Shown here: one piece after another, positions 1-32,000 of the stretch
Numbering within the stretch: the first letter of the stretch is position 1
How the letters are laid out: each line of letters begins with the position of its first letter
NCBI RefSeq assembly: GCF_000014265.1
Contig: NC_008312.1
Span: 3,570,001-3,602,000 of the forward strand
Origin: Trichodesmium erythraeum IMS101
Lineage (GTDB): Bacteria > Cyanobacteriota > Cyanobacteriia > Cyanobacteriales > Microcoleaceae
Length of the DNA: 32,000 nucleotides
Direction of reading: 5' to 3'
The notes under the pieces: generated by a model
Told to the model about the DNA's origin: nothing
Database searches by the model: none
The model's input: the letters and a program-made list of their open reading frames with translations, nothing else
Position numbers and translations under genes: made by a program

Positions 1-354
1 CGATCTAACACCAACTGCATTATTAAACCGAAGCATTTCTAGACTATACTCACCATACATATCTCCAATATGTTGCTGACAACAGTCAATAGCAAATTCA
101 TCTAGTTCCTCTGGTTCAACATCGTACATATCCTTAAAAATATCTGCCTGGACTCGACAAAACTTTGGTCTATCAGGGTAAATACGACATTCTCGACTTA
201 AAGAGTCATAATTAATACACCATCCATCTGCCCCTATTAAACTCATATAATACTCAACCTCCTCTGCAGATAAGTATTCTTCTAGATCTGGGCGCTCCGT
301 CGGATCTAAGTAACAACAAGCACCACAACTTTTTATACAACGCCAAGTAACCAT
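1..354 (-). CDS. YkgJ-family (CxxCxxCC) cysteine-cluster protein. Its 3' end runs off the window.
   Basis: My translation of the minus strand from the ATG (CAT at 352-354) gives MVTWRCIKSCGACCYLDPTERPDLEEYL...WCINYDSLSRECRIYPDRPKFCRV. The frame stays open to position 1. It is absent from the ORF track because the window truncates it. Confidence 0.7.
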   Translation of the reverse strand, partial: MVTWRCIKSCGACCYLDPTERPDLEEYLSAEEVEYYMSLIGADGWCINYDSLSRECRIYPDRPKFCRVQADIFKDMYDVEPEELDEFAIDCCQQHIGDMYGEYSLEMLRFNNAVGVRS

Positions 355-545
355 TTTTTTTAACTTGAAATTTTCATTTAAAATTCCCCAAAAAATTTTA
401 GAGGACTGGAACTAACATCCCCTTGACTCTAGCAAAACGAAATATTGAGTTTTGTAAAGTTTATTAAATTAAATAGACAATCCCTTGATAAAATAAAAAA
501 TAGTTTTTTAGTTCACTATCTATTTTATTAAATTATAGAGGAAAT

Positions 546-677
546 ATGGGGTTTTTAACTGATTTTTTCAGCAACATTAACTTTGAAACCATCGCCCAGT
601 TAACAATGCTAGCCATGGTTTTGATTGCTGGCCCGGTAGTAATTGTGTTATTAGCACTTCAGGGAGGCGATCTTTAA
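546..677 (+). CDS. psb30: Photosystem II reaction centre protein Psb30 (Ycf12), 43 aa
   Basis: My translation is MGFLTDFFSNINFETIAQLTMLAMVLIAGPVVIVLLALQGGDL. It matches the remembered Ycf12 pattern SNINFE.IAQLTM.AM..IAGP..I.LLA...G.L. It is below the 60-aa cutoff of the ORF track. Confidence 0.88.
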   Translation: MGFLTDFFSNINFETIAQLTMLAMVLIAGPVVIVLLALQGGDL

Positions 678-709
678 TCCTTTCCGCCCAGAGCTGATAG
701 TAGTAGATA

Positions 710-812
710 GTAGGTTTTAAGTCTTAGGAAGTAGGTAGCAGGTAAACTTTTATCCCCCAGAGCTTGCAGATGTGGTTTAGTTAACTCTGGTTACCTAAAA
801 GCTAAAACCTAC
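710..812. repeat. Long imperfect inverted repeat downstream of psb30
   Basis: GTAGGTTTTAAGTCTTAGG (710-728) matches the reverse complement of CCTAAAAGCTAAAACCTAC (794-812) at 16/19 positions. The arms extend imperfectly outward (GATAGTAG.. / ..CCACCTATC). No T-run follows, so I do not call it a terminator. Confidence 0.4.
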
Positions 813-1183
813 CACCTATCAATTAAAAATTAACAACGGTTTTGTTCCATGAAAGTAGCCATATAGCTGTTGCTAGGCTCGGCCTTTTATATTAGTTTGA
901 AGGACAAAACCTATCTTCCAGCATCAAACTATACACTACACACCATTTTAGTTATGTAATTTCACCAGCAATTAAAAAATAAGAACTTTAGCAAATTTCA
1001 GGGAAATTAGGACATTATCACTCCTCTCAAATTTCATCTAAGCTAAAAATCTACAAAAAAATTGCCATTCCCCTTAATTACTACTACTACTACTACTAGC
1101 TCAGAACCGAACTACCTTTATAATTTTGCCATCAATACAGCTTAACTGAATAACCTATAAACCATAAAACCATTCTTCTTTAA

Positions 1184-1870
1184 TTAGCTTAATATTCTAA
1201 ACCAATAACCTTTCCCATAAACAGTATGAATTAATGGCGAGTCCCCAGCCACCTCTATTTTTCTTCGCAATAACCGTACTTGTGCTGCTAAAACATTACT
1301 ACTTGGTTGTCCCCCTTCTCCCCACAAATATTCATAAATTTGTTGGTGAGTTAAAAGTTCCCCGGGATAGTTCATAAAATATCCCAACAGCTTACATTCT
1401 TTTTCAGATAAGAAAATCACTTGCCCGCCACGATAAGCAACCTTATTTTCTATATCTAACTCTAAATTTCCTACCCGTAAATTTTGATCAGCTGTAGATG
1501 TTTCAATAATAACACGGCGACGCAATAAAGCTCGAACCCTTGCTAATAACTCTCGTAACTCAAAAGGCTTAACTAAATAATCATCCGCACCAGCATCTAA
1601 CCCCCTAACACGCTCATCTAATGTATCTTTAGCAGTAAGAAATAAAACAGGGGTATAGTCATGGCGCGATCGCAACCTTTGACAAATCTCCAGCCCTGTC
1701 TTTTGGGGTAACATCCAATCTAAAATCAATAAATCATAGTTACCCTCAACAGCCATTTGAAAACCCGCCTCTCCATGATCAGCAACATCAACATTATAAC
1801 CCTCCCTATTCAAAGCACAACTTAGAGGAGAAGTAAACTCTGGTTCATCATCCACCAAAAGAATCTGCAT
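1184..1870 (-). CDS. OmpR/PhoB-family two-component response regulator
   Basis: It has a receiver domain (MQILLVDDEPEF, DLLILDWMLP, LTAKD) and a winged-helix output domain (LRLLRRKIE..., TVYGKGYWF). I place the start at the internal ATG at 1870. The 26 extra residues of the track ORF (to 1948) are hydrophobic and unlike any receiver N-terminus. Confidence 0.85.
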   Translation of the reverse strand: MQILLVDDEPEFTSPLSCALNREGYNVDVADHGEAGFQMAVEGNYDLLILDWMLPQKTGLEICQRLRSRHDYTPVLFLTAKDTLDERVRGLDAGADDYLVKPFELRELLARVRALLRRRVIIETSTADQNLRVGNLELDIENKVAYRGGQVIFLSEKECKLLGYFMNYPGELLTHQQIYEYLWGEGGQPSSNVLAAQVRLLRRKIEVAGDSPLIHTVYGKGYWFRILS

Positions 1871-2227
1871 TTGATCAATTAAATAACTGTAAATATACCC
1901 AGTACTTACCCAAAAAATAAACTTCCAAACAAAATTTAGTAGCAGCAAAAAACAAAAAATCAGAGCAAAAAACCCCTTTTCTTATTTAGGCACCTAAGTA
2001 TTCATCTATTCATCATATTATCTTTTGATTATCATATAATCCATATAATCTATATAATTAACTTCAACCTATGAAAACTCAATATTGTCAAATTTAATCC
2101 TTACTATTTCAATTTCATCAATTGATTATAATTATGTTCTTGGATAATTCTTAAATTGTGAAAAAGCCAGCTAATATGCTACCTTATTATAGCATTAAAC
2201 TAGCAAAAGCTTAAACATAAAAAATCT

Positions 2228-4060
2228 ATGAGTAGAAACTCAAGCAAAAATAATAATAGCAAATATTACACTAAAAACATTGAAACAGACTGGCAACTAA
2301 TTCAACGCTTGCTAAACTACACCCGACCTTACAAAACCTTAGTAGCAACATCACTAATATTATTATTACCACTATCAATTGCAGGTACAATTCAACCACT
2401 ATTAGTCGGACAAGCAATTTCTCTAATTTTAAGAGAAAAAACTTGGCTATTTCTCCAACAAATATCATTATCTCAAGGACTAAATACTTTAGCAATAATA
2501 TTAACCCTAAGCATCATTGTACAATTCCTATTTCAATCTGTACAAGGTTTTTTAGTAGAAAAAATCGGACAGCAAATTACCGCTGATATTAGAAATGATT
2601 TATTTAAACACGTTCTTTCCCTAGGAGTAAAATTTTTTGACACTGCCCCTGTAGGTAAATTAATTACTCGCCTTACCAGCGATGTTGAAGCTTTAGGAGA
2701 TGTCTTTTCTACAGGTGCTATTGGGATAATAAGGGATTTATTCTCAATTTTAATCATTGCAGTCACCATATTTATTCTTCAATGGCAATTGGCCTTAACA
2801 CTCATACTAATGATGTTACCAGTAACAGCAATTGTTATCTATTTCCAGCAAAAATATCGGCACGCTAATTACAAAGCTAGAGATGAACTTTCCGATTTAA
2901 ATTCTCAGCTACAAGAAAACTTAGTTGGCATTGAAATAGTGCAATTATTTCGCAGAGAAAAGTTCAACTCAGAATTATTTAGAGCCAATAATATAAATTA
3001 TGTAAAAGCATTAGATAAAACTATCTTTTATGACTCTGCTATCTCTGGTATTTTAGAATGGATTTCTTTAATTGCTATCGCTACAGTTTTATTCTTAGGA
3101 GGACAATTTTTTTTAGCAGGAAATCTAGACTTTGGTACTCTATCTTCCTTCATTTTATATGCTCAACGTTTATTCAACCCCTTACGACAATTTGCTGAAA
3201 AATTTACAGCTATTCAAGCTGGATTAACCGCCATTGAACGCATTGCAAATATTCTCAACGAAAAAATTGAAATTATTGACCCAGAAAAAGAAATTCAAAA
3301 GTTATCAAACCTTCAAATTAATAATTCCCAAATAGGTGAAATTAGATTTGAAAATGTCTGGTTTGCCTACAAATCAAATCAATATATTCTCAAAAACATT
3401 AACTTTACTATTAAACCAGGAGAAAAAATTGCCTTAGTCGGACCGACTGGAGCCGGAAAAAGTTCTATAATTCGCTTACTTTGTCGTTTATATGATGTAA
3501 ATAAAGGTAGGATTTTAGTTGATGGAATTAATATTAAAAACTTACCTCAAGCAGAATTACGGAAACATATTGGTGTGATTCTACAAGATGGATTTTTATT
3601 TACTGGAGATGTAAAAAGTAATATTACTCTCGGAGAAAAATATTCATTTGAAGAAATTAAAGCATCAGCAAAAAGCACAAATATAGATAAATTCATTGCC
3701 GAATTACCCCAAGGATATAATACTCAATTACGAGAACGAGGATCTAACATTTCAGGTGGTCAAAAACAATTATTAGCATTTGCCCGTGCTGCTATTCGTA
3801 ACCCGAAAATTTTAGTACTTGACGAAGCAACTGCTAGTTTAGATGTCAGAACAGAAGCTTTAATTCAATCAGCATTAGAAAAAATTTTAGCACAACGAAC
3901 AGGTATTATTATTGCTCATCGACTTTCCACAATTAGAAATGTTAATCGGATATTTGTACTGAAAACAGGAGAATTAACTGAGTCAGGTACCCATCAAGAA
4001 TTACTACAACAAAACGGTACTTATGCTAGTTTATATAAATTGCAAACGTTAGGAACTTGA
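2228..4060 (+). CDS. ABC exporter, fused permease and ATPase (MsbA/MdlB-type half transporter)
   Basis: The 610-aa ORF has an N-terminal multi-TM exporter domain. The NBD has Walker A GPTGAGKSS, signature ISGGQKQ and Walker B ILVLDEATASLD. Confidence 0.88.
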   Translation: MSRNSSKNNNSKYYTKNIETDWQLIQRLLNYTRPYKTLVATSLILLLPLSIAGTIQPLLVGQAISLILREKTWLFLQQISLSQGLNTLAIILTLSIIVQFLFQSVQGFLVEKIGQQITADIRNDLFKHVLSLGVKFFDTAPVGKLITRLTSDVEALGDVFSTGAIGIIRDLFSILIIAVTIFILQWQLALTLILMMLPVTAIVIYFQQKYRHANYKARDELSDLNSQLQENLVGIEIVQLFRREKFNSELFRANNINYVKALDKTIFYDSAISGILEWISLIAIATVLFLGGQFFLAGNLDFGTLSSFILYAQRLFNPLRQFAEKFTAIQAGLTAIERIANILNEKIEIIDPEKEIQKLSNLQINNSQIGEIRFENVWFAYKSNQYILKNINFTIKPGEKIALVGPTGAGKSSIIRLLCRLYDVNKGRILVDGINIKNLPQAELRKHIGVILQDGFLFTGDVKSNITLGEKYSFEEIKASAKSTNIDKFIAELPQGYNTQLRERGSNISGGQKQLLAFARAAIRNPKILVLDEATASLDVRTEALIQSALEKILAQRTGIIIAHRLSTIRNVNRIFVLKTGELTESGTHQELLQQNGTYASLYKLQTLGT

Positions 4061-4734
4061 TCAATATTTAAGTTTAGCTCTAACCAAAAACCTCAGACCT
4101 AACAATTTTACCCAGTATAAAAATATATAGAATAAGATGATATCAGAAAAGAACCTACCCCAAGAAAAAAATCAGGCTATCTTGCACCATTACCTTCGTA
4201 TTATGAGCATTAACATTAGCTCATCAAAATAATATAATTTACCCAGATTTTGAGTCAGAAAAATTGATACATCTTAAATAAGATTAAAAAACAGCATTGA
4301 TAGATTTTGGCGCCACAAAAAAAATATTTTTTTCACCAAAACTAACCAAACAAAAAGCAAAAAAATAACTATCCCAGTTAACAGAAAAAGGGAGTTAGCA
4401 AAAAAAAATTGGCGTGAATTATCAGCATAAGAGAAAAAATTTGCTCATATATACTCATATTAATAATAGTCAAAAAAACAGATTTTCCTAACCTCATATC
4501 CCAAGTCAATTACACAACTTAGAAAAGCTTTGAAATAAAGCTTACTGAGGATTATAAGATACCTACTTAAATCAAAATTTAGACTTACCAGGAAAACCAA
4601 AATCTGTACTCAAACTTATTAGCCATAGAGACTTAAATACTACTTTGAATCTCCAGCACCGCAGCTAGTTTAACCGCAACATTCTGTCGAAGAAATAACG
4701 CCCATATTATCAATAATGTAGAATAGAAAACTTG

Positions 4735-5917
4735 TTAACTTTCACTCCTTCATTCCTTCATTTGCTTATTCATTTTCTGAAGCTCAAAAAAAATAAAGAA
4801 ATTTGCTTGCCTTGCATTTCCACCAAAATTTTGATAATATAAAGATATAAGGGGTTATTCGCCCCTACCTATGACTATTTATTCAACACAAAAAAATATT
4901 CTTCCCCCCAACAATATGATATTTAATCAACTATAATCATCTGGTGAGCTTACAGAAATCTACAAACACCAAAATAACCCTCAACTATCTATACTCTCCC
5001 AAAGCATTCATTCCTTCATTCCTTTATTCATTTTCTGAAGCTCAAAAAAAATAAAGAAATTTGCTTGCCTTGCATTTCCACCAAAATTTTGATAATATAA
5101 AGATATAAGGGGTTATTCGCCCCTACCTATGACTATTTATTCAACACAAAAAAATATTCTTCCCCCCAACAATATGATATTTAATCAACTATAATCATCT
5201 GGTGAGCTTACAGAAATCTACAAACGCCAAAATAACCCTCAACTATCTATACTCTCCCAAAGCATTCATTCCTTTATTCTTTCACGCCTTCATTCCTTCA
5301 TTCATTTTCTGAAGCTCAAAAAAAATAAAGAAATTTGCCTTGCATTTCCACCAAAATTTTGATACTGTAAAGATATAAGGATTTGTTCGCCCCTACCTAT
5401 GACTATTTATTCAACACAAAAAAATATTCTTCCCCCCAACAATATGATATTCAATCAACTATAATCATCTGGTGAGCTTACAGAAATCTACAAACACCAA
5501 AATAACCCTCAACTATCTATACTCTCCCAAAGCATTCATTCCTTCATTCCTTTATTCATTTTCTGAAGCTCAAAAAAAATAAAGAAATTTGCCTTGCATT
5601 TTTCCTAAATTTTGATACTGTAAAAATATAAGGATTCGTTCGCCCCTACACATGACTATTTATTCAACACAAAAAAATATTCTTCTCCCCAACAATATGA
5701 TATTTAATCAACTATAATCATCTGGTGAGCTTGCAGAAATCTACAAACACCAAAATAACCTTCAACTATCTATACTCTCCCAAAGCATTCATTCCTTTAT
5801 TCATTTTCTGAAGCTCAAAAAAAAAGAAAGAAATTTGCCTTGTATTTTTCCCAAAATTTTGATACTGTAAAAATATAAGGATTCGTTCGCCCCTACGCAT
5901 GACTATTTATTCAACTT
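4735..5917 (+). repeat. Tandem array of about 4.6 copies of a 245-274 bp unit in a 2.2-kb gene-free gap
   Basis: The unit landmark CATTTTCTGAAGCTCAAAAAAAA occurs at 4771, 5029, 5303, 5557 and 5802. The copies are highly similar. Length differences lie in a TTCATTCC-type microsatellite. The last copy diverges after about 5917. Confidence 0.9.
4812..4840 (+). promoter_or_regulatory. Sigma70-like promoter, reiterated in every unit of the tandem array
   Basis: Copy 1 has TTGCAT (4812-4817), a 17-nt spacer, then TAATAT (4835-4840). Copy 2 has the same at 5070-5098. Copy 3 has TTGCAT-17-TACTGT at 5340-5368. Copy 4 has TTGCAT-16-TACTGT at 5594-5621. Copy 5 has TTGTAT-17-TACTGT at 5840-5868. This is a sequence-only prediction. 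Confidence 0.45.
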
Positions 5918-6168
5918 AAATTGTATTTAATCACAAATAAAAATTAGAAGGTAACAGTTTTTCACCCCTACAAATGTTATATGATTTGTATTTTGTGCAA
6001 ATTAAATATCATACTTATATTTAGATAGATAAAAATAGATTTTAAAAATAGATTTTTTTAAAAGTAAATAGCTTTTAATACTACTAATTTTAGCAACCTT
6101 TTTTGTAGAAAAAAAATGTAGATATTGACAATTTGTATATTTATAATTAACATCTTAAATAGCAAAAT

Positions 6169-6304
6169 TAAGTAAGTAAAAACTAATAAACATCACTATG
6201 TAACGAAACCTTTATCTAGTCTAAAGTCTGGATATTATCTGTTTTTTTAGACTTATTTGCCCTCCCTGGGGAGATAGTTGTAAATTTTCCTACTTACCTA
6301 CTTA
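6169..6304. repeat. MITE-like element, copy 1 (terminal inverted repeat TAAGTA(A/G)GTAA... / ...CTTACCTACTTA)
   Basis: The ends, TAAGTAAGTAAA (6169-6180) and CTTACCTACTTA (6293-6304), are inverted. The internal landmark TCACTATGTAAC is shared with the copy at 10492-10624. It ends 4 nt before the RTX ORF start. Confidence 0.45.
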
Positions 6305-6308
6305 ATCA

Positions 6309-6746
6309 TTGCCAATATCTAAAATTATTGAACTATGCCAATATCTAAAATTATTGAACTATAGACTAATTGGAAGTAGTGGAAACGACATATTAGTTGG
6401 TGGTAAAGGCAAAGATATTCTCACAGGTGGCAGTGGAGTCGATCGCTTCTTCTTTGAATCTCCCAAAGACGGCATAGACAAAATTACAGATTTTAACGCT
6501 TTAAACGAAACTATAGTCATTAACAGTCGCACATTCGACAGCTTGAACCCCGGTAAATTATTAAGTAACCAATTTTCTATTGGATCAAGAGATGCAAAAG
6601 CTACCACATCAGACCAAAGATTTATTTACACCACTGATGGGTCATTATTCTTCGATCCAGACGGAAAAGGTGGCATTGAACAAACTAAAATAACTGTTTT
6701 TGCTAATCTTCCTTTTCTATCCAGCGATAACTTTGAAATTGTTTAA
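6309..6746 (+). CDS. Short hemolysin-type calcium-binding (RTX) repeat protein, probably a C-terminal remnant of a larger gene
   Basis: It has the nonapeptide repeats GSSGNDILVGGKGKDILTGGSGVDRFFF. These are followed by the usual cyanobacterial RTX tail (DKITDF..., DQRFIYTTDGSLFFDPDG). The only start is a TTG inside a 26-bp duplication directly after a MITE-like element. Confidence 0.55.
   Translation: MPISKIIELCQYLKLLNYRLIGSSGNDILVGGKGKDILTGGSGVDRFFFESPKDGIDKITDFNALNETIVINSRTFDSLNPGKLLSNQFSIGSRDAKATTSDQRFIYTTDGSLFFDPDGKGGIEQTKITVFANLPFLSSDNFEIV
6310..6361 (+). repeat. Perfect 26-bp tandem duplication across the 5' end of the RTX ORF
   Basis: TGCCAATATCTAAAATTATTGAACTA occurs at 6310-6335 and again at 6336-6361. 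The length is not a multiple of 3, so it shifts the frame between the two copies. Confidence 0.9.
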
Positions 6747-6780
6747 AGTCCTACAAGAATTTAGCTTTGACCCCAAGTAT

Positions 6781-7080
6781 AGCTAGGCCAGAACAGTGCC
6801 TAGACCTCATATGAATCTCAGCCATTGCTTGTGCCCTAATTTCAAAAAACTCCCTATTCTTTACCCGTAGTCCTTTCACATCCTCCCCGTCATAAAAGCA
6901 CTGAGACTCCTACCGAGCTGTAGCCCCTCCGCGGGTTAACATATCACAGGCTGCTGTTACCTTTTCAGTAGTCTTTTGCTGACCGACCTGTCCGTTTTTT
7001 TGTCTCGGTATGTCTACCTGGGACTAATATATTTATTGTGAACTAGAAGGCATGATAACATAACCAGTGGAAAAAAATAA
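6781..7080. other. GC-rich non-coding island of unknown nature (candidate structured RNA or mobile-element relic)
   Basis: My count for 6861-6960 is 53 G+C per 100 nt, against a background of roughly one third. There is strong C-over-G skew on the plus strand, a local hairpin CTAGGC-9 nt-GCCTAG (6783-6803), and no ORF of 60 aa or more. Confidence 0.3.
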
Positions 7081-7130
7081 ACTAAAAAGTCACCCGCTTA
7101 TGGGCGAGGCTTTAAACCCAATTTTTCCGT
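7081..7130 (-). repeat. Dispersed roughly 45-nt motif, copy A (CGGAAAAATTGGGTTTAAAGCCTCGCCC-loop-GGGTGAC on the minus strand)
   Basis: It is homologous to 11956-12005 and 12884-12927 on the plus strand. In copy C the core forms a hairpin, TCGCCC-ACCCATC-GGGCGA. Confidence 0.6.
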
Positions 7131-7179
7131 AATATTCAACTGTATATTTAAGTACTTCTATAACCAGCAAGTTACAATA

Positions 7180-8250
7180 ATGAACAACTCCTCCATAAAC
7201 GAATGGCCTAGTTTATTACAGCAATTACTTGATGGCCAATCTTTATCATCCTCCCAAGCCTCAAACTTAATGCAAGGATGGCTACAAGAAGAAATTCCAC
7301 CTGTTCTATCAGGAGCAATATTAGCAGCCTTACAAGCCAAAGGTGTATCTGCTCAAGAATTAGCTGGTATGGCAAAAGTATTACAATCTTTATCCTTAAC
7401 AAAAGAATACCATAATAACAATATTCCCATCACCAACTTTCAATACCCTATCATTGATACCTGCGGTACTGGTGGAGATGGAGCCTCAACATTCAATATT
7501 TCCACTGCAGTTGCTTTTGTCCTAGCCGCCGCAGGAGTACCAGTAGCCAAACATGGTAACCGTTCTGCTTCAGGTAAAGTCGGTTCTGCTGACGTATTAG
7601 AAGCATTAGGAATACGTTTGAATGCACCCACAGAAAAAGTAATATCTGCATTATCTGAAGTAGGAATTACCTTTCTATTTGCACCCGGCTGGCATCCAGC
7701 AATGAAATGTGTAGTTCCTCTACGGAGGACTTTAAAAGTACGAACCGTGTTTAACCTTTTAGGTCCTTTAGTTAACCCCTTGCGTCCCCAAGCTCAAATT
7801 ATTGGTGTATACAATTCTACACTAGTAAAAACAGTAGCCCAAGCTTTAGGAATATTAGGAGTAGAATATGCGATCGCTCTCCACGGTAGAGAAAAACTTG
7901 ACGAAGCTGGTCTAGGCGACATCACTGATATAGCCATATTATCTCATGGTGAGGTAAAAGCCACCTCAATTAACCCCCAATATTTAGGCTTAAATTATGC
8001 CCCAATAAGTACCTTACAAGGTGGAGACGTAGAGCAAAACGCCGAAATTCTCAAAAACGTTCTTCAGGGTAAAGGAACTTCTCAACAAACAGATGTAGTG
8101 GCTTTGAATAGTTCTCTGGCACTACAGGTAGCGGGCGTTGTACCACTAGAAGCTCATCAAGAAGGTATTGGCAAAGCTAAAGATATTCTCCAAAGTGGTG
8201 CAGCTTGGTTGAAATTAGAGCAGTTAGTTCAATTCTTATCAATCTTTTGA
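7180..8250 (+). CDS. trpD: Anthranilate phosphoribosyltransferase
   Basis: The 356-aa ORF has the diagnostic [20 protein letters not shown] and [21 protein letters not shown] motifs. Confidence 0.92.
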
Positions 8251-8314
8251 AATTATTTGAGTCTGCTAAAAATAGGGGAAAAGTTTTAGGAGTTAGGGGT
8301 TATATAATGTCTAG

Positions 8315-8947
8315 TTAACTACTAGAACGTCTCCGTAATTCTACTATATCTGCCTTAATTGTCATATCATAATTACCAAAGAAGCTTTGTCCAAGCAGCC
8401 CTATTTTTTTATTTGGCGGTGCGATCGAAACATTAAACTCATTAAATGTTAGGCCACCAGCAGAAATAGAACGAACTAAACCTACTCCCATTTCTACACT
8501 GCTACCATCAGCTATAGAATAAGTTTCTTGTGTATAAGGAATAACCTTCAAAGTTTTTGCCATTTCTTGAGTAATAATTGTGTCACTAGCTCCGGTATCT
8601 AAAACCATTGGATAAGTTTGATTACCATTAAACGTAACATCAATTAAGAGAGTACCACCCTGACGACCTTTAATTGGTATTTGGTATATTCCTGCTGTTG
8701 GACTTGAAGTTGATACTTCCCCTGGTAATTCTTCCTGCAACAGACCACAAACTGATGTTGTTAAATCCTTCTTATTTCCAAGTTCATCAACCATAAAGCA
8801 TCCTGGATGTTCTTGAGCGATCGTAGCCGTACAAATTAATCTTGTCAGCAACATTGATGGTACTTGCCAAAAAATGGTTTTAAACCGTTGTTTATACTTG
8901 ATATTATTTTTGTTACTAGAGTTATGCAGTAAAAAAAAATTCATCAT
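8315..8947 (-). CDS. Retropepsin-like (clan AA) aspartic protease
   Basis: It has the VLDTGASDTIIT active-site motif and a C-terminal LLGQSFF motif. The N-terminal region is probably a signal or anchor. The exact start is uncertain. Confidence 0.65.
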   Translation of the reverse strand: MMNFFLLHNSSNKNNIKYKQRFKTIFWQVPSMLLTRLICTATIAQEHPGCFMVDELGNKKDLTTSVCGLLQEELPGEVSTSSPTAGIYQIPIKGRQGGTLLIDVTFNGNQTYPMVLDTGASDTIITQEMAKTLKVIPYTQETYSIADGSSVEMGVGLVRSISAGGLTFNEFNVSIAPPNKKIGLLGQSFFGNYDMTIKADIVELRRRSSS

Positions 8948-9254
8948 AATTACTAAATTTTTTAATAACTTTAATTATTTGCTTACTGTAATATTTATTT
9001 GATGACTATTTATCGATGACTACTAATTAAATTAAATTAGTTTAATCTTATTTTATCTTATTTGAAATATAAGTGTAATTTTCACTTGTGACTGCTACAT
9101 TTTTTCTCAGGATAATAATATATCCTCAATAACCTAAATATTATTCTCAACTGATATTATCTATACTAATCATTAAAATCTCAAACTCAGTTCCTGAATT
9201 AGATATTCTGAAGTGATCTGATTTTTTTTATACTAATTAAATAGAGGAATTAAA

Positions 9255-10409
9255 ATGTCAATCTCAGCTCAACCTGCTTTACTCGTCTTAGCAGATGGAA
9301 CCTCTTACTGTGGCTTATCTTTCGGTGCTCCCGGAACCACCATAGGAGAAGTAGTATTTAACACAGGAATGACTGGTTATCAAGAAGTTCTCACAGACCC
9401 AAGTTATTGCGGGCAAATAGTTACTTTTACCTACCCAGAGTTGGGAAACACAGGAGTTAACTCTGAAGATGAAGAGTCCAACAAACCACAGATTCAAGGT
9501 GCGATCGCTCGAAATATTTGTCCACGTCCTAGTAACTGGCGTTCTACTAAGTCCTTACCAGAATATCTACAAGAGCATAAAATTCAAGGAATTTACGGTG
9601 TAGATACCCGCGCTTTGACTCGGAAAATTCGGACTGTAGGAGCAATGAATGGAGCAATTTCTACAGAAATTCTCAATCCAACTGAATTGCTAGAACAAGT
9701 TCAGTTTGCTCCTAGCATGGCAGGATTAAATTTAGTTCAGAAAGTAACAACTAAAGAAACTTATCAATGGTCTGAACCAACAAACCCAGACTGGGAGTTT
9801 AACCTTTCTGTCTCTGGTAATACAGGAGAAAAATTTACAGTTGTGGCCATTGACTTTGGAGTGAAAAAAAATATCCTTCGACGTTTAGCTAGTTATGGTT
9901 GTCAAGTCATAGTTGTTCCTGCCGATACACCACCAGAAGAAATTCTCAAGCATAATCCTGATGGAATTTTCCTTTCTAATGGACCGGGAGACCCTTCTGC
10001 AGTGAGGGAAGGTATTGAAACTACTAAAGAGTTGCTAAAATCATCTAAACCTGTATTTGGTATTTGCATGGGACATCAGGTTCTCGGTCTAGCCTTGGGA
10101 GCAGACACTTTTAAGCTAAAATTTGGTCATCGGGGTCTTAATCAACCAGCAGGTTTGCAACAACGAGTAGAAATTACTAGTCAAAATCATGGATTTGCCA
10201 TTAATGCAGATTCTTTAGTGGCTGAATTAGAAATTACCCATCTCAACTTGAACGACCAAACTGTAGCCGGTCTAAGGCATAAATCTTTACCCTTATTCTC
10301 AGTACAGTACCACCCGGAAGCAAGTCCCGGCCCTCATGACGCTGATTATTTGTTTGAACGTTTCGTTCAAGCAATGAAAGATACTCGCAAAGTTAAAGCT
10401 TTGAGTTGA
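9255..10409 (+). CDS. carA: Carbamoyl-phosphate synthase small (glutaminase) subunit
   Basis: The 384-aa ORF has the N-terminal [21 protein letters not shown] motif, the catalytic Cys in FGICMGHQ, and [13 protein letters not shown]. Confidence 0.93.
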
Positions 10410-10491
10410 GCTTAGTTAACTATTACTGATTTGATAATATTTATTAATAGAAATTTATATATACTGGTACGGCTATACTTATTAAAATCTA

Positions 10492-10624
10492 TAAGTAGGT
10501 AAGCCTTAAAATTTGTCACTATGTAACAAAAAGTAAATCTAATCTCAAATCAACTGCCTAGATGAGCTTGTAGTTACCTGACAAAATTTCATATAATTAA
10601 GAAATTTCAGTGCTTACCTACTTA
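10492..10624. repeat. MITE-like element, copy 2
   Basis: It has a perfect 13-bp terminal inverted repeat, TAAGTAGGTAAGC (10492-10504) and GCTTACCTACTTA (10612-10624). The internal TCACTATGTAAC is shared with copy 1. Confidence 0.5.
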
Positions 10625-11064
10625 GATTATGTATTGGCAAATTAGACCATAAGATTAGTTTGTAGTTTAAAACTAGCCCACTGCCTAACCGAATTTCTGA
10701 TAAGTTGTCTAACCTCCAGGCCAAGTAACTCCAACTTCTGTCAGCGCCGACAACCCAATTAACATAAATGTTTCAAAGCTCTTGTAGGCATTAGAAGATA
10801 CTTCCTAAGTAAATTAATCTTACTGTGCATTGTTAATAATTATTAGCACTCATAGTATTGGATCCACCCAATTATTCATGTTAGTTAGGACAGTAAATGC
10901 AAAGCCCATCATTCTAGGATGGAGCTTTCCACCCAAAATTTCGGTAGACTATTGATATTCCCACAATCATATTCAAATTAAAAAAGTAGTCTTATAGTAG
11001 ACATATTTTACTTTTTGAAGTATGATTAGTATTGAATTAAGTAAAATTAAGCTAGGAGGGTGTT

Positions 11065-11475
11065 ATTGCTGATCCTAAGCAATTAAACCTGACTGTTAGC
11101 CTGAGAGGCTCTCACGAAGTCAGGGATAACTACCAGCTATTCCGCCTAACAGGGTTATTAGATGCTTTCTCAGAAGGTAGTTTCACAAAAACGCTGAAAA
11201 CAAAAATTGATAATGGACCAAAAAATATTATTTTGGACTTATCCAAGATAGACTTTGTTGATAGCTCTGGGTTAGGAGCACTTGTGCAACTGGTAAAGCA
11301 TACCAAAGACAAAGAAGGTACTTTGCAAATAGTTTCCAATGCCCGTGTAAAACAAACCGTTAAGTTGGTTCGTTTAGAAAAGTTTTTGTCTTTACGAAGT
11401 ACATTAGAAGAAGCTATCGAAGATATCAAGAACTCTCACCCGAACAAGGCAAAGACAGATGATCAAGACAGATGA
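11065..11475 (+). CDS. STAS-domain anti-sigma-factor antagonist (SpoIIAA-like), with a putative non-canonical start
   Basis: The frame is open from the TAG at 11053. It reads IADPKQLNLTVSLRGSHEVRDNYQLFRLTGLLDAFSEGSFTKTL...ILDLSKIDFVDSSGLGALVQL. The TTG at 11233 used by the track would delete half the STAS fold. A strong AGGAGG at 11054-11059 precedes the ATT at 11065. Confidence 0.6.
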   Translation: MADPKQLNLTVSLRGSHEVRDNYQLFRLTGLLDAFSEGSFTKTLKTKIDNGPKNIILDLSKIDFVDSSGLGALVQLVKHTKDKEGTLQIVSNARVKQTVKLVRLEKFLSLRSTLEEAIEDIKNSHPNKAKTDDQDR

Positions 11476-11955
11476 TCTAATCTAGATAGGTGTTATATCC
11501 CGTCAAAAAACAAAACTCTAGACGGGAGCTGGTTGCCAGTATTAACCTGGCAATTTCTGGCAATAAATCAAAAAAATCTGAGAAAATTTTAATGTAAAAA
11601 AAATTTATAATTGTAGTTAGGAGGTGATTCAATTGTTTGCACTTAAATTTGAGTTAAAACTCAATAAGAAAGAGTGCTCTTTGATGGCCTACTAGGAAGA
11701 TTCTGCCAGATTTGTTTATAACTATGGTTTGAATATGATTAATGTCACTCAAGCCATGACTAAAATCAATAAGTTTAGTAAAGAATTTAGTTTGAGTTAC
11801 AATCAACCCATTTTAGGAGTCAAAACAGTCTTTACTAACTATGTCAAAAAGCAAGCAGAATACTCTTAACGCTGGTAAGACAATAAAGATACCAATATTA
11901 AAGACCTTTCGATTATTTGAATTAGTTGAATATACTACAGCAAGTCAGACTTTTA

Positions 11956-12005
11956 CCGAAAAATTAATATCTAAAACCTCGCCCTTCTAGGTCGACTTTT
12001 TAGTT
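11956..12005 (+). repeat. Dispersed roughly 45-nt motif, copy B
   Basis: CCGAAAAATTAATATCTAAAACCTCGCCCTTCTAGGTCGACTTTTTAG aligns with copies A and C. The downstream GACTTTTTAGTT..TATCAT is also shared with copy A. Confidence 0.55.
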
Positions 12006-12883
12006 GTTTTATCACTAAATAGGTAATCATAAATATTTAGTTGAAAGGTTAAATTATGAAAGGGATATCTGAGTATAGTATTATATCCAACACCAGGGAA
12101 AAAAATACGGAGCGTGCAAAGCTATTTTGCTATCTTTTCTGTGTCAACATTACGCAAATGTGTTTCCTGGAATTAAACCCTAGCTTTCTGTCAATAAAAC
12201 TATAAATTAAGAGAGAAAAAACCTGTTAACTCGCTCGCTACAAAAACAGTTTATTATTCAGAGCTAAAAGGACTAAAGATAGAGAATGATGACCAGAGAT
12301 TTTTATTATACCATTCCAGCAATATTTAAATGATTTAAGTCAAGCTGCTCAAAACTTTTTTAAATCAACCAAAGTTAAGAGGAAAGGAAAAGCTATTAAG
12401 CCTCATAAGTTTTAAACTTGAAAGTCACATACAAACTGCTAGGTTGACAAAAGAGAGGTTTAAAGTTGGTAAGATTTATTTAGCTATAGTTGGAAAACTA
12501 AAAATACTTTGCTTTAGAAAGTTACCGAGTCTTGCATCATCAGTAACTATTATTAAAAACTCTTCTAATAGACATTTTTTAAGTTTTGTAGTATAAATTA
12601 ATCCATAAATCTTAGCTCAAACTAATCATTCAGTAGGCATAGAATTGAGGAATTAAAACTTTTGCTACTTTGAGCGATAGTAATAAAATTGATGCACTAA
12701 AACCAGAAAAAAAACCAGTTAAGAAATAGCCTGCTTCAGAGGAGCTACGAAGGGCGAAAGTTAAGCAAGTTATTATCATAATAAAACTAAAGAGTCTAAA
12801 CGATAAAAAATCCCAGGTTAGAGTCGCTAAACCTTATGGCAAATTTAAAGATACAGGGACAGATTTTCTCTATAAATTATTTA

Positions 12884-12927
12884 CCGAAAAATTGGGGTTA
12901 AAGCCTCGCCCACCCATCGGGCGACAA
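12884..12927 (+). repeat. Dispersed roughly 45-nt motif, copy C
   Basis: The sequence is CCGAAAAATTGGGGTTAAAGCCTCGCCCACCCATCGGGCGACAA, with a perfect 6-bp stem TCGCCC/GGGCGA. Confidence 0.55.
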
Positions 12928-13507
12928 TCCATGTTTAAATAAGATTAGTTCTTTACTCGTTGTGTCTCAGAAAAGAAGCAGATGCCCCAAAGAAGACCCC
13001 CAGGTAACATTCTCATGTTATTCAGATGCCTAGATATTTTATAGATTAGAATATTTTAATGTCAAAGCCATGATGCAAAATAGAAAGTTAGCTCCATCAA
13101 TAGTATGCTAAGGGTTCTATGAATTTAACAAGGATTAACTAAAAGATTAACTGGGGCGAAGCGTTGTGTTAGCTGACCAGTAGCTGACCTTATTCAAAAC
13201 TTATCATAATTACAGTATCATTTACTCAGAACTAAAGCTAAGTGACCCCATCTTTAACTGTCTTCATTGTGGAATAATTGATTATACACAAATATATAGA
13301 CCGGTACTTGAATGTAGCATTAGTTTTGTCCCAATACGAGTTACTTAATCAATTTAGCAGGGCAGGCTCTACCCGAAGTTACTTCTGTTAACCGGAAGTA
13401 GCCTACTCTCCTGGTTGAAAAATAAAGCAAGCATTTTTCACTGGCATAATTGGATATTTCCGAATTTTGCCGTAATTGTTTAAGTTTTATATAGTAAAAT
13501 AATTACT

Positions 13508-13900
13508 TTGCAGCAGTTAAACCCTATCATCCTAACGTCAGCAGAAGTTCAGAAAATTTCACCGTCAGCTTGGGCCTATTTGGGAGATGCAGTTTACGAA
13601 CTGTATATTCGGAATTACTATTTGATACCACCAAAGCGGTCGGGTTATTATCATCAATTAGTTGTGTCCCAAGTCAGGGCAGAAAGTCAAGCTCATCAAT
13701 TACATAACTTAAAACCTCACCTCACTGATGTAGAGTTAGATATTCTCAAGCGAGGACGGAATGCTGCTTTTAGGAAACCAAAAAGATTAGATCCAGAGGT
13801 TTATCAACAGGCTACAAGTCTAGAAACTTTAATTGGGTACCTATATTTGACCGATCCACAAAGATTAAATCAACTACTAAGCTATATAGAATTAGATTAA
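13508..13900 (+). CDS. mrnC: Mini-ribonuclease 3
   Basis: The 130-aa ORF has a TTG start, AWAYLGDAVYELYIR (the RNase III-like catalytic motif) and ILKRGRNA. Confidence 0.8.
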   Translation: MQQLNPIILTSAEVQKISPSAWAYLGDAVYELYIRNYYLIPPKRSGYYHQLVVSQVRAESQAHQLHNLKPHLTDVELDILKRGRNAAFRKPKRLDPEVYQQATSLETLIGYLYLTDPQRLNQLLSYIELD

Positions 13901-14215
13901 AGTCAAAAGTCAGGTTAATATATATTTTTATTATTTTTAGAGTATGGCCAACTAACAATAATGGCTTTAATTGCTAGAGTTTTGAGTAGATAAGGTATTT
14001 TAGCATAAGAGATTTGGTCTTTTAAAATTAAAGTTTGTTGTTAATAAAATACTAAAAAGTAGCAGCTAATTTTATAGTAAAAAAATTTTCAAAAATATGA
14101 GTTACTTATCAAAATCAAATTTGAAATAATTAATCTACAATTGTCTTTTACCTATAACATCTCCCAAAGGGATTCAATAAAAACTATAAGTAGTAAAGCA
14201 AATTTGAAATAACTT

Positions 14216-15082
14216 ATGTCTACAAAAAATTATAAATTCAATTCTCAAGAAAAACCTCAAAAAAATAAACAAATTCAACTAAAAGATGGGCGATCAAAAA
14301 AATATTATTCCCCAACTGTCAAAGAAGAAGATGAGGATCTAATCTACGGACGACACACTGTACAAGCTGCCCTCAAAAGTGAGCGATATTTAAACCGCAT
14401 CTGGATAATTTCTTCTCTGCGATATGATCCCCGGTTTCATATATTGCTGAACGAGGCCAAAACGAAGGGTACAATTATAGATGAAGTAGATGACAGACGC
14501 CTAGATCAAATTACCCGGAGAAAACATCATCAGGGTATAGTAGCTCAAATATGCCCTTATGAGTATAAGGAACTTCACGAATTAATTTCTCAAGCAAAAT
14601 CGAAAACTGATCGCTCTGTATTGCTTGTAGCTGATGGGATAAATGATCCCCATAACTTAGGAGCTATTATTCGCACTGGTGAAGCTCTTGGAATACAAGG
14701 TTTAGTTATTCCGCAAAGACGAGCAGTAGGAATAACTTCCACAGTGACAAAAGTTGCTGCAGGAGCCTTAGAAAATTTTCCTGTAGCTAGAGTTATTAAT
14801 CTTAATAGTGCTTTGGAAGAATTAAAGAAAGAGGGTTTTTGGATATATGGTACTGTCGCGAAGGACGGGGAACCTATCCATACAGTAAAATTCACTGGAG
14901 CTATTGTTTTAGTCGTTGGTAGCGAAGGAGAAGGTTTAAGTCTTCTGATCCAAAAAAATTGTGACGCCTTAGTTTCTATACCAATGTCGGGAAGTACACC
15001 AAGTTTGAATGTATCAGTCGCAACGGGTATGGCTATTTACGAAATTCATCGACAACACTGGTCAAAAAATTTACGTATTTAG
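14216..15082 (+). CDS. rlmB: 23S rRNA (guanosine-2'-O)-methyltransferase, RlmB / TrmH group 3
   Basis: It has an [11 protein letters not shown] substrate-binding N-domain and the SpoU motifs [22 protein letters not shown] and [14 protein letters not shown]. The Lys-rich N-terminal extension makes the start uncertain. Confidence 0.8.
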
Positions 15083-15330
15083 CTAGAACTTTGACATAGG
15101 GAAGTCCTTGTAATATGCTACCTAATCAAATAATTATAATTAAATTTGCTAGTAGAATAGAAATTATAAGCATAGGGATCTTGCTTTACTACAAAGAAAA
15201 ACATTTTTATCACTTATTATAATTTTGGGACTAACTACTTCAGCTACTTTGTCATCCCGTGAGGTACTATAATTACCATTTTAAGGGCTGTCTAAACGAA
15301 AACCATTAGGGTTGACTTAGGCCAAACGAA

Positions 15331-16143
15331 TCACACTAACTCTACCCAGTTTTTGATATCTGTTATAACTTGGTGAGGAATTTCCCAAGGAAATAAATGC
15401 GCTGTGTTAGGATAGCATTGCCAAGTAGCATTTTTGAGGTGAAGGGCAGTTTCTTGACTTGACGATAGAGTAATATGCCGATCGCCTGCCCCAGCTAATA
15501 CTAAGCAAGGAGATTGAATCTTGCTTAACTCAGTTAATCTGTTATAACCACCTCTTAAAGCTTTATTCAAGGCTTTAGTAGCAAATCTTGAAGTTTGTAA
15601 ATAAGCCGAAACTGCTTCTTTTGCTAAATATTTATAGGTAGCAGGAGTATGGTGTTGGATGAGATATCTAAATAGCGATCGCTTGCCAAAAGTATCAATA
15701 TTCCATTGCCAACCAGGTAAAAAATAATTTATGACCCCCGCTAAACCTGTATAAAGATTATCCTGCCAAGTTATCGGCGGATGATTACTTCGAGGCCTGG
15801 CAGCTGTAGCTATTAAAATTAAACCTGCGACTTGCTCAGGGTTTCTCAGAGCTAACTCCATGCCAATAATTCCACCTAAAGACCATCCTAATATTAAATA
15901 TCTAGAAATTTGAAGTTGTTCCAGAAGTGTTTCTAAGTCTATTAAATGTTGAGTAATTTCAAAGTTGGTTTTCGTAGAACTTTTCCCATATCCTCTTAAG
16001 TCTGGAGCAATGGTTTGAAAGTTTTGGCACAAAGAGTTAGTAAAGACTGACATACATTGACTATTACCTGGATGTCCGTGAAGACAAAGAATAGGAAAAC
16101 CTTTTCCTTTGAGTTGAAAATGTAGTGTTGATAATGGGAACAT
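15331..16143 (-). CDS. Alpha/beta-fold hydrolase
   Basis: The 270-aa ORF has an LCLHGHPGN oxyanion region, the nucleophile elbow GWSLGG, and a C-terminal His (NTAHLFPWE). Confidence 0.75.
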   Translation of the reverse strand: MFPLSTLHFQLKGKGFPILCLHGHPGNSQCMSVFTNSLCQNFQTIAPDLRGYGKSSTKTNFEITQHLIDLETLLEQLQISRYLILGWSLGGIIGMELALRNPEQVAGLILIATAARPRSNHPPITWQDNLYTGLAGVINYFLPGWQWNIDTFGKRSLFRYLIQHHTPATYKYLAKEAVSAYLQTSRFATKALNKALRGGYNRLTELSKIQSPCLVLAGAGDRHITLSSSQETALHLKNATWQCYPNTAHLFPWEIPHQVITDIKNWVELV

Positions 16144-16555
16144 AAATCTTATTTTGCCACCTAAAATACTTGACCTCAGTCTCCGTTAAATCAAATAATT
16201 AAAAAGTTCAACAATATTCACACTTATCCTTGACAGTAGATATATTATTTTCTCTACACGAGTTGATTCAATATCTAGTAGATTTATTTAAGCAATCTCT
16301 AACTTTGTTGTTTTGATTTACTGTAACCCTAAGCTATATACATATATTATCAATGTAATATAAATATTATAAAGCTTTTTGTACTTAAGTATGTTAATTG
16401 GTTTTTAATCAAATAAAATACTATTGTAATTATCATAGAAAAATTTGTTGTTGTATTGAAAAGCAATATAATAATATTGGTGCGATTTACCAAGAATTCA
16501 AAAGTTAAGCCACAGTTAAGCCACATTGTCAATTTCAAAAAAATTTACTTTTTTT

Positions 16556-17154
16556 AAGCTACTGGGCAGTTTAGAGGGAAAAAAATTCTTGATTTTGCCT
16601 GTAACACAGGTTTTTACACTCAGTTATTAAAACAACAAGCAGCTACCACGGTAGTTGGTGTGAATATCTCAGAAGAGATGCTCAAGGTGGCACGTAAACA
16701 AAAAAAGGAAAAGCCACTGGGTATTCAATACCATCTAGAAAATACGACACAATTGGAGCAGATAGAAAGTTTTGATCTGATTATCTGATCACTGCCGTTT
16801 ATCTTCTGAACTACCCCCAAAACCAGAACATTTGCTCTCTATGCTTGTTAGTGTCTGTAAAAATATGGAAGAGGAAGGATGTTTTGTGGCCTTTACAACT
16901 CATCCAGATTTTAAGATAAGCCAATCAAATCCTACTAAATATGGATTAACGGTACTAAACAAGAATCAATTTCCCAAGGCTACTATTATGAAATTGAGTT
17001 TCACACTTCTTTACCTTTTATAATTGATTGCTGGGGCTGGAATTGGCCTGGTTATGAAGAGGCTGTCAAAAAAGCTGGATTAAAAAATTTGTCATGGCAT
17101 CCAATAGAAATTCCACCTCAAGCAATAGAAGATTACGGAGAGGATTATTGGTAG
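16556..17154 (+). pseudogene. Class I SAM-dependent methyltransferase, 5'-truncated and frameshifted
   Basis: Frame a reads LEGKKILDFACNTGFYTQLL...VVGVNISEEMLKVARKQ...FDLII* (stop about 16785). Frame b reads ITAVYLLNY. Frame c reads LSMLVSVCKNMEEEGCFVAFTTHPDF (track ORF 16832..17023). The last frame reads YYEIEFHTSLPFIIDCWGWNWPGYEEAVKKAGLKNLSWHPIE...DYW*. That makes at least three frame changes, and there is no start codon. Confidence 0.75.
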
Positions 17155-17592
17155 GATTTTTCTGACAATAATCTAATTATTGCTTTAAGTTGTGATAAAT
17201 AATACCAAATACTGAGCTAGAGTTATGAAATTACGGGAGGATAAAATTAAATTTTAACCTCATAAACAAAATTAAACTACAAATTGAGCGAAGCTAAAAT
17301 CCAATCTTTGTTTAAAACCGTGATTTGTAAATAATTCTGTGTAAGTGCGTGTTTAATTTCCTGGGATTTTAAAATGATTTTTTTTAGAAAAAAATAGGAT
17401 TTTTGCAAAATTTATCATAACCACAGCCACTCATTTTACAAATGATATATAGTGCGCAAAAGTCAAACTATTATAGTACAGCTATCTTATCAGCTAAATG
17501 TTTACCTATTTTGAAGATTTAAAAGCTCAAATAACTGAGTTTTCTATTTCTTCCCTTCTAGCTTTTACCTTCCTTATTAACTAGATATAATA

Positions 17593-19920
<2,328 letters not shown>

Positions 19921-20160
19921 CTATTATTTCCTTGCCTCAATTTTCGAGTAGATAGAACCTAGCTTAAAATCATAGGGGAAAATATACAGTAAATTCCAGT
20001 TATTTAACTATTAAATTATCTTAATTTAATAGTTATAAAAGAGCTTAGAAGCTAATTGCTAATTAAGCAATGAAATTACTTAATAATTTCACTCAAAATA
20101 CATCATATATAAATGGTATAAATTGATTTATATGATTCTTAAATTGCTGCCTATATCTAC

Positions 20161-21117
20161 TTATAAATTTAAATCTAAAAAATCACTAAATTTCTTTTCT
20201 ATAGTTGGCAGTTCAATTTTGAAATCTCCATTATGGTGACTTTGATAATCATCATTTTCTGATGTTGTACTATGAAGTTTTGTTTGAGGTCCATGTTCTA
20301 TTTGAAATACATTTGCATAGAGATTAGCAATAATTTGTTTTCCACTTTGAGTTAATTCCAAATAACTAAGAGCAGCAGGAATATAGGGATAAACTCCATT
20401 CCAGTAAAATTTCGCGTAACTGCGTCGGAGATCTCCAGGACATTTATAACCTAAAATTTTATTAGTACCTACTTCTTCAAACTCATAAAACAAAGCACTA
20501 ATTTTGAGCAAATAATTAGGGTCACTTAATTGACCAATTAAATCTGCAGCCCTTGATAACCCAGAAAAATTATTTCTATCTTGATAAGTTTCTGCTTCTG
20601 GAACAGGAAAACGAGTTAATTCAATATTACGTTTAATTTGAGCTGCATCAATTAATCGATGACCACCAAAACGTTCATCTATTGCTAATTTACCCCGGTC
20701 AACATGATAAGGTGTTAAACTAGCCGCCGTACTACCATCTGCCAAAGATACCATCCCACCATCTATTCCAGTAGCATATAGACCTAATAATTCTTGGTCT
20801 TCTCTACATAGTCCTTTAGTATAACCAATATCATGACACAATAAAGAAATAATATAATGTAACCAATCTTCTGGAGAAACACCACCTTCTCGAATGTGCT
20901 TACCCCGCAAAATTTCTTGCCCCACAAGAGTAACTAACATTGTGTGTTCAATATTATGATATAATGCGTCACAATTAGCGATGTTTTCCAAAGCCATATT
21001 TCCGGCCCAGGCAATAATTTCTGGATAGTCTGGTTTAAAGCCACCATAGGTACGATGGTATCCTGCTTGTAGCTCTTTGACAAAAGTCTCTATTAAGATT
21101 TGTGTTGAATTAAACAT
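20161..21117 (-). CDS. HD-domain metal-dependent phosphohydrolase family protein
   Basis: The 318-aa ORF has H...HD signature elements (YHNIEHTMLV, LLCHDIGY). No more specific family is recognised. Confidence 0.55.
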   Translation of the reverse strand: MFNSTQILIETFVKELQAGYHRTYGGFKPDYPEIIAWAGNMALENIANCDALYHNIEHTMLVTLVGQEILRGKHIREGGVSPEDWLHYIISLLCHDIGYTKGLCREDQELLGLYATGIDGGMVSLADGSTAASLTPYHVDRGKLAIDERFGGHRLIDAAQIKRNIELTRFPVPEAETYQDRNNFSGLSRAADLIGQLSDPNYLLKISALFYEFEEVGTNKILGYKCPGDLRRSYAKFYWNGVYPYIPAALSYLELTQSGKQIIANLYANVFQIEHGPQTKLHSTTSENDDYQSHHNGDFKIELPTIEKKFSDFLDLNL

Positions 21118-21689
21118 TACTATTTTTTTGCACTCCAGTATTAAGTGTTATCCTGATAGCTTGAGCTTTAGCAGTTAGCTATTATTAATTGATTAGAACT
21201 TGCTTTTACAATTAATTATTCATTGAGTAGCCAGTCTAAATATCAACAAATTCTTTTTTTTAGTTTGAATATTTTATTGTATACTTAGTTTAAAATTAAC
21301 AAAAATTTATGGCATCGTCAAAATTAAGAGTATGTATTGTTAGGGATAGTTTCAATTATCAGTTAACAGTTATTAGTTATCAGGGTCTTTTACAATAGGG
21401 AGGCAAGAAGATATACAATATTCTTTTTTTACCGCCTTAACAAAAAAGCCTTGAGACCCAAATTTTTAGTTAGGCAAAAAATAAAAGTCAAAAGGCAAAA
21501 ATTTTCGCTTAAAAAGTTTTTTGGTATCTACCAATCTTCTAAATTGAATGAATAACTCTATAATAGACTGAATTCAATAATTTGTGGACATTGAAATTAA
21601 TCAGACTTAACATCCACTAATAAAAAAATATAATGAAAAATATGTAAATACTAATTTCATTGGACAAAAAAGTTATTTAGAAAAGCTTT

Positions 21690-22478
21690 ATGGTGACTGC
21701 AACAGAAGAAGGTATTTTTATTGGTACTACAGTTGATCTTTTTAGGCCACTTCTGAATAATACTAAAGGTAATACTAGTGAAGGTTCTGGGGGTTCGTTC
21801 AAACTCCTAACAGATGAAGATGATGAGACCATTGGTTCAGCAGGATCAGATTCAATTAGCGGACTTAAGGGTAGAGACTCTATAGACGGCAGAGGTGGAA
21901 GAGATATAATTTATGGCAACGAGGGTAGTGATACACTTTTGGGAAGAAGCGGCGATGATTCCCTATTTGGTAATCAAGGAAAGGATTCTTTGTTAGGGAA
22001 TGAGGACCAAGATATATTGTGGGGTGGTAAAGATAATGACTTTTTAGATGGAGATGATGATCAAGACACACTTTATGGAAATAGGGGGAATGATACTCTT
22101 TTTGGCAGTTTAGATGATGATTGTTTATACGGTGGTAAAGGTGATGACTGCTTAGTTGGAAGCGAAGGTAATGACACTCTAGCAGGCGATCGCGACTCTG
22201 ACACTTTAATAGGAGGTATTGGAAAAGATTTATTCATTATTTCTAAAAGTACAGGTGGCCTGAGTGAATCAGAAGCAGATATTATTAATGATTATAATAC
22301 TGATCAACGTGATAGAATTGGATTAATTGATAGTTTGAGACGTAGTGACCTGGATTTTTTGGACACAATAGTTGGTGAAAGAAATGGAACAGTTATTCGG
22401 TTGAGGAATGACCCAGAAGATTTTCTGGCAATAGTTATTGGAGTCGATGAAGAGGACCTTGACTTCATAACTATCTGA
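21690..22478 (+). CDS. Hemolysin-type calcium-binding (RTX) repeat protein
   Basis: It has more than ten consecutive nonapeptide repeats of the GxxGxDxLx type (GNEGSDTLLGRSGDDSLFGNQGKDSLLGNEDQDILWGGKDNDFLDG...). It also has the usual C-terminal DLFII...DRIGL tail. Confidence 0.8.
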   Translation: MVTATEEGIFIGTTVDLFRPLLNNTKGNTSEGSGGSFKLLTDEDDETIGSAGSDSISGLKGRDSIDGRGGRDIIYGNEGSDTLLGRSGDDSLFGNQGKDSLLGNEDQDILWGGKDNDFLDGDDDQDTLYGNRGNDTLFGSLDDDCLYGGKGDDCLVGSEGNDTLAGDRDSDTLIGGIGKDLFIISKSTGGLSESEADIINDYNTDQRDRIGLIDSLRRSDLDFLDTIVGERNGTVIRLRNDPEDFLAIVIGVDEEDLDFITI

Positions 22479-22520
22479 GACAACATGATCACAAAAGATT
22501 AAGTTTGAAATAACAATATA

Positions 22521-23426
22521 ATGCAAGGATTTCTCAATCTTAACAAACCATCGGGCATGACTTCCCATGACTGTGTAGCAAAAGTACGAAAGCTACTACG
22601 TCTCAAGCGTGTTGGACATGGAGGAACTCTTGACCCTGCTGCTACTGGTGTTTTACCTATTGCAGTGGGAAAAGCAACCAGGTTATTACAGTTTCTACCT
22701 TCAGAAAAAGCTTATTTTGGTACAGTTAAATTTGGTATAATTACTACTACTGATGACTTAGAGGGAGAAATTGTTCAATCTGCACCAGTACCAGAATTAA
22801 TGTTGTCTGATATTGAAAAAGTATTACCAAATTTCCTAGGTAAAATAGAGCAAGTGCCACCTAGTTATAGTGCAATACAGGTAGAAGGAAAGCGACTTTA
22901 TGATTTAGCGCGTCAGGGAAAAACAGTTGAGGTTCCTACCCGTATTGTTGAAGTGTTTAATATAAAAATTCTTGACTGGCGAAGTGGAGATTTTCCAGAA
23001 GTAGACTTGGCGATCGCTTGTGGTACAGGAACTTATATTCGAGCGATCGCTCGCGATCTAGGTAGAACTTTAAGTATTGGCGGAACTTTAGCTGCTTTAA
23101 CCAGAATAGAAAGTAGTGGTTTTTCTGAGGAAAATAGTCTCACTTTTGCAGAAGTGGAAAATCAACTACAGGAAAATAAGTTTAGTCTTTTATCTATAGA
23201 AATAGCATTGGCACATTTACCAGTGATAGTCTTAATTACTGAAGATGCAAAAAGATGGTGTCAAGGTCAACGTTTACCCTATCAAGTAAAATGGCAGATA
23301 GAAACTAAAAAAGCTGAGCACTATTTCCGAGTATACAATTATAAAGGTGACTTTCTAGGTATTGGGCAGTTAATCAAATCTGAAGAAAATTTATTATTAG
23401 CACCTCAAGTTGTAATTAGTAATTAG
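22521..23426 (+). CDS. truB: tRNA pseudouridine(55) synthase
   Basis: It has [13 protein letters not shown] and the catalytic-Asp motif [27 protein letters not shown]-like C-terminus is present. Confidence 0.92.
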
Positions 23427-23742
23427 AGTCGCTTTGGAATTGATAAGGTATAAAGTTTTACGAGTTTAGGAGTTTAGAGAATAAGTAATATTAAACATGG
23501 TAGCGTTAGTATAATTCCATATAGAGAAGTAATAAGTTGAAATTCTAGAAACGAGCAAGCTTTTATCCCTACTGAGGATAGGAATTATATTACTCCGAAG
23601 GCAACAGATTTGATATAATAGATATCCCCAAAAATACTCAAATGTATAGTCCAGATAGTATTTTCCAAATCGGACTTGTTTAAGAAGCAGGGGGGTGAAG
23701 ATAGAACATATCTACTATACCATCATTTTTTATACTAAATTT

Positions 23743-24240
23743 ATAAATATGATTATACTAATTTGACAAACTTAAAGCTTCACTTTTCGAAGTAATCTAT
23801 CAAGTTTGAAAGCAAATCTGTTAAGTAATGTGCAATGTTACTTTATAAAGTTAGTATAACTGTAATACCTTGAAATCAAAGAAAAAATCCAAAACCTAGG
23901 CAGTGCAATATTTATCAACACTAATTTAAATACTAATTTTATAAATATGCTCAATACAAATGTATAATCTAACTTCAGAAAATTGGTATAATTGCAATAC
24001 CCTGAACTCGAAGAAAGAATCCAAAACTTAGGCCGTGCAATATTTATCAATACTAATTTAAATACTGATTTTATAAATATACTTAATACGAATTTGATAA
24101 ACTTAAAACTTCACTTATCTAAAGTAACCCCTAAAGCTTGAAAGCCAAGATATCAAATTATGTGTAGTCTGACTTTAGGAAATTAATTGGTATAATCGCA
24201 ATCATGGGAACCGGAAGAAAAAATCTAATACTGAGGGAGT
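23743..24240 (+). repeat. Three variable-length tandem units (starts 23743, 23931, 24063), each ending in a -10-like box
   Basis: The shared blocks are TACT(A/G)ATTTTATAAATAT..., ...AATCCAAAAC(C/T)TAGGC(A/C)GTGCAATATTTATCAA(C/T)ACTAATTTAAA, and TTAGTATAAC / TTGGTATAAT boxes at about 23851, 23984-23992 and 24188-24196. Confidence 0.75.
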
Positions 24241-24294
24241 ATATGGGTATCTTAAATCTTCCCAGACGAAATAAATATAATATAAATATAACAT

Positions 24295-24522
24295 AAAAGT
24301 TAATATTTTGTCCCAAAAGTAATATGAGAAAAATATGAACTTTAGAGATTACTATCAGCAAAAATCAAAGCTACAGTTAATACTGTAAGCGTTGCATAGC
24401 TAGAAAGTAAAAGTTAATATTTTATCCCAAAAGTAATATGAGAAAAGTATGAATTTTAGAGATTGCTATCAGCAAAAATCAAAGCTATAGTTTATATCGT
24501 AAGCGTTGTATAGCTAAAAGGT
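24295..24522 (+). repeat. Two tandem copies of a 114-bp unit
   Basis: AAAAGTTAATATTTTGTCCCAAAAGTAATATGAGAAAAATATGAAC...GCGTTGCATAGCTAGAAAGT (24295-24408) is repeated at 24409-24522 with a handful of substitutions. Confidence 0.85.
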
Positions 24523-24844
24523 AATGGTTAAATTTGCCCTTAACTGAAATTGTTTATCAATCAAACTTTTGGACAGATATCAGAATTATCCCTTAGTGAT
24601 GCAACGCTAAATTTCTAATTAATTGAGCTTTTAATGATTAGCTGTTCGGGCTTAGTAAGGTTATTTTTTATGATTTACCTAAGAAGTTATCCCTCCTATT
24701 CAACTATTCAGCAAACATGAAAATTTCTATCTGTAATAGGTCCATCTGTAATAAAGATCTGGCTTATTCATTGTTACAATAATCTGGTTTTTGTTTTAGG
24801 AAGTCCAAGAAAGCCCATTATTATAAATGACGTCGACTCTGTTC

Positions 24845-25706
24845 TTAGCAAAAAGGATCATTATAGAATTTCCGGTAGTGCGTCAGTAAAGTGTGGGATA
24901 AGTAATTAAGTCGTTCCAACTCCAAGGAGCGATCGCGTTCCTCAGCTCTTTGCGCAGCAGTATTTTCTTTGCGACTATGAACCCAAATCCAATTAAAGTA
25001 GGCCCTCGCCAACCTTATTGTTACATCAGTTTCTTGCCAGAGCTTGCCAAATTTATTCTGTCGGCGATGCCATCGACCGAGCTGCTGTCTGATAATTCCA
25101 TTTGTGCGTTCCAATTGCTGTATATAGTTTTTACCAATAATGTATTCTACTTCTGGAGCGAAAACTCGTTCATACCCTCCGCAATTATCAGTTAGCTATT
25201 TTTTACAGCTAGTTTTCCCTTCTGTGTTGAGGAGCAATTCTTCAATTAACTTATTTACCTACTCTAGTACTCAGAATTAATCCACTGGATGAAGGGTAGG
25301 CACTTGCCAACTCAAGAATTCCCTTCTGTCAATTCCTGATACTGGCACTGTTTTTATTTTTTTGGACCAATGACCAAAACTCATCACTGCTGATCTGTAA
25401 GGTATTGATATTCTGGAGATGAACATTATGAATCATGTGTCCTTTTTCACAGCTAGCTCTCACCAAACTAACTACCGTATTATCGGCCCAATTCAATGTT
25501 CGACTAATCCCTCTTAAACTACTGCCCTCAAAGTGAGCTGGTATTTCCATGGGCACTTGTTCAGGTTGAATTGTTCTACGATAGTAGAGAGTGTCAAAAG
25601 TATCGGTGAAAGTTTGTAGGCATTCAGGACAATAATATCGTTGACAACATTACTGGTCTTTACCATGTTTATGAGTTTTCTGATGGCCACATATAGGACA
25701 TTTCAT
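24845..25706 (-). pseudogene. IS1-family transposase (InsA zinc finger plus InsB-like DDE region), inactivated
   Basis: It reads MKCPICGHQKTHKHGKDQ*CCQRYYCPECLQTF, with an in-frame TAA at 25650-25652. It continues ...LQISSDEFWSLVQKNKN, then needs a +1 shift into KKIKTVPVSGIDRREFLSWQV, and further stops follow. The tail is LTDNCGGYERVF...LERTNGIIRQQLGRWHRRQNKF. Confidence 0.75.
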
Positions 25707-25771
25707 GATAATAGAAAGTATTTAAGGACAAGGATTATATTACCATTCCCACACTTTCTTGATGCACTACC
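24874..25771 (-). mobile_element. Decayed IS1-family insertion sequence (898 bp) with recognisable terminal inverted repeats
   Basis: One end reads GGTAGTGCGTCAGTAAAGTGTGGGA (24874-24898). The reverse complement of the other end reads GGTAGTGCATCAAGAAAGTGTGGGA (25747-25771). They match at 22/25 positions. The GGTAGTG tip resembles the IS1 GGTAATG/GGTGATG ends. I could see no target-site duplication. Confidence 0.75.
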
Positions 25772-25960
25772 AACTATTCTAGTAGAAATAGTAGGAGAAG
25801 TTGCATTTTAATTATAGTTGTCTGTTGTGGGAAGAATTAAAATGCTCAAAAGTTTACTATATAAGCTTTTCATGATTTGAAGCATAAAAACCGGTATAAA
25901 CCTAAACTGACAAAGGTTTTAGTTTTGTTTCTTTAATTACCAATAATTCTATTATTAATC

Positions 25961-26440
25961 CTAAAGCACAATAGTGATCGCATAAACTAAGTAAAATTAC
26001 TTAATGCCTAACGAGAGTCAGGTAAAATAACTGAATACCTACTAGAGCTTGCCTGAAACATACAATAGTATTGGATTATATGTATTCCAGGGAATAGCTG
26101 AGTTAGAAGCCATAAATTGCATTACAGCAGTGTTTTAAAGATAAATTAAGAAAGTAAACTTGTTAGTAAATTCTGATCCCGAAGTTATAACTAAGGAATC
26201 TATTATGAATCATAAAGCACAATAGTGATCGCATAAATTAAGTGAAATCACTGAGTACTTACTAGAATCTGCCTGAAAAAGGAAATATACTAAATAATAA
26301 GTATGTCCAATTAGGGAATAGCTGAGTTAGAAGCTATGATTTGCATGAGAGGAGTGTTTAAACATAACAGAGGAGAAATTAAGAAAGTAAACTTGTTGGT
26401 GAATTGTGATCCAGAAGCTCTAACTAACGAATAACTAGTA
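25961..26440 (+). repeat. Two roughly 250-bp tandem units distantly homologous to the inter-gvpA spacer
   Basis: The units start at 25961 and 26211 ((C/A)TAAAGCACAATAGTGATCGCATAAA...GGGAATAGCTGAGTTAGAAGC...AAGAAAGTAAACTTGTT). They are alignable by eye to 27950-28200 of the spacer (GAAATAGCACAAGGGTAAAAAC...GGAAGCTATGGAGTTTGAAAAC...). Confidence 0.5.
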
Positions 26441-26743
26441 ACTGGAGTATTATTAATGGCTTAATGAAAAATTAGTTTGAGTGAGCCACTGTCCCCCATT
26501 ATGCTTATTAATTTTTTTTATCTAACTTTAAAGATTTTTTCAAAGCAAAAGTAGTTGTCAGGATGAATCAAATAGTGTTATGGTAAATGTATGGTGAGAT
26601 ACAATAGTTGAGAAGATCAATAGGCTCCCATCATTATTTCAGAATCCCATTCTTTATTTATTAGGTTCAGGTTCTACTCAATAAGTAAACTTATAGTTAT
26701 CTTAAGTTTACTGTATATGTTTTTGACTTAGGCAGTTACAATT

Positions 26744-26980
26744 ATGGCAGTAAGCAGTAAGTAAAAAAAGTTGGATCATCTCCTTACCTAGCAGAAGTTA
26801 TAGTTCATATTATGACTAATAACTATAGATGTTTGGGTATGCGTGTCTTTAGTAGCTATTGAGTTACTGGCAATTGAAGCAATAATAGTGATAGTTCTAG
26901 TAAAAACTTACTTCCAGTATGCTGTAGTTGTTTTTTAGATACTCTAGCATAACTACCAGATCAGGAGAAACTGCAGCTTA
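26744..26980 (+). pseudogene. gvpA: gvpA pseudogene (array copy 1)
   Basis: ATGGCAGTAAGCAGTAAGTAA stops at codon 7. The rest is alignable at the DNA level to intact gvpA (...AGCAGAAGTTATAG...GATGTTTGGGTATGCGTGTCTTTAGTAGCTATTGAGTTACTGGCAATTGAAGCAATAATAGT...), with indels. Confidence 0.75.
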
Positions 26981-27439
26981 CATTAATCTCAAAGTCAAAT
27001 TTTTGGATATTTCAACATAGTATGAGGCAAAAAAGTAATCCCAGGAGTTAAGTGAAATTTCTGATAGCAAAAAAGCATATTTATTAGACAATTGTAGTCC
27101 ATAAGCTGTAATTACTCAAAAACTATTAACTGTAAGTGTGATTAATGGCAAATTATTTTAAGTCAGCCACTAGCTACCTACTTCTTATTGTTTAACTTTA
27201 ATATTTTTTAGTTAAAGCTGTTGTTATCAATGAACAGAATAATGTTAAGATTATGAATATTTAATTTTATATAAATACAAGAGTTAAAACTCTAAACAAA
27301 TAAATAGAATTATTTCAGCATTATGATACTTATTCAGGGTCTACTTCATTAGTAAACTTAAAACTAATTATAGTTTACTGTAGAAGCTTTTAATAGCTTT
27401 TAAATAGATGGTACTTCTAGCAAATCAGTAACTAAAAAT

Positions 27440-27628
27440 ATGGCATTAGAAAAAATTAATTCATATTCCCGTCTAGTCAAATTTGTAGATCCAATTCTAG
27501 ATAAAGAAGCAGTGATAGATGCTTGGGTACGTGTTTCTGTAGTAGGTATTGAGTTACTGGCAATAGCAATAAGTTCAACACAAATTAAGTTAAAATTGAA
27601 GAATGTTGTTGAGAAAAAATATCAATAA
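27440..27628 (+). pseudogene. gvpA: Diverged, C-terminally frameshifted gvpA (array copy 2). The 62-aa ORF is retained but is probably non-functional.
   Basis: [42 protein letters not shown] aligns to GvpA residues 1-42. A deletion then replaces the conserved [19 protein letters not shown] with unrelated [19 protein letters not shown]. Confidence 0.6.
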
Positions 27629-27676
27629 GTTAAATATTTTTAGCATTATCAGTAATGTTTATCAGGGTTGACTTCC

Positions 27677-27927
27677 TTTTAGACAAAGGTGTAATTGTAG
27701 ATGCTTGGGTACGTCTTTCTTTAGTAGTTATTGAGCTACTAACAATTGAAGCAAAAATAGTTATTGCATCAGTAGAAGCTTACCTAAAGTATTCAGAAGC
27801 ATTTTGTTTTAACTACTAACAATTGAAGCAAAAATAGTTATTGCATCAGTAGAAGCTTACCTAAAGTATTCAGAAGCATTTTGTTTTAACTACTTTAGCA
27901 GCAGCAACAGGAAAAACAGCAGCTTAA
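27677..27927 (+). pseudogene. gvpA: 5'-truncated gvpA with an internal 77-bp tandem duplication (array copy 3)
   Basis: It begins at the LDKGV codons with no start codon. The segment 27736-27812 is repeated at 27813-27889, which shifts the frame. It ends with GCAGCTTAA and the same downstream hairpin as the intact copies. Confidence 0.8.
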
Positions 27928-28280
27928 TTTATCTGTTGAGATAAGTTTTGGCTTTTGAAGAAATAGCACAAGGGTAAAAACAGGAATGAACTAAAATTAC
28001 TGTTGCCCAATAAATTACCCAAAAAAGAAAAACTTTAAAGGTTAATTTGTGCTGTGAGATAATAGTTGCTAAGGGAAGCTATGGAGTTTGAAAACAGTAT
28101 TGGTACTGTTGACAAATAGTACAGCAGGAACATGAAGAAACTGCAGGCAAATGTTGAAGCAGTAGTTGTAACTACGAAACAATTGCTGAGTTAGTGGCTT
28201 TAGTGTTCTTACTGGTAGATTAGTGTTTCTCTTAACATATTGTGCTCTAATTAATATTTCTAAAAAATTCCGAAAGGTAG

Positions 28281-28309
28281 TTGCAAATTAATTGAGATCA
28301 TGTTAATCT
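28281..28309 (+). promoter_or_regulatory. Candidate promoter for gvpA copy 4, overlapping an inverted repeat
   Basis: TTGCAA (28281-28286), a 17-nt spacer, then TAATCT (28304-28309), about 170 nt upstream of the ATG. TGAGAT-7 nt-ATCTCA spans the spacer and the -10 box. Confidence 0.35.
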
Positions 28310-28478
28310 CATATCAGAGTTAAAAAGCTCAACAAATAAAATCACCTCAGCATCATAATATTTACTAAGTTCTAATTAAAAGTAAGCTGTTATTAATTAA
28401 TAGTTTGCCTAATTAACTGTGTAGAATATGAATCCAATGGTGTTCGTAGAAAATAGTAAAAAGTAAGGAATCAAAATC

Positions 28479-28706
28479 ATGGCAGTAGAAAAAGTTAACT
28501 CATCTTCCAGTCTAGCAGAAGTTATAGATCGCATTTTAGACAAAGGTGTAGTTGTAGATGCTTGGATACGTCTTTCTTTAGTAGGTATTGAGCTACTAAC
28601 AATTGAAGCAAGAATAGTTGTTGCATCAGTAGAAACTTACCTAAAGTACGCAGAAGCAGTTGGTTTAACTACTTTAGCAGCAGCACCAGGAGAAGCAGCA
28701 GCTTAA
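28479..28706 (+). CDS. gvpA: Gas vesicle structural protein GvpA (75 aa)
   Basis: [64 protein letters not shown]... is near-identical to remembered cyanobacterial GvpA. An AAGGA RBS lies at 28465-28469. Confidence 0.95.
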
Positions 28707-28730
28707 TTTATCTGTTGAGATAAGTTTTGG
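28705..28730 (+). terminator. Weak AT-rich hairpin overlapping the gvpA stop codon (attenuator or terminator candidate)
   Basis: AATTTATCT (28705-28713), loop GTTG, AGATAAGTT (28718-26), followed by TTGGCTTTTG. The same element follows copy 3, at 27926-27947. Confidence 0.35.
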
Positions 28731-29047
28731 CTTTTGAAGAAATAGCACAAGGGTAAAAACAGGAATGAACTGAAATTACTGTTTCCCAATAAGTTACCAA
28801 AAAAAATTAAAGGTAAATTTGTGCTGTGAGATAATAGTTGTTAAGGAAAGCTATGGAGTTTGAAAACAGTATTAGCACTGTTGACAAATAGCACAGCAAG
28901 AGGATGCAGAAACTACAGGCAAATGTTGAAGTAGTAGTTGTAACTAACAATTGTTGAGTTAGTGACTCAAGTTTTCTTACTGGTAAATTAGTGTTCCTCT
29001 TACATATTGTTCTCTAGTTAATATTTCTAAAAAATCCCCAAAAGTAG

Positions 29048-29076
29048 TTGCAAATCAATTGATATCATGTTACTCT
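29048..29076 (+). promoter_or_regulatory. Candidate promoter for gvpA copy 5
   Basis: TTGCAA (29048-29053), a 17-nt spacer, then TACTCT (29071-29076). The palindrome TGATATCA occurs twice across the spacer and downstream. Its position is equivalent to 28281-28309. Confidence 0.35.
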
Positions 29077-29248
29077 GATATCATAGTTAAAAACTCAACA
29101 AATTAAATCACCTCAGCATCATAATATTTACTAAGTTCTAATTAACAGTAAGTTATTAATTATCAATAAATAGTTTGCTTAATTAACTGTGTAAAACATG
29201 AAGTAAGTGGTGTTTGTAGAAAATAGTAAAAAGTAAGGAATCAAAATC

Positions 29249-29467
29249 ATGGCAGTAGAAAAAGTTAACTCATCTTCCAGTCTAGCAGAAGTTATAGATC
29301 GTATTTTAGACAAAGGTGTGGTTGTAGATGCTTGGGTACGTCTTTCTTTAGTAGGTATTGAGCTACTAACAATTGAAGCAAGAATAGTTATTGCATCAGT
29401 AGAGACTTACCTAAAGTATGCAGAAGCAGTTGGTTTAACTACTTTAGCAGCAGAACCAGCAGCTTAA
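29249..29467 (+). CDS. gvpA: Gas vesicle structural protein GvpA (72 aa)
   Basis: [72 protein letters not shown]. It has the same RBS context as copy 4 and lies exactly 770 bp downstream of it. Confidence 0.95.
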
Positions 29468-29491
29468 TTTATCTTTTGAGATAAGTTTTTT
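29466..29491 (+). terminator. Hairpin plus T6 run after the last intact gvpA
   Basis: AATTTATCT, loop TTTG, AGATAAGTT, followed by TTTT (T-run 29486-29491). The T tract is longer than after copies 3 and 4. Confidence 0.45.
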
Positions 29492-29636
29492 GAAGTGAGA
29501 ATAGCTCTACTTTACTAGAGACTTAGCGAAAGTATAGAAACTTGCCTCAAGTATTTTGAAATATTTAGTTTGAGGTATCTAGCCACAGTATGTAGGAAAG
29601 GTTAATTCTTAAACGTTACCTACTGCTGTAGCTTAA
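29492..29636 (+). pseudogene. gvpA: Eroded 3' fragment of a further gvpA copy
   Basis: GAAGTGAGAATAGCTCTACTTTACTAGAGACTTAGCGAAAGTATAGAAAC... and ...CCTACTGCTGTAGCTTAA align by eye to GAAGCAAGAATAGTTATTGCATCAGTAGAGACTTACCTAAAGTATGCAGAAGC...GCAGCTTAA. Confidence 0.45.
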
Positions 29637-30357
29637 TTAATTGATATATAATAGAAATTAGGCAACAACTATATATATTTAGTGTATGCCAGGTTGTTAT
29701 CTAAAGCGTTTATAATATATTTATCTCCGTTGCTTAAATTCTAAATTTGAATGCGAATTGGTTAATATATTGGTATAAAGTTTTTATGTCTCTTAAAAGA
29801 ATTTGGTTAATAAGGAAGAAGCGGGCGATTAAGTGAGATAGCTCTTAGAAAGTAAACAGTTAGCCAAACGATAGAAAAATATCAAAATTAACGGAAATGA
29901 ATGTCCGACAGTCTTGAAAAAGGATTGAAAGATTTTGGAAGTAATCTTCATTAAACAGGTCTAGAAGAAAGAAAAAACAGGTCTAGAAGAAAGAAAGAAA
30001 AGGCAAACAGAAATTACTGAACGCCAAGAAGAGGTTGCTCAAAAAAGAAAACCAAGTCAAAGTGATATGATTTTAATAAGTAGTCAAAACACTATGACTT
30101 TGCAAGAGTTTACGAGTAATCTTCGTCAAAGAGGTAAAGAAAAAAACAGCAAAGGCAAATACAAATTGCTGAAGGTAGATAATATGTTTGGGATTATTCA
30201 ACTAAAGATACTAATGGTGAGATAGAAGGACCGATAGCTTAATATAGTATTGACAGTTAACATCAAGATTCTGACTATCACAATTAATGATATTAGGAGT
30301 ATGATCATACGAACATTAGGATAGATAAACTAATAGGGTTAAATTCAGAATTTATTG

Positions 30358-30470
30358 GGGCGGTGCAGATAATATAGTATGGAATAAGTAATTAAGTTTT
30401 TCCAACGGGTAACTCTTAATTTTTTCAGTTGTACTTCCTTGATTTCTTTTACTAACTTTACTACTTTATT
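30358..30470 (+). mobile_element. Solo relic of the IS1-like element end (same orientation as the 24874 end)
   Basis: GGCGGTGCAGATAATATAGTATGGAATAAGTAATTAAGTTTTTCCAAC aligns with the IS end GGTAGTGCGTCAGTAAAGTGTGGGATAAGTAATTAAGTCGTTCCAAC. Weaker similarity continues for about 60 nt. Confidence 0.55.
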
Positions 30471-30514
30471 GTATCTGCTGCTGTTACTTAATTAATAATA
30501 AGGCACAGGTTTTT

Positions 30515-31087
30515 ATGGCTCTTATAGATATATGGGAAAAAAGCACTGAAATTAGGAAAGATGAGGTGCTACAGATTCACGAGACAGGTAAAGAAGAGAA
30601 GAAGCAAAGGCAAGATGTCATTGTTCAAAGGCAAAATGAGGTGCAAGTTATTCATAATGAAGCTTTAGAAGAGAAGAATCAAAGGCAAGACGTCATTGTT
30701 AAAAGGCAAAATGAGGTGCAAGTTATTCATAATGAAGCTTTAGAAGAGAAGAAGCAAAGGCAAGATGTCATTGTTGAAAGGCAAAATGATACAAAAGCTG
30801 ATCATGAAAAAGCTGTAGCAGATAAGTCCCAAAGGCAAGACGTCATTGTTCAAAGGCAAAATGATACGAAAGCTGATCATGAAAAAGCTGTAGCAGATAA
30901 GTCCCAAAGGCAAGATGTCATTGTTGAAAGGCAAAATGATACGAAAGCTGATCATGAAAAAGCTCTAGCTGACAAGAAGCAAAGGCAAGATGAAAAGGAT
31001 GAACGGAGATCCTACGTTTGGGGTTATAAAGCTGGAATTGAAACAAAACAAACGAGTAGTAATGATTCATATCAGCAAATAGCATAA
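30515..31087 (+). CDS. gvpC: GvpC-like gas vesicle outer-surface protein with 25-residue repeats
   Basis: It lies downstream of the gvpA array. The N-terminus MALIDIWEK and the C-terminal YVWG resemble remembered Microcystis GvpC (MALKDKWQQ..., ...VWG). The protein is highly charged and Gln-rich, with a helical-type composition, and carries five 25-aa tandem repeats. Confidence 0.6.
   Translation: MALIDIWEKSTEIRKDEVLQIHETGKEEKKQRQDVIVQRQNEVQVIHNEALEEKNQRQDVIVKRQNEVQVIHNEALEEKKQRQDVIVERQNDTKADHEKAVADKSQRQDVIVQRQNDTKADHEKAVADKSQRQDVIVERQNDTKADHEKALADKKQRQDEKDERRSYVWGYKAGIETKQTSSNDSYQQIA
30605..30979 (+). repeat. Five exact-period 75-bp coding repeats within the gvpC-like gene
   Basis: CAAAGGCAAGA(T/C)GTCATTGTT recurs at 30605, 30680, 30755, 30830 and 30905, with a partial sixth at 30980. 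There are two subtypes: ...NEVQVIHNEALEEK (repeats 1-2) and ...NDTKADHEKAVADK (repeats 3-5). Confidence 0.95.
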
Positions 31088-31146
31088 GCATCATGATCAT
31101 TGGAATGAATTAATTAATATAGTTTAGTTAAGGATTTCCTTTGACA

Positions 31147-31290
31147 GGTAGTTAAGAGCACAAAGTGTGGAAAAAGTAATTAAGTCGTTCCAGTTTCCTC
31201 GGAGCAGCTTCTGATTTCCCTCTTTGTGCTTCTTTACTCTATCTTCGACTATACATCTAAGTTTAGAATTGAGGTGTGCGCTTATTAAGC
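31147..31290 (+). mobile_element. Second solo relic of the IS1-like element end, in the same orientation
   Basis: GGTAGTTAAGAGCACAAAGTGTGGAAAAAGTAATTAAGTCGTTCCAGTTTCC aligns with the IS end. Similarity continues (CTCTTTGTGC..TCTTCGACTATACATC against CTCTTTGCGC..TCTTTGCGACTATGAACC). Confidence 0.6.
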
Positions 31291-31652
31291 TTAATTTTTA
31301 TTCTTTTGTATGGGATTTTATTAATAAATCTTCTGCCTGAATAATGATATAGAATAGAAGTATGGAAAAACTACAGAGGAGAATAATGATAAGTTTAGGA
31401 AACCAAACCTTAATTAATAAAATCCTAGCTAATTGTTATGAACTGTATGAAGTTATAGCGACCATTAAACAAAAAAAAAGATTTACAGTAAAAAAAAATT
31501 AATTTTATTACTGTAATAAAATATTATATGTACTATACTATAGGATATAGGAAAGAAAAAGAAAGAGAAACTTTTTTTTGATTAGATTTATTGTTTTCTA
31601 TGAATAAAAAAAAAATGTTAATTTCCTGTCACCCTTGATTTTAAAATAACTG

Positions 31653-32000
31653 ATGTATTCCTTTGATAATCTGAACTTAGTAATGTTTAGTGGCAAAGGA
31701 GGCGTGGGAAAAACTACAAATTCTTGTGCTTTTGCTGGCCATTGGGCAAAAAAATCTCCTAATGAAAAGGTCTTGTTAATTTCTACTGATCCTGCACACT
31801 CTTTAGGAGATGTATTGCAAATAAGTGTTACAGATACACCAAGACCTTTAGAAGATTTACCTAATCTTTTAGTCAGAGCTTTAGATGTTAATCTTCTGCT
31901 TGAAGAATTTAAAAAACGTTACGGCGATGTCCTAGAAGTAATTGTAGAGCGAGGTAGTTTTGTTGAGGGGGGAGACCTGACTCCAGTATGGGATTTAGAT
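31653..32000 (+). CDS. ArsA/Get3-family P-loop ATPase. Only the N-terminal 116 aa are present and it continues beyond the window.
   Basis: My translation is MYSFDNLNLVMFSGKGGVGKTTNSCAFAGHWAKKSPNEKVLLISTDPAHSLGDVLQ... It has the deviant Walker A GKGGVGKTT and the STDPAHSL motif typical of ArsA/Get3. The frame is open to position 32000. Confidence 0.75.
   Translation, partial: MYSFDNLNLVMFSGKGGVGKTTNSCAFAGHWAKKSPNEKVLLISTDPAHSLGDVLQISVTDTPRPLEDLPNLLVRALDVNLLLEEFKKRYGDVLEVIVERGSFVEGGDLTPVWDLD

What the first reader, a model, noticed from the sequence alone, without database searches (positions are those of the whole stretch)
30515..31087. The gene in the gvpC position is built from 25-residue repeats rather than the canonical 33-residue repeat
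Seen in the sequence:
- The ORF after the gvpA array has GvpC-like termini (MALIDIWEK..., ...YVWG).
- It has five tandem repeats with an exact 75-bp period, starting at 30605, 30680, 30755, 30830 and 30905, plus a partial sixth.
- The consensus is QRQDVIV.RQN.......E.A..K.
- There are two subtypes (repeats 1-2 and repeats 3-5), nearly identical at the DNA level within each subtype.

Established knowledge: cyanobacterial GvpC proteins (Anabaena flos-aquae, Microcystis, Planktothrix) are built from 33-residue repeats that lie as helices across GvpA ribs. Repeat number correlates with gas-vesicle width and collapse pressure.

Inference: a 25-residue helical repeat is 8 residues shorter per unit, about 12 angstrom at 1.5 angstrom rise per residue. 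It should therefore register on the GvpA lattice with a different stoichiometry. That could relate to unusually narrow or strong vesicles. The near-identity between repeats suggests recent expansion or contraction.
Basis: partly seen in the sequence, partly recalled or inferred. Interest (0 to 1): 0.72.

Follow-up and report, generated by a model that had tools for sequence, protein, structure and literature searches.

The report
Trichodesmium GvpC built from 25-residue repeats
The gene after the gas-vesicle gvpA array of Trichodesmium erythraeum is a very divergent, unannotated relative of the vesicle-strengthening protein GvpC, built from 25-residue modules whose number varies between lineages instead of the 33-residue repeat described for cyanobacteria, so it is a natural test of how GvpC fits onto the vesicle wall.

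Summary
ORF 30515-31087 (190 aa) has five in-frame 75-bp repeats plus a partial sixth. In fact the whole protein is in 25-residue register.

The window is Trichodesmium erythraeum IMS101. Pfam and NCBIfam GvpC models miss the protein, but they also miss the GvpC-position proteins of Okeania and Halothece. Three results support homology:
- The 5' leader and start are conserved with Okeania gvpC at the DNA level.
- The Trichodesmium family matches Okeania GvpC by hhalign (93%, E 3e-7).
- Okeania matches Planktothrix-type GvpC (98.8%, E 9e-17). Shuffled controls give E >= 0.14.

Other cyanobacterial GvpCs repeat at 33/66 residues. This one repeats at 25/50/75. The family is Trichodesmium-only (about 20 proteins among billions; the named ones are "hypothetical"), with 0, 2, 3 or 5 internal modules.

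AlphaFold predicts one helix (residues 2-181). One helical face is conserved every 7 turns. 25 residues are 37.5 A, about three GvpA subunits; 33 residues span four.

Weak points are that the repeats are not amphipathic, sister lineages show 43/18-residue offsets, and there are no expression or binding data. A decayed second gvpC lies at 29786-30200.

Verdict: a new variant of a known kind. The lattice register and the link to vesicle strength are untested.

The parts
30515..31087 (+). gvpC-like CDS (190 aa, 22.4 kDa, pI 5.8), including the stop codon
   Evidence: ORF list. An identical gene call exists on GCA_018457135.1. The ORF is intact in all family members. AlphaFold2 predicts a single helix over residues 2-181, mean pLDDT 86.
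30474..30514 (+). Conserved 5' leader (TTAATTAATA..AAGGCACA..TTTTT) before the ATG
   Evidence: 84% DNA identity with the leader and start of Okeania gvpC (L006 9439-9507 against window 30474-30541). Alignment A3 shows invariant columns across Trichodesmium lineages, L088 and Okeania.
30515..30604 (+). N-cap MALID plus a degenerate N-terminal 25-residue unit (IWEKSTEIRKDEVLQIHETGKEEKK)
   Evidence: M1, L3, W7 and R14 are invariant or nearly invariant positions in 13 Planktothrix-type GvpCs. The offset-25 self-match begins at residue 14. Unit decomposition.
30605..30754 (+). Two type-A 25-residue modules (QRQDVIV[QK]RQNEVQVIHNEALEEK[NK])
   Evidence: 72/75 nt identical.
30755..30979 (+). Three type-B 25-residue modules (QRQDVIV[EQ]RQNDTKADHEKA[VL]ADK[SK])
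   Evidence: 67-72/75 nt identical to each other and 56-59/75 to type A.
30980..31024 (+). C-unit QRQDEKDERRSYVWG, carrying the GvpC C-terminal VWG motif
   Evidence: Y-V-W-G is invariant in the Trichodesmium family. V215 and W216 are invariant and G217 nearly invariant in Planktothrix-type GvpCs. The last 135 nt are 134-135/135 identical between alleles whose flanks are 94-98% identical.
31025..31084 (+). Polar C-terminal tail, low predicted confidence
   Evidence: pLDDT falls to 58 and 47 in the last two ten-residue blocks; residues 182-190 are not helical and 184-190 score below 50.
29786..30200 (+). Decayed second gvpC paralogue (pseudogene). It starts MSLKRIW and ends ..YVWDY, with frameshifts and at least 10 stops.
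   Evidence: tblastn of P0092 (Trichodesmium MAG_R03) gives 53% identity, E 5e-10 at 29817-29981, and a second piece at 29986-30141. Okeania GvpC also hits 29989-30135.
29249..29467 (+). Intact gvpA (72 aa, ABG51547)
   Evidence: Pfam Gas_vesicle 1e-16. Exact match to the IMS101 GvpA record.
28479..28706 (+). Intact gvpA (75 aa, ABG51546)
31653..32000 (+). 5' part of the two-domain ArsA/GET3-type ATPase gene (Tery_2327, ABG51549). It is the next gene of the cluster and runs off the window.
   Evidence: Translation. L001 gene table and NCBIfam TIGR00345 2e-106. Exact look-up.

Best explanation
ORF 30515-31087 is the Trichodesmium erythraeum orthologue of GvpC, the outer gas-vesicle protein.

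Shown:
- It is the only intact GvpC-like gene found in the window and the 10 kb downstream. It lies between the gvpA array and arsA-gvpN-gvpJ-gvpK.
- It shares its leader, its N-terminal MAL-D-W..R motif and its C-terminal YVWG motif with Okeania and Planktothrix-type GvpC.
- It is made of 25-residue modules.
- The module number differs between Trichodesmium lineages.

Inferred:
- It forms one long alpha-helix of about 27 nm that lies along a GvpA rib on helix alpha2, as Anabaena GvpC does, and stiffens the wall.
- Each 25-residue module (37.5 A, 7 helical turns) presents the same conserved face (R2, R9, V13, H17, A20, K24, plus I6 and L21) to three consecutive GvpA subunits. A 33-residue repeat covers four.
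- The family probably arose from an Okeania-like GvpC with a roughly 33-residue period. Internal deletion gave a 66-68-aa core, which re-expanded by in-frame 75-bp duplications.
- Module number sets how many GvpA one molecule ties together: about 21-22 in IMS101, fewer in the short alleles.
For: Identity of the window:
- It is T. erythraeum IMS101; ligA, truB and both gvpA copies are exact matches.

Synteny:
- The order is gvpA array, this ORF, arsA-like gene, 138-aa gene, gvpN, gvpJ, gvpK.
- A lineage about 80% identical at the DNA level has the same order (L092).
- The 66-aa relative P0044 sits directly after gvpA.

Homology:
- hhalign of the Trichodesmium family against Okeania GvpC gives 93%, E 3.1e-7 over 76 columns.
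- Okeania against 13 Planktothrix-type GvpCs gives 98.8%, E 9.4e-17, end to end.
- The direct comparison gives E 1.1e-4.
- Reversed and 30 column-shuffled controls give E >= 0.14 for the Trichodesmium-family comparisons.
- BLASTP of P0043 against Okeania gives 9e-9, and P0004 against L036 gives 8e-7.
- Planktothrix GvpC itself is recognised by NCBIfam TIGR02641 (6.6e-13).
- The leader and start are conserved in DNA with Okeania.

Period:
- 25/50/75 here. It is 33/66 in Tolypothrix, Microcystis, Halothece and Planktothrix, and 33/65 in Okeania.

Structure and binding face:
- A single helix over residues 2-181, with pLDDT above 90 over the repeats.
- The conservation profile of 19 distinct 25-mers peaks at harmonic 7 (3.57 residues per turn, P 0.03). 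For 39 canonical 33-mers it peaks at harmonic 9 (P < 0.001).
- GvpA residues 49-64, including E52 and E59, are invariant across these genera.

Geometry from the literature:
- One 33-residue repeat spans four GvpA, and the GvpA spacing is 12.1-12.7 A (PMC9994262, PMC10185304).
- 25 x 1.5 A = 37.5 A, against 36.3-38.1 A for three GvpA.

Biology:
- IMS101 makes gas vesicles in culture (PMC13538572).
Against: - There is no expression, proteomic or binding evidence.
- Pfam PF01304 and NCBIfam TIGR02641 do not match. The conserved L/F/R pattern of the 33-mer is absent.
- The helical hydrophobic moment of the repeat region is below that of shuffles (0.110 against 0.195). Tolypothrix and Halothece GvpC exceed their shuffle 95th percentile at 98.4 degrees; Planktothrix peaks at the same angle but below it.
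- The 8.33-residue harmonic of hydrophobic positions (P 0.024) has no counterpart in canonical 33-mers, so that control fails.
- Sister Trichodesmium lineages show 43- and 18-residue offsets, which equal 5.2 and 2.2 GvpA at 12.4 A.
- High-confidence single helices from AlphaFold2 are common for charged repeats, and the alignment had only 5 sequences.
- The cluster shows decay: a gvpC pseudogene and degenerate gvpA copies.
Confidence: 0.6

Rival explanations
1. It is a relic of GvpC under relaxed constraint. The gene is dispensable or barely functional in Trichodesmium. The 75-bp units are a neutral minisatellite that stays open only because 75 is a multiple of 3, so the 25-residue period has no structural meaning.
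For: - A neighbouring gvpC paralogue is already a pseudogene, and several gvpA copies are degenerate.
- Relatives of only 66-68 aa exist with no internal module.
- Module number and type vary between contigs whose flanks are 94-98% identical.
- The repeats are not amphipathic.
- Other lineages use 43/18-residue offsets.
Against: - The ORF is intact in every one of about 20 family members, across lineages down to about 80% DNA identity.
- The leader, the N-cap and the C-unit are conserved. The last 135 nt are 134-135/135 identical, while the flanks differ by 2-6%.
- Conservation among diverged modules falls on one helical face (P 0.03).
- A 25-residue duplication of the same module, in the same register, recurs in a lineage about 80% identical in DNA (P0090 against P0091).
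Confidence: 0.22
2. It is a GvpC-derived protein with a changed role, for example a charged single-alpha-helix spacer or ruler, a vesicle-clustering or positioning factor, or an assembly chaperone. In this reading it is not a wall-stiffening tie.
For: - 41% of residues are charged, and there is no hydrophobic moment.
- One long helix is predicted.
- The gene is next to an ArsA/GET3-type ATPase.
- IMS101 relocates its vesicles to the cell periphery under some conditions (PMC13538572).
- A relative in MAG_R04 lies next to HSP20 genes and not next to gvpA.
Against: - The GvpC termini are retained, and GvpA helix alpha2 is unchanged.
- The conserved face holds Arg, His and Lys plus small hydrophobic residues, which suits the acidic E52/E59 surface that GvpC contacts in Anabaena.
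- No other candidate for the GvpC role is present in the cluster.
Confidence: 0.12
3. It is not a gene. A non-coding 75-bp minisatellite happens to be open in one frame.
For: - The exact 190-aa sequence is not in the 15-billion-protein collection.
- Repeat-generated ORFs also appear on the opposite strand.
- No promoter or terminator enrichment was found.
Against: - Protein-level homology to GvpC of other genera with clean controls.
- A start codon and leader conserved across genera.
- All length differences are multiples of 75 bp.
- Relatives without any repeat still encode the same N- and C-terminal parts.
- A gene is called at this position in another assembly.
Confidence: 0.03

Closest known systems
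GvpC of Anabaena/Dolichospermum flos-aquae and other Nostocales (Pfam PF01304, NCBIfam TIGR02641)
   Same: - The gene lies next to gvpA in the gvp cluster.
- The protein is all-alpha-helical and made of tandem repeats.
- One conserved helical face recurs once per repeat.
- Total length is similar (190 aa here; 193 aa for Anabaena, from memory).
- The GvpA alpha2 docking surface is identical.
   Different: - The period is 25, not 33.
- There is no L4/F11/L12/R19/Q26/L30/F33 pattern and no HMM match.
- There is no significant amphipathic moment.
- One repeat is 7 turns and about 3 GvpA, instead of 9 turns and 4 GvpA (inference).
Planktothrix GvpC length variants (GvpC16/20/24/26/28/40; PMC5259702)
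   Same: - Same N-terminal MAL-D-W..R motif and C-terminal VWG motif.
- Length polymorphism occurs between close relatives. In Planktothrix it has been related to vesicle strength (longer gvpC variant in strains with weak vesicles; references cited in PMC5259702).
   Different: - Planktothrix keeps four degenerate 33-residue repeats (offsets 33/66) and is recognised by TIGR02641.
- The Trichodesmium variants differ by whole 25-residue modules.
GvpC-position protein of Okeania spp. and 'Trichodesmium sp.' sediment MAG (L006, L007, L036; annotated hypothetical)
   Same: - It is the closest outgroup.
- The leader and start are conserved at the DNA level.
- It shares MALKDIW, TEIAER..EVAQ, (Q/H)(E/Q)TG.A(E/D)KQQRQ.ENAER and YVWG.
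   Different: - It is 159-166 aa with 33/65-residue offsets and hydrophobic ML.EFV..L motifs.
- It lies between two gvpA genes.
- It has no 25-residue tandem array.
Haloarchaeal GvpC (32-38-residue repeats; PMC10903477)
   Same: It shows that the GvpC repeat length is not universally 33.
   Different: It is archaeal, much larger, has a globular C-terminal domain, and shows no detectable sequence relation here.

Membership tests
Cyanobacterial 33-residue-repeat GvpC (Pfam PF01304 Gas_vesicle_C; NCBIfam TIGR02641 gvpC_cyan_rpt) | Match to the 33-residue repeat HMM | tested here: not met
   No hit even at E <= 10 in Pfam or NCBIfam. Controls: TIGR02641 hits Tolypothrix (1.7e-55) and Planktothrix (6.6e-13) but misses Okeania, Halothece and all Trichodesmium relatives. 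PF01304 hits Microcystis only.
Cyanobacterial 33-residue-repeat GvpC (Pfam PF01304 Gas_vesicle_C; NCBIfam TIGR02641 gvpC_cyan_rpt) | Tandem repeats with a 33-residue period and conserved Leu/Phe/Arg positions | tested here: not met
   The period is 25/50/75. The most conserved positions of the 25-mer are H17, K24, A20, R9, A/E22, D23 and R2; there is no Phe. The canonical 33-mers extracted here have invariant F11, L12, R19, A23, Q26, L30 and F33.
GvpC orthologous group, 'MAL-D-W ... VWG' type (Planktothrix, Okeania, Roseofilum, Halothece and others) | Gene adjacent to gvpA inside a gvp cluster, upstream of gvpN | tested here: met
   The order is gvpA copies, a gvpC pseudogene, this ORF, arsA-like gene, 138-aa gene, gvpN, gvpJ, gvpK.
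GvpC orthologous group, 'MAL-D-W ... VWG' type (Planktothrix, Okeania, Roseofilum, Halothece and others) | N-terminal M-A-L-x-D-x-W...R14 motif and C-terminal V-W-G motif | tested here: met
   In alignment A4 (13 GvpCs), M1, W7, R14, R21, L54, V215 and W216 are invariant, and L3, V25 and G217 are nearly invariant. This ORF has M1, L3, W7, R14 and V168-W169-G170. R21 is absent in IMS101 but present in alleles P0002 and P0004.
GvpC orthologous group, 'MAL-D-W ... VWG' type (Planktothrix, Okeania, Roseofilum, Halothece and others) | Statistically supported sequence homology | tested here: met
   Transitive chain: family against Okeania, 93.1%, E 3.1e-7; Okeania against Planktothrix-type, 98.8%, E 9.4e-17. 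The direct comparison gives only 56%, E 1.1e-4 over 45 N-terminal columns. Controls give E >= 0.14.
GvpC orthologous group, 'MAL-D-W ... VWG' type (Planktothrix, Okeania, Roseofilum, Halothece and others) | Long alpha-helix with one conserved (binding) face | tested here: inconclusive
   AlphaFold2 predicts a helix over residues 2-181, pLDDT 86. The conservation moment peaks at 100 degrees, P 0.027-0.029. However, the hydrophobic moment is not above shuffles, and the modules compared are not independent.
GvpC orthologous group, 'MAL-D-W ... VWG' type (Planktothrix, Okeania, Roseofilum, Halothece and others) | Protein on the outer surface of gas vesicles that raises the critical collapse pressure | not testable with these tools
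   This needs proteomics of purified vesicles and strip/re-addition assays.

The most novel reading that the evidence does not exclude
GvpC repeat lengths are quantised by the GvpA lattice. Under this reading 25 residues (7 turns, 37.5 A) is the three-subunit solution and 33 residues (9 turns, 49.5 A) is the four-subunit solution. Trichodesmium rebuilt its GvpC from the three-subunit module after losing the ancestral repeats. Natural variation in module number (0, 2, 3, 5) would then tune vesicle stiffness or width between Trichodesmium lineages living at different depths.
Probability: 0.25. Interest if true: 0.8.

Novelty: new variant of a known kind. Interest (0 to 1): 0.6.

Why it matters
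Trichodesmium is a globally important marine nitrogen fixer. Its buoyancy depends on gas vesicles reported as the narrowest known (PMC4187190), yet its GvpC has gone unrecognised. Annotation pipelines call the named relatives 'hypothetical protein'.

The current structural model, in which one 33-residue repeat binds four GvpA, rests on Anabaena alone. A recent review describes cyanobacterial GvpC repeats as uniformly 33 residues (PMC10903477). A natural GvpC with a 25-residue module on an identical GvpA alpha2 surface gives a direct test. That test can show whether repeat length is set by the lattice and which residues really make the contact.

The result also bears on engineering. GvpC is the handle used to tune the collapse and buckling pressure of acoustic reporter vesicles. 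A shorter module available in graded copy numbers would be a new design element.

Tried and rejected
- **Pfam and NCBIfam scans of the ORF and relatives.** No GvpC hit. Controls showed these models miss the GvpC-position proteins of Okeania and Halothece (and Pfam also misses Planktothrix GvpC), so the negative result is uninformative.
- **Scans of genome contigs and metagenome contigs with the family, and an exact 35-nt C-terminal DNA pattern.** Nothing found. The source genome itself was not returned, so this stretch may be masked in the collection.
- **PDB sequence search.** Nothing below E 0.2. I did not run a fold search, because a single helix gives meaningless matches.
- **Rfam over the window.** No hit.
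- **Promoter and terminator scan.** No enrichment.
- **A beta-hairpin reading of DVIVQRQNEVQVIH.** Rejected, because AlphaFold2 gives a continuous helix.
- **A frameshift explanation for the DVIV versus ADN[ED] alleles.** Rejected. The DNA alignment shows second-codon-position T/A substitutions in the same frame.
- **Classical amphipathic helix.** Not supported by the Eisenberg moment.
- **An 8.33-residue sub-period as evidence for one contact per GvpA.** P 0.024 in the 25-mer, but the matching harmonic is absent in the 33-mers. I do not rely on it.
- **Literature searches** for Trichodesmium gvpC, Tery_2324-2327 and the assembly accession. Nothing relevant. Walsby 1994 and Held 2022 are not held.
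- **Species assignment of the short alleles and any link to measured collapse pressures.** Could not be established.
Full report
**1. The observation**

The + strand carries an ORF at 30515-31087 encoding 190 aa. It begins MALIDIWEK and has YVWG at residues 167-170. Tandem Repeats Finder reports one array at 30592-30992 with a 75-bp period, 5.3 copies, 89% matches and no indels, score 501.

There are two subtypes:
- Units 1-2 share 72/75 nt.
- Units 3-5 share 67-72/75 nt.
- The two subtypes share 56-59/75 nt; by eye, the differences lie almost entirely in the second half of the unit.

The sixth unit, at 30980, keeps only QRQD and then runs into ...ERRSYVWG. Protein autocorrelation peaks at shifts 25 and 50, far above shuffles.

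Two small corrections apply. Residues 6-30 are a degenerate seventh copy, so the whole protein is MALID + N-unit + 5 units + C-unit + tail.

**2. Where the window comes from**

The DNA ligase, TruB and both intact GvpA proteins are exact matches to Trichodesmium erythraeum IMS101 (ligA = Tery_2316; GvpA ABG51546 and ABG51547). The same 190-aa gene, with 100% identical flanks, is called on a T. erythraeum MAG, GCA_018457135.1.

Downstream lie, in order:
- a two-domain ArsA/GET3-type ATPase (Tery_2327);
- a 138-aa hypothetical protein (Tery_2328);
- gvpN, gvpJ and a gvpK-like gene;
- a second gvpN-gvpJ pair.

Upstream is a gvpA array of roughly 770-bp units, with two intact and several degenerate copies. 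The ORF is therefore in the gvpC position.

The exact sequence is absent from the 15-billion-protein collection. The accession gap between ABG51547 and ABG51549 suggests that a record exists, but I could not verify what it covers. The relatives that carry a name are called 'hypothetical protein'.

**3. Is it GvpC?**

The curated models say no. Neither Pfam PF01304 nor NCBIfam TIGR02641 matches, even at E 10. The controls show that these 33-residue-repeat models are narrow:
- PF01304 hits only Microcystis among the eight GvpC-position proteins tested and misses Planktothrix GvpC.
- TIGR02641 hits Tolypothrix and Planktothrix but misses Okeania and Halothece.

I therefore collected 80 gvpA loci from GTDB genomes and read the gene that follows gvpA. 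Many of these genes start MAL[KR]D.W and end ..YVWG. In an alignment of 13 such proteins, M1, W7, R14, R21, V215 and W216 are invariant, and L3 and G217 nearly so. The Trichodesmium ORF has M1, L3, W7, R14 and VWG.

The nearest outgroup, Okeania, shares the 5' leader and first codons at 84% DNA identity.

Exhaustive HMMER over 1.84 billion representatives found only four proteins. A second word-indexed search found 18. Those that carry a name are from Trichodesmium MAGs; the rest are unnamed metagenome proteins, mostly from ENA. Some of them bridge to Okeania:
- P0043 against Okeania GvpC, BLASTP 9e-9.
- P0044 against Okeania GvpC, 3e-7.
- P0004 against L036, 8e-7.

Profile-profile comparison gives:
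- Trichodesmium family against Okeania: 93%, E 3.1e-7.
- Okeania against Planktothrix-type GvpC: 98.8%, E 9.4e-17, end to end.
- Trichodesmium family against Planktothrix-type directly: 56%, E 1.1e-4.

For the two comparisons that involve the Trichodesmium family, reversed and 30 column-shuffled targets never do better than E 0.14. The similarity is therefore not compositional. I conclude that the ORF is a divergent GvpC orthologue, but not a member of the 33-residue-repeat family as the HMMs define it.

**4. The period is really different**

Significant internal offsets:

| Group | Offsets (residues) |
|---|---|
| Tolypothrix, Microcystis, Halothece, Planktothrix | 33 and 66 |
| Okeania | 33 and 65 |
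| T. erythraeum clade (IMS101, P0001-P0004) and P0090 | 25, 50, 75 |
| Trichodesmium MAG_R03/R04-type proteins | 43, 18, 61 |

P0090 comes from a lineage about 80% identical in DNA with the same gene order (L092).

The module count differs between contigs:
- 5 in IMS101 and the GBR MAG.
- 3 in P0002.
- 2 in P0001, P0003 and P0004. A partial protein of T. erythraeum 21-75 clusters with P0001.
- 0 in P0042 and P0044.

P0090 and P0091 differ by one 25-residue module in the same register. Alleles also differ by DVIV versus ADN[ED] in the module, through second-codon-position T/A changes. The last 135 nt are essentially invariant.

The simplest history has three steps: an Okeania-like GvpC with a roughly 33-residue period; internal deletions to a core of about 66 aa; then re-expansion by 75-bp duplications. 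This history is inferred, not shown.

**5. Likely mechanism**

AlphaFold2, run on a 5-sequence alignment, predicts one continuous helix over residues 2-181. Mean pLDDT is 86 and exceeds 90 over the repeats. That helix would be about 27 nm long.

Cryo-EM and cryo-ET of Anabaena vesicles show the following (PMC9994262, PMC10185304):
- GvpC runs along the ribs on GvpA helix alpha2.
- One 33-residue repeat (49.5 A) spans four GvpA.
- GvpA spacing is 12.1 A at the hairpins and about 12.7 A at the GvpC radius.

A 25-residue module is 37.5 A, against 36.3-38.1 A for three GvpA. The 8-residue difference from 33 equals one GvpA width. In helical phase, 25 residues are 6.94 turns (-20 degrees per repeat), while 33 residues give +60 degrees.

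The conservation profile of 19 distinct 25-mers has its strongest harmonic at 7 per repeat (P 0.03). The conserved face holds R2, R9, V13, H17, A20 and K24, plus I6 and L21. For 39 canonical 33-mers the strongest harmonic is 9 per repeat (P < 0.001).

GvpA residues 49-64, including E52 and E59, which contact GvpC in the Anabaena model, are identical in Trichodesmium, Dolichospermum, Planktothrix, Okeania and Microcystis.

My best reading is a helical tie along the rib, with a basic and small-hydrophobic face recurring every three GvpA. IMS101 does make vesicles in culture (PMC13538572).

**6. What weakens this reading**

- The repeat region has no helical hydrophobic moment: 0.110, against 0.195 for shuffles. 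Tolypothrix and Halothece GvpC exceed their shuffle 95th percentile at 98.4 degrees.
- The 8.33-residue harmonic of hydrophobic positions (P 0.024) has no counterpart in the 33-mers, so I do not count it.
- The 43- and 18-residue offsets in sister lineages fit integer helical turns, but they fit the GvpA lattice less well.
- In narrow vesicles the spacing at the GvpC radius should be larger. By my estimate this gives a similar relative mismatch of about 6-7% for both 25 and 33 residues.
- The cluster shows decay. A second gvpC paralogue at 29786-30200 has frameshifts and at least 10 stops.
- There are no expression or binding data.

The main rival is therefore a relaxed, partly neutral repeat array in a dispensable GvpC remnant. 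I give it about 0.2.

**7. Novelty and verdict**

None of the searched papers describes a Trichodesmium GvpC or a 25-residue GvpC repeat. A 2024 review states that cyanobacterial GvpC has uniform 33-residue repeats.

This is a new variant of a known kind. Its main value is as a natural test of the 'one repeat = four GvpA' model, and as a candidate determinant of vesicle mechanics in an ecologically important genus. Which species carry the short alleles is also unresolved.

Noticed in passing
window 29786-30200 (+): Decayed second gvpC paralogue between the last gvpA and the intact ORF. It starts ATG..MSLKRIW and ends ..QQRQIQIAEGR*YVWDY, with frameshifts and at least 10 stops. Its best match is P0092 of Trichodesmium MAG_R03 (53% identity, E 5e-10). 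The 52-aa ORF at 30067-30225 is a fragment of it, and a 22-bp tandem repeat (29953-30003) sits at a frame change.
   Followed up: yes
window 26760-29467: The gvpA array consists of roughly 770-bp tandem units. Only two copies are intact (28479-28706, 29249-29467). The copies at 27440-27628 and 27655-27819 are degenerate, with a perfect 77-bp tandem duplication at 27736-27894. A further remnant lies near 26760-26949.
   Followed up: partly
window 31653-32000 (runs off the end); L001 2224-4104: A two-domain ArsA/GET3-type ATPase (Tery_2327) lies inside the gvp cluster, between the gvpC-like gene and gvpN. A two-P-loop ArsA-like ORF lies within 10 kb of gvpA in 19 of the roughly 90 loci examined, including Nostocales. 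A role in handling hydrophobic Gvp proteins is conceivable but untested.
   Followed up: partly
window 30515-30604 compared with L002 1150-1239 and L084: The N-terminal unit is hypervariable between alleles: 69/90 nt identical where the flanks are 94-98% identical. The last 135 nt of the gene are 134-135/135 identical. The DVIV and ADN[ED] module alleles differ only by second-codon-position T/A changes.
   Followed up: partly
window 24873-24991, 7016-7132, 11952-12005, 12880-12911: Short dispersed repeats are shared with contigs of other Trichodesmium-lineage organisms (L088-L090), at 77-94% identity.
   Followed up: no
L001 4773-6016 and 8792-10038: The gvpN-gvpJ pair is duplicated in the T. 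erythraeum cluster. Each copy is followed by a small 60-74-aa ORF.
   Followed up: no
L093 4161-4628 (Trichodesmium sp. MAG_R04): A 155-aa GvpC-like family member (P0096, 43-residue internal offset) lies next to two HSP20 genes, with no gvpA within 4 kb.
   Followed up: no
L006 10493-12523, L007 4391-6241, L036 3903-5741: In Okeania-type clusters a 612-676-aa protein follows the second gvpA. In L007 it shows strong internal repeats of about 27 residues (self-identity 0.49). The L006 copy has no NCBIfam match.
   Followed up: no
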